From IMG/VR virus record IMGVR_UViG_3300012036_000005, positions 36,553 through 100,552 of that record: a stretch of 64,000 nucleotides of DNA; one strand, 5' to 3'. The position numbers were made by a program, and so were the translations under genes. The notes under the pieces were generated by a model. It saw nothing but the letters and a program-made list of their open reading frames with translations. It was not told the origin of the DNA and ran no database searches. Position 1 is the stretch's first letter. Each line of letters starts with the position of its first letter. This DNA is from a virus. Below are positions 1 to 64,000 of the stretch, piece by piece.

Positions 1-192
1 AGATTAAAAGCATTAGGATACGAAGCAATATTTGATGCACCTGTTAATACAAATCCATTGCCATGGACTCAACATTGGTTAAGTTCAAGTGGATTACAAG
101 TGGCTCCACAAGAAACAGAAGTCGAATCTTATATTATCGGCGGCATTAAACAAGACGTTAGCGGAGATACTTGGAAAGGATTTGAACTATGA
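1..192 (+). CDS. nrdB: Ribonucleotide reductase class Ia beta subunit, 3' end (partial)
   Basis: Frame 1 reads ...NPLPWTQHWLSSSGLQVAPQETEVESYIIGGIKQDV...FEL*, the typical NrdB C-terminus; glutaredoxin nearby. Confidence 0.9.
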   Translation, partial: RLKALGYEAIFDAPVNTNPLPWTQHWLSSSGLQVAPQETEVESYIIGGIKQDVSGDTWKGFEL

Positions 193-587
193 TTGGTAAC
201 TGGAATAAGATAAAAAATACTTTAGTAGTGGATTTAGAACAAGATAGAAGAAAACCATTTTTAGAAGTATTAGATCTTTATATGGAAAAGGTAAAACTAC
301 AAACTAATAATGAGTATGATTTGAATTTGCTTCATAAGATTTTCATTCCAGTAATGCGAGTTGCATACGGGAAGATAGATGATGTAATGGATCCTGAAGA
401 ATTTTTTAAATTAACACTTGAAACGATTAAAATAGAAAAAGTACCAACACCTACATTAGGTGACCATAAATTTGAAATTTTTGAGGAAGATGATCTTCCT
501 CAACCTAAACCTGATGAAAATTTAATATCCAAACAATTAGGTGAGATAGCAAATACCATTATTTTTAGAGCTAACAGGAGATCTTAA
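189..587 (+). CDS. Hypothetical protein
   Basis: 132 aa ORF coupled to nrdB stop. Confidence 0.6.
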   Translation: MIGNWNKIKNTLVVDLEQDRRKPFLEVLDLYMEKVKLQTNNEYDLNLLHKIFIPVMRVAYGKIDDVMDPEEFFKLTLETIKIEKVPTPTLGDHKFEIFEEDDLPQPKPDENLISKQLGEIANTIIFRANRRS

Positions 588-832
588 TGGATACTATTAT
601 ATGGACAAAGAAACATTGTCCTTTTTGTGTAAGAGCAAAAGAATTATTCGATAGTAAAAAAATTGAATATGAAGAACGTGTAATTGGTGAGCAATGGACG
701 CGTGATCAGCTATTAGAAGCGGCACCAGAAGCTAAAACTGTGCCTCAGATATGGCTTAGAGGAAAATACATAGGTGGATATGATGATCTACAACAGTATT
801 ATGAAGACCACAATATGTGGGGAGAAAATTAA
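587..832 (+). CDS. Glutaredoxin
   Basis: CPFC active site, TVPQIW and IGGYDDL motifs. Confidence 0.95.
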   Translation: MDTIIWTKKHCPFCVRAKELFDSKKIEYEERVIGEQWTRDQLLEAAPEAKTVPQIWLRGKYIGGYDDLQQYYEDHNMWGEN

Positions 833-1120
833 TTGATAATTGAAAAGAAATTTGCAACAAACGACACTGTTTCTATAAAGCTTTCGTCTGGGGAAGAAAT
901 CGTTGGACGATTTGTGTCTATGTCAGATTCAGAAGTTATAATAAGCAAACCAATGAGTTTACTTGCTACACAAAACGGAATGGGGCTTTCCCCATTTATG
1001 TTTACAGTTTCGATGGATAATAAATTTCCATTTAATCGAAATTTAATTTCAGTAATGATTCCAACGGAATCTAATATGGCTAGTCAATATATTGAACAAA
1101 CATCTGGATTAAAGTTCTAA
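833..1120 (+). CDS. Sm/LSm-fold-like conserved phage protein
   Basis: VSIKLSSGEEIVGR beta-strand motif; TTG start. Confidence 0.55.
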   Translation: MIIEKKFATNDTVSIKLSSGEEIVGRFVSMSDSEVIISKPMSLLATQNGMGLSPFMFTVSMDNKFPFNRNLISVMIPTESNMASQYIEQTSGLKF

Positions 1121-1831
1121 ATGGCCGATCCGATAGAGTTACCAAGTTTTGTATCTGAGGGGATAGCTTCTCTCGAAACAGGTACAGAATCTTTGTGCAA
1201 AGCAACTTCTAATTTTTGTCAATTTGGTAGCACTCTAAATTCTTTATTACCTGATCTACCAGACTTTAGTCAAATAACAGCAGCAATAGAAGAAGCTATG
1301 GGAGCCGCATCTACAGCAATTGGTACCATTACAAAAGCCATAAATGATGCCCTTGCACCGGTTTATGAAATAATTGATCAAATTAATACTGCAATAGAAA
1401 ATGCAATTGGAGCAGTGGCTGATGCACTTTCTGCAGCCGGTAGTGCAATAATGGATACTCTTGGTTCTGCATTTGAAACTTTCAATGCCGCAATAGCAAG
1501 TCTTACTGGAGCAGTTCAAGGGGTAATTGATTTAGCTGTAGGTGAGCTTTCAAATCTAGTTTCTAATATAAAAATATCAACTTGTGAAGAAGCTGCTTCG
1601 TCAGTTGCTAGTATCCCAGAAGGTGCAAGTGGATTTATTGACGAGATTTCTAATGGGATAGCAGGCGGAATTGATTCCTTTAGTTCTAATTTTGGGCCCG
1701 GAGTTGAATCAGCACTGTTAGGTAGCAGTACATCAATTAATAATGCTACTTCAACCGCTTCTTCGGCATCTGAAACAGTTATCGTAGAGATTGCCGATCA
1801 ATTGTCAGCTTTGGGATCATTAATAATATGA
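1121..1831 (+). CDS. Ala/Ser-rich helical protein, possibly baseplate/spike associated
   Basis: Low-complexity amphipathic helices; coupled to PAAR gene. Confidence 0.45.
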   Translation: MADPIELPSFVSEGIASLETGTESLCKATSNFCQFGSTLNSLLPDLPDFSQITAAIEEAMGAASTAIGTITKAINDALAPVYEIIDQINTAIENAIGAVADALSAAGSAIMDTLGSAFETFNAAIASLTGAVQGVIDLAVGELSNLVSNIKISTCEEAASSVASIPEGASGFIDEISNGIAGGIDSFSSNFGPGVESALLGSSTSINNATSTASSASETVIVEIADQLSALGSLII

Positions 1832-2136
1832 GTTTTAGACCCACAGCAAGGCTAGGAGATAGAACACATGGAGTCTGTTATGCACATGATAGTCCCTTAA
1901 CAGTTGGTGGTACTATCATAACAGCTTCCCCTAATGTTTTTACAAACAACAGAGGTACTGCTCGAATTGGAGATATTGTTTTAGCTGACTGCGGTCATCA
2001 AAGTTCAATAATAACAGGATCGCCTACAGTTTTAGCAAATAATAGACTTGTTGCTCGAATTGGAGACAAGACTGATGGATCACCATATGACGCAGAAATT
2101 ATAACTGCATCACCCGATACATTTAAAGAACCATAA
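1828..2136 (+). CDS. PAAR-repeat spike tip protein
   Basis: Three PTARLGD/TARIGD/VARIGD repeats with Cys/His metal ligands. Confidence 0.9.
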   Translation: MSFRPTARLGDRTHGVCYAHDSPLTVGGTIITASPNVFTNNRGTARIGDIVLADCGHQSSIITGSPTVLANNRLVARIGDKTDGSPYDAEIITASPDTFKEP

Positions 2137-2144
2137 GAGGAAAA

Positions 2145-2717
2145 ATGCAAAATTTTCAACGAATACTAACTGACGTAGACGGTGTTTTATTAGAGTGGGA
2201 ATCTGCTTTCCACGCATGGATGAAAGAAAAAGGATATAATCAGTTAGAAGACCCGGAAGTTTCTTATCATCTAGACAGCTATTACAATTTAGATTCTTTG
2301 CGCGTAAAGGAATTGATATCACAATTTAATGAAAGTGCATGGATTGGTTATTTAAAACCATTGAGAGATAGTGTCAATGTTGTTCAAGAAATATACATTG
2401 AACATCATCATTTTGAAGCTATAACTTCTTTATCACTTGATCATTGGGCAGGTGAGCTAAGAAGAAGAAATCTTGAAAGATGGTTTGGACCTGCCGTAAG
2501 AAGATGTCGGTGTATTGGAACCGGGGCCGACAAAGATGACATCTTAAAAGAATATGAACCAAGCTGGTGGATTGAAGATAAACCAGAAAATTGTGATGCA
2601 GGGCTAAAAGCTGGACATCGCCCAATATTAATGGATCACGAACATAACCGTTGGTACAGCAACCCCAATGTTATAAGAGTTAAAAATTGGAAAGAAATAA
2701 AGGAAATCGTTTTATGA
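2145..2717 (+). CDS. HAD-superfamily 5'(3')-deoxyribonucleotidase-like protein
   Basis: DVDGVL motif I, WIEDK motif IV, HNR...RVKNWKEI C-terminus. Confidence 0.8.
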   Translation: MQNFQRILTDVDGVLLEWESAFHAWMKEKGYNQLEDPEVSYHLDSYYNLDSLRVKELISQFNESAWIGYLKPLRDSVNVVQEIYIEHHHFEAITSLSLDHWAGELRRRNLERWFGPAVRRCRCIGTGADKDDILKEYEPSWWIEDKPENCDAGLKAGHRPILMDHEHNRWYSNPNVIRVKNWKEIKEIVL

Positions 2718-2890
2718 CTACACATGAAGAAATAGTACAAGCATTCAATAATTATTTGTTTGAAGTTCAATCATTTGAAGATAAGAATGTAAAGGCAGCA
2801 GCAGCTAGAGCAAGAAAAGCACTTGGTGATCTTGGTAAGTTGTCTAAGAATAGAAGAGCAGAAATCCAAGAACGAAAGAATGGTATGTAA
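2714..2890 (+). CDS. Histone H1-like (Hc1-family) small basic protein
   Basis: KNVKAAAARARKALGDLGKL...RAEIQ pattern. Confidence 0.7.
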   Translation: MTTHEEIVQAFNNYLFEVQSFEDKNVKAAAARARKALGDLGKLSKNRRAEIQERKNGM

Positions 2891-3192
2891 TGACAACAAA
2901 TGTCGGTTTTGAAGTAGAAGATATGCATCTTTATTCGAAGAATTGATAAAAAATCAAATTATTAGTTTTTCAAAAAATAAAATGTCTTCACCTAATGTTT
3001 ATAAAACTAATTTTTCATTAACTGGTGTTTTTATTTCTGAAGTCAGTTATCATGACAACGGAGATATAAAGAGTGTAAAACTCAGAGTTGATCAGGTTAC
3101 TTAAAGATCAAACTAAATAATAGTAGGGAACGCGGTTGTTCCCTACTACAAAAAGTCCACAAGGATGTGGCAGAACATAAAGGAGCCAAACA

Positions 3193-3948
3193 ATGGCTAA
3201 ATTACCAAATCCCTTTCCGAGAATCTCGACCACTACGGTCACTACAACTAAAACAAAGAACGAAAAGATCACAAATGGTGTTTCTGCAGGTTATAACGGA
3301 ACACTTATCGCTTTCGTCTTAGACGAATCCGGGTCTATGAACAACGCATGGGATTCTACTATAGAAGGATTCAATGGCTTTGTCTCAGGACAAAAGAAGA
3401 CTGAAGGCGAGGCTAAGCTAATGGTGAATAAGTTTGAAGGTGGTAACATCGTTGACTTGTGGGGAATGAAGGATATCAATTCTGCTCCTCCGTTGAGTGT
3501 TGATAATTATCGTCCATCTGGCGGAACTAATCTTAATGATGCTATAGGCCAGACGATAGAAGAGATTGACGCGCATCTTAAGACAATGAAAAAGAAAGAG
3601 CGTCCAGCTGTGATGATAGTTATCATGACAGATGGTTATGAGAACCAGAGTCGCAATTACAAAACAGAAGAGATAAAAGAGTTGATCAAGCTGCGCGAAA
3701 AGAAAGACTGGGGGTTCACTTTCATTGGTGCTGATGTTGATGCGTTTGCAGCAAGTTCAAACTATGGTATGAACGCAAACAACACCATGCAATACAGCAA
3801 GAGATCAACCTCTGAAGCTTTTGCAAGCATGAGTGCATCAACTACCCGTTTCCGTTTAGCAAAGTCAATAGGTATGGATACTCAAGGATATTATGCATCT
3901 GGTGTTTTTACAGACGAAGAACGTAACAAAAGTAATGGCGGTGAATAA
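3193..3948 (+). CDS. von Willebrand factor A (VWA) domain protein
   Basis: MIDAS DESGSM, GGTNLNDAIG, MTDGYEN. Confidence 0.9.
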   Translation: MAKLPNPFPRISTTTVTTTKTKNEKITNGVSAGYNGTLIAFVLDESGSMNNAWDSTIEGFNGFVSGQKKTEGEAKLMVNKFEGGNIVDLWGMKDINSAPPLSVDNYRPSGGTNLNDAIGQTIEEIDAHLKTMKKKERPAVMIVIMTDGYENQSRNYKTEEIKELIKLREKKDWGFTFIGADVDAFAASSNYGMNANNTMQYSKRSTSEAFASMSASTTRFRLAKSIGMDTQGYYASGVFTDEERNKSNGGE

Positions 3949-4652
3949 TGTTTGATTACACTCATCAATATAGTGCTCGGATAGTTATAAATGATAAAAC
4001 TGAAGCAGATGAATATTATCATACAGACGGTAATACTTATGTCGAAGCCCGAAAAAACTCGGAATATTCGTTAGAACTAGCCAATAACTCAACTGAAGTA
4101 GTATTAATGGTTCCTGCTATTGATGGTCTTTCGGTTATTGACGGTCAACCTGCTGGATTAAGTTCTCCAGGATATATTGTTAAACCTAATTCAAGTATGC
4201 AAATAACAGGTTGGCTTAAAAATAATAAAGAAGTTGCTCGTTTTGTATTTTGGGATAAGGATAAATCTTATTCAAACATGACTGGAAGAGGAACAGAAAA
4301 TACTGGTGTAATTGGTATTTTAATATTTCGTGAGAAACCATTAGATATTACCTTTCCTAAATACGTTGGATGGACTGCTTCTGCTTCTGCTTCTGCTAAT
4401 ACGCAGTTAAGAGCTTCGTCGGTATCAAATTCTGTTAATGATACAGGTACAGGACACGGAAGACTTGAGGAGTTTCATACAAATCAAACTTTCTTTGAAA
4501 AACGTGATCCAAATCATCCGGATTCTCAAATTGTATTGTATTATGATACAAGCAAAGGATTGGAAAGACGCGGAATAACTTTGAGATATAAGAGCACATA
4601 TGCTCCGGATCCTTTTCCATCTTCTCCTGGTTATATCAAAAAAAGTCGTTGA
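3948..4652 (+). CDS. Conserved hypothetical protein coupled to VWA gene
   Basis: IDGLSVIDG...GYIV...ITGW...FVF...NTGVIG motifs; overlaps VWA stop. Confidence 0.6.
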   Translation: MFDYTHQYSARIVINDKTEADEYYHTDGNTYVEARKNSEYSLELANNSTEVVLMVPAIDGLSVIDGQPAGLSSPGYIVKPNSSMQITGWLKNNKEVARFVFWDKDKSYSNMTGRGTENTGVIGILIFREKPLDITFPKYVGWTASASASANTQLRASSVSNSVNDTGTGHGRLEEFHTNQTFFEKRDPNHPDSQIVLYYDTSKGLERRGITLRYKSTYAPDPFPSSPGYIKKSR

Positions 4653-4714
4653 CAACTATCATATTTTTGTATAGTATATAAAAATATACAACAACACGTA
4701 CAAAGGATATACAA

Positions 4715-4987
4715 ATGGCAAAAGGCAAAGGTTCAAAAGGCACAACTTATGTGTCTAAAGGTGAAATTGGGTACGACCGGCGCGCCTCTAAGGAATTGCG
4801 TCGAGAATTTGTAGCAAGTGGTGATCGTGCTATCGCACAGCGAGAAGCATGGAAGAAGGGAAAGCGAGTAATGTTGCTGGTTCCTAATTCTGACGGTGCA
4901 AATACCCGTGAGCGCTTTGTCCGAGTAGAAGCCCAAACTATTTGGGGTGATCCACGCGGCCGTCGAGGAGATAAGAAGGCAGCTTAA
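4715..4987 (+). CDS. Small basic hypothetical protein
   Basis: Own TTGACA/TAGTAT promoter, AAGGA RBS, downstream hairpin. Confidence 0.65.
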   Translation: MAKGKGSKGTTYVSKGEIGYDRRASKELRREFVASGDRAIAQREAWKKGKRVMLLVPNSDGANTRERFVRVEAQTIWGDPRGRRGDKKAA

Positions 4988-5129
4988 CCTATTTGATAGG
5001 GCAGAGAATATCTCTGCCCTATCTTTCTCTCTATAAGAAATCCAAAAAATAATTTAAAAGTATTTACAAATCCTCTTAACTTGTGTATAATTTAAACAGT
5101 TAAAACACACACACAACAAAGAGGTTAAC

Positions 5130-5666
5130 ATGAAAAAGATTCTGTTTGCGGCAACTTTCTTGTTGTCTTTTTCGTCTGTTAGTAATGCTTCAACACTTGG
5201 AAATCCTACTGGCTATGGTAAACCTCCTCCAGGACGTGACGAGAGTCAAATTGAATGCCTTGCGTTTAATATCTATCACGAAGCACGTGGAGAAAACCTT
5301 GCTGGAAAATTTGCGGTAGCAGACGTAACACTCAACCGAACACGAGACAAAAGATTTCCGGATACTATTTGTGATGTAGTTAAGCAAGGTAGTTTAAAAT
5401 ATCGAAAAGCTGACCACTCACCTAAAATCAACGTGTGTCAATTTAGTTGGTGGTGTGATGGTAAAAGTGACGAACCGTTAGACGAAGAACTTTGGGCAAT
5501 TTCACTTGATATTGCTTATAAGATTGGATGGGGCCAAAGTTTCCGCGGTATTACAGAAGGTGCTACTCATTATCATGCAACTTATGTAGATCCGGCATGG
5601 TCTAAGGATTTCTATATCGTTGGACGAATTGGTAATCATATTTTCTATCGTTGGGATCTTGATTAA
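5130..5666 (+). CDS. Cell wall hydrolase, SleB/Hydrolase_2 family
   Basis: Signal peptide; CLAFNIYHEARGE, FPDTICDVV, CQFSW, GATHYHA, IGNHIFY. Confidence 0.93.
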   Translation: MKKILFAATFLLSFSSVSNASTLGNPTGYGKPPPGRDESQIECLAFNIYHEARGENLAGKFAVADVTLNRTRDKRFPDTICDVVKQGSLKYRKADHSPKINVCQFSWWCDGKSDEPLDEELWAISLDIAYKIGWGQSFRGITEGATHYHATYVDPAWSKDFYIVGRIGNHIFYRWDLD

Positions 5667-5683
5667 ATCCAACTAAATACTGT

Positions 5684-7162
5684 ATGGGATTAGCAATACT
5701 CGTACTTATAACAGCATTGGCAATCAGTTCTGTTGCTATTTACTATTCAGTAGCAGGATTGGTTGCTATTTTTGCGGCGGCATCTATACCTATTGTAATA
5801 ATGGGCGGAACACTTGAGATAGCTAAATTGATTACAGCAGTTTGGCTACACAAATATTGGAATAGAACAACTTGGTGGTTAAAGGGATATCTCTCTATTG
5901 CTATTGTTGTACTCATGCTCATTACTAGCATGGGTATCTTTGGGTTTTTATCCAAAGCCCACATAGAACAAACTTCAGCAAGTTTTGAGAGTGAAGCACA
6001 AATAGAAAGATTGAATTCTGAGATCACGCGCCAACAAAATATAATAGAGAGATCAGATCAACGCATTAAACAAGTTGAATCTTCAGGATCAGGCGGTGAC
6101 GCAAATCTACAACAACAAATTGATAAAGAACAACAACGTATAGATTCGGCATATAATCGAGTACAACAAGCAGAACTGAATATAGCAACTCGGTTAGAAC
6201 CGTTTAAGACAGAGTTAACAGAAATAAATTCCTCATTACAAGATTTAGATAACGCAGTTACAAATGGTGATATTCGTAGAGCACAAGGAATAGTTGGTGC
6301 ATCACAAGATGGTCAATTAGGTCCAAAAACTTCAACTAATATACAAAACTTTCGAAACGAAAAACAAGAGCGTAGAGAACAACTCTTAAATCAAATTGAA
6401 GAAATAAGAAATTCAAACGAAGGAGTTTCTATAGCTAGACAACAAATAAAAGATGGTAATGAACTTATTAATCGATTAAGATCACAACTTGGAAAAGGCA
6501 CTACACAAGATATTGATACAATAGTAGACGAACAACAAGAACGTATCAAACAAGCTAATATTGAATTAGACATATTAAACGAAGAAAAATTTACAATTGA
6601 ATCAACATACCGAAAATTAGAAGCAGAAGTTGGTCCAATTAAGTACATAGCAGAATTTGTATTTGAAGATACTGCTAAGGCTACTCTTGAAAATGCTGTT
6701 CGTTGGATGATAGTAATTATTATCTTTGTATTTGATCCTTTAGCAGTTCTATTGTTGATAGCTAGCCAATATACTTTTCGTTATTGGAGAGAAGATCATC
6801 CAATAACGGCACAAGTAGTAAAAGAAAATATTTTCAGTATTCTTCCTGGACCTATATCAAATACGTTTGCTATAAGAGATAGAGAAGAAAGTGAAAAGTT
6901 TCAAAAAGAACAAAGAAGGTTGTGGAGAGAAAGGTTAGAAAGAACTGACGCAGTTACATTAACTGAAGAAGAAAAAGATAGAGCTGCTCGATTTGAAGTA
7001 TTAGAACAAGATTTAACTATGAAAGAAGCAAAATCTCGCTGGAAAGACAAAAATCCAGACGAAACACTAAAAGAATATAAGAACGCATATATACGTGGTC
7101 ATATTGACAAATTACCATGGGAAGATTATGTCGAAGATTCTACTGATAACAGCACCGGATAG
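5684..7162 (+). CDS. Membrane-anchored coiled-coil protein
   Basis: N-terminal TM helices, long heptad region, IIIFVFDPLAVLLL TM; short peptidoglycan-binding-like DGQLGPKT. Confidence 0.7.
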   Translation: MGLAILVLITALAISSVAIYYSVAGLVAIFAAASIPIVIMGGTLEIAKLITAVWLHKYWNRTTWWLKGYLSIAIVVLMLITSMGIFGFLSKAHIEQTSASFESEAQIERLNSEITRQQNIIERSDQRIKQVESSGSGGDANLQQQIDKEQQRIDSAYNRVQQAELNIATRLEPFKTELTEINSSLQDLDNAVTNGDIRRAQGIVGASQDGQLGPKTSTNIQNFRNEKQERREQLLNQIEEIRNSNEGVSIARQQIKDGNELINRLRSQLGKGTTQDIDTIVDEQQERIKQANIELDILNEEKFTIESTYRKLEAEVGPIKYIAEFVFEDTAKATLENAVRWMIVIIIFVFDPLAVLLLIASQYTFRYWREDHPITAQVVKENIFSILPGPISNTFAIRDREESEKFQKEQRRLWRERLERTDAVTLTEEEKDRAARFEVLEQDLTMKEAKSRWKDKNPDETLKEYKNAYIRGHIDKLPWEDYVEDSTDNSTG

Positions 7163-7520
7163 AATATACAATTTTGATCCAAGTTTTTTATTGATTAATC
7201 CATCAGAAAAAGCAAAACAAGAATTTCAAAACATATTAGCTAATGACAAACAAGGAGTAAGAATATATCTTTATCAAAACAATGATGATATTGATTGGTT
7301 ACTTAGTGTTTTTAACGAAGTAGACTATGTATATTTAGATTTAGATAATTCCAATAATGAAATTAAAAATTTATCTTCATTTTTTATTGCACATAGTAAG
7401 ACTTACTGGTTGACAAAAGGCGAGTATAGAGAATATAATAAACTTAGCGTGAACAGAACATATGACATGTCCTGGGCATGGGATAAAATAAAAGGAGAAG
7501 GTATCCCTAATGAAGAATAA
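7128..7520 (+). CDS. Hypothetical protein
   Basis: ORF starting MSKILLITAPD between flanking genes. Confidence 0.55.
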   Translation: MSKILLITAPDRIYNFDPSFLLINPSEKAKQEFQNILANDKQGVRIYLYQNNDDIDWLLSVFNEVDYVYLDLDNSNNEIKNLSSFFIAHSKTYWLTKGEYREYNKLSVNRTYDMSWAWDKIKGEGIPNEE

Positions 7521-7743
7521 CCAACCGAGGCCTGTTGTTGGCCTCGCAGTCGAAGTACGCAACGGCGATGTCGGTAAGGCACTCGCAAAGTTTAAGAAGA
7601 AGGTAACTAATGACGGAATCTTGCAAGAGTACAAGGAACGTCAATTTTATACAAAACCTTCTGAAAAGCGCAAGCGTGAAAAAGCAGCCGGTCGATCAAG
7701 ATGGCTGAAAGAACAAGCAAAAGAACGAGCAAAATGGGGATAA
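7510..7743 (+). CDS. rpsU: 30S ribosomal protein bS21
   Basis: ALAKFKKK...GILQEYKERQFYTKPSEKRKR signature. Confidence 0.93.
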   Translation: MKNNQPRPVVGLAVEVRNGDVGKALAKFKKKVTNDGILQEYKERQFYTKPSEKRKREKAAGRSRWLKEQAKERAKWG

Positions 7744-7819
7744 CAGAGATAAATATTTCTTGACAACTATGGCAAAAAATGCTATATTGTTAATGTAGTG
7801 CTTTTTAAAGGCTACAGAG

Positions 7820-7845
7820 ATCTTGCTTATGAAAGGAGAACTAGA
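7820..7845 (+). promoter_or_regulatory. ROSE-like RNA thermometer / SD-sequestering hairpin of hsp20
   Basis: TCTTGCT can pair across AGGAGA Shine-Dalgarno, as in ROSE elements of small heat-shock genes. Confidence 0.45.
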
Positions 7846-8271
7846 ATGAATACAAGATTAGACTTACCATTACTTGCACGAGGATCGATCGGACTTGATC
7901 GACTATTTGGAGAAGCTGAGAAAACTTTTCAAAACTCGTTGTCTAATGGTTTCCCTCCGTATAACATTGTCTTAAAGGACGAGAATACATATGTGGTAAC
8001 CTTAGCAGTTGCAGGATTTTCAAATGAAAATATTGAAATCATGCAAGAGAGAAATAAACTTCGTGTAATGGGTACTGCCCCAGAAATGGGAGATGTTACC
8101 TATTTGCACAAGGGAATCGCAGCGCGTTCTTTCACGCGTGAGTTTGCGTTAGATAACCATGTGCATGTTGAAGATGCAACTCTTGAGAACGGAATGCTTA
8201 CCATAATGTTGGTTCGTGAAGTTCCAGAGGAACTGCAACCTAAAAAGATCGCTATATCAAAGCGTTCTTAA
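7846..8271 (+). CDS. Small heat shock protein Hsp20 (IbpA-like)
   Basis: FPPYNI, LAVAGF, YLHKGIAARSFTREF, LENGML, PEELQPKKIAI. Confidence 0.95.
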   Translation: MNTRLDLPLLARGSIGLDRLFGEAEKTFQNSLSNGFPPYNIVLKDENTYVVTLAVAGFSNENIEIMQERNKLRVMGTAPEMGDVTYLHKGIAARSFTREFALDNHVHVEDATLENGMLTIMLVREVPEELQPKKIAISKRS

Positions 8272-8327
8272 AGTTGAAAACAGAGTGGGGACAGAGTGTC
8301 CCCACTCACTTTATAAGAGAGGTAACA

Positions 8328-8654
8328 ATGTCAGATTCAGAACTTGAAATTACTATTGAAATTGATAATATAGTTGACGAAAGCGTTGATGAAATTGTCA
8401 ATGAACCCGGCCGTTATAAAGTTATCTTTTTAAATGATAACGTTACTCCCATGGAATGGGTAGTAGATTTGCTAACTAGGGTATTTAAACATAAGGTTGA
8501 AAGAGCAGCCGAATTAACTATGGAAATTCATACTGAAGAATCAGCCGTGGTTGGAATATTTAATTATGAAGTAGCAGAACAAAAGGCTTTTGAAACTGTA
8601 AGGCAGAGTCGTGATAACGGATTTCCATTACAGGTCAAGGTCGAAGAAGAATAA
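8328..8654 (+). CDS. clpS: ATP-dependent Clp protease adaptor ClpS
   Basis: YKVIFLNDNVTPMEWVV, MEIH, AEQKA, FPLQV. Confidence 0.93.
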   Translation: MSDSELEITIEIDNIVDESVDEIVNEPGRYKVIFLNDNVTPMEWVVDLLTRVFKHKVERAAELTMEIHTEESAVVGIFNYEVAEQKAFETVRQSRDNGFPLQVKVEEE

Positions 8655-8668
8655 TTATAAGTAGCTTT

Positions 8669-9211
8669 ATGAACAATTTAAAGCAACTTACATATGAACA
8701 TCACCGAAATGCAGAAAGACAAGAGTTTGTAAAAGAACTAATGTCAGGATCAATCGACCCTGACAGATATGCTACATATCTTTTCAATCAACATGCTTGT
8801 TATAACGTATTAGAAAGCATAGCTTATCTTTATGATCTTTTTTCAGAAATACCAGAAGTACCTAGATCAAAATTAATTTGGGAAGATTTTAATGAACTCT
8901 GGGGAGAACGCCCAGAGTCTCCCCAACCTCTACCCACAACTGGCAGGTATTTAGAACATCTCAAGTCTATTATGGATGATCCGGAAAAAATACTTGCCCA
9001 TGTCTATGTTAGACACATGGGTGATTTGTCAGGTGGCCAAATGATTTCTCGAAAGGTTCCTGGACAGGGTAATTTTTATAAATTTAGTGGTGATATAGAG
9101 GATATTAAGACTCGTTTCAGAACTTTACTTCATGATGGAATAGCCGATGAAAGTAAGATATGTTTTGAATTTGCCACTAATTTATTTAAGGATATGTCGG
9201 AGTTAAAATGA
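8669..9211 (+). CDS. Heme oxygenase (biliverdin-producing), HemO/Ho1
   Basis: LKQLTYEHHRNAE proximal His; AHVYVRHMGDLSGGQ distal helix. Confidence 0.93.
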   Translation: MNNLKQLTYEHHRNAERQEFVKELMSGSIDPDRYATYLFNQHACYNVLESIAYLYDLFSEIPEVPRSKLIWEDFNELWGERPESPQPLPTTGRYLEHLKSIMDDPEKILAHVYVRHMGDLSGGQMISRKVPGQGNFYKFSGDIEDIKTRFRTLLHDGIADESKICFEFATNLFKDMSELK

Positions 9212-9900
9212 CCACAGTATGGAATAAATTAGAATTATGCAAGGGTAAAATGATACACACTCTTGACAAATACCTTACAAGATATCATGAATCTAAATTA
9301 GAGAAATTTAATCAACCAGAAAATGGATGGTTAAATCTAACATGGAAGAGTAAAGATGTTAGGCGAGCACACATTGATGTGGTAGATGCTCGTGAAAAAA
9401 GGGGATTGTGGATGATGCACGTTTGCATCTTTCCTGATCTCACAAATGATTCTCCTATATACGGATTTGACGTTATAGCCGGAAAAAATAAGATAACAGG
9501 AGCCTTTCACGATTTCTCGGTATCAAGTGGTGAAGAAGAACATCCTCTTGTAGCTTGGTATAAAGATCAAGTAGAAGACTTTATACCTAGTAAGAAAAGA
9601 GAATTACCCGAATGGGCTACTAATATTTTTACTGAATCGATGATAGCAGCAGGTAATGTTACATCCGAAGAAGAGATTGACAAGATACTGGAGTTAGCTA
9701 ATAATAATTTAATAGTGTATTTAGAAAGCTTGCCCGAGTTTACAGGAAATGGCAATTCTGAAATTACATTAGGTTGTCAAAATTATTATTCTGATAATCA
9801 ACAAAAAAACCCTCATACACCTAAAGTAATGAAAGCATTGGGTCTCGATGATAAAGATGTTGAAACTTTTTGCAAAGACGTACTTTTTCCTATAGTATAA
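9208..9900 (+). CDS. Ferredoxin-dependent bilin reductase, PcyA/PcyX-like
   Basis: RRAHIDV, MMHVCIFP, PIYGFDVI, AFHDFS, RELPEWA-IF, QQKNPHT; coupled to heme oxygenase. Confidence 0.88.
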   Translation: MTTVWNKLELCKGKMIHTLDKYLTRYHESKLEKFNQPENGWLNLTWKSKDVRRAHIDVVDAREKRGLWMMHVCIFPDLTNDSPIYGFDVIAGKNKITGAFHDFSVSSGEEEHPLVAWYKDQVEDFIPSKKRELPEWATNIFTESMIAAGNVTSEEEIDKILELANNNLIVYLESLPEFTGNGNSEITLGCQNYYSDNQQKNPHTPKVMKALGLDDKDVETFCKDVLFPIV

Positions 9901-9929
9901 AACTATAGAGTTGAAAAAAGGAGATACCT

Positions 9930-11255
9930 ATGCAGCATTTTGGTGTGCATAGTAACGAAATCAATCAATTGCTATATGGATTTAACGGACCTCAAAAAAG
10001 ACAATTAAAAAAATTATTCCTAAAACTTGCAAAGACACGTTTTAAAGAAGGACAAGAACAGTCATTTGAAGATGAAAAAGCTTTTATTGAAAGCTTTAAA
10101 ATCTTAATTGAGAAACTTGCAGCCAAAGCAACAGGAACACTAGAAGCAATCGAAGCTCAGTACCAAGAACAGTTTACAGAAGAACCAGACACTAAGATAA
10201 AAGGTGTATTAGGCAGAACTATGCCAGCAGCACCTGAATATACTCAAATTGAAAAAGCTGTACAAGATACTCTCCGTAGTGTTTTCTTTAATGCAGCTTT
10301 TGGTTCTAATACATTAGATGAACAAAGAGAAGATAGAACATTACTAACTGATTTCTTAGCAGCATGTGAAGATGGAATATTAGAATTAGGACCTCTCATA
10401 GACAAGAAATCAGGTAATATACTCGAAGAATTTCGTAAGACCAAATATGCCAAGTTAGAACCGTTTGTTAATGAATTACTTCAAAAGGTTCCAAGCGGAT
10501 CTGGTGCAGGCAGTTGGGGTCCTGCAGAATTAGGATTATCAATTGTTGGTACCCCTGTTAAGAAAGCAGATAAAGGTGATTTGTGCCTAGGCGACGGACG
10601 TAAGATTGAACTTAAGGCAAGTCGTGATCCAAAATCCGGAGCAAGAATTAATACTCCTGCTATAGGCAGTGGACGATCAGGTGAATCTAATTATACAAAA
10701 GCATGGAATAAATTTACCAAAGACTTTGGATTTTCTTATAAGAAAACCAGTAGATCAAGAGCAGTATTGTACGCCCATGATTTTATTAAAGGAAAGAAAT
10801 TAATACCTGGTCACCGTTCTATAACATTTACAAATTTTGGACCCACTGTGATTAACAAGGTATTAAATCCGGCTATAATTCTACACGATCCAACTAGAAA
10901 CGAAATAAAAGAGTTTTTAACTGATGTGGCATTATCTTCTGTTTTAGAAGAATACAAACCATTAGGTCGTAAGTTATTTAGAGCAGCTAAAGTAGTTAAA
11001 AGAAACAAGACAATAGATGGTGCTGCTTTCGTAGCAGAATATCTTCATATGTTACTTTCATTCTATGCTTTAACAGATGAAATAGAAGAAATAGTTATAA
11101 TTAATCCAATCTCTGGAAATTACGAAGTTGTTGATGCAACTGACACAGATACATTAAAAGACAAATTAGAATCAGGTGAAATAATATTAGGATCAACATA
11201 TATTGACTTTTCGGATTCTCAAAGCAAGGCGTCTCCTCAATTAGGAATATATTGA
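9930..11255 (+). CDS. Hypothetical protein, possible PD-(D/E)xK nuclease fold
   Basis: GPAELGL...KGDL...IELKAS motif. Confidence 0.45.
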   Translation: MQHFGVHSNEINQLLYGFNGPQKRQLKKLFLKLAKTRFKEGQEQSFEDEKAFIESFKILIEKLAAKATGTLEAIEAQYQEQFTEEPDTKIKGVLGRTMPAAPEYTQIEKAVQDTLRSVFFNAAFGSNTLDEQREDRTLLTDFLAACEDGILELGPLIDKKSGNILEEFRKTKYAKLEPFVNELLQKVPSGSGAGSWGPAELGLSIVGTPVKKADKGDLCLGDGRKIELKASRDPKSGARINTPAIGSGRSGESNYTKAWNKFTKDFGFSYKKTSRSRAVLYAHDFIKGKKLIPGHRSITFTNFGPTVINKVLNPAIILHDPTRNEIKEFLTDVALSSVLEEYKPLGRKLFRAAKVVKRNKTIDGAAFVAEYLHMLLSFYALTDEIEEIVIINPISGNYEVVDATDTDTLKDKLESGEIILGSTYIDFSDSQSKASPQLGIY

Positions 11256-11359
11256 GGTTGACAGACTTTGATAATCTTGCTATATTAATAATAGGGTTGC
11301 ACCTTAATATGCACGCAAAGGCCACGGTTAGCCTTTAACATATTTTATAGGAGAAATAA

Positions 11360-11626
11360 ATGGTCAAAGAAAAAGTTTTTATATGTAACTGCCATTCACC
11401 CGAACACCAAATTATTGTTAGTTATTTTAAAGAAGATCCAAAAGATCCATTTATATATGTACAACCAAGATTGAATCATTTTCATCCTCTTTGGAAAAGA
11501 ATTCTTTTCGCATTTGGATATGTTTTTAAAAGTCACGAAGCTAGATACGATGAGGTTATTTTAAATAAAGAGAAGATGATAGAACTTAGAGATTTAATCG
11601 ATAAAAAACTTGACGAGTTAAATTGA
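11360..11626 (+). CDS. Hypothetical protein
   Basis: AGGAG RBS; CxCxxxxH motif. Confidence 0.6.
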   Translation: MVKEKVFICNCHSPEHQIIVSYFKEDPKDPFIYVQPRLNHFHPLWKRILFAFGYVFKSHEARYDEVILNKEKMIELRDLIDKKLDELN

Positions 11627-11681
11627 TAATGCTAAATTAAAAACAAGCAATATTGCTTATAAAATTTTAGGAGTATTTTAT

Positions 11682-11927
11682 ATGGCTCGTTTGACTAAAA
11701 TCGAAGTTAAAAATATTAGAGATGCTGCTCCAGAAGTTCCCCCGGAGACTTGCCCAAATATTGACTTTGTTATTGATCGACTTGATGATTTTAAATTTCC
11801 TACTGAATCAGATCAACAACGTCAAGAAATGATTGTAGCTGTAATGGAATATATTCGAGTTGCAAATGACACTCTTCGTCAATCTTCTTATTATTGGTAT
11901 CAAGAATGGAATAAACTTGTTAAGTAA
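11682..11927 (+). CDS. Hypothetical protein
   Basis: Promoter and AGGAG RBS upstream. Confidence 0.6.
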   Translation: MARLTKIEVKNIRDAAPEVPPETCPNIDFVIDRLDDFKFPTESDQQRQEMIVAVMEYIRVANDTLRQSSYYWYQEWNKLVK

Positions 11928-12448
11928 AGATTGAGATTATATGCCCGAATCCCAAAGATATTGTCATTTTGCACTAGTGCATAGCATTAAGAAAAAAAAA
12001 GAAAATGGCATAAGCTCGCTAAGACATATAATCAATAGTTCAGTGGACAAAAAAGGGTGTGTGTGGAGTAATAGACTCTTGAACTGAGAAGCACATACTT
12101 ACCGTAAGGGATAGACGTACTGTGGGGTAGACCCGAAAAACCCGGTGTCTGCGGTACGCCGTGAGAAATTCGAAGCCGGAACAGAACGTGGCTCGAACCT
12201 GACAGGAGGGTGGAATGCCCTCCATTTTTAAAGAGAGAAGAAATGAAAGAATTAAGTGATTTTGCAGATGAATTAAAAGAAAAAGATCCTTATTTCCTTT
12301 GTGATAAAAACTCTGTGCAGCAATTGAGAGACTACGCTCAATGTTCTATGTTTGCGGCCAAAAAAGAAATAAATCGTAGGATCCTTTTAGATCAAATTCG
12401 AAATGCTGAATCAATTGAAGATATTAAATTAATCTTGGAGATAGCCTT

Positions 12449-12993
12449 ATGCAAATAAAAAATCTTTTCATTCCGGTTTATTATGATAATATCTTTTTTG
12501 AAATTAAGACTAAAGAAGAAGTAGAAAATTGTCGCAAACAATTTAAGAGTTTTCGAATTTGGTTATATCCAACTGTTGTTTATGAAGATTGGTTTATTTC
12601 TCGTGAAATAGGGTATATAGGTTTTTTTCGAAATCCTATGCACGAAACATTAGCTATGATAAATTTAACACCAATTGAGAAAAAGGTTAAAGTAAGTTTC
12701 GTAGAGAAACTTAATGGAATACAAAGAATATGATAACTCTTGGTTATTATGAAACTTTATTTTTTGAATTATATTCAAAGAATGATCTTAAAAAGTTTCA
12801 ATCCAAATATAAAAGTCTTGTTATATACCTATATCCATTTTATTGTGTTGTAAACGAATCTTATAATAGAGGTTGGGTATTTTATTTTAAGAATCCGACA
12901 CATGAAACTTTAGCATTGTTAGAATTAAAACCATTGATTGTTAATATTGAGAGAACCTATAAAGATTATATTATAAGAAAGAAAAGACTTTAA
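12449..12993 (+). CDS. Two tandem paralogous hypothetical proteins (12449-12733, 12730-12993)
   Basis: Shared YY...FFE...IxLYP...FxNPxHETLA motifs. Confidence 0.6.
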
Positions 12994-12994
12994 A

Positions 12995-13540
12995 ATGAAA
13001 ACATTCTTAATAAGTGACACACATTTTGGACACGTGAATGCTTACAAGTTCACTAATTACGATGGTTCTCCTATGCGTCCTTGGGATAGCGTAGAAGAGG
13101 GTGATGCCATTATGATAGAAAGATGGAATTCCGTTGTAAAAGAAAATGATTTGGTATACCATCTTGGCGACGTTGCTATTCCTCGACGAGGATTAAAACT
13201 TGTTGAGCAATTAAACGGTCGTAAGAAATTGATTCGTGGTAATCATGATATTTTTAAAATGAAAGATTATACTGATTATTTTGAAGATATTCTAGGAACT
13301 CGAAAAATGGGAGAATTTATAATTTCTCATTATCCTGTACATAGAGATAGCATTCCTCGTTGGGCAAAGGCTAATTTACACGGTCATACTCATGGTAATA
13401 ACGTTCGCAAAGAAGTTCGAAATCAATATCTTCCGTGGCGTAAAAAAATAGAAGAAGATCCTTTATACCTTAATTTGAGTGTTGAAAAAATCAATTATAC
13501 TCCAGTTGACTTTGAAGAGATCAAAGCTAAATTTGCTTAA
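12995..13540 (+). CDS. Calcineurin-like metallophosphoesterase
   Basis: SDTHFGH, LGDVA, GNHD, HYP, HGHTH motifs. Confidence 0.92.
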   Translation: MKTFLISDTHFGHVNAYKFTNYDGSPMRPWDSVEEGDAIMIERWNSVVKENDLVYHLGDVAIPRRGLKLVEQLNGRKKLIRGNHDIFKMKDYTDYFEDILGTRKMGEFIISHYPVHRDSIPRWAKANLHGHTHGNNVRKEVRNQYLPWRKKIEEDPLYLNLSVEKINYTPVDFEEIKAKFA

Positions 13541-13556
13541 ATATCTTGGAGAAGAA

Positions 13557-14393
13557 ATGATGGAAAATAAAGTATTAGTTGATTGGAGATTTGGTAACGT
13601 TTGTGATTGGAATTGTTCTTATTGTCCTTCAGTATTTAAGAATGGGTCTGCCCATTTCTTTGAAGAAGATGAAATTAAAGATGCATGTTTTAGATTAATA
13701 GAACATTATGAAGAGATGAATAAAAGAGTTGAATTTTCCTTTGTTGGAGGAGAGCCAACTATACATCCCGAGTTTATGTCTATCATGCGAGCGCTTCACA
13801 ATAGAGGAGCAGGTTCTATTGTTCACACAAACGGTGGCTCAAAGAATTTAGATTGGTGGAAGGAAATACGCCAATATGTTCATGCTATAAATCTTTCTAT
13901 TCATCTTGAATATACTTTTGTAAAAGAATTAACTGAACATTATATACCGCTTATAGAATTATTTGAATTGTCAGAACGAAGTTATTTTCAAATACCCTAT
14001 CTTCCGACGCATGATGAAAAAGCAACAGAGTTTCAAGGTATCATAAAAGAGAAAACAGGAAGAGCTGTTCCTAAGAGAGTTCTTTATCAAGATTCTCCTC
14101 GAAATACAAAATTATATGATTACGGTAATATAGAAGAAAAAGTAAAAACAGAAAATATTGTTAACGATAAAAGATTTGTTTACAAAGATTGGACTTGTTA
14201 TGCAGGCATTGATCAATTGGTGATTGATCCTATGGGTAACATATATCGAGGATGGTGTCGAATGGGTGGATTAATAGGTAATGTATTAGACGAAGAATTA
14301 GATTTACCAACAGACCCAATTGTCTGTTTAAGAGAAGCATGTCGTAATGGCTTTGATCAACAAGCAAAGAAAGTAGAAACTGATGGAATATAA
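13557..14393 (+). CDS. Radical SAM protein with C-terminal SPASM/twitch-like domain
   Basis: CDWNCSYC, GGEPT, TNG; C-terminal CYAG...WC...C...C. Confidence 0.9.
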   Translation: MMENKVLVDWRFGNVCDWNCSYCPSVFKNGSAHFFEEDEIKDACFRLIEHYEEMNKRVEFSFVGGEPTIHPEFMSIMRALHNRGAGSIVHTNGGSKNLDWWKEIRQYVHAINLSIHLEYTFVKELTEHYIPLIELFELSERSYFQIPYLPTHDEKATEFQGIIKEKTGRAVPKRVLYQDSPRNTKLYDYGNIEEKVKTENIVNDKRFVYKDWTCYAGIDQLVIDPMGNIYRGWCRMGGLIGNVLDEELDLPTDPIVCLREACRNGFDQQAKKVETDGI

Positions 14394-14553
14394 CGTAGAT
14401 GACATTTTTATTGAAAGAGAAGATGGAGATTTTGACATGATCATACCTCCTGAAATTGCAGAGAAGATGGGACTAGTATTTGGAGACAAACTTAAATTAG
14501 AACTTGGAGACAAAGGAACTATTATTATAACGAAAATAGAAGATGCAGATTGA
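14383..14553 (+). CDS. AbrB/MazE-like small DNA-binding protein
   Basis: Hand-translated: IIPPEIAEKMGLVFGDKLKLEL...IIITKI; absent from ORF track (<60 aa). Confidence 0.65.
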   Translation: MEYNVDDIFIEREDGDFDMIIPPEIAEKMGLVFGDKLKLELGDKGTIIITKIEDAD

Positions 14554-15007
14554 TATAGTTGGTGGAACTTCTAGACAAAAAGAATTAATAAAAGATATGT
14601 TAGAATATTCGGGAAAACACTTGTTGTCTTCTCGTATGTATAATAGAATATCAATATATGTAACGATCAATAAGATTAAAGACAAAAATGGTGATTGTTG
14701 TTTTTCTGATGATAACCGCAGACCTAGAGAATTTTCAATTTCATTAAACAGAGAATTAAGGCAGAGAGACTTATTAGAAACAGTTGCACATGAAATGGTA
14801 CACATAAAACAATGGGCAACAAGTCAATTAATAGATTATATTAGTGACACTAACAAAGTCAAATATGATGGTAAGATCTATTACAAAGACAGAATAGAAT
14901 ATTGGGATTATCCTTGGGAAATCGAAGCATACGGAAGAGAAGTGGGCATTTTCATACGTTGGGCCAAAAAACGAGGAGAATGGGGGAAAAATTGGACTAT
15001 GCGTTAA
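14543..15007 (+). CDS. HEXXH zinc metallopeptidase (SprT-like)
   Basis: AHEMVHIKQ and PWEIEAY. Confidence 0.8.
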   Translation: MQIDIVGGTSRQKELIKDMLEYSGKHLLSSRMYNRISIYVTINKIKDKNGDCCFSDDNRRPREFSISLNRELRQRDLLETVAHEMVHIKQWATSQLIDYISDTNKVKYDGKIYYKDRIEYWDYPWEIEAYGREVGIFIRWAKKRGEWGKNWTMR

Positions 15008-15516
15008 ATTAAACATTGACATTATTTCTTGAATTGTGTATACTTTATAAAGTACATAAACACACACGAGAAAATAATGAAAAAAGGTCAGACAGTTTTG
15101 TTGAATGATGCATTAGCAGCAGCTTATACAGCGTATCGCGTTAATTATGGTTATATTAGAATTGAAGATGCTATTAGCAGGACTGACAGTTCTGGAGAAA
15201 GATACGCAGTAAGTTGGTCTAATGCAGAGTTAACCAAACATGCACTTGGTTACGTTTCTAATGTTCGTTATCATCGTAATATTCCTCAGGTCACAATTAC
15301 TAAAGAAGATAGAGAAAATGCTCTATGTGTTAAAAAATATATGACCGAGCTCACTATTAAAATTCTAACAGGAAAAGCAACTCCTGGAGAATCCATTGTC
15401 CATAGACTTTCAAGTCAAGAATTTATTGACGTTCGAAAAGAAATAATTTACATTGTTGGTATTCCGTTAATGATAGCTAAATATAACGTTTCTAAAAACA
15501 GAAAAAAGCAAAACTG

Positions 15517-16137
15517 ATGATCAAAGTTCAAGGAAAACTTCCAAGAAAGCTAACAATCGCTTGTTCGGGCGGAGCAGATTCGATGGCAATTCTTGATTTC
15601 TTAATAAGAAATCACGAAGTGAAGGTTATTTTTTGTAATCACGGAACCGAAACTTCAGCAAGGTCTCAAGAGATCCTTGTTGATTATTTAATTAGCAAAG
15701 GTCTTTCTATTGAGACTTCATATTACATTAGTAACTTTCGTAATAAGAGACCACACGAAAGTCAAGAAGAATATTGGAGAGAATTTAGATATTCGATCTT
15801 TAAAGCAAAGAAAGACGAAACTGTAATTACTGCTCATCATTTAGATGATTGCGTCGAAACATGGTTGTGGCGTAGTTTAAATGGCAACCCTGGAATCGTT
15901 CCGTATCGAAATGAAAATGTAATTCGACCTTTTCGTCTTAATAGAAAAAGAGATCTTGAACTATGGTGTCATCTTAATAATGTTCCTTATTACGAGGACG
16001 AAAGCAATAAGGATACCAAATATACAAGAAATTATATTAGGCATGAATTAATGCCACATGCGTTGCACGTTAACCCGGGATTACATAAAGTAATAAAGAA
16101 GAAGGTACTCGAAGATGATTATGAAATCAAACAATAG
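15517..16137 (+). CDS. tilS: tRNA(Ile)-lysidine synthetase (short form)
   Basis: SGGADS PP-loop, TAHHLDDCVET, IRPF, DESN, RNYIRH. Confidence 0.92.
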   Translation: MIKVQGKLPRKLTIACSGGADSMAILDFLIRNHEVKVIFCNHGTETSARSQEILVDYLISKGLSIETSYYISNFRNKRPHESQEEYWREFRYSIFKAKKDETVITAHHLDDCVETWLWRSLNGNPGIVPYRNENVIRPFRLNRKRDLELWCHLNNVPYYEDESNKDTKYTRNYIRHELMPHALHVNPGLHKVIKKKVLEDDYEIKQ

Positions 16138-16329
16138 AAATATTTGGAAATTAAAGCCTGCTACAATTGAATTATCAACTGTGAGATTGCCGTTTAGAGA
16201 ATCCGGAGGAATATACGAGACCTGCCTCTTCACAAAAGATGAGTTCGAAGTTCTCGAACGATATAAGACAGTCGATGATGCAATTTTAGGACATCGTCGA
16301 TATGAAAAACAATATGGAGTTACTGACAA

Positions 16330-16788
16330 ATGAAAATAAAAAACGAAAGTGAAATTTTTACACAAGACGGTATTACAAAAATTGAAAAATTAAGAGATTC
16401 AAAATTTGTATGTGAATCTTGTATTCGAACAAAATATCCGGATGGAAATTGGGCAAATCAACCTGTTGCAATCTTCTACGGAAAAGAACCTCATCCAATT
16501 AGCAACAGTAGATACTTTGCATTATTTATTAATGGAGATAATAATATAATGGTTGCCAATGCACAAAGTGCAGTGGATGAACCAATTACCGGAGTTATAG
16601 CAGATAACGAAGAAATTATCTATAGTAGATATAGACATGATTTTAGAAAGTCTTCTGATAATTCTGTTTTTATAGATGGGGGTAGAGATTATGTTAAGAG
16701 TGGAATTTATCCACCTGAAAGATTTGTAACATTAAAGATAATAGATGGTGATTTAGTTATCGTTAATAAGGAAAATAAAGATGCCTAA
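16330..16788 (+). CDS. Conserved phage hypothetical protein
   Basis: IYSRYRHDF...FIDGGRDY motif. Confidence 0.6.
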   Translation: MKIKNESEIFTQDGITKIEKLRDSKFVCESCIRTKYPDGNWANQPVAIFYGKEPHPISNSRYFALFINGDNNIMVANAQSAVDEPITGVIADNEEIIYSRYRHDFRKSSDNSVFIDGGRDYVKSGIYPPERFVTLKIIDGDLVIVNKENKDA

Positions 16789-17228
16789 TATGTATATGTT
16801 AATTGGTGTTCCTGCATCTGGTAAAAGTACTTGGATAAAAGGAAAACAAGGAAGAAAATTCTGTTGTGGTATCAAGTGATAACCATATTGAGACCATGGC
16901 TACTTTTCTTGGAAAGACTTATGACGAAATCTTTCTAGATGTGGTAGGTAAAGCTACGTCAGAGATGATGGAAGACCTAAGACAGGCAATCGAAAGCGAT
17001 AAGAACATTTATTGGGATCAAACTAATACTGGTTCAAAGAGTAGAATAAATGTTCCAACCAAAACAGGCAGTCGTGGATTTCTAGTCCCATCTTTTAGAT
17101 ATGAACATATTTGTTCGTATGATTGTTTAGGAAATGCTTTTTATTCTATACAAAAGGTGTTATTGGAAAACTGGGGAGATCATGATTGGAAAATAGACGA
17201 AGGTGGGAAAATAAATTTCAAAGATTAA
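16781..17228 (+). pseudogene. Frameshifted P-loop (polynucleotide-kinase/AAA_33-like) kinase
   Basis: MYMLIGVPASGKSTWIK in one frame continues as ENSVVVSSDNHIE...WDQTN in the +1 frame; extra A in ATAAAAG near 16840. Confidence 0.7.
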
Positions 17229-17285
17229 CTTGACGCTATCAAGTTTTTTTGCTATACTTTAAAAATTAATAACAAAGGCACAAAG

Positions 17286-17714
17286 ATGAATAATGAAGAC
17301 AATCAACTTATACTATATATTCTGATGCGTAACGATATGGATTCATTAAATCCTGGCAAAGGGATGGCACAATCTTCTCATGCCACAAACTGTTTTTCTA
17401 AAAAAATAGAATCTCTAAGAGGGTTTAACGAATCAAGTCTTTCTGATATACAATTTAAATCTTGGTCCGAAACTACTGATTCCGGTTTTGGAACTGTAAT
17501 TGTATTAGAAGTAAACGAAACTGAATTAAAGTCGGCAATAGATAACGCTAATCAACTTAACGTAATAGCCGATTATGTTCTTGATCCAACTTATCCAGTT
17601 CGTGATGGAAAGGTTACACATCTCATTCCCATAATTACATGCGGTTATGTATTTGGTAACAAAGAAGATAGTGCAGTAAAATCAATCGTCGGAAAATTCC
17701 GACTACACCCGTAG
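17286..17714 (+). CDS. Peptidyl-tRNA hydrolase type 2 (PTH2)-like protein
   Basis: ILMRNDM...GKGMAQSSHA, TVIVLEV, D-P-T motif. Confidence 0.8.
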   Translation: MNNEDNQLILYILMRNDMDSLNPGKGMAQSSHATNCFSKKIESLRGFNESSLSDIQFKSWSETTDSGFGTVIVLEVNETELKSAIDNANQLNVIADYVLDPTYPVRDGKVTHLIPIITCGYVFGNKEDSAVKSIVGKFRLHP

Positions 17715-17734
17715 CTTAACCGAAAGAAGAAAAA

Positions 17735-18835
17735 ATGAGTCATTATATTAAGCAAGGCAATACTTTCAAGGTTGTTGCAGAACAAGCTTTGGATTTGCAC
17801 AAGAAGCTCCCAGCAGGGAATTATACTATTAGTCAAGATATATATGGAAATATGTTTCTTGAAATGATCGAGGGCTTTTCTTTGCCAGACAAGCTTTATG
17901 GAAATACTCTTCGACACACTGGTAGGATTTTAAATACTTTTCAGGATCGTCCATATAATACAGGTGTTCTACTTGCAGGCGAAAAGGGATCAGGTAAGAC
18001 TCTACTTGCACGATCAGTTTCGATAGATGCTGCATCAATTGGTATTCCAACTATTGTTATTAATCGTCCATGGAAGGGCGATGGGTTTAATAGCTTGGTA
18101 CAATCTATTAATCAGCCCTGTATCATCTTGTTTGATGAATTTGAAAAAGTATATGAAGATGATGATCAGCAAGAGATTCTTACATTGATGGATGGAGTTT
18201 ATCAGTCTAACAAACTCTTTATTCTTACGTGTAATGACAAATGGCGTATCAATAAGCACATGCAGAATCGTCCAGGTCGTATCTTTTATTACTTGGAATT
18301 TTCTGGACTTGATATTGATTTTATTCGTGAATACTGTGAAGATAAACTTAATGACAAGACTCAAATTGAGGTTATTTGCAATATGTCTCTAGCATTCAGT
18401 AAGTTCAACTTTGATATGCTAAAGGCACTAATTGAAGACATGAATAGGTATGATGAGAGTCCACAGGAAGTTATGGAGCTTCTAAATGCTCGACCAGAAT
18501 ACAACGATGTGTCTTATTACGAAATCGAAATGATTTACAATGGAAATGTTATTCCACACGATAAGATACATGACACAGAGGAAGGAAACTCAATGAGAGC
18601 TAATCCTTTTGAAGGAGTTTGTGTTTTCTTTGAAGATACAGTAAAAGAAAGAGATGACGACGGGGAAGAGTATTTCCCGGAGCGGAATGTCTACTTTAAG
18701 CCAGACATGCTTCAAAAGATCAATTCAAAGACGGGACAGTTTGTGTTTATAGACGACAGTTCCAAGAGTAGCTTGCGTCTGCGTCGAAAGGCTCCTGTAG
18801 CTACTAATTATTGGTCAGCTTTTGCAGACCTCTAA
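17735..18835 (+). CDS. AAA+ ATPase
   Basis: GEKGSGKT Walker A, ILFDEFEK Walker B, NRPGRI arginine finger. Confidence 0.9.
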   Translation: MSHYIKQGNTFKVVAEQALDLHKKLPAGNYTISQDIYGNMFLEMIEGFSLPDKLYGNTLRHTGRILNTFQDRPYNTGVLLAGEKGSGKTLLARSVSIDAASIGIPTIVINRPWKGDGFNSLVQSINQPCIILFDEFEKVYEDDDQQEILTLMDGVYQSNKLFILTCNDKWRINKHMQNRPGRIFYYLEFSGLDIDFIREYCEDKLNDKTQIEVICNMSLAFSKFNFDMLKALIEDMNRYDESPQEVMELLNARPEYNDVSYYEIEMIYNGNVIPHDKIHDTEEGNSMRANPFEGVCVFFEDTVKERDDDGEEYFPERNVYFKPDMLQKINSKTGQFVFIDDSSKSSLRLRRKAPVATNYWSAFADL

Positions 18836-19072
18836 TATAAAATCTTCGCTCTGTCCAACCTGCAACAGGCGGTTGGACGGAGCATCTGGTAACGGAACTC
18901 CCAAAGAAGGTGACATTTCTATATGTGCCTATTGTGAGAGTTTTGCATTCTACAACAAGGATCTTACGTTGAGACCTGCAACACTAAAAGAAACAGAAGA
19001 TCTTCTTAAAGAAGATGAAGTAAAAGAAATCATGTTAGCTGTACGAAATGTATGGGGAAAGAGTTTGCACTA

Positions 19073-19519
19073 ATGGACATCATTTTTGATATTGATGGAA
19101 CTTTGGCTAATATTGAACATAGACGTATCTATGTTCAATCTAAACCGAGAAATTGGAAAGCCTTTAATAAAGCCATTCCTCATGATACACCGATTCTTCA
19201 AACTACAACATTGCTTGAACTATTATATAATGCAGGACATACTATTCTTTTGGCATCTGGCCGTGGAGAAGAAACTAGACAAGATACACTTGATTGGTTA
19301 AAGAAATATAATCTCGACTCTTATGTAACCAAGCTCTACATGAGATCAGCAAAAGATATGAGATCGGACGACATTGTTAAGAGAGAGATCCTTGCTCAAA
19401 TAAGAGAAGATGGTTTTGAACCTTTCTTTGTGGTAGACGATCGACCTAAAGTTGTTCGTATGTGGAGAGAGGAAGGTATCTTTGTTTTTGATGTAAATCA
19501 AACAGGTGAGGAATTCTAA
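19073..19519 (+). CDS. HAD phosphatase resembling the T4 PNK 3'-phosphatase domain
   Basis: FDIDGTLA, SGR, LYMR...D..VK, VDDR..VV.MWR. Confidence 0.88.
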   Translation: MDIIFDIDGTLANIEHRRIYVQSKPRNWKAFNKAIPHDTPILQTTTLLELLYNAGHTILLASGRGEETRQDTLDWLKKYNLDSYVTKLYMRSAKDMRSDDIVKREILAQIREDGFEPFFVVDDRPKVVRMWREEGIFVFDVNQTGEEF

Positions 19520-19727
19520 TGCCAGCAGTAATGTTTTTTGGAGTGATAGGACTTTTTGTCTTAGCATTCGTTAGTTGTTCTCCGGAAATACCCAATAAAT
19601 CAAAAGAAGAGAAAAAAGCTGAATAAACAAACTCAAGGTAAGACGAGCTTTGCTCGTCTTACCTTTTGACTACTGTTAACTTTGTGTTATAATAACATTA
19701 AGTAAAATAAATTTAAAGGATGATGTT

Positions 19728-20933
19728 ATGCACTATAAATTTCCTAAGATCAAACATATTAATGATATTCTACCTCATATCGAAGGACGTAAGGAATTCA
19801 TAGTAGCAGAACGTGACGACTATACAGTAATCAATTATGTTGTAATGGGCAATGATACTTTCCCTCCAATTAAAGTTGTTGGCGGTTCCGCAAAGATGCG
19901 AGCAGAACGAGAAGCAGTTCATGCTCTCTTGCGAGAATGTCGCGGATTGATTTTTGATAAAAATGGATGTATTCTCTCGCGGCGCCTTCACAAATTTTTT
20001 AATGTTGGGGAACGAGAAGAAACTTTTGCGAAGAACATTGACTTATCTAAATCCCATGTTATCTTAGAAAAACTTGATGGATCTATGATCACTCCAATTT
20101 ACATCAACGGATCTTTCCGTTGGGGAACTAAGATGGGAGTAACCGAAGTTGCAATGTTAGCAGAAGAATTTATTGTGGATCATCCACAATATGTAAAATT
20201 TGCAGGAATGTGTTATACTGCAGAAGTAACGCCGATCTTTGAGTTCTGCTCAAATAAACAACGCATTGTTGTTGATCATCCAACAGATCGATTAGTGCTC
20301 CTTGCTGTGCGTGATAACCTTAGTGGCGAGTATTGGTCTTATGATATGCTGATAGAATATAGTCAAATCTTTAACATTGATGTAGTCAAGGCATATCCAG
20401 GAACACCAGAAAGTATGGATCACCTAATTGAGTCTGTACGAGGTGAAGATGAAGGTGAAGGTTGGGTTATCCGTTTTGATGACGGACATATGGTTAAAAT
20501 TAAAAATGAATGGTACTTGCGTCTTCATAGGGTAAAAGATCGTATTCGATTTGAACGAAATGTAGTCGATGTTATCTTAAACGAAGAGATTGATGATCTC
20601 AAATCGTTTATGATTGATGAAGACTTAGAACGTATTAATCGTTATGAATCTAAATTTTGGTATGAACTTAATCGTCGAATTGAACTATATGAAGGAGTTG
20701 TGCAAGCATCAGTTTCTAAACACCGAGGAGACCGCAAAGCATTTGCTTTAGAAAGCAACGAATGGGAAAACAAGATGCTTCGAAGCATTGTTTTTCAGAT
20801 GTGGGATTATCCCACATCTGTACGAGATGCTGTAATCGAACGACTTAGAAAGAGTTTGTCCTCGAATGTTAAATTTAACTCTGAAAAGGAAAATTTCATC
20901 CCAAGTGTTTCTTGGGAGGAGGTTTCTGAATGA
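19728..20933 (+). CDS. RNA ligase 1 (T4 Rnl1 family)
   Basis: ECRGLIF, KFFNVGE, EKLDGSM motif I, EGWVI, MVKIKNEWY. Confidence 0.92.
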   Translation: MHYKFPKIKHINDILPHIEGRKEFIVAERDDYTVINYVVMGNDTFPPIKVVGGSAKMRAEREAVHALLRECRGLIFDKNGCILSRRLHKFFNVGEREETFAKNIDLSKSHVILEKLDGSMITPIYINGSFRWGTKMGVTEVAMLAEEFIVDHPQYVKFAGMCYTAEVTPIFEFCSNKQRIVVDHPTDRLVLLAVRDNLSGEYWSYDMLIEYSQIFNIDVVKAYPGTPESMDHLIESVRGEDEGEGWVIRFDDGHMVKIKNEWYLRLHRVKDRIRFERNVVDVILNEEIDDLKSFMIDEDLERINRYESKFWYELNRRIELYEGVVQASVSKHRGDRKAFALESNEWENKMLRSIVFQMWDYPTSVRDAVIERLRKSLSSNVKFNSEKENFIPSVSWEEVSE

Positions 20934-21754
20934 TTGCAGAATATCTATGTGGATGTGGATACAAATGGGAGACTGAAATCCAAGGTGGAAGTCTCCCACT
21001 TAATCATGACAAAGTACACTCAAGTCATTGCCCAAACTGTGGCAGCTTATGGTTTAACTGGACTAATTATAAAAAAGAAAAAGAAGAAAAAAATGAATGA
21101 AGAGAAACCAATTTATACAAGAATAGAAGGATTTTTAATTGAAAGAACTAAAGATTCTTTTAGGATTATGGGAGAAGGCGAGTTATTGTCTTTTAGCAAA
21201 ACTATCTTTGCACCGAATGCATCAGATGAAGATATAGCCGGTATGATAAGAGCAATTGAATATATTACATTGAAAAACATAAGACGATCATTAGGAATTG
21301 ACCGATGAATTCATTCTCACACACTGTAATACTTTACGGACTTCTCGTTACGATATTTATTGTAACCGGTATTCATTTAGTTGGACATTGATACAGATAT
21401 GATATATCTTATAAGGAATATAAAAACAGGTGAATGGCACAAACGCGGATATGCCGGGTATGAATGGAAGACAATGCCACACCAAAGCTGGCAAACTGGT
21501 GATTACAAGCGTGCGGTAGAAGAACTAGAAAGTGTTGGGTTTGATACGGGAGAGATTGTACTCTTTGGAATTGAGAATGTGATTCCTGTTGAACAATCAA
21601 TTCAAGATCAAAAGAGATATGTCTGTAAACTACTTGAAGAGTATGTTCCTTACGAGGAAGCTGCTAAAAGAGACATTGATGCTATGTCTCAAAAAGATTA
21701 CAAAAAATGGAAAGAAATACGCATAAAACTTAAGAGTCAAGACGCATTTCCAGG

Positions 21755-21836
21755 TTGACGAATATAAATAAAAGTGTATAATATAAGAGCTAAGGGATAG
21801 ACCCTAACGCTATACAACAAGCAAAGGAGTTTTGCT
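21755..21836 (+). promoter_or_regulatory. Sigma70-like promoter plus two-hairpin leader of nadM-nudix
   Basis: TTGACG-N16-TATAAT; AGGG-ATAGA-CCCT hairpin; AGCAAA-GGAGT-TTTGCT hairpin over RBS. Confidence 0.7.
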
Positions 21837-22898
21837 ATGAATAAAGAATATGATCTACTCGTCTTTATTGGACGATTTCAACCCTTCCATAATGGACATA
21901 AAAAAGTAATTGACCGAGCGCTAGAACTAGCCAATGATGTACTAGTTCTAGTTGGCTCTTCAAATCGAGGCCGTGAAGGCCGGCATCCTTTTACATTTGC
22001 AGAGAGAAAATTTATGATCGAATCATGTTATTATCATGATGAGATTGATTATGCTCTCCATGTAAACTCAATTAACGATTATACATACAATGATAATCGA
22101 TGGATTAGACAGGTCCTTGATCAAATTGAATCAGCAAAGGAAGAACTAGATCTCCCTAAAGATGCTCGAATTGGACTAATTGGTTGTGAAAAGGATAAGA
22201 GCAGTTTCTATCTGAAGTTGTTTCCAACTCTTGAAAATGTTGCAGTTGATTACTCAGACAAGATTAATGCAACAGATTTGCGTCAATTGTATTGGACATA
22301 TGGTATTTACAATCATTGGCGAGATACCGGAGCTCAAGGTTCTACATTGAAAGAGTCTGTTCCTATTGGAGCCTTTGATTTTCTTAGTGATTTTTTGAAG
22401 ACAGAAGAATATTCTAATTTGGTCGAAGAAGTTAAGTTTATCGAACAGTATAAAATCAGTGTTCAAAAGTATCCTCGAATTGAGCACACAGTTGATGCAG
22501 TAGTTGTACAGAGCGGACACATTCTTCTTATTCGTCGCCGTTCTGCACCTGGAAAACACAAATGGGCTCTTCCAGGTGGATTTATTCATCAAGATGAACG
22601 TCTTGAGGATTCAATGATTCGAGAACTACGAGAAGAAACTGGTATTAAAGTTCCTGAAGCAGTTCTTCGAGGATCAATAAAGAATAGCAAGTGTTATGAT
22701 GATCCACACAGATCTGAACGTGGTCGTCTTATTACTCAAGCATTTCATATTGCACTTCCTCGAGATACTACATTGCCGAAGGTAAAGGGTATGGACGATG
22801 CTGACAAAGCTAAATGGCTACCCCTTAACGAACTAGAACCAACAATGATGTTTGAAGATCATTTCTTTATCATCGACGACATGCTTGGAGGTGTGTAA
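21837..22898 (+). CDS. nadM: Bifunctional NMN adenylyltransferase / ADP-ribose pyrophosphatase (NadM-Nudix)
   Basis: GRFQPFHNGH; Nudix box GGF...E...RELREETG. Confidence 0.95.
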   Translation: MNKEYDLLVFIGRFQPFHNGHKKVIDRALELANDVLVLVGSSNRGREGRHPFTFAERKFMIESCYYHDEIDYALHVNSINDYTYNDNRWIRQVLDQIESAKEELDLPKDARIGLIGCEKDKSSFYLKLFPTLENVAVDYSDKINATDLRQLYWTYGIYNHWRDTGAQGSTLKESVPIGAFDFLSDFLKTEEYSNLVEEVKFIEQYKISVQKYPRIEHTVDAVVVQSGHILLIRRRSAPGKHKWALPGGFIHQDERLEDSMIRELREETGIKVPEAVLRGSIKNSKCYDDPHRSERGRLITQAFHIALPRDTTLPKVKGMDDADKAKWLPLNELEPTMMFEDHFFIIDDMLGGV

Positions 22899-23458
22899 TG
22901 GAAGCAGCTATTGAATACCTTAAAAAAGAAGGCTTTGTATTTGCAGAGATTGTCGACAACGAGTCAATTTATCTAAAAGGTAATATTGCCGTGTTAATTG
23001 AACCTGCTGACGAGTACAATACAGCCTGGGCAATAGGTAGTGCCCTGCGCAAAGGCTATGACTGGAATATTTCAGGAATAGATGGGAATAATTACCTTGT
23101 TGATGTATTCGAGGAGGTGTTGGATGACTGATTATTGGGATTTACAGAAGAAACAAGTAAAACTTCGAGGTGAATTAGATGCTGTCGAAGAAAAGCTAAA
23201 AAGCGCCAAACAGGCACTTACTGAGAATCCAATTTTTCTTGTTGCCGAAGCTTTGCACAAACAACTTTGTCGTCATAACCATACAGACGGTTGTGCTTGG
23301 TACTACGAAAAATGGGAAACCCCTGGCGCCGAACGTATGAGATGGGTTAACATTGCAAGAAGAGTCATACCGTTGCTTAGACAGGATCCTGGTCCGGATG
23401 CACAGGATCAAACCGAATATATTGTGAAGCTGATCGACGCAGCAACCGGAAATTACAC

Positions 23459-23539
23459 TTGACACAAGAGGTGACAAGTGCTATAATATAAACAATAGAT
23501 GATAGACATCTATTTTAAAACAAGCAAAGGAGTTTTGCT
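23459..23539 (+). promoter_or_regulatory. Sigma70-like promoter plus two-hairpin leader of nadV
   Basis: TTGACA-N17-TATAAT; AATAGATG-ATAGA-CATCTATT hairpin; same RBS hairpin as nadM. Confidence 0.72.
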
Positions 23540-24931
23540 ATGATTACAGATAACATTCTACTGATGACGGACAGTTACAAAGCGTCACATTTCCTACAAT
23601 ACCCAAAGGGTACTGAACGAGTAAGTTCGTACATTGAAAGCCGAGGCGGAAAATGGAACCGTACAGTTTTCTTTGGATTGCAAATGTTCCTCAAGCAATA
23701 TTTGTCAAAGCCAATCACTCAAGAAATGATTGACGAAGCTGAGGAATTTTGGACAGCACATGGTGAACCTTTTAATCGTGATGGATGGATGCACATTCTA
23801 AACAATCACGAAGGTCGTCTTCCGATTGAGATCGAAGCTGTTCCAGAAGGAACAGTGGTTCCAACTAGTAATGTACTTGTCCAATTGGTCAACACTGATC
23901 CAGAAGTTCCTTGGCTAACTTCTTTTATGGAAACTGCATTGCTTCGAGCAGTTTGGTATCCAACAACTGTTGCCACTAACTCTTTCTCTGCTAAGGAAGT
24001 TATCTATCGTGCATTGCAGGAGACAGCAGACGATCCTGATGCAGAGATTGGATTTAAGATGCACGACTTTGGTGCACGAGGAGTTTCTAGTCGAGAATCT
24101 GCTATGATTGGCGGTGCCTCGCATTTGGTAAACTTCTTGGGTACTGATACTGTTGAAGGGGTTCTTGCTGTTCGTAAGTTTTATGGAGAATCAATGGCAG
24201 GATTTTCAATTCCTGCAAGTGAACATAGCACTGTTACTTCTTGGGGTGGACCTCGAGGAGAAGTAGATGCAATGCGCAACATGGTCAAGCAATTTGGAAA
24301 ACCGGGCGCACTTGTGGCTTTTGTATCAGACAGCTATGACATCTACAATGCCACAAGCAACCTCTGGGGCGACACGTTGCTTGAAGAAGTCAAAGCAAGC
24401 GGTGCCACTATTATTGTGCGTCCTGACTCTGGAGATCCAACAGTTGTTCCAATCGAAGTAATCGAACTCCTAATGGAAAAGGTTGGTTATGAAACTAACT
24501 CAAAGGGATACAAAGTCCTACCGAGTTACTTCCGTGTTATTCAAGGCGATGGTATTAATGTTGATACCATCAAAGTTATCCTTGATAAGATGAAGGAAAA
24601 AGGATTGTCAGCATCAAACATCGCGTTTGGTCAAGGAGGAGGACTTCTGCAACAACTTGATCGAGATACACTCAAGTTTGCAATGAAGGCTAGCTCAATT
24701 CAGATTAATGGTCGGTGGAATGACGTCTACAAAGATCCAATTACTGACATAGGCAAGCAGAGCAAGCGTGGTCGACTTTCACTAATTAAAAACGGTGAAG
24801 AATTTCGTACTGTGAGACGCGAGGATGCAGCAGGCGGAGAGCAAATGCTTGAAACTGTATACAAGAACGGTCGAATTCTTAAGACGACTAATTTTGCACA
24901 AATTCGTGCTCGAGCAGCATCTGCAATCTAA
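23540..24931 (+). CDS. nadV: Nicotinamide phosphoribosyltransferase (NAMPT)
   Basis: TDSYKASH, HDFGARG, PASEHS, SDSYD, RPDSGD, IQGDG, KDPITD...SKRG. Confidence 0.96.
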   Translation: MITDNILLMTDSYKASHFLQYPKGTERVSSYIESRGGKWNRTVFFGLQMFLKQYLSKPITQEMIDEAEEFWTAHGEPFNRDGWMHILNNHEGRLPIEIEAVPEGTVVPTSNVLVQLVNTDPEVPWLTSFMETALLRAVWYPTTVATNSFSAKEVIYRALQETADDPDAEIGFKMHDFGARGVSSRESAMIGGASHLVNFLGTDTVEGVLAVRKFYGESMAGFSIPASEHSTVTSWGGPRGEVDAMRNMVKQFGKPGALVAFVSDSYDIYNATSNLWGDTLLEEVKASGATIIVRPDSGDPTVVPIEVIELLMEKVGYETNSKGYKVLPSYFRVIQGDGINVDTIKVILDKMKEKGLSASNIAFGQGGGLLQQLDRDTLKFAMKASSIQINGRWNDVYKDPITDIGKQSKRGRLSLIKNGEEFRTVRREDAAGGEQMLETVYKNGRILKTTNFAQIRARAASAI

Positions 24932-25029
24932 TAAGAATAGGTCAAGTTTAACTTGGCCTATTCTCTTGACAAATTAGAGAAATATGTTAATATAGTGTAT
25001 AAGAGATTATTAAATTAACAGGAGAGCAA

Positions 25030-25710
25030 ATGAAAATTTATATTGGACCATATAAAAAATGGTGGGGACCATATCAAATTGCAGAGTTACTTTGCTTTTG
25101 GGTTAAAGAAACAAAAGATGAATATGGATTCCCGGCAAAGCCTAAATGGGTACATGATTTTGGTACTCGGCTTTCTGAAACTCCATTGTATAAAATATGC
25201 AACTGGATTGAGAGCAAGAGAGAACGTACTATTAAAATACGAATTGATAAGTACGATACCTGGAGTATGGACGACACACTTGCTCGAATTATATTACCAA
25301 TGCTTTTGCAATTAAAGGTAGCTAAGAATGGATCTCCATTCGTTGATGACGAAGATGTTCCTGAACATCTTCGTTCAAGTGCCGCTCCTCCAACAGAAAA
25401 TGAGTGGGACACAGATGACAATCATCACAAGCGTTGGGATTGGATTTTAGAAGAAATGATATGGGCATTTGAACAAAAGTTAACTGACTGGGAATCTCAA
25501 TACTATTCTGGAGAACATGATATTAATTGGGATCCAGTTGATGAAAACGGAAATATAATCAAAGACGAAGACGATGCTAAAAGTTACCGCATGGTATTTG
25601 GTCCTAACGACACTTTTGAGATTGACATAGAAAAAAGAACAATACACGCAAATCGGATAGCAAATGGTTTCCGATTGTTTGGCAAATACTATGAAGGACT
25701 TTGGTGCTAA
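25030..25710 (+). CDS. Conserved T4-like-phage hypothetical protein
   Basis: DTWSMD.TLA.II.PML...RWDWIL.EMIWAF...GF.LFGKYY.LW pattern. Confidence 0.6.
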   Translation: MKIYIGPYKKWWGPYQIAELLCFWVKETKDEYGFPAKPKWVHDFGTRLSETPLYKICNWIESKRERTIKIRIDKYDTWSMDDTLARIILPMLLQLKVAKNGSPFVDDEDVPEHLRSSAAPPTENEWDTDDNHHKRWDWILEEMIWAFEQKLTDWESQYYSGEHDINWDPVDENGNIIKDEDDAKSYRMVFGPNDTFEIDIEKRTIHANRIANGFRLFGKYYEGLWC

Positions 25711-25711
25711 T

Positions 25712-26086
25712 ATGGAATATACAATCTTAATAATGCTTGCTCTCTTAACGACGAAACATTTAATAATTGATTTCTTCCTTCAGGTTCCTTTTATGCATCA
25801 GAACAAACATCTTTGGACTCACCCCGGAGGTTGGTGTCATGCTGGATTGCACGGAATAGGAACTATTCTTTGTTTGATTTGGTGGGTAAATCTTCCTTTG
25901 TTATTTACTGTTGCTCTAGCAGAGATCCTTATTCATTTTTTAACTGATCTCTCAAAAATGAGAATAGGTAAACATTTTGGTTGGGGACCTAACACTCATG
26001 CAGAATTTTGGTGGGCAATGGGAGCTGACCAATGGGTGCATAGTATGACTTATATAGGAATTATTTTAGCGGTGATAAAAATATGA
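25712..26086 (+). CDS. DUF3307-like membrane protein
   Basis: KHLIIDFFLQ, HAGLH, HFLTD..K, GADQWVH. Confidence 0.75.
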   Translation: MEYTILIMLALLTTKHLIIDFFLQVPFMHQNKHLWTHPGGWCHAGLHGIGTILCLIWWVNLPLLFTVALAEILIHFLTDLSKMRIGKHFGWGPNTHAEFWWAMGADQWVHSMTYIGIILAVIKI

Positions 26087-27018
26087 TAGTTTGTCAAGAA
26101 GACAAAGACCCAGATCTTTCTCAAAAATATAATATGGATATAGATCCAATTGCTCTTGAAATTGTTATAAGAGAAAAAGTTGGTAATAATAGTTCTTACG
26201 CTATGATATCTGCAGTAATAGACGACTGTGTAAGTTCCTTTAGCTTGCACATAAAAGATAGCCATATAAATCAAGCGAATCAAATTCGAAATTATTACAA
26301 ACATAAGATGCTACATAAGATGTTGAAAGGAGAACATCTCTCAAACTTTCAACATGCTTTGTATGAGATCGTAAACAAGGATTTACCTAAACAAGTTACA
26401 TATGATGAACTTAGGATACTTTCAAAATTATCAGATTTCTATAAAGAAGATAAAGATTACGAAGTTATAGAAAAAAGATTTAAAAATTATACCAAGATTA
26501 ATAATGGTAAAATTTTTCATCTTAACAATGAAAAAATTCAATATATTAAGAATATAGAGAGAATATCCAAAACAGAAAAATCAAAAAGATACTGGTTTAA
26601 CACGGAAAATAATATATTGCTTTGTATACTGCTAGACTTAAATAACCCGCTAGAGTGCCTGCTTAAACGCGAAGTAGCGCATGATAAATTGTTAACAGTA
26701 AATGCAACTTGTTATCCTGGTGTCATTCCAGGAAGAGATATTAAATTCTACCAATTGGGTGAATGGAAAATTGTATGAATAAAGAACAAAAGATTAATTT
26801 CGTCGCCGAATTAGCAATGGAAGTTGAAATATTTGACCGGATCAATTGGGGCGAACTAAATATTAATAAGGAAGAAGCCTTTTTAAATATAGCAGAAAAG
26901 GTATGTAATCAAGCCGAAACTGTTTCTGAAGACCAAAGAGATATAGTTAATGCTACAACTATAACTAAACTCCTTGTTGAAAACATGGTTTTAAACATTT
27001 TAATTGAGAAGATGAGAG

Positions 27019-27396
27019 ATGGATATCGAGGAGAAAAAAACTGAATCTAATACTGATGAAATAGATCCCATAAAGAAACTTTTTCAAGATGCTAATCGAG
27101 AAAAGAGAAAATTAAGAGATCGGTTAAAAGAATTAGAAACAGAAGTAGAAGTACTCACACCAACTACACCAACCGGTACATTTGATTGGTATATCAAATG
27201 GATAGCTGTATTTTTTGGTGTTGGTGGAATTTTCTTAGCATCAGCTGGTTATACAATAATAGGGCCTTCATTCTATCTAATATCTTCCATATGTTGGGTA
27301 TTAGTAGGAATGAATTGGCAAGATAGGGCTATAATGATAGGTAGTTCGATTAGTGGAACCGCGGTAGCACTACAAATGATGGAGTTATTAAAATGA
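27019..27396 (+). CDS. Coiled-coil plus membrane hypothetical protein
   Basis: N-terminal coiled coil, C-terminal hydrophobic helices. Confidence 0.55.
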   Translation: MDIEEKKTESNTDEIDPIKKLFQDANREKRKLRDRLKELETEVEVLTPTTPTGTFDWYIKWIAVFFGVGGIFLASAGYTIIGPSFYLISSICWVLVGMNWQDRAIMIGSSISGTAVALQMMELLK

Positions 27397-27640
27397 AAAC
27401 AAAAATATTTCACGAAGATCAATGTGAAGTAACTTGCACTGACAATGATAGAATGGTAATAGCAGAAGTACATCAATTTAAGATAGAAGATTATTTAACT
27501 GTTGTAATTGAAAAATCAGCTAAAATTAATATGAGATACAATAGACGACATAAAATATACATTGGTAACTTAGGTGTAATGGAATTTACTTCTCCTGGAC
27601 CACTAACTCATGTAATTAACAAAGGTAGATAAATACTATT

Positions 27641-28102
27641 ATGAAAATGTTATCATTAAATACAATGTCAAATATCTTTTTGTCATGTTGTCTTTTATTT
27701 GGATTTTCTCTATCAACTATATTATATCTTGATTTTAGAGTTTTAGATCCTATATATAACGTTACAGCTTTTTCAAAAAAAGATGTTTTTCCTGGAGGAA
27801 TTGCAACTTTAATATTCACTTATACCAAACCCCATCAACTTGATTCAGAAGTAATAGATAGGTGGTTACTGTGTGATGATGATATATATTGGCTAACAGG
27901 CCCTGCAGCTAACACAAATAGAGCATCATGGCCAACTGGAATTGATAAAGAAATAGAAATTTTTATAAGAATTCCTGCAGAAGTTGTCCCTGGTCAATTC
28001 TGTATGTATGGATCCACTGTAGAATATAAAAGAATTTTACTTCCAAATATAACTTTGAGAAATCCTCCAGTTTTAGTTAAAATTAAAGTGCTCAATAATT
28101 AA
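27641..28102 (+). CDS. Membrane-anchored hypothetical late protein
   Basis: TAAATA late-type element 5 nt upstream; N-terminal TM. Confidence 0.55.
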   Translation: MKMLSLNTMSNIFLSCCLLFGFSLSTILYLDFRVLDPIYNVTAFSKKDVFPGGIATLIFTYTKPHQLDSEVIDRWLLCDDDIYWLTGPAANTNRASWPTGIDKEIEIFIRIPAEVVPGQFCMYGSTVEYKRILLPNITLRNPPVLVKIKVLNN

Positions 28103-28162
28103 TTTGATTTTCCTTTAAATTCTTGCTATTGTATAATACAATTTATAGCAAGGAGTCAGGCC

Positions 28163-28603
28163 ATGAGCCTCAAACAAATTAAAGAAGATACACTTCAGTT
28201 GCGTAAGTCACGCGATCCAATGGCTAGTAAGATGGTGACATTGCTGTCGGCTATCAATACAGTAGCAAAAGACGACGGAAATCGAGAACCAACAGATGAC
28301 GATACTGTAAAGGTTATCAATAAATTCCTAAAAGGTGTTCGAGAATCTCTTGATTATTATGTAGTCAATAATCAAGACATTACGCCGCTTGAAAAAGAAA
28401 TTGCACTGTATGAAAAATATCTTCCTAAAATGATGAATGCAGAACAAACAGATAATGCTGTTCGTATTTCTATTGCAGCAGTTGATGCTAAAGAAGCTTC
28501 TGACATGGGCAAAGTTATGGCGCATCTTAAGAAGGGATATGGTTCTTCTTTAGATATGAAGATGGCTAGCAATTTGGTGAGAGAAAAGTTGTCAAATGCT
28601 TGA
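28163..28603 (+). CDS. GatB/YqeY domain protein
   Basis: EI..YEKYLP, DMGKVM, LDMKMAS pattern. Confidence 0.85.
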   Translation: MSLKQIKEDTLQLRKSRDPMASKMVTLLSAINTVAKDDGNREPTDDDTVKVINKFLKGVRESLDYYVVNNQDITPLEKEIALYEKYLPKMMNAEQTDNAVRISIAAVDAKEASDMGKVMAHLKKGYGSSLDMKMASNLVREKLSNA

Positions 28604-29139
28604 TCTTTTTGTAATAGAATCTAATGGACAACTTTTTCATGCTATCGGAGGAAGCGGCGATCAATTCGACTCTCAAGAACGAACTGCAATCTTTTACAGT
28701 CGTAAAAATGCAGAAAAGAAGATACGTTATTCTTTAAGAGCGGCAAAAATTAAGTTTTCTCAAGCAATAAATAATACCTACAAAAAAATAAGAGCTGAAG
28801 AGATTGAACAATGGAAGAATGCAAAAGTTCTTCAATTAAACATAGTAGGATTTAAGGAACCAGATAATGAAAGTTAAAGAACTAATTGAACAGTTGAATG
28901 ATATTGATCCTGAATTGGAAGTTATCTGTCAGCGTGATAGTGAAGGAAATGGTTACAGTCCATTAGAAGGTGTTGATGCTAATGCAATCTATATAGCAGA
29001 AACCACTTGGTCCGGAGACGTGTATGATAGATCCGGGACGGCAGAAGACGCAGATATGGCGGAAAGCGAATGGGGAAAGTTAAAGAAAGATCATCCTTGT
29101 GCGGTTATATTGTTTCCTGTTAATTAAGGGAAGAGAAAA

Positions 29140-30354
29140 ATGGCAGAGTTTGAAGTAAAAATCGTTCAGGTCGATAAGGTAATCGAGCATCCAAATGCAG
29201 ATCGTCTTACTATTGTAAAAATTGGTGGATACAACTGTATCGCCAACAAGAAAGAAGATGGATCCTGGCGTTATCAATCTGGTGATTTAGTAGTTTATAT
29301 TCCAGAAGGTGCTCTACTACAAGAATGGCTTTTGCGTCATCTTAATATGTGGAATGAAGAGAAGAATAAAGGGTACCTTGCTGGTTCAGCTGGCAATCGA
29401 GTTAAGGCAATAAATCTTAGAGGAGTAGTTAGCCAAGGTGTACTACTTCCTGTAACGATAGAAGACGCCTTTCTTGTAGATGGTAAATCTTGGTATATTT
29501 CGGATGTTCAAACTGAAGCTGAGCGTATGGCGATAGCAGAAGGTAATACTATTGACAAGGTAAAAACTAAAACATTAGGAATTGATGTTTCTGATATATT
29601 AGGCATTATTAAGTATGAACCGGTTATACCCTCAAGTATGAATGGTGAAGTAGAAAATGGCACAGGGATGACTTTGTCATACGATATTGAAAATATGCAG
29701 AAATATCCAACTGTGATTAAAGAGGGCGAAGAAGTTGTTATAACCGAACAATTGCACGGCACTTGGGCGTGTTATGGATTGTGGCCAACTGACAATTCTT
29801 TCAAACATATTATTACATCTAAAGGACTCTCTTCTAAAGGTTTAATTTTTAAACTAACCGAAGAAAATCTAATAAAGAATGTTTATTTTCGTGCACATTC
29901 GGGTACAATTGACCTAAATGACGAATACCTTACTCAAAGGTTGATGTCATGGATGAAAAATACTAATATAACCGAACCGGTTTATTTGCTTGGCGAAGTG
30001 TATGGTAAAGGAATACAAGATTTGTCATACAGCACCGAACGTCCTTTGTTTCGTTTGTTTGACATCTATATTGGAGAACCAGGAAAGGGTAGATATGTAA
30101 ACTACGACGACATGGTTACAATAGCAAATTTGATATCTGTTGATACCGTACCATTATTGTACCGTGGACTCTTTTCAGAAGATGTTGCCAAAGAACACCG
30201 TGACGGAAAAACTGTTCTTGGTGGAAAAAATATAAGAGAAGGTGTAGTAATTACACCAATAAAAGAACGAAGAGATACTATGCTCGGAAGGGTCAAATTG
30301 AAACTAGTATCACCGGATTATCTATTGCGCAAGAATGCAACAGAATACAACTAA
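29140..30354 (+). CDS. RNA ligase, Rnl2/DRB0094 family with N-terminal OB domain (motif I Lys replaced by Gln)
   Basis: HPNADRL, LRGVVSQG, TEQLHGT, GEVYGKGIQ, FDI, REGVVI, K.VS.DYL. Confidence 0.88.
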   Translation: MAEFEVKIVQVDKVIEHPNADRLTIVKIGGYNCIANKKEDGSWRYQSGDLVVYIPEGALLQEWLLRHLNMWNEEKNKGYLAGSAGNRVKAINLRGVVSQGVLLPVTIEDAFLVDGKSWYISDVQTEAERMAIAEGNTIDKVKTKTLGIDVSDILGIIKYEPVIPSSMNGEVENGTGMTLSYDIENMQKYPTVIKEGEEVVITEQLHGTWACYGLWPTDNSFKHIITSKGLSSKGLIFKLTEENLIKNVYFRAHSGTIDLNDEYLTQRLMSWMKNTNITEPVYLLGEVYGKGIQDLSYSTERPLFRLFDIYIGEPGKGRYVNYDDMVTIANLISVDTVPLLYRGLFSEDVAKEHRDGKTVLGGKNIREGVVITPIKERRDTMLGRVKLKLVSPDYLLRKNATEYN

Positions 30355-30372
30355 CCTTTGGAGATATGAAAG

Positions 30373-30906
30373 ATGAAAAATTCTAAACTTATTGTAGACC
30401 TATTTGTTACACATCATGATACCGATGTTTCTTTATATCCGCCAGACCGATGGTCTAGCTATAGAAATAATTCGGTTAATCTAAAAAATGGACTAACCGT
30501 TCCTCTTGCTATGATGGTTCCGGATGGACACCATGCTGGTGCTGTTAAGAGGAAAGGAACAGCAATTGAATGGGCGAACCGCAGCGGTGGTTGGGTTCCT
30601 GGTGGAACAAAATCAATTCCTGGAATTGCTAATACTTATAAAAACGATCCGGTTAATGGTTTTGAATTTGTTGGTTCAGTTGAACGCTACACTACCGCTA
30701 ATAAATGGCTTCGTGTATTTGATCCCCGTGGATATGTATTAGAAATTAGTGTTGAAAATGCTGTTTTTCTAATGGAGAATTCAACTATTATAAAGGGTGT
30801 TGTACAAGAAAATTGTGTATGGGGTCGTTTGGGCGCAACGAATACTCTAGTTCCAGAGGGATCAGAATTATATAATGACATGAAAGCAAACAAACCTGCT
30901 TATTGA
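30373..30906 (+). CDS. Conserved phage hypothetical protein
   Basis: DPRGYVLEISVEN...CVWGR motif. Confidence 0.6.
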   Translation: MKNSKLIVDLFVTHHDTDVSLYPPDRWSSYRNNSVNLKNGLTVPLAMMVPDGHHAGAVKRKGTAIEWANRSGGWVPGGTKSIPGIANTYKNDPVNGFEFVGSVERYTTANKWLRVFDPRGYVLEISVENAVFLMENSTIIKGVVQENCVWGRLGATNTLVPEGSELYNDMKANKPAY

Positions 30907-30967
30907 TATTTTGCTTGACAATTCTCAGTTGTTACGTTATAATTTAACAGTAATAGAGGAGTGATTC

Positions 30968-31348
30968 ATGCAACTAGCAAGTCCACAATTAACGACTACT
31001 AGAACTAAAAAGCGAAATAAGAAGAAGTCCCAAAGAGATCTTGATGCCAACAAGCGGCATCAAGATTACCTCCGTAGCATGGGCGTGCATCCAGAACAAT
31101 TAAAAGCAAAAGCTAAAAAAGCAAAAGATGCCAAAGACAAGGCGTCTAAGCCCGCGTACAACGCGGACACAGTGCGGAGACATACTGCAAGCGCATCTAG
31201 TATGCAAGGCGTAGGAGCCAAGAAGGAACCAATGATTTATAATGGCGAACGTAAATTGCTTGGTATTGCTACTATGCACAAATCAAACATGGTCCCTGTA
31301 TTTGATAAAGGAAATGCAGAAGAACTCGCAAAGATGCGAAGGAATTAA
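30968..31348 (+). CDS. Conserved basic phage protein
   Basis: GIATMHKSNMVPVF...AKMRR motif; own promoter. Confidence 0.65.
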   Translation: MQLASPQLTTTRTKKRNKKKSQRDLDANKRHQDYLRSMGVHPEQLKAKAKKAKDAKDKASKPAYNADTVRRHTASASSMQGVGAKKEPMIYNGERKLLGIATMHKSNMVPVFDKGNAEELAKMRRN

Positions 31349-31696
31349 AAGGTTAAAATGGCAAAATACATAAAAGGAAATTTCAAAGGTCTTTCTAAGG
31401 CAGAGAGAGCACTTGCACTTGAGGTGCATTTAAAATATTTAGAAAGAATATTTAGATCAGGGCAAGTTCCTTTTGGTCAAAGACACAATCTTAATGAAGA
31501 AATTGAAGAAGTTAGTATTAAGTTGACTCGATCAAAATCTTCGCCCGGATTTGAAACAAGTGAATTTTTTGAATTACAGAGAAAATATAACACAGATCAA
31601 GAATATACAGAACATCTTGATTCTATCATCAACAAAGATATAGATGAGTATGCTGCCGAATTGTTAGAACGATCAAAACAAAAGTAGGAAATTAAA

Positions 31697-32008
31697 ATGT
31701 ATAAACCTTTGTCGGATAGATTAACCATCCGAGAGAGTAAAATTGAAGGTGTAGGACTTTTTGCGACAAAAAAGTTTCCGGCAAATACAGTTTTAGGAAT
31801 GGCACATATCAAAAATGTAAATTTTCCACATGGATATATTCGAACAGCAGTAGGTGCATTTTATAATCATTCAGACGATGCTAATTGTAAAACTATGAAT
31901 GGTTATTGGCAACACATGCCAGTAAAGTATCTTGTTACTATTCGAGATATAAATGCAGGAGAGGAACTTACTGCTCAATATACACTTTATAACGTAGAAG
32001 ACATGTAA
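31697..32008 (+). CDS. SET-domain protein (putative lysine methyltransferase)
   Basis: GVGLFA, FYNHS, RDINAGEELTAQY. Confidence 0.88.
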   Translation: MYKPLSDRLTIRESKIEGVGLFATKKFPANTVLGMAHIKNVNFPHGYIRTAVGAFYNHSDDANCKTMNGYWQHMPVKYLVTIRDINAGEELTAQYTLYNVEDM

Positions 32009-32647
32009 TGATAAGTCGACCATCTTTAATCAAATATAAAGATCTAATAGAGAAATATCCAGAGTTGTTAGGCAACATTGAAGGCCCACCGGTTGAACAA
32101 GGTTGGAATAATATTCTTGATCAGATCTGTTCAACCATTGAATGTCAAATTAAAATAAACGGTGTAACTCGACCCAAAGTTCTTCGAATTAAAGAAAAAT
32201 ATGGAACTCTGTGTTTTTATTATCGATGGATTAAAATACCTCCAGTTCTCTTAAGAAGAGAGATAGAAGATACAATATCTATGATAGAATATACTTCAAA
32301 CCATATATGTGAAAGATGTGGACGGCCTGGCGAACTTAGAGATGGAGCTTGGATAAAAACATTGTGTGATTTTTGTGAAACTAATGAGATACTGCAAGGT
32401 AAACGATGTTTGTAAATCATAAATTACATAAACCCGGCCAGGCAATACATATGTTATTATGTAATTATGATATTGGTAATACTCTTGAAGAAAGAGATGA
32501 AAGAAATAATAAAATTGATAGATGGATAGTGAAATACCGTAAAAAATCTAAAATAAAATTGGTTATGTCTGATAGTTTTTATGTACTTAAAATCTATTTT
32601 GAAGACCCAAAATTAGCTACCTTATTTGCAGTAACGTTTGGATAAAA

Positions 32648-33016
32648 ATGAATACAATAAAAGATACAATCGCAACAATAAAGAATATTCCAACTAAAGA
32701 AAAATTAGAAAGTATTCTTCTAGAAAAGACAGTCTTAGTTGAATATAGAAAACTTGACGGAGACGTAAGAATGATGTCTCTTACTAAGAATTTAAAATCA
32801 ATTCCAGTTACCCATCATCCTAAAGAGGTAAAAGAACCTCACGAAAAAAATATAACTGGTTGGTGTGAAGAAGCCGACGGATGGAGATCTTTTCGTTATG
32901 ATAATCTTATTAAAGTAGATCAAGATGAGTCAAATGTTATACTACACATAGGCACTAGTCTTATTCAACAAGAAATTGACAAAGAAATAATTGATTCTTT
33001 AGGATTGAAAAAATGA
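32648..33016 (+). CDS. WYL-like/SH3-fold phage protein
   Basis: VEYRKLDGDVRMM...WRSFRYD. Confidence 0.65.
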   Translation: MNTIKDTIATIKNIPTKEKLESILLEKTVLVEYRKLDGDVRMMSLTKNLKSIPVTHHPKEVKEPHEKNITGWCEEADGWRSFRYDNLIKVDQDESNVILHIGTSLIQQEIDKEIIDSLGLKK

Positions 33017-33402
33017 AAATAGGATTTACCGGAACTCGAAATGAAATTACAACAAAACAGTTTGATGATCTATTTCATTTTATAAATCAACTTGAAAATG
33101 TTACTATGTGCCATCATGGAGATTGTGTAGGCGCGGACGCAACGTTTCATGATATTTGTGAATCTCTCGGTTTACCTATTACTATACATCCTCCTGTTGA
33201 AGATAAATTAAGAGCATGGAAAAAATCAGACCTAATAGAAGAACCAAAAACATATCTTGTTCGTAATCGAATGATTGTTGACAGTAGTGATTTGTTAATA
33301 GGAGTTCCGAGGGCGATGAAAGAAACAAGAGGCGGAACTTGGTACACTATCAATTACGCTAAAAAGAAAGGCGTTCCTCAAGAGATTATATGGCCGAAAT
33401 AA
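33013..33402 (+). CDS. SLOG/DprA-like nucleotide-binding protein
   Basis: IGFTGTR, HHGDCVGAD, RNRMIVD, GGTWYTI.YA. Confidence 0.8.
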   Translation: MKIGFTGTRNEITTKQFDDLFHFINQLENVTMCHHGDCVGADATFHDICESLGLPITIHPPVEDKLRAWKKSDLIEEPKTYLVRNRMIVDSSDLLIGVPRAMKETRGGTWYTINYAKKKGVPQEIIWPK

Positions 33403-33456
33403 CACTTGACTATATAAGAATAACACTATATAATCTATATAAATAAAAGACGTTAA

Positions 33457-33546
33457 GGAGAGTTGGCTGAGCGGCCGAAGGCGGTGCCCTGCTAAGGCAT
33501 TGAACGCGCAAGCGTTCCGAGGGTTCGAATCCCTCACTCTCCGCCA
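33457..33546 (+). tRNA. tRNA-Ser(GCT)
   Basis: Cloverleaf, long variable arm, CCA. Confidence 0.95.
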
Positions 33547-33663
33547 TAAATAATAATAGAAATAATTTGGTCACATTCAAATTATTTCTTGACAAAGAGA
33601 CTAAATAAAAGTATAATACAAAGACGTTAAAGAAACAGCGTTTAGTAAAATAGGAATTAAGAA

Positions 33664-33882
33664 ATGCAAACAGAATTTATTCTTTTAGGTTCAGATAGAA
33701 CCCGCGGATTTCCACAGTCCTCGCTCGGAGAAGAGCGCGGTGCGAATTCTAAAGAAACCATGATTAAAGAAACCATCATTGAAAAAGATCATGGTTTTAT
33801 AAATCCTGGAATGTATATTCCAACAGCTGACAAGCCGTGGAGTGTGCAAAATTCGAATAGCCCTGGGGGTAGCAGTTGCTAG
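33664..33882 (+). CDS. 72-aa leader-like ORF at the head of the tRNA array
   Basis: TTGACA/TATAAT promoter, AGGA RBS, ends in TAG before a terminator. Confidence 0.5.
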   Translation: MQTEFILLGSDRTRGFPQSSLGEERGANSKETMIKETIIEKDHGFINPGMYIPTADKPWSVQNSNSPGGSSC

Positions 33883-33911
33883 TCTAGCAACAACTATTTA
33901 AACGAAAGTTT

Positions 33912-33948
33912 AAACCCCTTAGAGCAAATAAGCACTAAGGGGTTTTTT
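33912..33948 (+). terminator. Rho-independent terminator
   Basis: AAACCCCTTAG...CTAAGGGGTTTTTT. Confidence 0.85.
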
Positions 33949-34212
33949 GTTGACATAGTGTAGAAACTGTTGTATACTATGTTTATAAAGTGTTATGCGG
34001 AACGAGACTGCAAGCGCACTATAAATTGCTTAAATGGGCGTGTCGGGGATGAAACCTGTGGCGGTAACACAGGGAGTAAAAAATGGCAATGTAAGACATG
34101 GTGTTCTTACATAGTGGTCAAGCTAAAACAAAAGCGGAGCAACATAGACCACTAATAAAAAACCGTTTGAGGATAGTCAGATGCAGACTGATTAAAAACT
34201 GCAAAAGTTTAT

Positions 34213-34289
34213 GGTGGGCGTAGCTCAATTGGTAGAGCGCCAGTTTGTGGCACTGGTCGTTACCGGTTCAAATCCGGTCGTCCACCCCA
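34213..34289 (+). tRNA. tRNA-His(GTG)
   Basis: Cloverleaf, G-1:C73, CCA. Confidence 0.95.
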
Positions 34290-34316
34290 AAATAGAATTA
34301 GGAAATTATATTGCAC

Positions 34317-34408
34317 GATGTCACGGACTTAAACGGGATCGATAATACTGAATAGACCGCAAAAGTTGAGTCCTTCGACCGATCAAGGAACAGTATCCAA
34401 GTGACGTC
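34317..34408 (+). ncRNA. Unknown pseudoknotted RNA motif, copy 1 (copy 2 at 61488-61566)
   Basis: Conserved core ACGGGATCGATAATACTG.ATAGACCGC...GATCAAGGAACAGTATCCAAGTGA with covarying helix. Confidence 0.7.
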
Positions 34409-34419
34409 ATTAAAATTAT

Positions 34420-34497
34420 AGTCTCGTAGCTTCAACTGGATAGAGCATTGGTCTACGGAACCAAAGGTTGGGGGTTCGAATCCCTCCGGGACTACCA
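34420..34497 (+). tRNA. tRNA-Arg(ACG)
   Basis: Cloverleaf, CCA. Confidence 0.93.
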
Positions 34498-34608
34498 ACG
34501 AATAATGCGGATGAAGAAAACTGGGTTATCTTGAAACAATAAGATCCCTCGGGCAACAGCCTTGTCGGGACAAGCTAGGTTCGATTCCTAGACGCATTAC
34601 TAATCACT

Positions 34609-34692
34609 GGGAGAGTTGAGCAGGTGGTGAGCTCCGCAGACTGTAAATCTGTCGCTTAGGCTTTGTAGGTTCGATTCCTACTTCTCCCACCA
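34609..34692 (+). tRNA. tRNA-Tyr(GTA)
   Basis: Cloverleaf, variable arm, CCA. Confidence 0.92.
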
Positions 34693-34695
34693 AAG

Positions 34696-34786
34696 TTTGT
34701 AGTAGCTTAACAACTGTGGGTCGCTACCGCAGTAAAGTATCGGCCGAGGATCGGTGATGTTGGTGCAAATCCAACCTACAAAGCCA
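34696..34786 (+). ncRNA. Atypical tRNA-like RNA with a hairpin inserted in the D-loop
   Basis: TTTGTAG/CTACAAA-G-CCA acceptor, GTTGG-TGCAAAT-CCAAC T-arm, weak anticodon arm (GAG). Confidence 0.55.
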
Positions 34787-34797
34787 ATATAGAATAC

Positions 34798-34873
34798 CGC
34801 CCCATCGACTAGCGGTTCAGGTCGTTGCTCTTTCACAGCAAAAACACGGGTTCGAATCCCGTTGGGGTGACCA
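34798..34873 (+). tRNA. tRNA-Glu(TTC)
   Basis: Cloverleaf, CCA. Confidence 0.93.
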
Positions 34874-34894
34874 ATTAACGAGGGCAAAAATTCT

Positions 34895-34970
34895 GGGTGT
34901 CTAGCTCAACTGGCAGAGCGTCCGACTTTTAATCGGAGGGTTGTGGGTTCAACTCCCACGGCACCCACCA
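34895..34970 (+). tRNA. tRNA-Lys(TTT)
   Basis: Cloverleaf, CCA. Confidence 0.95.
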
Positions 34971-35021
34971 AGTTATAGACAGTGATGTAGGGTTCAAACC
35001 CTACCCTGTCTGCTTCTTTAT

Positions 35022-35098
35022 GCTTCTGTAGCTCAACTGGCTAGAGCATTCGCCTCTTAAGCGAAGGGTTGAGAGTTCAAGTCTCTCCAGGAGTACCA
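35022..35098 (+). tRNA. tRNA-Lys(CTT)
   Basis: Cloverleaf, CCA. Confidence 0.93.
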
Positions 35099-35106
35099 AT
35101 TATTAA

Positions 35107-35184
35107 TGGCTTGTAGCTCAGTCCGGTTAGAGCAGTCTCCTGATACGGGAAAGGTCGGAGGTTCAAATCCTCCCAGGCCAACCA
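35107..35184 (+). tRNA. tRNA-Ile(GAT)
   Basis: Cloverleaf, CCA. Confidence 0.9.
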
Positions 35185-35206
35185 TTAAAAGATTTCTATC
35201 TACATT

Positions 35207-35283
35207 GGGGATGTAGCTTAGTTGGTTAAAGCGTCGGTCTGTCGAACCGAAGATCGCGGGTTCAAGTCCCGTCTTCCCCGCCA
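35207..35283 (+). tRNA. tRNA-Asp(GTC)
   Basis: Cloverleaf, CCA. Confidence 0.94.
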
Positions 35284-35492
35284 ATAATAACTCGCAGTCC
35301 CTGGAAGGACCCCTGTTGAGGGTGGATAATATCCAGAAGGATTCAGTTTAAAACCCGGCGCCGGCCAATCCGGTAGAGAAACTGATGATCTCAACCCAAG
35401 CGATATCAGGGCAGGGATAAGAGGTCACCGAGCCTATACGCGGAGTTAGCAATATGAAAAGTTAGTCACTTATTAGTATTGCATTAGTTTAA

Positions 35493-35570
35493 CTAGGTGT
35501 AGCTCAGTCTGGCCAGAGCGCCGTGTTTGGAACGCGGAAGTCATAGGTTCGAATCCTATTACCTAGACCA
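35493..35570 (+). tRNA. tRNA-Pro(TGG)
   Basis: Cloverleaf, CCA. Confidence 0.92.
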
Positions 35571-35809
35571 TAGTGCGACTTATATGGCATTGCATAGCAG
35601 GTTGTATAGACGCGGTGGTTACCCGAGTATTTTTGCTCGGGTGTCGACCACATTAGCAGGATAAAATCCTGCTAATTAATTAGCCGGACGCTGTATAGCA
35701 CTGCCAATAACGCTTTAAGGTGACGGTGACGGGGATGTTTGCTAGGCAAGGGTCACACCCTGCAGTTGGCAATGTACTAGAGACAGGCAACTCCCCAATT
35801 ATTTACAAT

Positions 35810-35885
35810 AGGAGTGTAGCTCAATTGATAGAGCATTGGTCTCCAAAACCAAAGGTTGAGAGTTTGAGTCTCTCCGCTCCTGCCA
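35810..35885 (+). tRNA. tRNA-Trp(CCA)
   Basis: Cloverleaf, CCA end. Confidence 0.93.
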
Positions 35886-36040
35886 ATCTCAAATACAGTA
35901 TGAAAATTCGTGAATTTACTGATTATAAAATGATCCTGTATTTAGATTATAATTGACAATTCGTAGATTGTTTGTTATACTTTAAAAGTTAACAATATAG
36001 AGCTTATTCTAAGGTAGCATGGCTCAATTGTGTTCTTTGC

Positions 36041-36123
36041 TCTGGTGTGCCCCGAATGGTAAGGGAGCCGACTGTTAATCGGTAGCTGTAATGGCCCTGT
36101 AGGTTCGAATCCTTCCACCAGAG
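36041..36123 (+). tRNA. tRNA-Asn(GTT), long variable arm, no encoded CCA
   Basis: CCGA-CT-GTT-AA-TCGG anticodon arm, GTTCGAATC T-loop, ends G-CAA. Confidence 0.85.
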
Positions 36124-36199
36124 CAAAGAACACAATTTCTAACTTCTAACTTCTAACTTACTTAAACGATGAATAATCTTGTAGGTTAGAGGTTATAAC

Positions 36200-36579
36200 A
36201 TGAACAACAGTGCAACAGCCGTTAAAAATGGCGTAAGAATACTAAAACAAAGATGATCAAGGCAATGGGAGGAAGCTGTCAATGCTGCGGGTATAACAGT
36301 TGTACTGCCGCGCTTGCCTTTCATCATCTAGATCCAAAAGTAAAAGAATTAGGAATCTCTTACACAAGGGCAAATCCAACTAGTTGGGAGAGAATAATAA
36401 ATGAACTTAGAAAATGTGTATTGGTGTGTCATAACTGTCATAGTGAGATACATGAAGGAATACGGTTACTTCCTAAAACGTATGCTAAATTTAACGAAGA
36501 ATATAATTTTTTCCCTCATGGTTTTAAAATTGTATTAAAGACAATAGACAAGGAAAAAAGTAATGGATCCAAAGAGTGA
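36200..36579 (+). pseudogene. HNH endonuclease, apparently frameshifted near its start
   Basis: CQCCGY...FHH.DP...CVLVCHNCH.EIH; ATG 36200 (GAGG RBS) joins only if the A5 run at about 36224 were A6. Confidence 0.75.
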
Positions 36580-37256
36580 AAAGTATCATCACAGGATTAG
36601 TCTAAAGTTTCTTGAAAAGGCGTTAGAGGGAACTGACAAACTTACAAATGACGAAAAGAAAGCTTTTTTGTTTTGGATTAGATTAAGTGCAAGTGATAAC
36701 GGTACAGTAAAACTTGGTGAAGTTATGAACAATATACAATATTTGATTAGTTCTAAGGCCTCGGCTGAATTCATTGTAGGTTATCGATATCTTAAAGATT
36801 GTGTAAACAAACAATGGAATAAAGAATAAGGCATGCATCGGCATACCGAGTAAGACATGCAAATTATCTTTAAACCTTAGCAAAAGAGAGAAAGATGTTA
36901 CACAGAATTAAAAGTTTGACTATTGGTGTTAGAAAGTCTCTTTATATACCAAAAAGACAGACTCCTGTATCGATGTCTGAAAAGATTCGTGCAGCTCAAA
37001 CTAATAGTTTAAATTCTCGAAACAAAGAAGAAATCAAACTCAAAAAGCAAGTTCCGGATAAAAAAGATATACAGACATATTGTAGACTTGACGAACGTTT
37101 TCAAGAAGTTGATGACGAAATAAAAGAATTAATTAAAAAACCTTCTCAAAAAGGATTGAGTGCTTTGTATAGAAAGCGGTCAAATCTTAAGGCAGAAATT
37201 TTAAATGAATTGCCTTTTGGTAATATACTAAATCGAATTGAATCGAATTAACTTAG

Positions 37257-37332
37257 AGCGGATTAGACTGGAGTGGACCCAGCCCGGCTTCATGAGCCGA
37301 GAACCCCTGTTCAACTCAGGGATCCGCAACCA
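37257..37332 (+). tRNA. tRNA-Met(CAT), initiator-like
   Basis: CAT anticodon, unpaired 1:72, CCA. Confidence 0.8.
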
Positions 37333-37797
37333 ATTACACTTTGGAGGGGTAGCTCAATGGTAGAGCAGCCGTGCGCATTAGCTTTTCCGCTTTCCTGCAT
37401 ACTTATTAGGAGTTAAAATGATTGCCCAATTTAAAATAGAAGAACAGTATATTACTGAGGTTTTAATAGAAAAATCACAAAATATTCATGCAGTAAAAGA
37501 AAATCCTACTGTAGAAGATACGATAAAAATGATGCAAGGTAAAGGTTGGGTATATTCTAGATGGACAGAAGATCATCCAAAATTTGCCGAGCTAAGAAAT
37601 CTTCTCGAAGATAAAGAATATATAGTTACATGTAGAAATTCTAAAAATGGTGATAGAGTAATTAAGGAATTTTATTTAAATTCGGTTTTGTTTGAAGTTG
37701 GAGAGAAATTTTTTTGCTCAGAGGCTATGAGATTTTGTAAACCAATGCTTAAAACCTCAAGATAGAAAAATGATCTATCTTGTTATATAAATATGTT

Positions 37798-38427
37798 ATG
37801 CGATTAAAAGAACTAACAGGTTATAAGAAAAATCCAGGTTATCAGCAACTAACCAAGACTAAAAAGATAGATGCTGATGATTATAGAAAATATCCTGATG
37901 CCGAAGGAGTAAGCGACTCTTTTGACGAGTTTATTGAAATGGCCAAGGACAGTGGTTGGATCTATAAGGGCAAGGGGTATTATGGACAAGTGTTACACAA
38001 GCCGGGTTCATCTTATGTGTACAAGATATACTACGATGATGACCAAGCCTACCGTAAATTTGTAGACTGGGCACGGCGCAATCAAAAGAATCCTTATCTT
38101 CCAAAGCTTGGACCAGCTAAGATGATTCCTAAGACAGAAGGTATTTACATAACAAAGATAGAATGGCTTTCGCCACCTTCTGGACCATTCGATCCTAGAT
38201 TTAAAAAATATGTAGACGAACCAACAGTTCAGTCTTTCTTTTCTTCTAAGAAAATGGATTCTTATGACTGGTCAGAATTTGACAAAGCTGTTGCGACATT
38301 GCGCACAACCGAAAAACAGTTTAGTTCAATAATTGATTTTGCTGAGAAAAATGGTACATTGGATCTCCATTTTAACAATGTGATGTTCCGTAAAGACCAA
38401 CTTGTTGTTATCGATCCTATTACTTAA
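37798..38427 (+). CDS. Protein-kinase-like protein
   Basis: GKGYYGQV Gly-loop, VYKI Lys, DLHFNNVM catalytic loop, VVIDP. Confidence 0.8.
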   Translation: MRLKELTGYKKNPGYQQLTKTKKIDADDYRKYPDAEGVSDSFDEFIEMAKDSGWIYKGKGYYGQVLHKPGSSYVYKIYYDDDQAYRKFVDWARRNQKNPYLPKLGPAKMIPKTEGIYITKIEWLSPPSGPFDPRFKKYVDEPTVQSFFSSKKMDSYDWSEFDKAVATLRTTEKQFSSIIDFAEKNGTLDLHFNNVMFRKDQLVVIDPIT

Positions 38428-38432
38428 TAAAT

Positions 38433-38507
38433 GCGGATGTAGCTCAGGGGTAGAGCATTACCTTGCCAAGGTAAATGTCGAGGGTTCAAATCCCTTCATC
38501 CGCTCCA
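38433..38507 (+). tRNA. tRNA-Gly(GCC)
   Basis: Cloverleaf, CCA. Confidence 0.95.
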
Positions 38508-38519
38508 AATAATTAATAT

Positions 38520-38608
38520 GCGCTGGTGGTGGAACTGGTAGACACGCTACCTTGAGGTGGTAGTGCCTTTAATCGGGCTTAGAGGTTCAAGTCCTCTTCA
38601 GCGCACCA
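38520..38608 (+). tRNA. tRNA-Leu(GAG)
   Basis: Cloverleaf, variable arm, CCA. Confidence 0.95.
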
Positions 38609-38624
38609 ACAAACTAAATACAGT

Positions 38625-38855
38625 ATGAGACTTTATGAGTTCACTAACGAAGCGCCTGTTCAAAGTAGCTGGCAAGCTGATCTTTCTTATAATAAAGAAG
38701 AACAATATATCGTTATGGTAACGAACAAAGATGCACGATATAAAATATCTAATGTTCCTCCTCAAGTTTATAGTAACTGGCGCCGCTCTCCTAGTAAAGG
38801 AAAGTATTGGCACAAGTTTATTAAAAATAATTACGAAATCGAAAGAATACTATAA
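38625..38855 (+). CDS. KTSC-domain protein
   Basis: VQSS...LSY...Y...VP..VY......SKGKY.H..IK. Confidence 0.8.
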   Translation: MRLYEFTNEAPVQSSWQADLSYNKEEQYIVMVTNKDARYKISNVPPQVYSNWRRSPSKGKYWHKFIKNNYEIERIL

Positions 38856-38856
38856 C

Positions 38857-38933
38857 GCACCTGTAGCTCAGTCCGGTAGAGCGGAGTCTTGAAGAGTCTC
38901 GCGTCGGTGGTTCAAATCCTTCCGGGTGCACCA
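38857..38933 (+). tRNA. tRNA-Phe(GAA)
   Basis: Cloverleaf with one anticodon-stem mismatch, CCA. Confidence 0.88.
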
Positions 38934-38955
38934 ATTAAACTTTAAGGAAAAGATA

Positions 38956-39186
38956 ATGAAGATTATAGAACATCGATCAATTTACCACGAACCAAATATA
39001 TTTGCAGCATGGCCTGCAAATCACGGATCTTGGTAATAGGACAATGAACTATTAGTTGGATTTGTTCGTGGTGAGTTTTACGATACACAATTAGGATCTC
39101 ATAAAGTAACTGGTCCTCTTGAGTTTGTACAATCAAGAAGTATTGATTATGGTAAAACATGGCAATTAGAAACAGCAGCTCTATAG
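38956..39186 (+). pseudogene. Truncated BNR/Asp-box (sialidase-like) gene with in-frame TAA TAG
   Basis: AAWPANHGSW**DNELLVGF...SRSIDYGKTW; AAGGA RBS. Confidence 0.6.
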
Positions 39187-39289
39187 AATTAACAGAATTT
39201 AATCTTTAAACTCTAAAAAGCTGTTGACAACATGTTATGAACGTGTTAATATTAAAAACAATATAAACAGTTACAAGGGAAAAACAAAT

Positions 39290-39363
39290 GTTCCGATGGC
39301 AGAGTGGCCATGCGATGGATTGCAAATCCATCTACCCGGGTTCGATTCCTGGTCGGAACTCCA
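39290..39363 (+). tRNA. tRNA-Cys(GCA)
   Basis: Cloverleaf, U73, CCA. Confidence 0.95.
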
Positions 39364-39608
39364 AATTACTTTATTATAAGAGATCTTTTTTAAAGTATAA
39401 ATCCTTTGGGGAATGACCCAAAGACTACTGTCTAATTTAGTTTGGGTGAGGCCGACTAGATGAAAACAGTAGACCATCAAGTTAGTGCTCTTTACCCTCA
39501 CTTAGATCACACTAACTTGCTCGTTCGTCTAGGGGACAGGACGCCGGCGGAGGTCGGAAACACTGGTTCGAATCCAGTACGAGGTTCTTGGTTTAAGTGT
39601 GCATTGCC

Positions 39609-39681
39609 CACCCGTAGTTCAACTGGATAGAGCACCCGCCTTCTAAGCGGATTGTTGCAGGTTCGAGTCCTGCCGGGTGGG
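39609..39681 (+). tRNA. tRNA-Arg(TCT), no encoded CCA
   Basis: Cloverleaf; ends G-CAA. Confidence 0.9.
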
Positions 39682-39952
39682 CAATACACATTTAAAATTT
39701 AGTTTGGAATAGTTTAACATAAGGAAGAAATTTATGAAGATGCGAATAGTAGAAAAATTAACAGACGGTAATTGGGAGAAACTTCTTAGTATGTCTGAAT
39801 TGTCTGAAGGTGATACTTTTAGATTATGGGAAGAAGATGGAAAAGCAGCTGAAAATCAAATTGGTAGTACAGTTTTTGAAGCAGTAGGTGAACCTTATCT
39901 TAACGAAAACGGAAGATGGACTATTAATACTAATCCACTTTAATATAAATGA

Positions 39953-40026
39953 TGAGGAATAGCCAAGCGGTAAGGCACCGGTTTTTGGTACCGGCATCCC
40001 AGGTTCGAATCCTGGTTCCTCAACCA
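39953..40026 (+). tRNA. tRNA-Gln(TTG)
   Basis: Cloverleaf, CCA. Confidence 0.95.
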
Positions 40027-40082
40027 ACAAGTTGTGCTGCATATCTTCTTTCCATTGTAATAGAAGGTGTTATAAATAGATG

Positions 40083-40673
40083 ATGCGAATAATTTACATA
40101 CACGGCGCGACTGCATCAGAGAAAAGCTTTGCTTTCATACAACAGTCTATCAAAGCCAAGAAACATACCTTCCTTAATTACGATCATAACATGAGTGCTA
40201 TGACCAATCTAGATTCCTTAATAGAGGAACTAGAAAAAACGGAAGATGACTTATTCATAATCGCACATAGCATGGGCGGATTATATGCGATGCATTTGTT
40301 AGAACGTTTTAAAAAGCGTGTAAAGAAAGTGATATCTTTAGCTACACCTTTTAAAGGAAGTGATGTGCCTGCTGTGATGAAGATGTTGTACCCATCTTAT
40401 GAATTGTTTGATCATATAACTCCATATAGCGAATTCGTCAAACAAACGTACGATATAAAAGTGAAACGTGGATTATGGATACAAGTGGTCACAACAGTTG
40501 GAGATGCTCCTTGGATCAAAGGTGAGAATGACGGTATAGTGACTCGTGCGTCAATGACAGCAAGAGATGATATGAAGAAGGTTGAAATCGATCGTAACCA
40601 TTACGAAATAGTGCAAAGCCAAAGAGTTGTGGATCTTATCAAAAAAGAACTAGACAAGTTTAAACTACTATAG
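40083..40673 (+). CDS. Alpha/beta hydrolase
   Basis: IHGA oxyanion, AHSMGG nucleophile elbow, NDGIV, NHYE. Confidence 0.9.
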   Translation: MRIIYIHGATASEKSFAFIQQSIKAKKHTFLNYDHNMSAMTNLDSLIEELEKTEDDLFIIAHSMGGLYAMHLLERFKKRVKKVISLATPFKGSDVPAVMKMLYPSYELFDHITPYSEFVKQTYDIKVKRGLWIQVVTTVGDAPWIKGENDGIVTRASMTARDDMKKVEIDRNHYEIVQSQRVVDLIKKELDKFKLL

Positions 40674-40944
40674 TATAGTTAAATCTTATCCTACGGAAGG
40701 TAACCATGGACCAGAATGTAATTAAAATTCTTGAACAAAGAATTAACGAACTTAAGAAAGTAGCCACTCCTGATAATATAGAACAAGGTATGTCTGGATC
40801 ATTTCTATGGTTCCAGATGTATCTAGAAACAGCTAAATGTATGTCAGAAGAAGAGTTTTATGACGAAGTCTACGATGATTGGCTTCGAGAAAAACACGAT
40901 AAACTTTTAGAGTATGTTCATCGAACAGAATAACCCAATTTTGT

Positions 40945-41014
40945 CGTTGACAAAATGTATAGGAAGTGTTATAAATATACTTGCAACGTTGAAGCAAACT
41001 CAACGTTAGACAGG
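40945..41014 (+). repeat. 70-bp direct repeat of the tmRNA promoter/5' segment (second copy 41416-41485)
   Basis: Identical except for one T/C position. Confidence 0.95.
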
Positions 41015-41060
41015 GCACCGGGAGTTCGAATCTTGGTCTTTATATTAAGATAGAGAATAA

Positions 41061-41201
41061 ATTACATGGAAAGTTGGCCTAAAAGCAGCCATCTTATAAT
41101 GAGTAGACTGTTGTTGAGGTTTTAACCAAAAAACAGAACCGGCATTTTGAAACGACGATATGCCGGTAGGGGTCTTTTAGCGTATCAGCACACCGTGTAA
41201 T
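41061..41201 (+). ncRNA. Small RNA resembling the 23S rRNA L11-binding domain (H43-H44) with an inserted subdomain
   Basis: GTTGGCCTAAAAGCAGCCATC...AGCGTATCAGCACAC enclosed by 9-bp ATTACATGG/CCGTGTAAT stem. Confidence 0.75.
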
Positions 41202-41451
41202 ATCTAGGAGTTTATAAAAAATGAATTATTATAGATACTATTGTAAGAAGACTTTAGAAAAAACTGGTGATATTGACCTTAGTTTTAAAAATGGAATAAA
41301 ACTATGTAAACATAAAGAAAGAATGGCAATATTATACAGACTATTTGGTGCGCTCTTATCTTTATCTATAGTTGGAGCAATAATATTAATAACAATAGAA
41401 ATACTCGTTAATAACCGTTGACAAAATGTATAGGAAGTGTTATAAATATAC

Positions 41452-41784
41452 TTGCAACGTTGAAGCAAACTCAACGCTAGACAGGACTCCGGGGCAGTGC
41501 CGGACAGGTCCACCATAAGCACAACGGTCGCATTTAGAGTAATTGTCCGGTTGCGATAAGTTGGGATCACATACCGTTGTGCTTATGACGGGCCTGAAAC
41601 AGGATCGACTGTTAGTCATTAGGTGAGTGGAGTTGTCCGGATCTAAGCTCGGTTAACGCGAAGAACAACTGTAAATGCAGCATCTAATGCAGCAAATGAT
41701 AATTTCGTAATGGACCAAAGCCTAGCGGCTTAATCCTTATGATTTAATCGGGGCTCGGAGGCGCCTGGCAACAGAAGCCTCCAC
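41452..41784 (+). ncRNA. ssrA: Circularly permuted (two-piece) tmRNA, alphaproteobacterial type
   Basis: Acceptor piece ending CAGGTCCACCA (41515), paired intervening segment, coding piece from GGGCCTGAAACAGGATCGAC (41590); tag frame ...ANDNFVMDQSLAA* (41677-41733). Confidence 0.92.
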
Positions 41785-42825
41785 TTATTTCCAAATTTCT
41801 TGTATTGGTACAAACTTCGTACCAGGATACAATTCTTCAATGTTATTCCATGTGTAATTATCTACATCGGCTTTATCCCAAAGGGTTCCGTGTATTTTAC
41901 TTTCCTTACCAATTGAAACATGAGTAAAATCTTTTAAGAGAATTTTAACAAAAGCAGGTTGAAGGTTTTTAATACTTGCAAGATAGAATAATAAATCTTC
42001 ATTATCTTCTTTTACTAAATGATCATACAAATTTTTCTGTAATTGAGCCGAAACATTAACCGATGCTACTTTAACATTTTCTAATTTCTTAATTAATTCA
42101 TTAATTGCTTTATCGGGTGTGAGTTTGTTTGAGATTCCGCGTTTCTGTTTAGTGATGCTGAGTTTCTCTACTACTTTAAAAGAGGCGCTGCTAAAGAAAA
42201 CTGCTTGGGTTGGTTCACTTTCGTGTATAATTCCACCACCGTTATCTACAGCATAAGTATAACCAAGAACTTGAGATAGTATCTTATTCCAAAGCACTGT
42301 TGATTTTCTTGTTCCGTTGTTTAGTGTAATTTTATTACCAGCTAAGATCATGGAAAGTGATCTAGTTACGTTCCACAAACGGGCACCATATGAATCTAAT
42401 TTAGATTCTTCTATTGCTTGTTTCGTTACTATATTGAATAAGTGTTCGCTTATTTTACCAACTATCTTATCATGTAATTTTTTCATGTCAGAATTAAATT
42501 GTGTTTTGGTATATCTATTAAGATCTAATTTAGAATTTTGATCTTTTGCTTCTATTATCCAAGCAAATGGTTGATTGCCTTGATATGGTAATCCTCCAAA
42601 TCCATCTTCGCTTACAATATCATAAGCATATCCAGTTTGATATGTATATACTCCAATCGGGGTATTATATTTGTTTGCTGGATTAAGTCCAATCTTATCA
42701 ATAGCAGTCATACTCATGTAATGATTATTAGAAAACTGATATTGTGCCAAATCTTCAATAGGGCTTGATCTTCTATTCTGTTCTGGATTGCGTCGAAGCT
42801 CACTTATAAGTTCTTGGTATCTCAT
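41785..42825 (-). CDS. Hypothetical protein (paralogue of 45362-46354), possible ADP-ribosyltransferase-like fold
   Basis: Shared KIGLNP...TP.G.YTY, LWNV.R, LGY...D..GIIH..E.TQAVFFS; MRYxE N-terminus. Confidence 0.6.
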   Translation of the reverse strand: MRYQELISELRRNPEQNRRSSPIEDLAQYQFSNNHYMSMTAIDKIGLNPANKYNTPIGVYTYQTGYAYDIVSEDGFGGLPYQGNQPFAWIIEAKDQNSKLDLNRYTKTQFNSDMKKLHDKIVGKISEHLFNIVTKQAIEESKLDSYGARLWNVTRSLSMILAGNKITLNNGTRKSTVLWNKILSQVLGYTYAVDNGGGIIHESEPTQAVFFSSASFKVVEKLSITKQKRGISNKLTPDKAINELIKKLENVKVASVNVSAQLQKNLYDHLVKEDNEDLLFYLASIKNLQPAFVKILLKDFTHVSIGKESKIHGTLWDKADVDNYTWNNIEELYPGTKFVPIQEIWK

Positions 42826-43355
42826 ACACTTATTTATTGACTTTTCATCTTAGTATGTTATTATTAATGTAGTTTAAAAATCGTACAATTTTGTACAAAT
42901 AACTTAATGAGGTTTTCAAAAATGGAAAAAGAAACTGTTACTATTGATAAAGAAAGATATGAAGAACTTCTTGACAAAGAAAATTTGTTAGATGCTCTTG
43001 ACGCTGCCGGAGTTGATAACTGGGATGGTTACGATTTTGCCATGGAACAGTATCAAGAAGATAGCGCATAAGAGTCTTTTTATAATCCTATTCTAATTTA
43101 ACCCCAACATGTAAGGAAGATAAAATGAAAAGAGAAGAATTTAAGTTTGTGGATGGAAATTTTCGAATGGCACGAATTCTCAAGAAGCTTGATGAGAAGG
43201 GCAGAATTCGAGTATCATATACCTATCGTAACAATAATCATCGAGGATTTGTTAACTTAAATGGTATTGTTAAGTGTGCTAAAAAAGAAAGTGGATATCC
43301 TGATCCTTTTGATTGGCAGGATGCACTTCAGCGTTCAGAAGGTTAAATTGTTTTT

Positions 43356-43443
43356 GGAAGGGTGGCAGAGCGAACGATTGCAACGGTCTTGAAAACCGTC
43401 GAACCGCAAGGTTCCGTGGGTTTGAATCCCACCCCTTCCGCCA
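43356..43443 (+). tRNA. tRNA-Ser(TGA)
   Basis: Cloverleaf, variable arm, CCA. Confidence 0.95.
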
Positions 43444-44435
43444 AGATTAGTTAGATTGCTCCACTCAACGGTGCGCGTCTAGCAGAGGATAAAGAGGTCT
43501 CTTCGGACACCTCTCCTCATTCTTTCATAATAAGGAAATGTATAATGGTTGAATTTGGTACTTGGAAGTTCTTTCCAGGTATGTTAGAAATTTATAATTT
43601 CGAAGAACTAAAATCTCATCCCGATGATTTTAGTATGTCTATTGAAGAATAAAAGGATTTTGTTATGCTGAAAAAAGGTTACAATATCATTGTTCATTCT
43701 TGGGAAAACGATGCAGACTATAGAAATAAAGAAATAATTAATGTTGGTGAGAATAAAAATCATATTGATTTTTATCAACAAGTTTTAGAGATCTTTAAAA
43801 GCAAAAATAATTCAAAAACAGAAATCAATCTTGGAAATACATTCGATGATGAGATAGAAGAGTACATTGTACCGGCTATTAGTTATATCAAAGAAGTAGC
43901 AGAAAAGACCGGATTTAATTTAAGCTCTCTTAATTTTAATGAAGAAGACCATAAAGATAACCTTATGGAATATTATGAAGATTGGCTAAAAGACTTTGCA
44001 AGTAATCTTCTTGATACTTCTGAACATTATTCTTTTAGAGTATTTGATAGTATAGAAGTTTTCTATAGTATAGAAATTTTCTATGTAAAAGAAGAAGCGG
44101 AAAAGATACTATGAACTTTCAAGAACATAGAAAATTTATTGACGAACTTGAAAATGCTTTCGTTGCTAAAGATTTAGATAAAATAAATGATTTATATGAA
44201 TCAAGTGGTCAGTGGTTTTCTAATAATCTTGAAGAGATGATAATATCTCTTTCTTATGATGTATTAAAAGAAGCAAATCCAACTGAATTAACAGGAATTG
44301 AAAAAGGTGACATAAACATTCCTTATTTGTGGGATTGTGAAAACAAAGATAATATTTTAGGTACTTGTGTTTACAAATTTGACTCAGAAGCTTGTCTTTT
44401 CTGTCATGATCCACAAGAAAGAAAATAAGAATTAT

Positions 44436-44509
44436 TACCCGGTCGTCTAGTGGCAGGACAATAGACTCTGACTCTATTAACGGTGGTTCGAATCCATCTC
44501 GGGTAGCCA
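44436..44509 (+). tRNA. tRNA-Gln(CTG)
   Basis: Cloverleaf, CCA. Confidence 0.92.
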
Positions 44510-44526
44510 ACAAAAGAAAGAGTAAT

Positions 44527-45042
44527 ATGGACAACGATAGACAAATAGCAGAAATCATAGTCGGTTTGATGGAATATGGTAATCCTGAAAACGAGCTGAC
44601 TGTTGGCGATGCGCTCAACGTACTCAACAAAGCAGTTGGCGACGAAGCCACAGCAAGGGCATATGAGATCTCAAAAACGATCTTGTCTAATCAAAAATAT
44701 AAACAGATAATAGTATTGCGAAAAGATTTGAACATGCGCAAAGGCAAGATGGTTGCCCAAGGTGCACACGCTTCAATGAAAGCAACTCTATTGCATTTAG
44801 AAGATCCACGAGTTGCAAAATGGCTCGATGGTCCTTTTGCTAAGATCGCTGTGTCAGTAGATTCCGAGCAAGAATTGTTAGAGCTTGCTAAAGAAGCAAA
44901 AGAAGCAGGACTTATATGCGAAGAGATAGTTGATTCAGGAAAGACTGAATTTGGCGGTGTGCCAACACGTACCGCATTAGGAATTGGTCCAGATATTTCG
45001 GCAAAATTAGATCCAATAACTGGGCACCTTAAACTTCTATAA
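44527..45042 (+). CDS. Peptidyl-tRNA hydrolase type 2 with N-terminal extension
   Basis: KQIIVLRKDLNMRKGKMVAQGAHA, DSGKTEF, TALGIGP, ITGHLKLL. Confidence 0.93.
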   Translation: MDNDRQIAEIIVGLMEYGNPENELTVGDALNVLNKAVGDEATARAYEISKTILSNQKYKQIIVLRKDLNMRKGKMVAQGAHASMKATLLHLEDPRVAKWLDGPFAKIAVSVDSEQELLELAKEAKEAGLICEEIVDSGKTEFGGVPTRTALGIGPDISAKLDPITGHLKLL

Positions 45043-45047
45043 AGGTC

Positions 45048-45135
45048 GGAAGGATGGCTGAGCGGCCGAAAGCACTGTCTTGGAAAGGCAGCGAACTGAA
45101 AAGTTCCGAGGGTTCGAATCCCTCTCCTTCCGCCA
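45048..45135 (+). tRNA. tRNA-Ser(GGA)
   Basis: Cloverleaf, variable arm, CCA. Confidence 0.95.
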
Positions 45136-45361
45136 TATATTCTGTAAAAGATGGACAGACATGGTTCTTCTATACTAAATCTGGAACAGGAATAGGACAA
45201 GTTTTTATAGTATTAAAAGATATTGGAAGATGAATTTCTATCCGTTAAAGATATACCAGCGTGTTGAGAGTTCCGAAGACGGCGTAGATTTGTTCTATAA
45301 ACTTTACAATGAAAATACACGCCGTGTTGAAATCTTTGAAATTAAGATGATACTGATGAGA

Positions 45362-46354
45362 TCAAGATGATTTAGGAATAGGTCTAATTTCTATAACGTC
45401 TTCACCAAATTCTTTTTTAAAATCTTCATATTCTTTGTTAGTCATTAATTGACCATAGTAAGCTGGTGAAAGTCCAGGTTCTGTAACTACAAGATCATAT
45501 TTGTTAAGCTCTTTTTGTAATCTTGGAATAAGTGGTAGTTTCAATCTTGTGATTAATTTAGGATCTTTTGCGAATATTGTTTCCTGTTGTTCAGGATTTA
45601 CACCAACCGAAAACAAAGGTCTACTCTCTAATTTTCTTATTGTGTTGTTCCTTGGATGTTGATAATCATTTATAATTTTTTCAATTACTTTAAATGATTT
45701 TATGGAAAAGAATACAGCTTGGGTTTCTTCATTTATATGTATAATTCCAAATGTGTCTGTTACATATCCGTATCCAAGAATATCACGAAATATCTTATTC
45801 CATATTACTGTAGATTTTTTATTAGTCTTAATCTTTTCTTCTATATTAGAAGTAATTGCATTATTGTCAGCAATTATAGAAGAAAAGATTCGAACAACAT
45901 TCCATAATTTTCCTGCTGGGATATCTGAAAACTTTGCATTTTCTTCTGCCTCTTCTATTGTATCCTCAACAGTCATCTTCATTGAATCTTCGTATCTGCT
46001 AAAATGCGAAATAAGAATGCCCTTATCTTTTATATATTCTGCTTCTGTATAAGAAGATGTATCAATACCTTTTCCGACAGGAGTTAATACCCAAATAAAT
46101 TTTCGAGATCCTGCAAAAGGAAGTTCTTCTATTCCACCAAGAACGTCTATTGCCTCTACAACTTCTGTAATTGGGTAGGTATAAATTCCATAAGGAGTTT
46201 CAAAGTTGTTGTAAGGATTAATACCCAGTTTGTTAATTCTAGTAAAACTGAGAAAATAGTTTCCGTTTTCGTATTTTTCAAGTTCAGAACGAACAGTTTT
46301 ACGTTGGTTTATTTCCGGATTGCTTCGAAGCTCAAGAATTTCTTTGTATCTCAT
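45362..46354 (-). CDS. Hypothetical protein (paralogue of 41785-42825)
   Basis: Collinear motif sharing; MRYKEILE N-terminus; TAAATA upstream. Confidence 0.6.
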   Translation of the reverse strand: MRYKEILELRSNPEINQRKTVRSELEKYENGNYFLSFTRINKLGINPYNNFETPYGIYTYPITEVVEAIDVLGGIEELPFAGSRKFIWVLTPVGKGIDTSSYTEAEYIKDKGILISHFSRYEDSMKMTVEDTIEEAEENAKFSDIPAGKLWNVVRIFSSIIADNNAITSNIEEKIKTNKKSTVIWNKIFRDILGYGYVTDTFGIIHINEETQAVFFSIKSFKVIEKIINDYQHPRNNTIRKLESRPLFSVGVNPEQQETIFAKDPKLITRLKLPLIPRLQKELNKYDLVVTEPGLSPAYYGQLMTNKEYEDFKKEFGEDVIEIRPIPKSS

Positions 46355-46841
46355 AATGTATTTATACTATGTATTATAAATAATTATAAATGCAAGAAGA
46401 AAAAATAGCACGGATTTGCCGTGAACAGGAGTTTTATACTAAGTGTGGAGAACTCCTTCATATAGAACACGAATACCATATTCCATATGCTCGAAAGACT
46501 AGATGGAATGCAAGAATATTAGGTAACGGTCGGTATCCGAGTTTTGGTGTAATACGTTATCTCAACGATGATCACATAATGGTTATGTCCCGCAAAGGAA
46601 CAAGATTATTTGAGACTGTCGAAGAAGTTTACAACTTTATAAAAGACATAGGAGTATCTAATGGCAAAAAAATTGAAGAATTGTATCAACTATTAGTCAA
46701 CGAACGTGAAAAGCGAATGATTGATGCAGACAATGCAAATCCAGATGTGGGAATGGGACCATTCCCAGGTTATTTTAGAGATATCGCAATAAGAACTTTA
46801 CAAGAGGAAAATATAATTCCTCTCGATTATAAAGAATAAAT

Positions 46842-46917
<76 letters not shown>

Positions 46918-46941
46918 AGTTATAGATAATATAAATACTGT

Positions 46942-47517
46942 ATGAGATTTATTGAATTGTTAGAAGGTAAAATAAGAGCTACGGTTTATCATGGATCGAA
47001 TGCAAAGTTTGATCAATTTGATGCAGGCAAATCTCGTATCCCAAATGATTTTTACGGTGGCGGAATTGCCTACTTTACAGACAATCTTGAAGTAGGGAAA
47101 AAGTATGCAATTGGTATGTCAAAAAAGAAAGGTTCTCCATTTGTCTATGAAGTTTCTCTTTCTTTAAAGAAAATGTTTGACATTGACGAAAAATTTACCG
47201 GTAAAAAATTAGCAGAGATATTACCAAATGATATAGAAAACTTTGCAAGAGGAGCAGGGCTTCTATCTTACGGTAGTGACAAATATTCTGTGTTAGCAGG
47301 ATTGAAAAATCAATCAATTGAATTAACTGGTGACCAAGTCTGGAAAGGGTTGTCAAAAGGACAGGTTAACACAGCAGATGCTAGAGAATGGATCAAAGAA
47401 AAAGGCTACGACGGACTAAGATATAATGGTGGTGTAAACATGGGAATGGATCGACACAATGTATATCTTGCTTACTATCCAGAATCAATACAAATTAAAA
47501 AAGTAGTCAAATTATAA
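46942..47517 (+). CDS. ADP-ribosyltransferase-like (ART-PolyVal-type) protein
   Basis: VYHGS...F..FD, G.AYFTD....AY-like motif, VYEV.L, GYDGL. Confidence 0.7.
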   Translation: MRFIELLEGKIRATVYHGSNAKFDQFDAGKSRIPNDFYGGGIAYFTDNLEVGKKYAIGMSKKKGSPFVYEVSLSLKKMFDIDEKFTGKKLAEILPNDIENFARGAGLLSYGSDKYSVLAGLKNQSIELTGDQVWKGLSKGQVNTADAREWIKEKGYDGLRYNGGVNMGMDRHNVYLAYYPESIQIKKVVKL

Positions 47518-47593
47518 GTCCTCGTAGGCTAACTGGATAAACCACTGGCCTCCTAAGTCGGATTTGGAGGTTCGAGTCCTCCCGGGGACACCA
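47518..47593 (+). tRNA. tRNA-Arg(CCT)
   Basis: Cloverleaf, CCA. Confidence 0.9.
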
Positions 47594-47756
47594 AATGATC
47601 GATAACAGAGTTGAACACTGTTATCCGCCAACTACTAAGACTTTCCGTTAGTATTTGGATATAGGTTGCAACTGCCTGAAAGATTGCTTGGGAAGCGTGT
47701 TGTTCTGAATCTGTTGGTACGAAAAACCATCGCTGGAATAGTAACCAGCACAATTT

Positions 47757-47831
47757 GCTCCTATAGTTCAATGACTAGAATACCTGTTTCGTACTCAGGG
47801 GATGCGGGTTTGATTCCTGTTGGGAGCTCCA
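47757..47831 (+). tRNA. tRNA-Thr(CGT)
   Basis: Cloverleaf with one anticodon-stem mismatch, CCA. Confidence 0.85.
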
Positions 47832-48309
47832 TTTATTATCTTGACATAATTAGCAGAGATGCTATTATTAATAATAATTAAATACAAGTGGAGAAACTGT
47901 AACATGATCGTTTTTAAATTTAAGAAAGTAGCAAATGGAGAATTTGCTTGCTTTACAAAAAAAGTCTCCGTTTATCTTTGTAGTGTCTGACTCTAAATAT
48001 AAAGCATTGGCCAAAGCTAAAGAAGCTTTAGCTTTTTATAAGACTGCAACAAAAGCATAAGGAGATAAAAATGAGCTGTCAAAAGTGCTACAATGATCGA
48101 ATCTTTGAGGTTGCCGGCAAAAGTAGTGACCTAAATAATTTTTCTTTTAAGGGAAAAGAGGATGACGGTTACTTGCCAACCGTAAAAGGAATTTGCGGTG
48201 GTGATTATTTTGATATGAAAATTTGTCTGGAATGCGGGCAAGTTCAAGGTTCTTTTCCGTTGCCTGATCCTAAAATTGGAGACGATGAAGACTACGAATA
48301 ACATTAATA

Positions 48310-48386
48310 CGGGGTTTAGCTTAGTCTGATAAAGCGCCTGGTTTGGGACCAGGAGATCGTAGGTTTGAATCCTACAACCCCGACCA
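48310..48386 (+). tRNA. tRNA-Pro(TGG), second copy
   Basis: CCTGG-TT-TGG-GA-CCAGG arm, CCA. Confidence 0.92.
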
Positions 48387-48407
48387 ATTTTACTAAAGGA
48401 TATTAAA

Positions 48408-49067
48408 TTGACCAACCGACTTATATTCGTGAGACACGGGCAATCTACAGGAAATGAAAATCACGACATGTATAAATATCCTGATTCTGCTGTTGCGTTA
48501 ACTACGCTTGGTATCAAACAGGCAATCAATGCAGGTGAACAATTAAAGGGGTTAATGCAATCAGGTTATTTTAACTGGAGATGGCATGAGGTACATGCTT
48601 TTTCAAGTTCTTATACAAGGGCAAAACAGACAGCTCGAGTTGTGCTTGACATAATGAATCTAAGACATGTCCAACCAATTGAATCTCCGGGTATTAATGA
48701 AAGAAGGCATGGAGACAAATCAGGATTACTTCCTGAAAATGAACATTTAGTAAAGAAAGATGCTTATTGGAGGCCTGGGGCAGGCGGCGAGACAATGGTT
48801 GAATGTAGATCACGGTTTGGTGCTTGGTATAGAAATCATGCAGAATTCCTACTAACAGATTCAGACGTTATTCTTTTCATGCACGGTGAACTAATGATGG
48901 CAGGGCAATCATATATACTTGGAACTTCTGAAGATGAGATAATGAAGATGCCGTCTAGAAATGCTGTTCCGGTAATTTATGAACGTGATGTTTCTACTGG
49001 TGTCTATACACAATCGGATTATAAGTTTGAACAATTTGATCCGACTACCGAAGACAGGATAAGATAA
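48408..49067 (+). CDS. Histidine phosphatase (phosphoglycerate mutase family)
   Basis: FVRHGQS, SS.Y.RA.QT, INER, GET, FMHG. Confidence 0.9.
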   Translation: MTNRLIFVRHGQSTGNENHDMYKYPDSAVALTTLGIKQAINAGEQLKGLMQSGYFNWRWHEVHAFSSSYTRAKQTARVVLDIMNLRHVQPIESPGINERRHGDKSGLLPENEHLVKKDAYWRPGAGGETMVECRSRFGAWYRNHAEFLLTDSDVILFMHGELMMAGQSYILGTSEDEIMKMPSRNAVPVIYERDVSTGVYTQSDYKFEQFDPTTEDRIR

Positions 49068-49173
49068 AAGAATACCTTGTAACACACAACAGAAGGGATT
49101 TATAAAATGAAGAAGCTTGTAACCATTCTTGCCGCAGTAGCAATAGCCGGAACACTAACGGCTAAGTAATAAC

Positions 49174-49247
49174 GCGGGTGTAGCTCAATGATAGAGCCAC
49201 TGCCTTCCAAGCAGAAGACGAGGGTTTGATTCCCTTCACCCGCTCCA
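49174..49247 (+). tRNA. tRNA-Gly(TCC)
   Basis: Cloverleaf, CCA. Confidence 0.93.
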
Positions 49248-49699
49248 TAAAGAGGGCCGCCCGATGAAAACAGAAGACATGTATTCTATTTTGACCGAGT
49301 ATGTTCTTACTAAGAACATACTCGATTATATTTGGGATAAGATTGAAATTTACAATTCGGAGGGTAATACTGTTAATGAAGTTACGTGGAGAGATAAAAA
49401 TCACTTTTTAGAGTCTTCAATAAAAAGATTGAAGAATAAGCGTCCTTATTCGAGAGAATCTCGAACAAAACTACCCGATGGTTCGATTCTTCGAACATTT
49501 AGAACAACTAGTCTTTATGCGATTAGAGATTGGGAGTTTAACATTGTTGAAAAAGATAATGCAATCATTTCGATAACACACAACGAACCAAAATATATAG
49601 AAGCTGTTTCTAAGAGAGCAGAATTTTGCTCAAAACACAAAGAACAAGTATCTTTCACTAGAACTGGTGTAAAGGTAACTTATATTTAAGGAGAGAAAA

Positions 49700-50398
49700 A
49701 TGCGTAAACTAATTGAAATTCGATCTGCAGAAGGCGGATCAGACAGTCAGCTTTTTGTAAGTGATTTGGCTGCTGCATATCAAAAGATGGCTCTCCGAGA
49801 AGGTTGAACTTATCGAGTCGTAGAGGAACGTCCTAACGGCTCGGGACATTTTATGATTGCTATTGAAATAGATGGCAAGAATATCCAAAAATTAAATCAA
49901 GAAGCCGGTGGACATCGAATACAACGAGTTCCACCAACTGAAAAACGAGGACGTGTCCATACCTCAACTGTTACAGTAGCTGTCTTGTCTAAAGAAGAAA
50001 ATGTTGATCCAAAATATGAAATGCTAGAAGACCACCATTTCTATGTAGAATGGTTTAGCGGATCAGGTGCTGGAGGCCAACATCGAAACAAACATCAAAA
50101 TAGCTGCCGATATTATCATATTCCTACAGGATTGGTAGAAACAAGGCAGGGACGCAGCAGAGATACTAACTTACGCAATGCAAAAACCGCGCTTGTAGCG
50201 CGGCTACAAGAGGCTACAAGCGGGTTGCAAGCGCAAGCGCAAGCAACAACACGCAAAGCACAAGTAGGATCCGGAATGCGTGGAGATAAAAAACGAACGT
50301 ATCGTTTTCAAGATGATCAAGTAATTGATCACGAAACCGGAAAGACTGCTAGTACGAAAAAAGTAATGCGAGGCAGCTTTCGAGAACTTTGGAAGTAA
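49700..50398 (+). CDS. Class I peptide chain release factor (RF1-like, lacks domain 1) with in-frame TGA at 49805-49807
   Basis: AGGAG RBS; IEIRSAEGG..S.LF..DL..AY...G*; EAGGHRIQRVPPTE..GRVHTS; GAGGQH; RTY. Confidence 0.88.
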
Positions 50399-51069
50399 AT
50401 ATGAAAGTACCAAAAAAATATCGCGGCGAAAATTATACTATTACACAATCTCGAAAAGAAGAAAGAGAGAAATGCATCGCCTGCAATGGTAGCGGTCGAT
50501 ATGATCACAATGGATCTCCAAAGTGTAATCAGTGTAATGGAACAGGAAAAAATGTATAAACAATGTGTATTAAGAAAAGAAAACACAGAGCAAACAAGTT
50601 GGATACCAGAAAGGTTTGCAAAAGTTGGTAACATCCTTCGTCTCATTGAAGATGATGGATGGCTTGTGGTGCATGTAGGCACGGAACTATCCGATGAACA
50701 AGTGCATGAACAGAAGAAGCGTATTCACCAAGGTGTATTTCCTTCAATTGTTAAAATGAAAGAATAAGGCAATGATTCGAAATGATTCTGATGAAAGTCT
50801 ATTTACAGGAACAATCGAGACAATGGATATATAGTCAGTGAAAGTCTATTAGAAGATGTAATGTTTCAAGTGGATGTAAAAGATGGTGTTATACTTGATA
50901 ACACCATTCGGGTAGATAAAAATAAGGATTATTTTCAAAAACTTAATCAAGAACTATGGTTTAAATTTGCATTGGAATCTATTCAAAATTACGATGTGTT
51001 CAATGCAATAGATTCCAGCGGCAACATTCTGTATGATGCGGCATATAATGATAAGTAATTTAAAAGTTT

Positions 51070-51147
51070 GGCGGTATAGCTCAGTCCGGTTAGAGCAGCG
51101 GGATCATAATCCGTGTGCCGGGGGTTCAAATCCCTCTACCGCTACCA
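51070..51147 (+). tRNA. tRNA-Met(CAT), elongator
   Basis: Cloverleaf, GGC acceptor start, CCA. Confidence 0.9.
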
Positions 51148-51390
51148 ATTTTAAAATTAATTGTATACATTGAGGATATGAGCAATTTCTAAACCGTGCA
51201 TTTTGGATATCCGATTTTGACAGATAATAGCATTTGGTTTTAATTTCAAATTTAGTTATTAACTGGTTGTTTAGATTAATCTAAACTGGAGAGAGAAGAG
51301 AATGTATACAATTTAAATAGTCTACCTGATATAAAAGGACTAATATAATTAGCATGTCTTTTGAGAAAAGATCTTTGGGTATAGACTAAT

Positions 51391-51467
51391 GGGTCTCTAG
51401 CTCAATTGGTTAGAGCACTGGTCTCATAAGCCGGCGGTTCTGGGTTCAAGTCCCAGGGGACCCACCA
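51391..51467 (+). tRNA. tRNA-Ile2(CAT), probable TilS substrate
   Basis: GGG-start acceptor, CTCATAA loop, A73, CCA; tilS in window. Confidence 0.8.
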
Positions 51468-51834
51468 AATTACTAAACGCATTATATACAAATTGGATTA
51501 AAAATTATCGTAAAACAGATGATTTAATGGAATATCCAGAAACTGAAGAATTTCGTAATATAATGATTCAATTAATGAACAGATCAAAATCTGGCGAAGA
51601 CGAAATGACTATGAAAATTCAAAGGCCAATTGGATTTCGTGGTAAAACTAGAATTGTTGGCATACTTGATCCAGAAAAACAAAAGGTTTTGTATAGAGGT
51701 CAAAATATCAATATTGACCTCACAAAGATCTTTCACCAATTATAAATTTGTATATTTTAATTCTTAAGAATTTCTTATTGACTTTTTCTTGAAATGCTAT
51801 ATTATTTATAAATGCTTAGAAACAAGGATCAATA

Positions 51835-52857
51835 ATGTTTGACCAATCAATTCAAAGAATTGGATTTGCCTGTAAATATATGCACACAAATCGATCATTG
51901 AAAAAAGCTCTCTTAGAAGATTTAGAACGTCCTTTTAATGGTAGATCAACTACCAAAGCTTGGCTCGATCGACAGACCAAATCCGTAGCTGAGCAAAGGT
52001 TACATGAGATAATTAATGACAACATCAAATCTTACAAGAAGTTAATAGAATATGTTGGAACATTAGATCCACAATTGCGTATGTTAAGATTAGGTTCTGA
52101 CCTACTTCCTTTGTTTACAGAGAATACATGGAGCAAATTTTATACTCAAGATATCCTTGATGATATTGAAAAGAGACTTTTTCAGGTTGGGCAAAGTGCG
52201 AGAGACCTTGATATCAAACTTTCAATGCATCCCGGTCAGTTTACAGTATTAGCAAGCGAAAGTGATGATATAGTAAGCAAGTCAATTGAAGAGATGGAAT
52301 ATCATGCTTTGGTTGCACGTTTTATGGGATTTGCAAAAGAATTTCAAGATTTTAAAATAAATGTACATATAAGTGGTCGACGTGGTCCTGCAGGGATCAA
52401 ATCCGCTTTGTTAAAAATGTCGCCGGAAGTTCAAAATACAATAACTATAGAGAATGACGAAAACGCATGGGGTATTAACGATAGTCTTGAACTTGAAAAA
52501 GACTGTGCTCTTGTTCTTGATGTTCATCACCATTGGTGTCGTGAGGGAACTTATTTACAAGCAACAGATGATAGATATAAACGTATAATTGATTCGTGGC
52601 GTGGTATAAGACCAACTATACATTATTCACAAAGTAGAGAAGATTATTTAATTGGACACTGTCCAAATACTTTACCAGATAAAACAAATTTGCTAGCGGC
52701 TGGCTATAAGAAAGGCAAGTTAAGAGCACATTCAGACATGATGTGGAATAACGCTTGTAATGATTATGTTTCTAATTTTTGTCCAACCGCGGATATAATG
52801 GTAGAGGCAAAAAATAAAAATATTGCCAGTCGTGCATTATTTGAAACTTTATATTAA
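51835..52857 (+). CDS. uvsE: UV damage endonuclease (UvsE/UVDE)
   Basis: RIGFAC, RLGSD, SMHPGQF, IENDE, LDVHHH, HYS, AHSD, MVEAK.K. Confidence 0.94.
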   Translation: MFDQSIQRIGFACKYMHTNRSLKKALLEDLERPFNGRSTTKAWLDRQTKSVAEQRLHEIINDNIKSYKKLIEYVGTLDPQLRMLRLGSDLLPLFTENTWSKFYTQDILDDIEKRLFQVGQSARDLDIKLSMHPGQFTVLASESDDIVSKSIEEMEYHALVARFMGFAKEFQDFKINVHISGRRGPAGIKSALLKMSPEVQNTITIENDENAWGINDSLELEKDCALVLDVHHHWCREGTYLQATDDRYKRIIDSWRGIRPTIHYSQSREDYLIGHCPNTLPDKTNLLAAGYKKGKLRAHSDMMWNNACNDYVSNFCPTADIMVEAKNKNIASRALFETLY

Positions 52858-52858
52858 A

Positions 52859-52933
52859 GGGCCTGTAGCTCAGGGGTAGAGCGTCTGCTCGACACGCAGG
52901 ATGTCAGAGGTTCAAATCCTCTCAGGCCCACCA
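52859..52933 (+). tRNA. tRNA-Val(GAC)
   Basis: Cloverleaf, CCA. Confidence 0.92.
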
Positions 52934-52934
52934 T

Positions 52935-53252
52935 TTAAGATCTGCTTTGCCAGAAAGCTTTTGCATCTTTGCTATTGTTAGGATCAGGTATAATTTTTTC
53001 ACCTGTTAATTTTTCGGCATAATTGTAGAGTGCAGTTGCTAAACCTTTTCGCCTATGGTCAGGTTCAATTTCTACCGAACCAATATATTGATTATTGTGT
53101 TCTGGATCTCTACCCCAATTAAATTCTCCAGCAAATTCTTCATTGTAGAAAACAGAGATGGATCCACCTTCAAAATCTTCTACAGTGTATTCAAAGGTAT
53201 AGTCACCTTTTTTCCAAACTTTTGTAGCATCAAACATTTCTCTAAGGAACAT
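52935..53252 (-). CDS. GNAT acetyltransferase
   Basis: VEIEPDHRRKGLATALY acetyl-CoA motif, S.DAKAFW. Confidence 0.85.
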   Translation of the reverse strand: MFLREMFDATKVWKKGDYTFEYTVEDFEGGSISVFYNEEFAGEFNWGRDPEHNNQYIGSVEIEPDHRRKGLATALYNYAEKLTGEKIIPDPNNSKDAKAFWQSRS

Positions 53253-53335
53253 ACAATATTTAGTTGACATTTCATATATTATGTTTTATTATAATAATCT
53301 AAAGTTAAATAAATTTTCCTAACAGGAACCAAGAA

Positions 53336-53854
53336 ATGAACATTAGTGAGCTTGACGATTTCGCGTTCAAATATCCAACTTACATACTTGTAGCTGGAGG
53401 TATTGGTGTTGGCAAATCTCATGTTCTCTCAAAATACATATCAAAAATTCCTATAGTTGATATTGATAATGAAATCGCAAAATTAGCATTATCTTATACT
53501 CATGAGAATTTGTTAATTGCGAGAAAATCTATCAACAAAAAGATAGATTTTTTGAAAGCAAACCATGAGAGTTTTGTTGCTATGGGCACGGCAGCTGATA
53601 CAGCATTCACTATTAATAGATTGTTATGGGCTAGAGATGATAATTTTCATACTGTCTTGCTTCATATTACTTGTCCTGTTGAACAAGCAATTTCTCAAAA
53701 TGAACAACGAAGGAATCAAGGTAGACGAGCAGTACCAATAGAAGATGAATACCTTATTACAAGAACTGCGACAGAGTCAGCAGTGACTGTCTCTATCGTT
53801 TCTCCAACCGATCTAGTAGATCATTATATACATTACGATAACACAAGGATTTAA
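53336..53854 (+). CDS. P-loop kinase (zeta-toxin/AAA_33-like)
   Basis: AGGIGVGKS Walker A; N..R...GRRAVP lid. Confidence 0.7.
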   Translation: MNISELDDFAFKYPTYILVAGGIGVGKSHVLSKYISKIPIVDIDNEIAKLALSYTHENLLIARKSINKKIDFLKANHESFVAMGTAADTAFTINRLLWARDDNFHTVLLHITCPVEQAISQNEQRRNQGRRAVPIEDEYLITRTATESAVTVSIVSPTDLVDHYIHYDNTRI

Positions 53855-54116
53855 AATGGGTATCGAAGCTTTAGGATTGTTGATTTTGTTGAGCACAGGA
53901 GATGTGCTCAACACAGATTATGTAAATTATATGACTCAAGCTGCATATGGAAAAGTGTGTTCAATTCATACTGAAGGTGCTATTCATTATGTAAAATTAC
54001 CTTGCAAAACAATTTTTGAAGAAATCAAACTGGCAACAGAAACTTTTGAAAGCAAAGAGATCAAATAAAAACTTGACAAATCAAATTATATATTGTACTA
54101 TATAAATATAAACAAA

Positions 54117-54192
54117 GGGCTCTTAGCTTAGCGGCTAAAGCATCTGCTTTACACGCAGAAGATCGTAAGTTCGAGTCTTACAGGGCCCACCA
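54117..54192 (+). tRNA. tRNA-Val(TAC)
   Basis: Cloverleaf, CCA. Confidence 0.94.
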
Positions 54193-54211
54193 TACTCCTT
54201 AAGAGGATATC

Positions 54212-55375
54212 ATGTCCGAAATAAAAAAATTAGAAATTGAAAAATTTCAAACACCTGCTGTTATGAAATTAAAACAAATAATGGAAGATGCAGGACATGA
54301 AATTCGCATTGTTGGAGGAGCGGTCCGCGACTTAGTCTTGGGTAAGGAACCCAAGGATATTGATATGGCAACTGACGCCACTCCTGATGAAATGATCAAA
54401 ATTTTTCTTCGTGCGGATATTCGGTATGAACCAACGGGCTTGCACCATGGCACGCTCACAATCATCATAGATGGAGAGATATTCGAAATTACCACGCTTC
54501 GGACTGATAAAGAGACGGATGGACGACACGCTATAGTAGAGTTTACCCGTAACTGGAAAACCGACGCGGAGCGTCGTGATCTCACTTATAACGCTATGAG
54601 TGTTGACCTTAATGGCAACCTCTACGATTATTTCAATGGCGTTGATGACCTTCGTGCAGGTCGTAGTAAGTTCGTTGGTGATACTGCAACTCGTATAGAA
54701 GAAGATTATCTTCGAATTTTGCGTTATTTTAGATTTCAATGTCAGTTAGATAATCCACATTGGGACTCTGATACGATTAAAATCATCAGAGAAAAAACAC
54801 CTAATCTTGTTAAGATTAGTGGAGAACGTATCTGGGCTGAAATGTCTAAAATTTTAAAATCTCAAAAAGTATATCCATGTATGAGGTATATGTACGAAAC
54901 AGATGTACTTGATTATATCTCTTTGTCATTATCTTTTGACGATGTTACTAAGGTTTTAACTTTTAGAAAAGTTTCTAACGATCCTATAATTATTTTAGCT
55001 AGTTTAATTGGTGATTTAGACAAACTTGCTGTTATAAAAGAACGTTGGAAGATTTCAAATGAAGAATATAAATTAATTAACTTTTTGTTATCGAATAAAG
55101 ATACAACTTTAGACAATCTCTTTATTAGAGCAGGATTGTCTCGTGGATATCCACGTAGATATTTCTCTGCTCTTGCATTATTTAAGGGTAATAAAGTTTT
55201 ATCAGAGTTTGCTGAGACTTGTGAAATCCCATTGTTTCCTGTTACGGGAAAAGATTTATTTTCAATAGGAATGAATCAAGGTCCTGATATGGGAAGAGCA
55301 TTAGATTTAATGAGAGATAAATGGGAAAAGTCTAATTTTACACTTGACAAATCACAATTACTTGCTATTATATAA
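54212..55375 (+). CDS. cca: CCA-adding tRNA nucleotidyltransferase (class II)
   Basis: VGGAVRD...[36 protein letters not shown]. Confidence 0.93.
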
Positions 55376-55397
55376 GCACAACAAAAGGAACAAAAAA

Positions 55398-56006
55398 TTG
55401 CTAGTAGAACAGAACAACTTGGTACCGATGGTAGTTGAAGACTCGGGCCGAGGCGAGCGTGCCTTTGATATCTATAGTCGATTGCTACGTGAACGTATTG
55501 TTTTCTTAAATGGACCAGTAGATGATTATTCAGCTAATCTAATCTGTGCTCAGATGCTTTATCTTGAATCGGAAAACGATAGCAAGGATATTAGCCTTTA
55601 TATTAATTCACCTGGTGGACATATAACATCTGGTATGGCAATCTTTGATACAATGAATTTTATCAAACCAGACGTGAGTACACTAGTTATGGGGCAAGCA
55701 TGTTCAATGGGATCATTTCTGTTGTCAGCTGGTACAAAAGGAAAGAGATACAGTTTGCCAACAGCACGGATAATGATTCATCAACCAAGTGGTGGCACAA
55801 GAGGACAAGTAACTGACATTGAAATCTCTTATCGAGAGATTCAACGTGTAAAGGAACAGCTGACCGGTTTCTACGCTAAACATAGCACAACTGGAAAGAA
55901 ATATGAAGAATTTCTTGAAGCTATGGAACGAGATCGTTTTATGAGTGGCGAAGAAGCTCGTGATGTTTGGGGCATTGTTGACCAAGTTGTTGAGAAGCGT
56001 CCTTAA
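55398..56006 (+). CDS. clpP: ATP-dependent Clp protease proteolytic subunit
   Basis: [36 protein letters not shown]. Confidence 0.96.
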
Positions 56007-56025
56007 AGTTTAATAAATAGAATAT

Positions 56026-56101
56026 GCTGGCGTGGCACAGTTGGTAGCGCAAGGGTTTTGTAAACCTTAGGTCGGGAGTTCGAGTCTCTCCGCCAGCACC
56101 A
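56026..56101 (+). tRNA. tRNA-Thr(TGT)
   Basis: Cloverleaf, CCA. Confidence 0.94.
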
Positions 56102-56115
56102 GTTTTGGTATTAAA

Positions 56116-56283
56116 ATGATAATATGCAGTTGCAGAAATATCAGTACTAATGATTTTAATTCTTTGAAAGAATTAAAAGAAAGACTGTTTAAAAATGACG
56201 CAGAATGCGGAACTTGTCAAGAAGATATAGAATTACTTTTTGATGAAGTAGATAATATAAAACAACTAGTGAAAGAGCTATAA
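56116..56283 (+). CDS. Bfd-like [2Fe-2S] ferredoxin
   Basis: Hand-translated MIICSCRNIS...ECGTC; CxC...CxxC ligands. Confidence 0.7.
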   Translation: MIICSCRNISTNDFNSLKELKERLFKNDAECGTCQEDIELLFDEVDNIKQLVKEL

Positions 56284-56865
56284 AGCTAAAGGAGAAAAAT
56301 AGTTATGACATAGGTACAATTTGCAGCGAAAGACGTGGTCTTTCATTTCAACAAAAAAAGCCTCGAAGATGCGACCATCCCAATGTGGGTCCTCAAATCT
56401 CGTGGGAAAAGCTATTACATTGATCATTTAGAAGCGGACCTTCCGTTTTCTACTAAAGAGACACCAGATAATCCGCACACAAAAGGTGCGATCAAATTTA
56501 AAAATGTTCACGTTACAATTAACGAAGAGAATGTTGCACAATTACGAAGAGCTACTGCTCTTGATTTACAAGAACAGAAAGAGAAAGACAAACCTCCTAT
56601 TCGCGTAATTGCAGATGGGGTTAATTTAACCAAATTAACTGAGGTAGTTAAGAAATTTAAAATCCAACATGATCCCATTAAAAAATATGGTGGAGAATGT
56701 AGAGATGATTTTTTTGTTTTTGACTTAAAAAGAGACCAAGATTTTACTTTACTTAGCATGGCAACAGATGTTAATATACGTTTACTAAATGCTAATGAAC
56801 ACTATTATACTGAATATTCTAAATAGAGAGCTACACAAAACTTTCATTTTTTATAGAAATGGTTA

Positions 56866-56944
56866 GCTCGGTTAGCTCAGATGGTTAGAGCCGGAGTCTC
56901 TAAAACTCAGCGTGTCAGGGGTTCAAGTCCCTTACCGAGCACCA
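56866..56944 (+). tRNA. Amber suppressor tRNA (anticodon CTA)
   Basis: GCTCGGT/ACCGAGC-A-CCA acceptor; GAGT-CT-CTA-AA-ACTC anticodon arm; GTTCAAGTC T-loop. Confidence 0.88.
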
Positions 56945-57382
56945 ATACTAGGGAATATAAAAATGAGCGAATATGATAGATCAAATCCCTTTCTTACTCA
57001 TCTATACGAGTTTGATTATTCTAAAAGAATTCCTTTTAACAGAGGAGCAAATTTAGTTCGCTCACCAAAGAATTTTCGTTTGTATCTGCTTTCTTTTTTA
57101 GATCGACCTGATGTACAAATGGCAGTGAATCGAGAAAATTGCTTGCATACCTTTCATCAACCTCTCAAGGGTATGTTAAAAGACGGGTATGTTAAAATGA
57201 CAACTGGAAACAAATATAGCAGGATGAGATCTTATTCTTATTTGGTTATTACTATAACTAAAAAAGGTAAGGCATATCTTAAAAATAATAAAAAAAGCCT
57301 AAATAAATTAATGCTTGACAATACAGTTTAAGACATTATACTGTATAGACAATAAAGAAACACACACAAAATTAAAGATAAA

Positions 57383-57645
57383 CTAGTGCGCTTAATGATA
57401 TAGTGCCAAAAATAGCTTCCTTCTTATTTTTATTTGCAAAAAACCTAGCTATTTAACTTTCACTATATCATTAAGCGCATTAGAAATGAGATTCGGGCCA
57501 TGGAACGGCTTCCTTCTATCTACCAGCAGGCGCAAGCCTGCATATCATCAAGACAGTTGTTCCATTTTCCCGTAACTAATGTGGGCCAAAAATAGCTTCC
57601 TTCTTATTTTTATTTAGAAAAAACCTAGCTATTTAACTTTCCCAC
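57383..57645 (+). ncRNA. Three tandem hairpin RNAs sharing a CC-bulge / GCUUCCUUCU motif
   Basis: Copies 57383-57483, 57494-57572, 57581-57645; different stems, same junctions. Confidence 0.75.
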
Positions 57646-57667
57646 TACTTCACAAAGGAGAAGAGAA

Positions 57668-59782
57668 ATGAAGATTAAGAATTCTTTCGCGCTAAAGAAG
57701 CTAAATGCGGTCGTAGTTGACGCCGGAAACGCAGACAACAAAGAACTGGCTATGACGTTAAACGTCAATATTATGAATCTTGGATTTGTTATGTCGGCTC
57801 CTCTCTTTGATGCGGTAGCCTCTCTCTCCGATAAAAAGATTGAAAAATTTGCTACAGGTATGGTTCGTGAACTAAAGTATTTGGTTGGAGCGAACGTAAG
57901 GTACCAGCCAATGTATCCAAATTTTCCACAGCAAGTAATCGAAGCAGATGATTACGAATTGCTTTATAATGCACTTCTGCATTATTGGTCCTTTGGAGAA
58001 ATATTGCCAGAGTATGAAGAAAAAGCACGTGAATTTTCTTTTGAGAAAATCAAGCTCAAGACAATTGGTCTTGCAACTCAAGCAGAATTTGATGCTATTC
58101 TAACCAAGTTGCTTTCGTCTGCGGATTCTATATCTGACGAGGACAAAGAAATCATTGAATGGTTCAATGAAAACCATCCAAACTTTGAATCTCTTGTACC
58201 AAGCACAATTCCTCACAAGGAAAATATGTCACTTGTTGCAGGAATGCGAGTTAAACAAGGTGATGATATTACTTCACTTGTTAAGACCGGTACTGATGTT
58301 ATGCGTGTCTATGCTTATTTGTCAGACGCTGATGTATCTTTGACCGATAAGGTTAAATTTAAGTCAATGCCAAAGAAGGTTCGTCGTCAACTTACACTTT
58401 CTCTTGAGAAGGTATTGAACGACGAAGATCTTGCACGTCGACCAAACGAATTTGTTCGTATGTCACACAGCTTGCATGTTGGTGATTTCTCTAATGAAGT
58501 CTGGCAGAAAGTTAACAAGGTGCGTGACAACAAGCGCCGCGGTGAGATTGAAACTTTTTCTGGAAAGATTGAGTCTGCAATCATTGCTAAGGATTTTCTT
58601 GGAGCATCAAAGATGCTCAAGAGTCGTCCTGGTGAATTTGCACGTCGAATTTCTGAACTAATTGATAAGAGTGGCGAAGTAGAAGCAATCTTGCGTGATT
58701 TTACGGCAGTGGTTGACCATGTTCCAACTCGTGTTCTTGCACAGGTTTGGGGTTACGTTAACTCTCGACGCACAAAGAACGACAAGATGTTTGTCATGCC
58801 AAAGGGTGCTTCGACACAAAACGCAATGGTCATCAAGAAGCCAAAGAATGCTTGGTCGTCCAAGACCGTTGACGATTTTGAAAAGGTCATCCGTGATTCT
58901 CTCCTAAGTCGTTTCTCTAAACTAGACAAGCTAGGAAAGGTTTATGTTGATCCGGCATTGATGGGTTGCCCGTTGCCAACGCAGATGCGTTCAACTAGCA
59001 AGGCGGTTAAGACACTAGCACGTGGTACTAGGATGCCTTTTGGCGACGACAAAGGAACGCTTCGATTCTTTATCTACTGGAAGGGAATGGACATTGATTT
59101 GTCTGCTACATTCCATGGCGAGGATTTTGAGATGCGTGACCAAGTCTCATACACGAACTTGCGTTCTGAAGTTGTAAAGGCATATCACTCCGGTGATATC
59201 ACCCGAGCTCCAACCGGCGCTTCGGAGTTTATCGACATCGACATTGATTCTGCTCTAGCAGCAGGACATCGATATGTTGCGATGAACGTTTATGTCTTCA
59301 ACGGACCAAGCTTCGCTGAGCATGAAATCTGCTATGCAGGTTGGATGACTCGTTCTAAGCCAAAGTCTAATGAGATATATGATCCGAAAACTGTTGTGCA
59401 GAAGGCAGACCTTACGTCGGAGTCTAGGAATGCAATACCGGCAGTGTTTGACCTTCAAACACGCGAAGTGATTTGGCTTGATATGTCAACTTCTGGTCGT
59501 TTAGGTTATAGCTTTGAAAGTTCATGGGGTCGCACCGGACGTAATATTAAGTGGCGCGGCGGCAACAATGTGGAAGCCAATAAAGCTACTACATCAGAGA
59601 TGATTGAATTTTTCACAATGCGAAACAACAAGATCAGTTTGTATGAGCTTTTCGAAACTCATGGTGCTGCACGAGGCGAATTGGTTACTAACCGTGATGA
59701 AGCAGACTATGTATTTGCTTGGGATGGAGACACTACTCCATTCGACATCATGGATATTAATTCAATGTTTGTGATAGATTAA
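57668..59782 (+). CDS. Large helical protein with C-terminal TerD-like domain
   Basis: PMYPNFP.QV, RPGEFARR; C-terminal FF.YW...DIDLS...HSGDIT.AP.GASEFIDID. Confidence 0.75.
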   Translation: MKIKNSFALKKLNAVVVDAGNADNKELAMTLNVNIMNLGFVMSAPLFDAVASLSDKKIEKFATGMVRELKYLVGANVRYQPMYPNFPQQVIEADDYELLYNALLHYWSFGEILPEYEEKAREFSFEKIKLKTIGLATQAEFDAILTKLLSSADSISDEDKEIIEWFNENHPNFESLVPSTIPHKENMSLVAGMRVKQGDDITSLVKTGTDVMRVYAYLSDADVSLTDKVKFKSMPKKVRRQLTLSLEKVLNDEDLARRPNEFVRMSHSLHVGDFSNEVWQKVNKVRDNKRRGEIETFSGKIESAIIAKDFLGASKMLKSRPGEFARRISELIDKSGEVEAILRDFTAVVDHVPTRVLAQVWGYVNSRRTKNDKMFVMPKGASTQNAMVIKKPKNAWSSKTVDDFEKVIRDSLLSRFSKLDKLGKVYVDPALMGCPLPTQMRSTSKAVKTLARGTRMPFGDDKGTLRFFIYWKGMDIDLSATFHGEDFEMRDQVSYTNLRSEVVKAYHSGDITRAPTGASEFIDIDIDSALAAGHRYVAMNVYVFNGPSFAEHEICYAGWMTRSKPKSNEIYDPKTVVQKADLTSESRNAIPAVFDLQTREVIWLDMSTSGRLGYSFESSWGRTGRNIKWRGGNNVEANKATTSEMIEFFTMRNNKISLYELFETHGAARGELVTNRDEADYVFAWDGDTTPFDIMDINSMFVID

Positions 59783-59833
59783 CAAAAAAGTAGTTGACAA
59801 CATAGAAAAACGTTGTTATACTTTTTAAATAAT

Positions 59834-59987
59834 AAAACGTTGCTGCGGTACACGATATGCTAAAAACCGTCAGCCACTTAAACAGAATGAGAACTGGCTC
59901 TGTCATGCCGTGGTATGTTATACTGGTTCTCAGCTTTACCTTTGGGTTGAGCAGGTTCTGAGCAGCCGGTACAGGTGGTAACGTTTT
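59834..59987 (+). ncRNA. Candidate small RNA with its own promoter
   Basis: TTGACA/TATACT upstream; AAAACGTTGC/GTAACGTTTT closing stem; no ORF. Confidence 0.5.
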
Positions 59988-60070
59988 GTTAAAAGTTTGA
60001 ATTAGTAGTTGACATAGTTTAAAATTGTGTTATACTGTTTAAACAGTAAGACATAACAACAAAGGAGAAC

Positions 60071-60926
60071 ATGGGCGGTGTAGCGTCCATAAGGGCAGGT
60101 GCAGCAATGCACTTAAAGGTAGGAAGCCTACATACTACCACTAACAGCAATGTTAGCCCAACTATGCAAGCCTGAATTAGATGATGCCGGTAATCATTCC
60201 GTAGCATGTCCCATCCTTAGGAAGGTGGTAAGCTTGAAGATAGTAAGACAGTCCGAAAGGATAACACTGGAGCCAGTCGGTGAGGTGTAATGCGGTTGGC
60301 GCCGCTACTGACTTAGCCAAACTATCGAGAGCCTAATACTAACAGGTAGGACAGAGTCTGATCGTTAGCGCGAAAAGGCGACGTCCATCACAAACGAAGA
60401 AGGGTGAGAAGCCCGGAAACGTGAAGTGAGGCTTAGTACCCCGCAAGGAGAAAAGCAGGTGGTGTGTTGTATTTTGTATCTAACAAGGTACGAAGCAACT
60501 GGGGCAGCACATCGCAGTAGGTTGCAATATAGCCAAACGGTAAAGGCAACGGTTTCTAAGACCGTCGATTACAGGTTCAAATCCTGTTATTGATAAAAGC
60601 AAAGACTGGCCCGGTCGCATGTTAAAGATGCCTAATGCTAAACCTCGGTGAGGAATTTAGCACACCGGAGCTCGCAAGGCAAAGGTGTTTGTTGGAAGTG
60701 AAGACGTAAAGGGTTAGCGCCTTTGAATTGCTCGCAAGGCAAGCGGAAGAACGAACGACGAGTAGCATGTGACGACGAGTGAAAAGCGACACTCTCAAAA
60801 ACGCGGCATTGGTTGATACTAGGGTAGTTGTTTACAACACTTTAGTGGATAAGGAATTAACATGCCTCGCAAGGGCATGGTACGGTTCTACTAAAGGCAA
60901 CCATTAAAACGTGTAATCTCAGCGTT
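60071..60926 (+). ncRNA. Large ornate ncRNA, GOLLD-like
   Basis: About 850 nt GC-rich ORF-free region with many GCAA/GAAA-capped hairpins, in a tRNA cluster, own promoter; family by recall only. Confidence 0.65.
60523..60594 (+). tRNA. tRNA-like domain with CTA anticodon embedded in the large ncRNA
   Basis: D arm TAGCCAAACGGTAAAGGCA, ACGGT-TT-CTA-AG-ACCGT, ACAGG-TTCAAAT-CCTGT; 5-bp acceptor, no CCA. Confidence 0.7.
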
Positions 60927-60990
60927 GATTTACTAGACCGAAAGAGCTCAATAGGCTCTTTCCGTGTGATAAATAAACTATATAGAGTTT

Positions 60991-61066
60991 GGGGTCTTAG
61001 CTCATCTGGGAGAGCGTCTGCTTTGCACGCAGGAGGTGATCGGTTCGAGTCCGATAGGCTCCACCA
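60991..61066 (+). tRNA. tRNA-Ala(TGC)
   Basis: Cloverleaf, G3:U70, CCA. Confidence 0.95.
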
Positions 61067-61095
61067 ATATTAAGACATGACAAAGGGCAGTAACA

Positions 61096-61307
61096 TGTTA
61101 AAATTTGGATATCATGGATCTTCAAAAATCTTTGAAAAATTTAATACCAAAGAAATTTTTCTTGCAAAGGGTGAGCATGAAGCAAGACGGTATGGAAGTA
61201 ATATGTACAAAGTTTGGTTTGAAGGAAACCCAATGTTTGAAACAGGAACTATCTTTGTTATTGGACTAGACAACATTAAAGAAATTGAGAACATTACTAG
61301 TTCTTAA
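61096..61307 (+). CDS. Small ART-like hypothetical protein
   Basis: YHGS...F..F...IFL......A..YG pattern. Confidence 0.45.
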
Positions 61308-61312
61308 ATTAT

Positions 61313-61397
61313 GCCCTCCTGGTGGAATTGGTAGACACGTCAGATTTAGGTTCTGATGCCGTAAGGTGTGGGAGTTCGAGTCTCCCGGAGGGCACCA
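61313..61397 (+). tRNA. tRNA-Leu(TAG)
   Basis: Cloverleaf, variable arm, CCA. Confidence 0.95.
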
Positions 61398-61487
61398 AAA
61401 ATTTAAAAGAAAATGTCTAAACATATCTTTGCAGCAAACGAAGATTCTCAAAAATTTAAAGGATAAAATTTTAATTTAGAATGACCA

Positions 61488-61566
61488 GAACTTGGACGGG
61501 ATCGATAATACTGTATAGACCGCACCACTGAGTTTATCGGCGGATCAAGGAACAGTATCCAAGTGA
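61488..61566 (+). ncRNA. Unknown pseudoknotted RNA motif, copy 2
   Basis: Matches the 34317-34408 core with compensatory changes. Confidence 0.7.
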
Positions 61567-62201
61567 AGTTACAATTTAATTCTTCTTGTACTCATCCTTT
61601 ACAAAAGAGGTAAATCATGAAAACTAAAGTTAAAATAATCAAAGCATCGGCGTCTGCTTATAATTATAATTATGATAATTATGATTATGATGATTATAGA
61701 CAAGTTTTTTCCCCCGCAAGTGGAGATTGGGAAGAAATAGAGCATGACGAGTTACCGGCTTTCAAAGAGGCAATAAAATTTGCCAACCTTCATAAAACAG
61801 ATAACAGTTATTATTTTCTTGTACAATACGATGAAGGTTGCAAAGAAGAGGTCTTTGCAACTGCTTCTGCATTTCGAAAAGAACAAGAAAAACAAAAAGA
61901 ACGTATCGAAAAGAAAAAGGCAGAAGATAAAATAAAAAAAGAAGCTCGATCAAAAGAACGCAAGCTCAAACAATTAGAAAAGCTTAAGAGAGAACTAGGA
62001 GAAAAAGAATGAAAGATCCAAAGATAGAAAACGGAGTAAATTCATTAATCCTAGTAATAAAAGAACTCAATCAACAGATTTCAGATTTAGAAAAACAAGG
62101 GGTTAAAGTCATCATTGCAAAAGATGGTCCGGTCCATTCCCCATTTAGAGTACAATCTGTTACAACGATCACTTCCTATCTAGACGATTAAAATCATTCC
62201 T

Positions 62202-64000
62202 ATGAAGAATGGATTGATAATAAACGAAAACGGAACTCGTTATTGGTATCAAAATGGCCTTCGTCACAGAGAAGATGGACCTGCTATCGAATACACAAAT
62301 GGAGAACGTCGTTGGTATTTAAATGGGTTTCTTCATAGAGAAGATGGGCCTGCTATCGAATACACAAATGGAGATCGTTATTGGTATTTAAATGATAAAA
62401 GTTATTCATTTGACATTTACCTAAATAAACTGTATATTAAAGACTGTGCAAAAAAAACATTGCTTATGTTAAAATGGAGTAGTCGATGAAAAATGGACTT
62501 TTGATAGAAGAAGATAGCGCTCGTCGCTGGTATCAAAATGGCCTTCGTCACAGAGAAGATGGACCTGCTATCGAACGGGCAAATGGAGATCATCGTTGGT
62601 ATTTAAATGATAAAAGTTATTCATTTGAAGAATATGTGAATAAGGTCTATCCAAATGATTCTCCTAAAAAGACATTGTTCATCTTAAAATGGAGCAGTCA
62701 ATGAAAAATGGACTTGTGATAGACAAAGAAGGAAGCCATCGCTGGTATCAAAATGGCCAACTTCACAGAGAAGATAGTCCAGCCGTTGAATATGTAGACG
62801 GAGATCGTTGTTGGTATCAAAATGACCAACTTCATAGAACGGATGGACCGGCTGTTGAATGGGCAAACGGAAATCATCATTGGTGGTATTTAAATGGAAT
62901 ACAACATGCGTTTGAAGAATACGTGAATAAGATCTATCCAAATGATTCTCCTAAAAAGACATTGTTCATCTTAAAATGGAGCAGTCAATGAAAAATGGAC
63001 TTGTGATAGCCAACGATGGCGCTCGTTCTTGGCATCAAAATGACCGACTTCACAGAACCGGCGGACCAGCCCTTGAATTTGTTGATGGAACTCGTTATTG
63101 GTATCAAAATGGCCAACTTCATAGAACGGATGGACCGGCTGTTGAATGGGCAAGTGGAGGTCGTTGTTGGTTTTTAAATGATTTAGAATATTCGTTTGAA
63201 GAATATGTGAATAAGATCTATCTAGATGGTACTAAAGAAAAAACATTCTTTATCTTAAAATGGAGCAGTTGATGAAGAATATATGTGTAACAGACGAAGA
63301 AGGAACTCGTCGTTGGTTTCAAAATGGTCAACATCACAGAACTGATGGACCGGCCATTGAATGGGCAAATGGAACTCGTCACTGGTTACAAAATAATCAA
63401 TATCATAGAACGGACGGACCGGCTGTTGAATGGGCAAATGGAAACCGTTATTGGTACCAAAACAACCAACATCATAGAACGGATGGCCCTGCTATCGAAC
63501 GGGCAAATGGAACTCGTCGTTGGTTTTTAGAAGCTGTAGAACATTCGTTTGAAGAATACGTGAATAAGATCTATCCAAATGATTGTTCTAAAAAAACATT
63601 GTTCATCTTAAAATGGAGTAGTCGATGAAAAATGGATTAGAGATAGATAAAAATGGAAATCGTCGTTGGTATCAAAATGGATTTCTTCATAGAGAAGATG
63701 GGCCAGCCCTTGAATACGTAGGCGGCGATCGTTTTTGGTATCAAAATGGCGAACTTCACAGAACGGACGGACCAGCTGTTGAACGAGCAGATGGAGATCT
63801 TTTTTGGTTTCAAAATGACCAACATCATAGAACGGATGGACCGGCTGTTGAAGTTTTAAATGGGGCTTATTCTTGGCATTTAAATAATAGAAGATATTCG
63901 TTTGAGGAATATGTAGATCAAATCTATCCAAATAATACTAAAGAAAAAACACTCTTTATCTTAAAATGGAGCAAATGATAAAAAACGGATATGTGATAGA
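62202..64000 (+). repeat. Tandem array of at least 7 paralogous genes with WYQNG.LHR.DGPA.E repeats (62202, 62486, 62701, 62988, 63272, 63625, partial 63975)
   Basis: 1-3 repeat units each; shared MKNG start and KKTLFILKWS end; stop/start coupling. Confidence 0.92.

Follow-up and report, generated by a model that had tools for sequence, protein, structure and literature searches.

The tRNA cluster of phage T4 encodes two small stable RNAs, species 1 and species 2, which are 120–140 nt long and whose function is unexplained. Small RNAs of this kind inside phage tRNA clusters are already known; no known family fits the element described here. Like species 1 and 2, the candidate RNA lies as a non-tRNA among phage tRNA genes and would presumably be cut from the same precursors. 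It differs from them in its size, about 80 nt, and in being present in two copies. The phage that carries it also encodes GOLLD RNA and a permuted tmRNA, which lie in the same genome, on the same strand and in or next to the tRNA island, as the element does. Unlike GOLLD and tmRNA, which have many relatives, the element has none that we found, and it shares no sequence similarity with either.

Theta ribozymes of gut phages are HDV-like RNAs of phage tRNA clusters that cleave at most 5 nt from a tRNA (PMC10879173). The element resembles them as a small sense-strand RNA in a phage tRNA cluster, and the loop on its 3-bp inner stem could pair with a segment after the first helix (P1), as in P3/P1.1 of HDV. 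However, the nested double-pseudoknot order P1-P2-P3 of HDV and theta ribozymes is absent from both copies, the loop has 20 nt instead of about 7, and no catalytic C of J4/2 can be placed. In addition, no HDV-type model of Rfam matches, and the element lies 27–35 nt (tRNA-His) and 90 nt (tRNA-Leu) from the tRNA ends. A preliminary description of the locus had drawn the analogy with theta ribozymes; at these distances, it is weak.

Fluoride, preQ1 and SAM-II riboswitches and the pistol ribozyme provide another comparison, since in them, as in the element, a hairpin loop can pair with a downstream tail over an A-rich linker. Like hairpin-loop-to-tail pseudoknot RNAs, the element has conserved loops and a variable stem. 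Unlike pistol, it has no P2/P3 hairpin after the tail pairing. It has no expression platform, and the Rfam models of these families gave no match at E ≤ 10.

The phage and its tRNA island

The source is an uncultured lake phage. The window, that is, the whole stretch of 64,000 nt analysed here, corresponds to bases 36553–100552 of a 100.5-kb IMG/VR record, for which CheckV estimates a completeness of 29%. Lake-water metagenomes contain near-identical DNA, and no close cultured relative of the phage was found. The record carries genes for rIIA/rIIB, ribonucleotide reductase, two RNA ligases, a CCA-adding enzyme and NAMPT. In the window there are 36 tRNA genes and the permuted tmRNA gene, all on the + strand (37/37), and GOLLD RNA at 60459–60925. 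The RNA repertoire of this phage is unusually large, comprising GOLLD, the permuted tmRNA, amber-anticodon tRNAs and several other RNA candidates, and large phages with tRNA islands are proving rich in unexplained RNAs. The island spans 28 kb (window 33457–61397), and the two copies of the element lie near its two ends, like direct repeats.

Two diverged copies with invariant blocks

The element occurs twice in the window. Its parts were defined by alignment of the two copies, and a covariance model (R1) was built from both.

34325–34404, + strand: copy 1, core element, 80 nt (model R1, 111.9 bits)
34333–34360, + strand: copy 1, block 1, 28 nt; 27/28 identical to 61496–61523, with one A/T difference
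34381–34404, + strand: copy 1, block 2 (3' tail), 24 nt; 24/24 identical to 61543–61566
61488–61566, + strand: copy 2, core element, 79 nt (model R1, 105.3 bits)
61496–61523, + strand: copy 2, block 1
61543–61566, + strand: copy 2, block 2

Block 1 of copy 1 contains a CGG/CCG stem (34334–36 with 34357–59) and the 20-nt loop, which carries GATC (34337–40) and ATACTG (34345–50). Block 2 of copy 1 consists of GATC (34381–84), an A-rich linker, CAGTAT (34391–96) and an 8-nt end, in this order. Copy 1 comes after the second tRNA gene of the island and is flanked by tRNA-His (end 34289) and tRNA-Arg (start 34420). Copy 2 comes after the last tRNA gene of the island and of the window; it begins 90 nt past that gene, tRNA-Leu (end 61397), and 50 nt downstream of it is an ORF of 131 codons (ATG 61617) with a ribosome-binding site. 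Thus, the two diverged copies in the tRNA cluster, downstream of tRNA-His and tRNA-Leu, are located as first described, and the shared blocks are as described too.

Each block occurs twice in the window, where about 0.03 (block 1) and 0.00 (block 2) occurrences are expected by chance. No third copy was found in the whole 100-kb record by model R1 or by blastn with short words. The similarity between the copies fades about 20 nt upstream into an AT-rich background and ends right after block 2. Only 1 of 52 block positions is substituted, whereas 11 of 27 alignable positions in the stem and linker are (Fisher p = 1.4e-5), so the blocks are under selection. Because the variable parts are near saturation and the flanks of the two copies are unrelated, the element, judged from its sequence, was duplicated long ago and not recently, and its blocks have been under strong purifying selection.

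Two other readings of the repeated sequence were rejected. No conserved ORF crosses the element, which rules out a conserved small ORF. A MITE was also rejected, as the terminal inverted repeats lie at non-homologous positions in the two copies.

The P1 stem

Block 1 is enclosed by a helix, P1, the strands of which are variable in sequence.

34325–34332, + strand: copy 1, P1 5' strand; pairs with 34366–34373 (8 bp, one G-U; duplex −8.7 kcal/mol)
34366–34373, + strand: copy 1, P1 3' strand; pairs with 34325–34332
61488–61495, + strand: copy 2, P1 5' strand; pairs with 61528–61535 (8 bp, three G-U; two pairs changed on both sides)
61528–61535, + strand: copy 2, P1 3' strand; pairs with 61488–61495

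P1 is fully paired in both copies despite six substitutions, which make up two compensatory pairs (two G-C/A-U exchanges) and two one-sided changes (two shifts to G-U). The claim that the first helix covaries was therefore borne out. In 200,000 simulations, in which the same number and type of substitutions were placed randomly in the variable region, all eight pairs survived in 0.65% of runs, and survived with at least two compensatory pairs in 0.31%, in a test that was chosen post hoc and concerns two sequences. A shuffle control of the covariation score, which has no power with two sequences from one genome, reached the observed score in 117 of 500 shuffles. The G-U pairs of P1 would be A-C mismatches on the opposite strand. 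This indicates that the structure belongs to an RNA of the + strand, which is also the strand of all 37 tRNA and tmRNA genes.

Possible loop-tail pairings and competing folds

As the preliminary description stated, the CGG/CCG stem nests inside P1, and it does so in both copies. The complementarities GATC/GATC and ATACTG/CAGTAT between loop and tail are likewise present in both copies and in crossing order. The inner stem and the two loop-tail helices comprise 13 pairs, all invariant between the copies. A 6-bp Watson-Crick match between loop and tail arises in 5.8% of shuffles, and one accompanied by a crossing 4-bp match in 0.5%, a comparison chosen post hoc.

Other folds compete with these pairings. 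RNAalifold favours a local, interrupted 3' hairpin of the tail, which reaches 4 nt past block 2. In the minimum-energy fold of copy 2, P1 gives way to a helix of 7 bp, in which its 5' strand pairs with the tail, and this helix stacks on the same 6-bp pairing, which there is nested and not knotted. The alternative helix of copy 2 has an energy of −7.9 kcal/mol against −5.0 for its P1, whereas copy 1 prefers P1 (−8.7); the minimum-energy folds of the two copies thus disagree. The stability of the nested folds is ordinary (z = −0.86 and −1.04). A further helix can be drawn outside P1 in copy 1.

34317–34324, + strand: 5' strand of an outer helix, copy 1 only; pairs with 34401–34408

This helix falls within the coordinates given in the preliminary description; when the alignment is read column by column, copy 2 retains only 4 of the 8 pairs. 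The locus had been called a covarying double pseudoknot, a name that is not supported as it stands. The crossing complementarities exist, but P1 alone covaries; the other three helices are invariant, and other folds compete. A double pseudoknot is a possible, permitted reading of the putative helices.

Comparison with known families

Both copies were compared with the 4227 families of Rfam 15 by cmscan with permissive filters. Copy 1 had no match at E ≤ 10, the hits for copy 2 were all unrelated noise and lay almost entirely in flanking sequence, and nothing passed a gathering score in either copy. The covariance models of hammerhead, twister, twister-sister, pistol, hatchet, hairpin and glmS matched neither copy. 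A scan for HDV-like topology (P1 6–7 bp, P3 3 bp, L3 5–10 nt, P2 3–8 bp) gave 0 solutions in copy 1; those for copy 2 were all AU-rich and lay upstream of the element. No C occurs in AAGGAA, the linker that precedes the last pairing, and the position of J4/2 depends on the fold. These results agree with the earlier statement that the element does not fit HDV, twister, pistol or hammerhead, as Rfam is empty and the HDV-like scan has no solution shared by the copies. Literature searches found no description of the motif.

Several other identities were also considered. The RNase P model gave no match at E ≤ 10, and inspection showed no CR-I/CR-V-like pairing; a miniature phage RNase P RNA was rejected, the element having 80 nt where that class has about 200 nt or more. 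A ToxI-like RNA or CRISPR-repeat mimic was set aside, as the copies are not tandem and no resemblance was seen, and so was an rRNA mimic, for which only 7–8-mer resemblances at chance level were seen. A link to the ATAGA-loop hairpins of NAD-salvage leaders was dropped because hairpins of this type show no enrichment (5.96%, where the mean over all pentamers is 5.95%).

Search for relatives

IMG/VR was searched with exact and gapped patterns, one of which let both proposed pseudoknot helices covary freely; the outcome was either no match or chance matches in coding regions, and no homologue. Two 14-mers were also searched in IMG/VR, and no second block accompanied them among the matches listed (237 loci, nearly all from these two). 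The gapped pattern had one chance match in JGI metagenomes and four in GTDB genomes, and nothing else in either. With 11-base words, blastn found nothing real in GenBank phages and no match in E. coli genomes. Four lake DNA runs contained only the two known copies, unchanged, and no new variants. Among the sequencing runs listed as containing the phage, none was an RNA run.

Use of rIIA as bait yielded no relatives. The closest phage found is 59% identical in a protein of 704 aa; its whole 117-kb record, tRNA cluster included, lacks the element. In this relative, other genes follow tRNA-Leu (L241) and tRNA-His (L251). The ORF after tRNA-His (19012–19500 of record G001) has a GIY-YIG-like N-terminus by eye. 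Searched with model R1, the whole records of two related phages gave no hit, nor did 96 kb of them with filters off. As a separate observation, protein P0001 (identical) was found on a 186-kb contig and P0002 (80% identical) on a 3.6-kb contig.

Below about 90% identity of the blocks, a homologue escapes exact-pattern scans, and a diverged family may exist beyond their reach. The searched collections are unlikely to contain a large family whose core is fixed.

Transcription and proposed function

A promoter-like site precedes copy 2.

61455–61482, + strand: promoter-like site, TTTAAA, 16-nt spacer, TAGAAT; 9/12 consensus matches, not above shuffle expectation

It ends 5 nt before P1 of copy 2 and may give that copy a transcript of its own; copy 1 lacks an equally good site. 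A terminator-like site was found neither after copy 1 nor after copy 2.

The element is probably a functional structured RNA module of the + strand, with a proven-looking stem and an unusually constrained core of 52 nt. How it works can be proposed more tentatively. The explanation we prefer, and hold with somewhat less than even confidence, is that tRNA enzymes release the module, that its hairpin docks on its tail, and that the invariant core acts in trans on one fixed partner. A small, independently folding module would be made from the + strand, copy 1 within the tRNA-cluster transcript and copy 2 by read-through or from its own weak promoter. The 8-bp P1 and the 3-bp stem would close the 20-nt invariant loop, followed by the 24-nt invariant 3' tail. 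The loop would most likely dock on the tail via the 6-bp AUACUG/CAGUAU pairing, and perhaps via GAUC/GAUC as well, to give a compact knotted core. The module would be freed by tRNA-processing enzymes: RNase P may cut 11–15 nt downstream of copy 1, and 3' trimming may act on the upstream tRNA. Once freed, it would be a small stable RNA whose nearly invariant core contacts the fixed partner, and this partner may be an RNA, a protein or a small ligand. The preferred explanation gives the element no role as a tRNA-releasing ribozyme of the theta/HDV type. Against it stand the facts that there are two sequences from one genome, that fold stability is ordinary, that the minimum-energy folds disagree and that no homologue was found.

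Alternative explanations

An invariant core of 52 nt exceeds what a protein site or an sRNA seed typically needs, and a catalytic or ligand-binding core fits better. Such a role is kept alive because the invariant core is large. It is nonetheless unlikely that the element founds a new class, be it of small self-cleaving ribozymes or of ligand-sensing RNAs, with a hairpin loop docked twice on the 3' tail, inside tRNA-cluster transcripts. Cleavage or ligand binding would make it a new class; failing both, it joins the orphan small RNAs of phage tRNA clusters. Since the two sequences come from a single phage, it is for now of value as a bench candidate and not as an established family, and it is short enough for cheap in vitro transcription, probing and cleavage assays.

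The cleaving form of this idea, a new small ribozyme that cuts tRNA-cluster transcripts with loop and tail as its catalytic core and P1 as a variable scaffold, is rather improbable as judged from the sequence. With a stem that varies but is compensated, about 52 nucleotides of junction and loop that do not vary, and crossing pairings that may form, the element has the usual look of a small ribozyme, no known family matches it, and it is located in a phage tRNA cluster, where HDV-like theta ribozymes work (PMC10879173). However, no cleavage site can be named, HDV-like topology is absent, and the spacing from the tRNAs (27–35 and 90 nt) is atypical of a tRNA-releasing ribozyme. Furthermore, the known classes are widespread while this motif was found in a single phage, and most conserved RNA motifs are not ribozymes.

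The copies might also act as DNA: as a promoter or operator, or as a recombination or homing-endonuclease site duplicated near the ends of the tRNA island. A weak −35/−10-like pair with a 17-bp spacer overlaps both copies and ends in block 1, the blocks contain short palindromes, and the copies follow the second and the last tRNA genes of the 28-kb island like direct repeats flanking a cassette. Nevertheless, promoter-like matches are no commoner here than in shuffles, and a start at this place would leave the P1 5' strand in an untranscribed spacer and its compensatory changes unexplained. Repeats of the att type have one continuous identical core, not conserved blocks separated by a variable part, and the G-U pairs of P1 are meaningless in duplex DNA. 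A site of this kind therefore fits the compensated, G-U-containing stem poorly, and we regard it as very unlikely.

Still less can be said for a cis-acting aptamer or riboswitch-like sensor, in which the P1 5' strand would pair by turns within P1 and, over a long range, with the 3' tail; we consider it highly improbable. The two mutually exclusive folds would suit it, copy 1 preferring P1 and copy 2 the alternative 7-bp helix; in the P1 3' strand, one column shows covariation with either of its two potential partners, and an ORF that has a ribosome-binding site begins 50 nt after copy 2. Yet this evidence for an alternative fold comes from two sequences, no riboswitch family of Rfam matches, and no obvious platform for sequestering a Shine-Dalgarno sequence was seen. 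The lack of a terminator, together with a tRNA gene instead of an ORF after copy 1, argues against a classical riboswitch.

A decaying, non-functional duplication that resembles a structure by chance would suit the mere two copies, the absence of relatives and the unremarkable folding energies, but it is the least probable reading, because neutral loss cannot give 1/52 changes beside 11/27 (p = 1.4e-5), would rarely keep all eight P1 pairs (p < 0.01) and fits poorly with a stem that is compensated and contains G-U pairs.

Other features of the tRNA island and its surroundings

Three further features were observed in the window.

34503–34599, + strand: tRNA-like fold between tRNA-Arg and tRNA-Tyr
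40945–41022 and 41416–41493: direct repeat of 78 nt, 96% identity
62202–63978, + strand: tandem array of at least five paralogous small ORFs

The tRNA-like fold was called neither by ARAGORN nor by the Rfam tRNA model. Its acceptor-like stem has 7 bp, its T-arm is canonical and its extra arms are long, and its sole match is to a tRNA-Sec alignment, at 11.7 bits. The direct repeat carries a strong promoter of the TTGACA/TATAAAT type and precedes two different ncRNA genes, one of which is that of the tmRNA. The array of small ORFs lies directly downstream of copy 2, and its members show repeated YxNG..HR.DGPA motifs, which are MORN-like by eye.

Follow-up and report, generated by a model that had tools for sequence, protein, structure and literature searches.

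How does a copy of a functional centre of the bacterial ribosome come to stand by itself in a phage genome, and what could it do there? The question is raised by a 141-nt non-coding RNA element at positions 41061-41201 (+ strand) of a 64-kb stretch of viral DNA, hereafter the window, which is the right-hand part of a 100.5-kb IMG/VR virus contig. CheckV puts the completeness of this contig at 29%, which, given its 100.5 kb, identifies the source as a very large phage. The ribosomal counterpart of the element is the GTPase-associated centre (GAC), made up of the top of H42, H43 and H44 of 23S rRNA (E. coli nt 1051-1108); the GAC contacts the translation GTPases, and is also known as a 58-60-nt fragment that binds uL11 and thiostrepton.

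Architecture of the element and comparison with 23S rRNA

Upon re-reading of the window sequence, every part of the element that the earlier note had described was recovered at the same position. In E. coli 23S numbering, where U1060 corresponds to window position 41074, the element consists of a closing stem, a copy of H43, the mini-hairpin of nt 1082-1086 and a copy of H44, all on the + strand. The closing helix, equivalent to the top of H42, pairs ATTACATGG (41061-41069, nt 1047-1055) with CCGTGTAAT (41193-41201, nt 1104-1112) over 9 bp. The H43 copy (41070-41095, nt 1056-1081) comprises A1056 opposite A1103, the base pairs 1057-1059/1079-1081, U1060.U1078, an upper stem 1061-1064/1074-1077 and the loop 1065-1073 with A1067 at 41081; this loop is that of the rRNA save for C1065 and A1068, variants that are found in 11/94 and 14/94 members of the family described below, respectively. 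The junction strand (41096-41104, nt 1082-1090) contains A1082-U1086 around UAA (41096-41100), G1087 and A1088 (41101-41102) and GU (41103-41104). Between the equivalents of nt 1090 and 1091 lies a branched insert of 71 nt (41105-41175), in which a basal stem AGAC/GUCU (AGAC/GTCT in the DNA, 41105-41108/41172-41175) bears two hairpins at 41108-41136 and 41138-41167, formed by the stems CTGTT/AACAG (41108-41112/41132-41136) and ACCGGCAT/ATGCCGGT (41138-41145/41160-41167). Both hairpins were recovered in the single-sequence fold, which has a free energy of -43.5 kcal/mol (z -3.7, equalled by 0 of 200 shuffles). The remaining strand (41176-41192) is composed of UUU, an A at 41179 that is a G in most members, and the H44 copy (nt 1091-1103), where G-C and C-G pairs surround the hexaloop GUAUCA (41180-41189, A1095 at 41184) and are followed by A1101, C1102 and A1103 at 41190-41192.

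As the rRNA reference we used a genuine E. coli-type 23S sequence that had been picked up by chance in the family scan (locus L116), with which the rRNA sequence quoted in the earlier note agrees. The core of the element matches this reference at 26/32 positions over nt 1057-1088 and at 11/14 over nt 1091-1104, i.e. 37/46 in total (80% identity), and four of the nine differences make up two compensatory pairs, U-A being replaced by A-U at both 1058/1080 and 1082/1086. The rRNA 21-mer GTTGGCTTAGAAGCAGCCATC has one match in the window at 2 mismatches where 0 are expected (100 shuffles), indicating that the match to rRNA is not due to chance.

The likeness to the GAC of 23S rRNA comprises the helix order, the loop sequences 1065-1073 and 1093-1098 including A1067 and A1095, U1060.U1078, the U1060/A1088 determinant, the pair 1082-1086 closing UAA, G1087-C1102 and R1056.A1103, as well as the nucleotides of both base triples (G1071/C1072 with G1091-C1100/C1092-G1099). 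In contrast to the GAC, the phage element lies outside any rRNA and has its H42 closed into a short stem, and the family to which it belongs is phage-encoded, with one element per genome amid tRNA genes. At the step from nt 1090 to nt 1091, family members carry an inserted helix of 41-365 nt, which an invariant GAGU precedes and UUU follows, and they have A for U1101, which results in R.A instead of A1090-U1101. An uninterrupted H44 base (nt 1087-1091) with the A1090-U1101 pair is thus absent, in the window owing to the 71-nt insert and the A at 41179 opposite A1101, and likewise family-wide.

A gathering-threshold Rfam scan of the whole 64-kb window yielded tRNAs, tmRNA and GOLLD and no LSU rRNA, in line with the earlier note's statement that no rRNA flanks the element. 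Instead of contiguous H41 and H45 rRNA, the element is flanked by a promoter and leader upstream and by a Shine-Dalgarno (SD) sequence and an open reading frame (ORF) downstream. The expectation that the LSU rRNA model (RF02541) would match the GAC region failed for the element studied here: no match was obtained over 40900-41420 even at E ≤ 10, whereas the same region was matched below threshold in the members from phages GAP32 and pf16. With no flanking rRNA, an interrupted H44 base and the A1090-U1101 pair missing, assignment as a 23S/LSU rRNA gene or fragment (RF02541) was rejected.

The determinants of the GAC fold and of uL11 recognition were taken from PMC2175356 and PMC6239185. All nucleotides needed for the tertiary fold and for recognition by uL11 (U1060, A1088, the 1067 stem, the triple partners and the 1082-1086 pair) are present in the window and are conserved or compensated across the family. 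Position 1061, which varies among natural GACs (PMC6239185), is U in 74, A in 14 and G in 6 of 94 members. Considering that uL11 recognises the GAC through backbone contacts on the H43 stem and the U1060-A1088 pair (PMC2175356), an invariant U1060/A1088 combined with a freely covarying lower H43 stem is to be expected, and this is the pattern that we observed.

Selection on the GAC architecture in a phage RNA family

Relatives were collected by scanning IMG/VR contigs with a 19-nt pattern of the 5' half, TTGGCYTARAAGCAGCCAT, which matched more than 118 contigs at the least and gave 78 distinct full elements; some of the matched loci end at a contig edge. L101, L111 and L116 are true 23S sequences with uninterrupted AAAGAAAGCGTAATAGCTCAC, and L193 is true 23S as well. 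L003, L009 and L027 are chance 19-mers within coding sequence and were discarded. Nearly all remaining loci follow one plan, which reads closing stem, GGRANG-UUGGCUUAGAAGCAGCCAUC-NUNUAANGAGU, insert, UUU-R-GCGUARNAGC-ACAC, closing stem. In an independent scan, the 3' motif TTTGGCGTARYAGCACAC alone was run over 185,579 species genomes (596 Gb) and produced 69 matches, with about 69 estimated to occur by chance; 36 of these 69 have the 5' half 84-363 nt upstream, and the other approximately 33 are chance false positives. These 36 elements, located on bacterial or MAG contigs, include rare compensatory changes in upper H43, with G1062-C1076 replaced by A-U and C1064-G1074 by U-A or A-U.

Altogether, more than 110 distinct relatives with the same plan were found in IMG/VR contigs, MAG or prophage contigs and cultured phages, which answers the earlier note's call to look for the isolated motif elsewhere. 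In the cultured phages Cronobacter GAP32, Xanthomonas XacN1, Aeromonas 4_4572 and Pseudomonas pf16 the element was confirmed in the fetched sequence, and BLAST added Pectobacterium CBB, Serratia BF, Yersinia fHe-Yen9-04, several Erwinia pEa_SNUABM phages, XaC1, XbC2, Milchi, Astolliot and UNO-G1W1. The confirmed elements are located at 289512-289761 of JN882285.1 (GAP32), 29413-29607 of KU873925.1 (pf16, minus strand), 150355-150592 of AP018399.1 (XacN1, minus strand) and 75078-75367 of MK813943.1 (4_4572). A BLAST search of the 521-nt region against named phages returned no relatives; a query restricted to the 36-nt core was needed because the family is too divergent outside the core. The element of the cultured phages falls in unannotated stretches of their genomes. 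Several of these carriers are phages of 350-385 kb, and the jumbo phage setting assumed in the earlier note fits both this size range and the 100.5-kb, 29% complete fragment studied here. Exactly one element is present in each of 33/33 large carriers (15 of ≥90% completeness plus four complete cultured phages), and the contig that contains the window likewise has a single copy.

A covariance model (R1) was built from 24 short-insert members (alignment A1) and gave full-length matches of 55-114 bits in about 86 of 100 loci, compared with 45 bits for true rRNA. The window scores 96 bits (E 8.6e-32, model positions 1-148), a value that is partly circular, as the window is one of the 24 seeds; members outside the seed score 72-108 bits. 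Positions 41068-41104 fit the family 5' half GG-R-A-N-G-UUGGCUUAGAAGCAGCCAUC-N-U-N-UAA-N-GAGU, with C1065 and A1068 as minority variants, and positions 41176-41201 fit the 3' half UUU-R-GCGUARNAGC-A-C-A-C plus the closing strand, with a U at 1096 that is rare (2/94 members). The window also has the inserted helix of the family between GAGU and UUU, starting with AGAC/GUCU (41105-41108/41172-41175), and follows the family habit in being a single copy in a phage record on the strand of the tRNA genes.

The check by covariation that the earlier note had called for gave a strong signal in the helices, both in the 24 seeds and in 94 main-type members. In the seed alignment, 93.2% of cells are paired in the structure as named, against 68.8% after shuffling (0/500 shuffles as high), and 138 cells have double changes, against 43 in shuffles; when the 3' partners were slid by 1-3 columns as a control, pairing fell to 29-52%. 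Among the 94 members, every variable pair performs better than 500 shuffles. The closing helix (1049-1055/1104-1110) takes all four Watson-Crick types across the family (0/500 shuffles equal), the pair 1057-1081 alternates between A-U and C-G, the pair 1058-1080 occurs as four pair types, and the pair 1082-1086 is U-A in 44, C-G in 34 and A-U in 10 of the 94 members. The first 3-4 bp of the insert stem covary too, the first three being 95-100% paired with three or four types each (0/500 shuffles equal).

G1087-C1102, U1060 and A1088 are invariant in the 94 members, and the non-canonical features of the GAC are kept, namely R1056.A1103, U1060.U1078 and the near-invariant loops 1065-1073 and 1093-1098. 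The 3' half is nearly invariant in 71 distinct members that were ascertained by their 5' half only. Selection therefore acts on the GAC architecture. The proposal that the element is a selected, stand-alone rRNA mimic with its own closing helix and a structured insert, first made in the earlier note, is upheld by the covarying helices, the near-invariant GAC loops and U1060/A1088 and the fixed insertion point, and our sequence comparisons strongly support the identification of the element as a selected free-standing mimic of 23S H42(top)-H43-H44.

The inserts vary in length between 41 and 365 nt (median 136), and the point of insertion between GAGU and UUU is fixed family-wide. About one-quarter of the insert groups have a conserved module, ..CACC-CCN[GNRA]NGG-UAAGG.., in which the 3-bp hairpin covaries and which looks like a tetraloop-receptor-type element. 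This shared module is absent from the insert in the window, which has two plain hairpins. A second insert, placed between U1078 and C1079 in the H43 stem, is found in approximately 7% of members. Short-word BLAST of 64 insert groups against the full 23S rRNA gave scattered noise only, with no insert mimicking other parts of 23S such as the sarcin-ricin loop.

Genomic setting

In 69 of 100 non-redundant locus groups, the element has tRNA or tmRNA genes at a distance of at most 3 kb, and all such genes (428/428) are co-oriented with it. A tRNA ends within 30 nt upstream in 22 of the 100 groups, mostly at a distance of 3-12 nt, a tRNA starts within 30 nt downstream in 22, and a tmRNA gene is close by in six. 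The neighbouring tRNAs show no preference for any isotype, and no neighbouring protein recurs, the best cluster of an all-against-all BLAST of 1687 ORFs within 5 kb being present in 4/99 locus groups. The co-orientation with tRNA genes, the closeness to them and the single copy are together what would be expected of a stable RNA transcribed along with tRNAs.

The phage studied here has a large set of such genes, with 36 tRNA genes and a permuted tmRNA identified by ARAGORN in the window, all on the + strand, and a GOLLD RNA at 60459-60925 (Rfam). The nearest upstream tRNA is 1 kb away from the element. The permuted, two-piece tmRNA gene (41414-41824, + strand; Rfam alpha_tmRNA 95 bits, tmRNA_permuted 73 bits; ARAGORN tmRNA* with the tag AASNAANDNFVMDQSLAA) starts about 215 nt further downstream, on the strand of the mimic. 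The earlier observation that a tmRNA promoter copy precedes the element is correct: the identical 30-mer is found at 40947 and at 41418 only, where 41418-41447 is the front of the tmRNA gene, and 0 copies are expected in the window. The promoter copy (40947-40976, + strand) consists of TTGACA at 40947-40952, a 17-nt spacer ending in TGT and TATAAA(T) at 40970-40976, and from its sequence is a strong promoter of the sigma-70 type. A simple promoter scan does not list it, since its -10 hexamer ends in A; hexamers and spacing were read from the sequence.

The promoter forms part of a duplicated block of 70 nt (40945-41014, + strand) that is identical to 41416-41485 of the tmRNA gene 5' region except for 1 mismatch (pairwise alignment A3, columns 21-90, mismatch in column 82). 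The source of this block is the tmRNA gene. In addition to the promoter, the block contains the initial ~32 nt of the transcript, in which AACGTTGA..TCAACGTT forms a hairpin of 8 bp (fold of 40983-41062). Further downstream, a T-arm-like hairpin (41017-41037, + strand) reads ACCGGGA-GTTCGAA-TCTTGGT, followed by the U-rich CTTTATATT; it folds, and is listed as terminator-like with 7 pairs, 3 of them G-C. Its position is approximately that of the tRNA 3' end in other members. Possible interpretations are a tRNA/tmRNA-like remnant used for processing and a weak terminator that attenuates transcription.

On the 3' side of the element, an SD sequence AGGAG (41206-41210) begins 5 nt past the closing stem and precedes an ORF of 66 aa (41221-41421, + strand, ATG at 41221) that has no match in Pfam or PHROG. 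The ORF may be co-transcribed with the RNA; a link between the two is uncertain. In other members the downstream neighbours are tRNAs or unrelated ORFs.

Possible function and competing explanations

The 141-nt RNA is probably an off-ribosome imitation of the GAC. The best explanation, with the balance tilting somewhat in its favour, is that the phage uses the element as the gene of a small stable RNA, a GAC replica that would act as a decoy of the GAC away from the ribosome. In the window, this gene would be transcribed on the + strand from the copy of the tmRNA promoter that precedes it. The two ends of the RNA would fold into a closed GAC replica consisting of the H42 top, H43, the 1082-1086 mini-hairpin and H44, with the variable helix on the H44 side of the junction, and the RNA would adopt the GAC tertiary fold. 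Like a tRNA, it would be co-transcribed with tRNAs, cut out by the nucleases that mature them, and accumulate. Folding into a GAC-like domain and existence as a stable RNA are very probable.

The most direct expected partner would be uL11 of the host, because both features by which uL11 recognises the GAC, the H43 stem backbone and U1060-A1088, are preserved; that the RNA binds uL11 in the cell has a slightly better than even chance. The carriers themselves have no uL11 gene (none in the contig of the window and 0/33 carrier genomes) and no RelA_SpoT domain (0/33), and a GTP_EFTU domain in 1/33, in a record classed as a provirus and a doubtful exception. With carriers devoid of uL11 and RelA/SpoT and almost devoid of translational GTPases, a GAC-recognising partner must come from the host or a competitor. 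This gene content is compatible with the functions proposed in the earlier note, which were titration of uL11 with a blunted RelA response and a decoy for toxins or methylases directed at the GAC.

Decoy action could take several forms. Ribosomes without uL11 fail to activate RelA, and an RNA that drains uL11 from ribosomes would thereby weaken RelA activation. Alternatively, the RNA could act as bait for agents directed against the GAC, be it a Tre23-like toxin, a modifying enzyme or a thiopeptide; the target of ADP-ribosylation by Tre23 is H44 at nt 1095-1098, and the toxin cripples EF-G (PMC8661411). It could also soak up a translational GTPase. Of these downstream effects, a toxin or defence decoy appears possible if improbable, control of the stringent response is unlikely, and factor capture has a small chance. 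The broader proposal, that replicas in many large phages capture host uL11 and/or a GAC-aimed molecule (a Tre23-type defence or competitor toxin, RelA or a translational GTPase) and so protect or reprogramme translation during infection, is tentative and in our estimate falls somewhat short of an even chance.

Several observations count against the decoy reading. About 7% of members have the second insert inside the very H43 stem that uL11 grips, which might be incompatible with uL11 binding in those members, and all members differ from rRNA at the H44 base, with R.A and the extra helix. An RNA sponge would face competition from the tens of thousands of ribosomes in each cell. In the window, moreover, a terminator-like hairpin lies between promoter and RNA, and the RNA is located just upstream of an SD sequence and a small ORF, as would suit a local cis role.

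Four other explanations have to be weighed. The element could be without function, either a piece of host 23S rRNA that the phage picked up and that is now decaying or a chimera created when rRNA reads entered the assembly, as the 80% identity over the core might suggest, and host rRNA does occur in phage records, e.g. as a contiguous 23S stretch in the record of Paenibacillus phage Pd_22F. Such an origin is at odds with the lack of flanking rRNA, with a closing helix that is the element's own and covaries, with the abundance of compensatory changes, and with an insertion point and a U1101-to-A change that recur in over 110 distinct elements of unrelated phages, which come from many samples and include cultured phages; the family data refute it, leaving it a negligible probability. 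Another reading takes the GAC-like module as nothing but a compact, ion-stabilised scaffold or protective base, while the variable insert binds some other phage or host target and uL11 and the factors are irrelevant. The inserts, at 41-365 nt, are indeed long and have structure, a second one is accommodated within H43 in some members, and the module shared by about one-quarter of the insert groups would suit such a role, but inserts are not conserved family-wide and that of the window is without the module. The solvent-exposed GAC loops (A1067, A1095) together with U1060/A1088 are, on the other hand, almost invariant, and a pure scaffold would have no reason to preserve the sequences of the rRNA loops that face ligands across 100 or more widely differing phages, so that we regard this reading as unlikely.

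The location 5 nt ahead of an SD sequence and close to the ATG at 41221 could instead indicate a cis-acting leader that controls the 66-aa ORF, or read-through into the tmRNA, by binding an r-protein as in r-protein operon leaders, and rRNA mimicry by mRNA leaders is an established regulatory principle (PMC10931766). A leader of this kind is nevertheless very improbable, given that the downstream neighbour is a tRNA within 30 nt in 22/100 groups and otherwise an unrelated ORF, that no adjacent protein family recurs (at best 4/99 groups), that carriers have no uL11 (0/33) and that the 66-aa ORF matches neither Pfam nor PHROG. There is also a slim chance that the RNA, alone or together with uL11, works directly on the ribosome, for example by docking via its insert and replacing or shielding a damaged GAC in trans, or by tuning factor recruitment for phage mRNAs. 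The very large translation kit of this phage, with 36 tRNA genes, tmRNA and GOLLD RNA, would accord with a function of this sort, but the H42 equivalent is a closed stem of 7-9 bp that leaves no free strand to pair with the body of the 50S subunit, and the inserts have no recurrent similarity to other parts of 23S. The scaffold, cis-leader, relic or chimera and in-trans readings are weaker than the decoy reading or already excluded by the family data.

Among known systems, the r-protein leader comes close in principle, being a non-ribosomal transcript that copies an r-protein binding site of rRNA (PMC10931766). The leaders of r-protein operons, such as the L1 site of the L11-L1 operon and the L10(L12)4-binding L10 leader, resemble the element in this respect, but they are cis-acting 5' UTRs of cellular r-protein genes and copy a small local motif only, whereas the phage element is a free-standing gene that copies a whole tertiary domain and occurs in carriers without a uL11 gene. 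To our knowledge, no r-protein leader copies the uL11 site. An assignment as an r-protein autoregulatory leader was rejected, since the element is not in the 5' UTR of a uL11 gene, of which there is none in the contig or in the 33 carriers, and the downstream ORF has no family match. The T4 RNAs rnaC (species 1) and rnaD (species 2) are, according to their annotation, likewise short non-coding RNAs of unexplained function that adjoin phage tRNA genes on the same strand; a distant relationship to them was dismissed, as model R1 with filters off scored at best 5.1 bits (E 0.14) in the T4 tRNA region. 6S RNA imitates open promoter DNA, and bacterial and phage Y RNAs have a tRNA-like domain; the concept of a stable RNA that resembles the natural substrate or site of a machine is the same, whereas the element imitates a ribosomal functional centre, has no homology to these RNAs, and its partner is putative.

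Rfam 15 holds no family of this kind, a search of 40900-41420 at E ≤ 10 giving noise and no leader family, and for the members from four cultured phages the sole related Rfam match is a sub-threshold one to the LSU rRNA model, over the GAC positions. No RNA of this type emerged from a full-text search of the literature on the GAC, L11, rRNA mimicry and phage. By these comparisons, the family is a new kind of phage RNA, a predicted free-standing mimic of a ribosomal functional centre.

Phage tRNA arrays are seen as tools to sustain translation and to evade defences that target tRNA, and a conserved stand-alone copy of the uL11/GTPase centre within such arrays suggests that the conflict over the ribosome has an additional layer that has so far gone unrecognised. 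If the RNA binds uL11, it would provide a natural route to 'relaxed' ribosomes that do not activate RelA; if it serves as a decoy, GAC-directed toxins of defence systems or competitors would have to be frequent enough in nature to exert such selection. Should the capture reading be true, a virus would for the first time be seen to deploy a decoy of a ribosomal functional site, as part of a kit for counter-defence and translation beside the tRNA genes. Whichever applies, the family constitutes a natural experiment on the indispensable parts of the GAC, with its fixed insertion points, R.A at the H44 base and free covariation of lower H43, and its members in cultured phages of tractable hosts (GAP32, CBB, Serratia BF, fHe-Yen9-04, XacN1, pf16 and Aeromonas 4_4572) make the function of this RNA accessible to direct testing.

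Structural variants of the family

Among the phage RNAs that replicate the GTPase-associated centre of 23S rRNA, one sub-type is shorter by 1 nt in the stretch from C1079 to the UAA triloop (E. coli 23S numbering), as in CUAUAAUGAGU and CUUUAAUGAGU, and its 3' end often reads GCACGC in place of GCACAC. The loci of this sub-type, numbered as they were gathered in the family searches (L023, L029, L037, L043, L085, L103, L106 and L149), are excluded from the base and pair counts, which cover 94 members of the main type. Other members (L038, L049, L057, L069, L074, L087, L096 and L104) carry a second structured insert, which separates U1078 from C1079 in the H43 copy. On the ribosome, the stem into which this insert falls is the one gripped by uL11.

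The variable helix inserted between the equivalents of nt 1090 and 1091 ends in a common module in about 17 of the 64 insert groups of the family, with the form ..GGUAAAGU..(R)NCACC-CCN[GNRA or UAAN]NGG-UAAGG.. (examples are L022, L011, L065, L191:2715-2760 and L192:2620-2655), and covariation is seen at the third pair of its hairpin. The module resembles a tetraloop receptor of the 11-nt type; it is not present in the family member of the window.

A genuine 23S rRNA stretch in a phage record

One locus, L193, was rejected as a family member, as it is a contiguous stretch of true 23S rRNA, located at about 83,700-84,090 in the record of Paenibacillus phage Pd_22F (MZ092003.1). The stretch lies in an unannotated gap close to one end of the record; it probably stems either from host DNA or from faulty assembly.

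Genes around the mimic and a possible host

In the window, the stretch that separates the tRNA block from the mimic (41061-41201) contains an ORF of 197 aa encoding an alpha/beta-hydrolase of the GXSXG esterase/lipase-like kind (40080-40673). Farther along, a GOLLD RNA is found at 60459-60925 (Rfam, 184.7 bits), within which ARAGORN labels a tRNA-like unit (60522-60596, anticodon CUA) as 'tRNA-Pyl'; at 56866-56944 there is another tRNA whose anticodon is CUA and thus reads amber codons. The tmRNA gene at 41414-41824 is permuted, i.e. of the two-piece type, and specifies the tag peptide AASNAANDNFVMDQSLAA. Because this gene scores best against the alphaproteobacterial tmRNA model, its sequence hints at an alphaproteobacterial host for the phage of the window.

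Follow-up and report, generated by a model that had tools for sequence, protein, structure and literature searches.

The last 64 kb of a viral contig of 100,552 bp, the stretch of DNA analyzed in this work and hereafter called the window, encode a GOLLD RNA (positions 60071-60926) whose linker holds a tRNA fold with an amber anticodon, CUA. GOLLD is among the largest bacterial non-coding RNAs. It is found in phages and prophages near tRNA islands, and recent cryo-EM work revealed that it forms cages of 12 to 14 copies and raised the idea that the tRNAs sometimes present in its linker are a cargo (bioRxiv 10.1101/2024.12.08.627333). In a GOLLD of Mycolicibacterium, a tRNA-Phe in J13/15 is directed toward the interior of the cage, and its maturation may be prevented (PMC12990946); the inner tRNA of the M. 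aubagnense GOLLD was called a pseudo-tRNA and gave no expression on northern blots (PMC6582537). Since GOLLDs with a linker tRNA are already known, the possible novelty of this locus is the amber anticodon, and no report of a stop anticodon in a GOLLD tRNA surfaced in the part of the literature naming both GOLLD and anticodon that was covered here. Our results make it probable that the fold is a tRNA-like domain tethered to the GOLLD scaffold, and that its unusual CUA triplet does not decode. We favor this reading because the three arms of the tRNA are kept, the top of the acceptor stem and the CCA are lost, and the two ends merge into the junctions of the GOLLD.

The GOLLD RNA and its genomic setting

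The element is a true member of the GOLLD family, in agreement with a preliminary description that had called it GOLLD-like. The Rfam model of the family (RF02032, gathering score 150 bits) matches positions 60459-60925 of the + strand with 184.7 bits (E 2e-50), and the alignment spans the full model (positions 1-416 of 416). Only the conserved 3' half of GOLLD is represented in this model. The 5' half of the element (from about 60073, approximately 390 nt) could be aligned to its counterparts in the GOLLDs of Sinorhizobium phage Phosso, Phaeobacter phage MD18, and two IMG/VR contigs, with L008 among the aligned GOLLDs, which confirms the boundaries 60071-60926. When these aligned 5' domains are turned into an nhmmer profile, the same domain is recovered in relatives. 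The description of the region as about 850 nt, ORF-free, and rich in hairpins also holds: the longest overlapping ORF has 62 aa, and positions 60045-60930 fold with a minimum free energy of -279.6 kcal/mol (z = -3.4 relative to 20 shuffles). Besides GOLLD and tRNA, no Rfam family matches 59700-61100 at E up to 1.

Four parts follow each other on the + strand. The variable 5' domain (60071-60458), outside the Rfam model, was delimited by the alignment and the nhmmer profile. It is followed by the first hairpin of the conserved 3' domain with the junction CAGCAC-AUCGCAGUAGGUU (60459-60518, model positions 1-62), a string that is conserved across the 239 loci of the clade described below. The embedded tRNA-like domain (60523-60595) occupies the linker, as given by the Rfam tRNA model, ARAGORN, and the analysis of the acceptor stem. 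The remainder of the 3' domain (60596-60925) runs from the AAAAGCAAAGACUG junction to the conserved 3' end GUGUAAUCUCAGCGU, as delimited by the alignment and by the Rfam match up to model position 416.

The promoter credited to the element by the preliminary description is recognizable, by sequence match, as a putative site of the sigma-70 type at 60009-60036 (+ strand), with TTGACA, a spacer of 16 nt, and a TG-extended TATACT (11 of 12 consensus positions). Past the 3' end, a 7-bp hairpin (AAAGAGC / GCUCUUU; 60941-60961, + strand) that lacks a U tract could be read from the sequence. The terminator scan did not call it, and it may act in processing or terminate transcription weakly; at the corresponding position of Phosso there is a clear terminator. 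Upstream of GOLLD, a second site of the same promoter type (TTGACA-17-TATACT) lies at 59794-59822. The approximately 165 nt behind it (59794-59995 with the promoter) form one long rod-like hairpin closed by AAUAAAACGUUGCUGC and GGUGGUAACGUUUUGUU, with a minimum free energy of -59.8 kcal/mol (z = -4.9). This sequence, which has no Rfam match at E up to 1, is a candidate for a small RNA encoded directly 5' of GOLLD.

The contig has a G+C content of 36%, and the window, according to the ARAGORN and Rfam annotation, contains 36 tRNA genes and a two-piece tmRNA gene of the alphaproteobacterial type (41419-41824). The contig thus comes from a large uncultured phage, whose tRNA island lies in this part, and phage tRNA clusters are where GOLLD RNAs occur according to the preliminary description. 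The host is probably an alphaproteobacterium, and the available 100 kb are probably part of a much larger phage genome. A tRNA-Ala gene lies 65 nt downstream of GOLLD. The relatives of this GOLLD also reside in phage genomes. In the roseophages MD18, DSS3P8, and DSS3_MAL1, a permuted two-piece tmRNA gene lies within about 250 nt 3' of GOLLD (6118-7230 of L003, 6123-7138 of L005, and 3110-4065 of L006, respectively), and a nucleotidyltransferase gene comes right after the pair in these relatives. The window differs in that its tmRNA gene is 19 kb upstream of GOLLD. It encodes a CCA-adding enzyme at 54212-55372 (PolyA_pol head domain; NCBIfam CCA tRNA nucleotidyltransferase, 199 bits), in a gene that overlaps that of a ClpP protease (together 54212-56003).

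The gene at 57668-59779, also upstream of GOLLD, encodes a protein of 704 aa without Pfam match. Its homologues are found in phages of Rhodococcus, Mycobacterium, Lactobacillus, Ruegeria, Rhodobacter, and Xanthomonas, and several of the phage groups with such homologues also carry GOLLD. We considered this protein as a partner of GOLLD and dropped it, because neither of its IMG/VR relatives (L001 and L002) has a GOLLD within 6 kb.

The embedded tRNA fold and its counterparts in the clade

The tRNA fold, with the CTA anticodon at 60556-60558 that had been noted before, is recovered by two programs. The Rfam tRNA model (RF00005) matches 60523-60595 with 55.1 bits, for a gathering score of 29 bits, and ARAGORN calls a tRNA at 60522-60596. 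The fold sits where the Rfam alignment of GOLLD has an unstructured linker, at the same place as the tRNAs of published GOLLDs, and thus fits the earlier remark that some members of the family carry a tRNA. Its anticodon loop (UUCUAAG) has the normal 7 nt and includes U33 and A37. The D arm combines a 3-bp GCC/GGC stem with GG in the loop, and the T arm is canonical (ACAGG-UUCAAAU-CCUGU, which contains GGUUCAAAUCC). The acceptor stem is defective: pairs 3-70 to 7-66 are Watson-Crick, while 2-71 is G.A and 1-72 is U.U, which leaves five Watson-Crick pairs where a tRNA has seven. There is no CCA. The 3' side continues directly into AAAAGCAAAG, the discriminator A being followed by AAAGCAAAG. The five acceptor pairs, the missing CCA, and the Gln-like D arm of the preliminary description are therefore all found in the fold, and the tRNA of the phage that most resembles it is indeed its own tRNA-Gln(UUG), with 71% identity and the same GCC/GGC D stem.

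Among the free tRNAs of the window, 33 of 35 have an encoded CCA. The only two without it are tRNA-Asn(GUU) at 36041-36124, which has an extra arm and a total of 84 nt, and tRNA-Arg(UCU) at 39608-39682. Inverted repeats of 12-14 nt on either side of each gene would lengthen the acceptor helix, and the anticodon types of the two tRNAs are among the commonest inside GOLLDs.

We identified GOLLDs by blastn in the phages MD18, DSS3_MAL1, DSS3P8, and Phosso, and Rfam confirmed all four. In MD18, DSS3_MAL1, and Phosso the GOLLD holds a tRNA with the anticodon UCU in the same position; that of DSS3P8 has no linker tRNA. Scans of IMG/VR and metagenomes with the conserved junction strings gave a total of 239 GOLLD loci of the same clade, with 175 distinct linkers. 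The strict version of the junction pattern had 2 hits, the loose version gave mostly chance matches, which were sorted by nhmmer, and a third version was used. All 14 clade loci that were examined with Rfam pass the GOLLD threshold, and in total twenty further GOLLDs were placed above the gathering score. The clade occurs in alphaproteobacterial phages and in many viral contigs from freshwater, marine, and soil samples. Almost all of the collected loci have a linker tRNA at the same spot; some members of the clade, such as L005 and L112, are without any tRNA. The tRNA is always flanked by CAGCAC-NUC-NNN-GUAGGUU and by AAAG-N-CUG (the AAAAGCAAAGACUG junction), and in most loci the acceptor strand takes its initial bases from the GGUU of the upstream junction. 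Among the scaffolds, that of L007 is the closest, with 88% identity to the GOLLD of the window upstream of the tRNA and 77% downstream of it, and the two share the downstream tRNA-Ala and tRNA-Leu(UAG). Its embedded tRNA is only 63% identical to that of the window and reads UCU. The metagenome scan for close relatives of the window's GOLLD found none.

We compared the 158 analysable embedded tRNAs of these loci with the 1745 distinct free-standing tRNAs that they contain. An encoded CCA is present in 9 of the 158 embedded tRNAs (6%) and in 1700 of the 1745 free ones (97%; Fisher p 1e-167), an acceptor stem without mismatches in 19 of 158 (12%) versus 1490 of 1700 (88%; p 4e-90), and a stop or non-triplet anticodon in 20 of 141 (14%) versus 13 of 1745 (0.7%; p 2e-15); these p-values overstate independence, because the 175 linkers are related to each other, but the contrast is still very large. 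Within the acceptor stem, pairs 4-69 to 7-66 are Watson-Crick in 89-97% of the embedded tRNAs, and mismatches affect 1-72 in 51%, 2-71 in 60%, and 3-70 in 41% of them. The anticodon arm and the elbow show another trend, with U33 in 79 of 80 embedded tRNAs, a purine at position 37 in 77 of 80, and a T loop that is kept too.

The poor acceptor end and the missing CCA are a class-wide feature, since they are shared by embedded tRNAs of every anticodon. This modifies the earlier claim that the tRNA of the window is probably non-chargeable: it is indeed unlikely to be an ordinary chargeable tRNA, and the reason for this is the loss of CCA and acceptor top across the class. We did not find this loss stated in the portion of the GOLLD literature consulted so far.

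Some of the evidence is contrary to a tethered domain. The embedded tRNA of the window has a well-preserved core (55 bits, with U33 and A37, GGUUCAAAUCC in the T arm, and GG in the D loop), a minority of the embedded tRNAs have a CCA or a clean acceptor stem, and in some relatives they score like free ones, up to 68.7 bits with the Rfam model. The dominant Asn, Lys, and Arg-AGA anticodons suit an AT-rich phage, and hence provide a hint of a use in decoding. It is possible that embedded tRNAs of this class are released and used in decoding, in which case the CCA-adding enzyme of the phage could finish those that lack a CCA.

A different explanation takes the fold as punctuation, i.e., as a signal at which RNase P and RNase Z would separate the 5' from the 3' domain of GOLLD, the tRNA being a by-product. 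We regard this as very improbable. The position of the tRNA, exactly between the variable 5' and the conserved 3' domains, is what one would expect of such a signal, but an acceptor stem with an open top is a poor substrate of RNase P, and the clade includes members that have no tRNA (L005 and L112). The 3' domain alone is able to assemble in vitro, as a decamer, which would fit a separation of the two halves; however, well-ordered cages come from full-length GOLLD, with the 5' domain capping the assembly (PMC12990946).

Anticodon variation and the reading of UAG

If the function of the element depended on its amber anticodon, one would expect this triplet to be kept in homologues. The comparison of anticodons across homologues, which the preliminary description had proposed as a check, revealed instead that they vary widely. 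Among the 141 embedded tRNAs of the clade called by ARAGORN, 37 have GUU (Asn), 18 UUU and 16 CUU (both Lys, together 34 of 141), 10 UCU (Arg), 8 UGA, 6 UAG, 5 UGU, 4 UCA, 2 UUA, and 1 CUA, the latter being that of the window's GOLLD. About 90% of the anticodon loops have 7 nt, 12 have 8 nt, and 1 has 6 nt. Stop anticodons account for 7 of 141 (5%), close to the 3/64 that random triplets would give. Where UGA (Ser) and UAG (Leu) anticodons were listed individually, they are on short class-I bodies of 71-74 nt, a misfit for tRNAs of Ser and Leu. The preliminary description took the fold for a reader of UAG, possibly a decoy for anticodon nucleases or a modulator of amber termination; a function specific to amber is not supported, with CUA in a single case and stop anticodons at a nearly random rate. 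It is more likely that the amber anticodon is a rare variant than that it is a working reader of stop codons. As for the other stop anticodons, UCA is embedded in the GOLLDs of L220, L256, L286, and L291, and the 214-kb viral contig L143 has an embedded tRNA with the ochre anticodon UUA (10349-10422).

The tRNA bodies closest to that of the window are those of L223, which has the same anticodon stem and a loop of 8 nt, and of a group with the loop CUCUUAA (Lys CUU). The anticodons of the nearest relatives are CUU, UGA, or UAG, or lie in loops of 8 nt. The loop of the window (UUCUAAG) differs from CUCUUAA at positions 32, 36, and 38, and within the anticodon CUA is one base change (position 36) away from Lys CUU. 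We first considered that an Arg UCU loop like that of Phosso had shifted its register by one base (UUCUAAG versus CUUCUAA). This route is also possible, and we now prefer a descent from the Lys CUU loop with changes at 32, 36, and 38, because nearer tRNA bodies were found. As judged from these alignments, the anticodon turns over quickly on a stable scaffold.

Such domains might serve as decoys. In this scenario, the 12-14 tethered tRNA-like domains of each particle would soak up anticodon nucleases, or other tRNA-binding proteins involved in defence or modification, and protect the tRNAs of the phage and of the host. PrrC and PARIS attack tRNA-Lys, colicin E5 attacks tRNA-Asn, and colicin D tRNA-Arg, and the dominant Lys, Asn, and Arg anticodons of the clade are those of the tRNAs hit by these known nucleases. 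The cage gathers many copies in one particle. The retention of U33, of a purine at 37, of the 7-nt loop in about 90% of the cases, and of the elbow, while the acceptor end is lost, would also fit a recognition of the anticodon arm or of the L shape. Yet, the frequent 8-nt loops and the odd anticodons speak against a tight mimicry, and one review locates the domain in the interior of the cage (PMC12990946), which large proteins may be unable to enter. Moreover, the CUA loop mimics no host tRNA, and the member studied here would therefore be a poor decoy, unless position 36 is ignored. Altogether, we find a role as a decoy improbable.

The reading of UAG may still matter to this phage, since it encodes both a free amber suppressor tRNA and an RF1-like factor. 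The free tRNA (56866-56944) has the anticodon CUA in the loop CUCUAAA, a perfect acceptor stem of 7 bp, A73, and an encoded CCA. Free tRNAs with this anticodon are also present in the GOLLD loci L143 (at 5204-5278, 5 kb from its GOLLD tRNA), L166, and L179. The factor (49700-50398) is a truncated class-I release factor of about 232 aa with the PPT and GGQ motifs, which lacks domain 1 and is interrupted by an in-frame TGA at codon 36; it is closer to RF1 (197 bits) than to RF2 (105) or PrfH (54), all scores being below the cut-offs. No in-frame TAG that would need suppression was found in the 100,552-bp contig, and over the whole contig the gain in ORF length is smaller when TAG is taken as sense than when TGA or TAA is. 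TAG ends 8 of the 136 well-scoring ORFs of the + strand, where it is the rarest stop, and 6 good ORFs of the - strand. With one exception, the extensions of the good ORFs ending in TAG are short and non-coding. The exception, at 31349-32011, is the next gene, in the same frame and with its own start, and we rejected a recoding of TAG (code 15) on this basis.

These elements would be put to use if the GOLLD particle stored a working UAG reader, either of the Gln type or derived from a tRNA-Lys. The caged tRNA would be excised by RNase P and a 3' nuclease, completed with CCA by the nucleotidyltransferase of the phage, and then charged, which would provide a timed read-through of UAG beside that of the free suppressor. 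The intact anticodon arm (U33, A37) and good tRNA core are consistent with this, as are the resemblance of the body to the phage tRNA-Gln(UUG) (71%), the gene of a CCA-adding enzyme 5 kb upstream, the canonical tRNA-CUA and RF1-like gene in the same window, and the rarity of TAG as a stop. The state of the acceptor stem can be read both ways: the glutaminyl-tRNA synthetase of E. coli (GlnRS) opens the 1-72 pair, so that a mismatch there need not block charging and is compatible with it, but the enzyme uses the 2-71 pair, which is removed by the G2.A71 mismatch. Several results are harder to reconcile with a caged suppressor. CUA is unique among the 141 anticodons, the missing CCA and the open acceptor top are common to embedded tRNAs of all anticodons, there is no in-frame TAG in 100 kb, and an RF1-like factor would oppose suppression at UAG. 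The pseudo-tRNA of a mycobacterial GOLLD was also undetectable as a separate RNA (PMC6582537). We therefore consider this explanation unlikely. In an elaborated form, which we think is less likely still, the 12-14 copies of a Gln-type suppressor stored in a cage would be released late, completed with CCA, and would act with the free tRNA-CUA and the RF1-like factor to switch UAG between stop and sense in late genes located beyond the available 100 kb.

Proposed role and relation to known systems

We thus return to the tethered domain, the explanation that we regard as probable. A promoter of its own would drive the GOLLD gene within the phage tRNA island, and the RNA, by homology with the GOLLDs studied by cryo-EM, would assemble into a cage of 12 to 14 copies. 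The tRNA fold between the 5' and 3' domains is a standard module of this clade of GOLLD. By keeping the D, anticodon, and T arms, the module retains the L shape, the U-turn, and the elbow of a tRNA; of the acceptor stem it keeps only the lower four or five pairs, and its ends, devoid of CCA, merge into the conserved junctions of GOLLD. Each protomer would then present one tRNA-like domain, neither released nor charged, whose role may be to show the shape of a tRNA to a tRNA-binding factor. Our guess is that this partner is encoded by the host or by the phage, and the decoy for anticodon nucleases discussed above would be a special case of it, which the drifting loop, and above all CUA, fits poorly. 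The CUA triplet would be one state of a fast-changing anticodon loop, for which we see no evidence of a role in the reading or regulation of UAG.

Taken alone, the locus adds little beyond a further GOLLD whose anticodon is unusual. It is the comparison across the class that constrains the question of the role of GOLLD: the anticodon arm and the elbow are kept, the CCA and the top of the acceptor stem are lost, and the anticodon is free to change. This pattern favors a tethered tRNA-shaped domain over a store of working tRNAs. If the amber anticodon did turn out to be functional, this would be the first RNA cage tied to the control of stop-codon reading.

The GOLLD of the window resembles in several respects those whose cages have been observed by cryo-EM, namely env-38 (14-mer) and the GOLLD of Streptococcus agalactiae (12-mer). 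It has the same layout of a conserved 3' and a variable 5' half, a length of about 850 nt, and a location beside phage tRNAs. Nothing essential separates it from the GOLLDs of RF02032, although its clade has linker junctions of its own (GUAGGUU ... AAAAGCAAAGACUG). The tRNA occupies the same place, J13/15, as the tRNA-Phe of the Mycolicibacterium GOLLD and the pseudo-tRNA of M. aubagnense, but its anticodon is CUA.

A second comparison is with the phages that recode TAG as Gln (code 15). As in these phages, the phage is large, and one finds in the window the CUA anticodon, a Gln-like tRNA body, many tRNAs, and the gene of a release factor. In contrast to them, the contig has no in-frame TAG in 100 kb, and TAG ends at least 8 good ORFs of the + strand. 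Unlike the suppressors of code-15 recoders, the tRNA of the GOLLD is part of a larger RNA, lacks a CCA, and carries two mismatches at its acceptor end. The phages that recode TAG are reported to carry RF2, whereas the factor of this phage is RF1-like.

Finally, the embedded fold belongs with other cases where the L shape of a tRNA is a module of a bigger RNA, such as the tRNA-like domain of tmRNA, bacterial YrlA, and the 3' tRNA-like structures of plant viruses. The domain of tmRNA and the structures of plant viruses keep a working acceptor with CCA and are charged. The domain of GOLLD, on the other hand, loses the acceptor end and keeps the anticodon arm.
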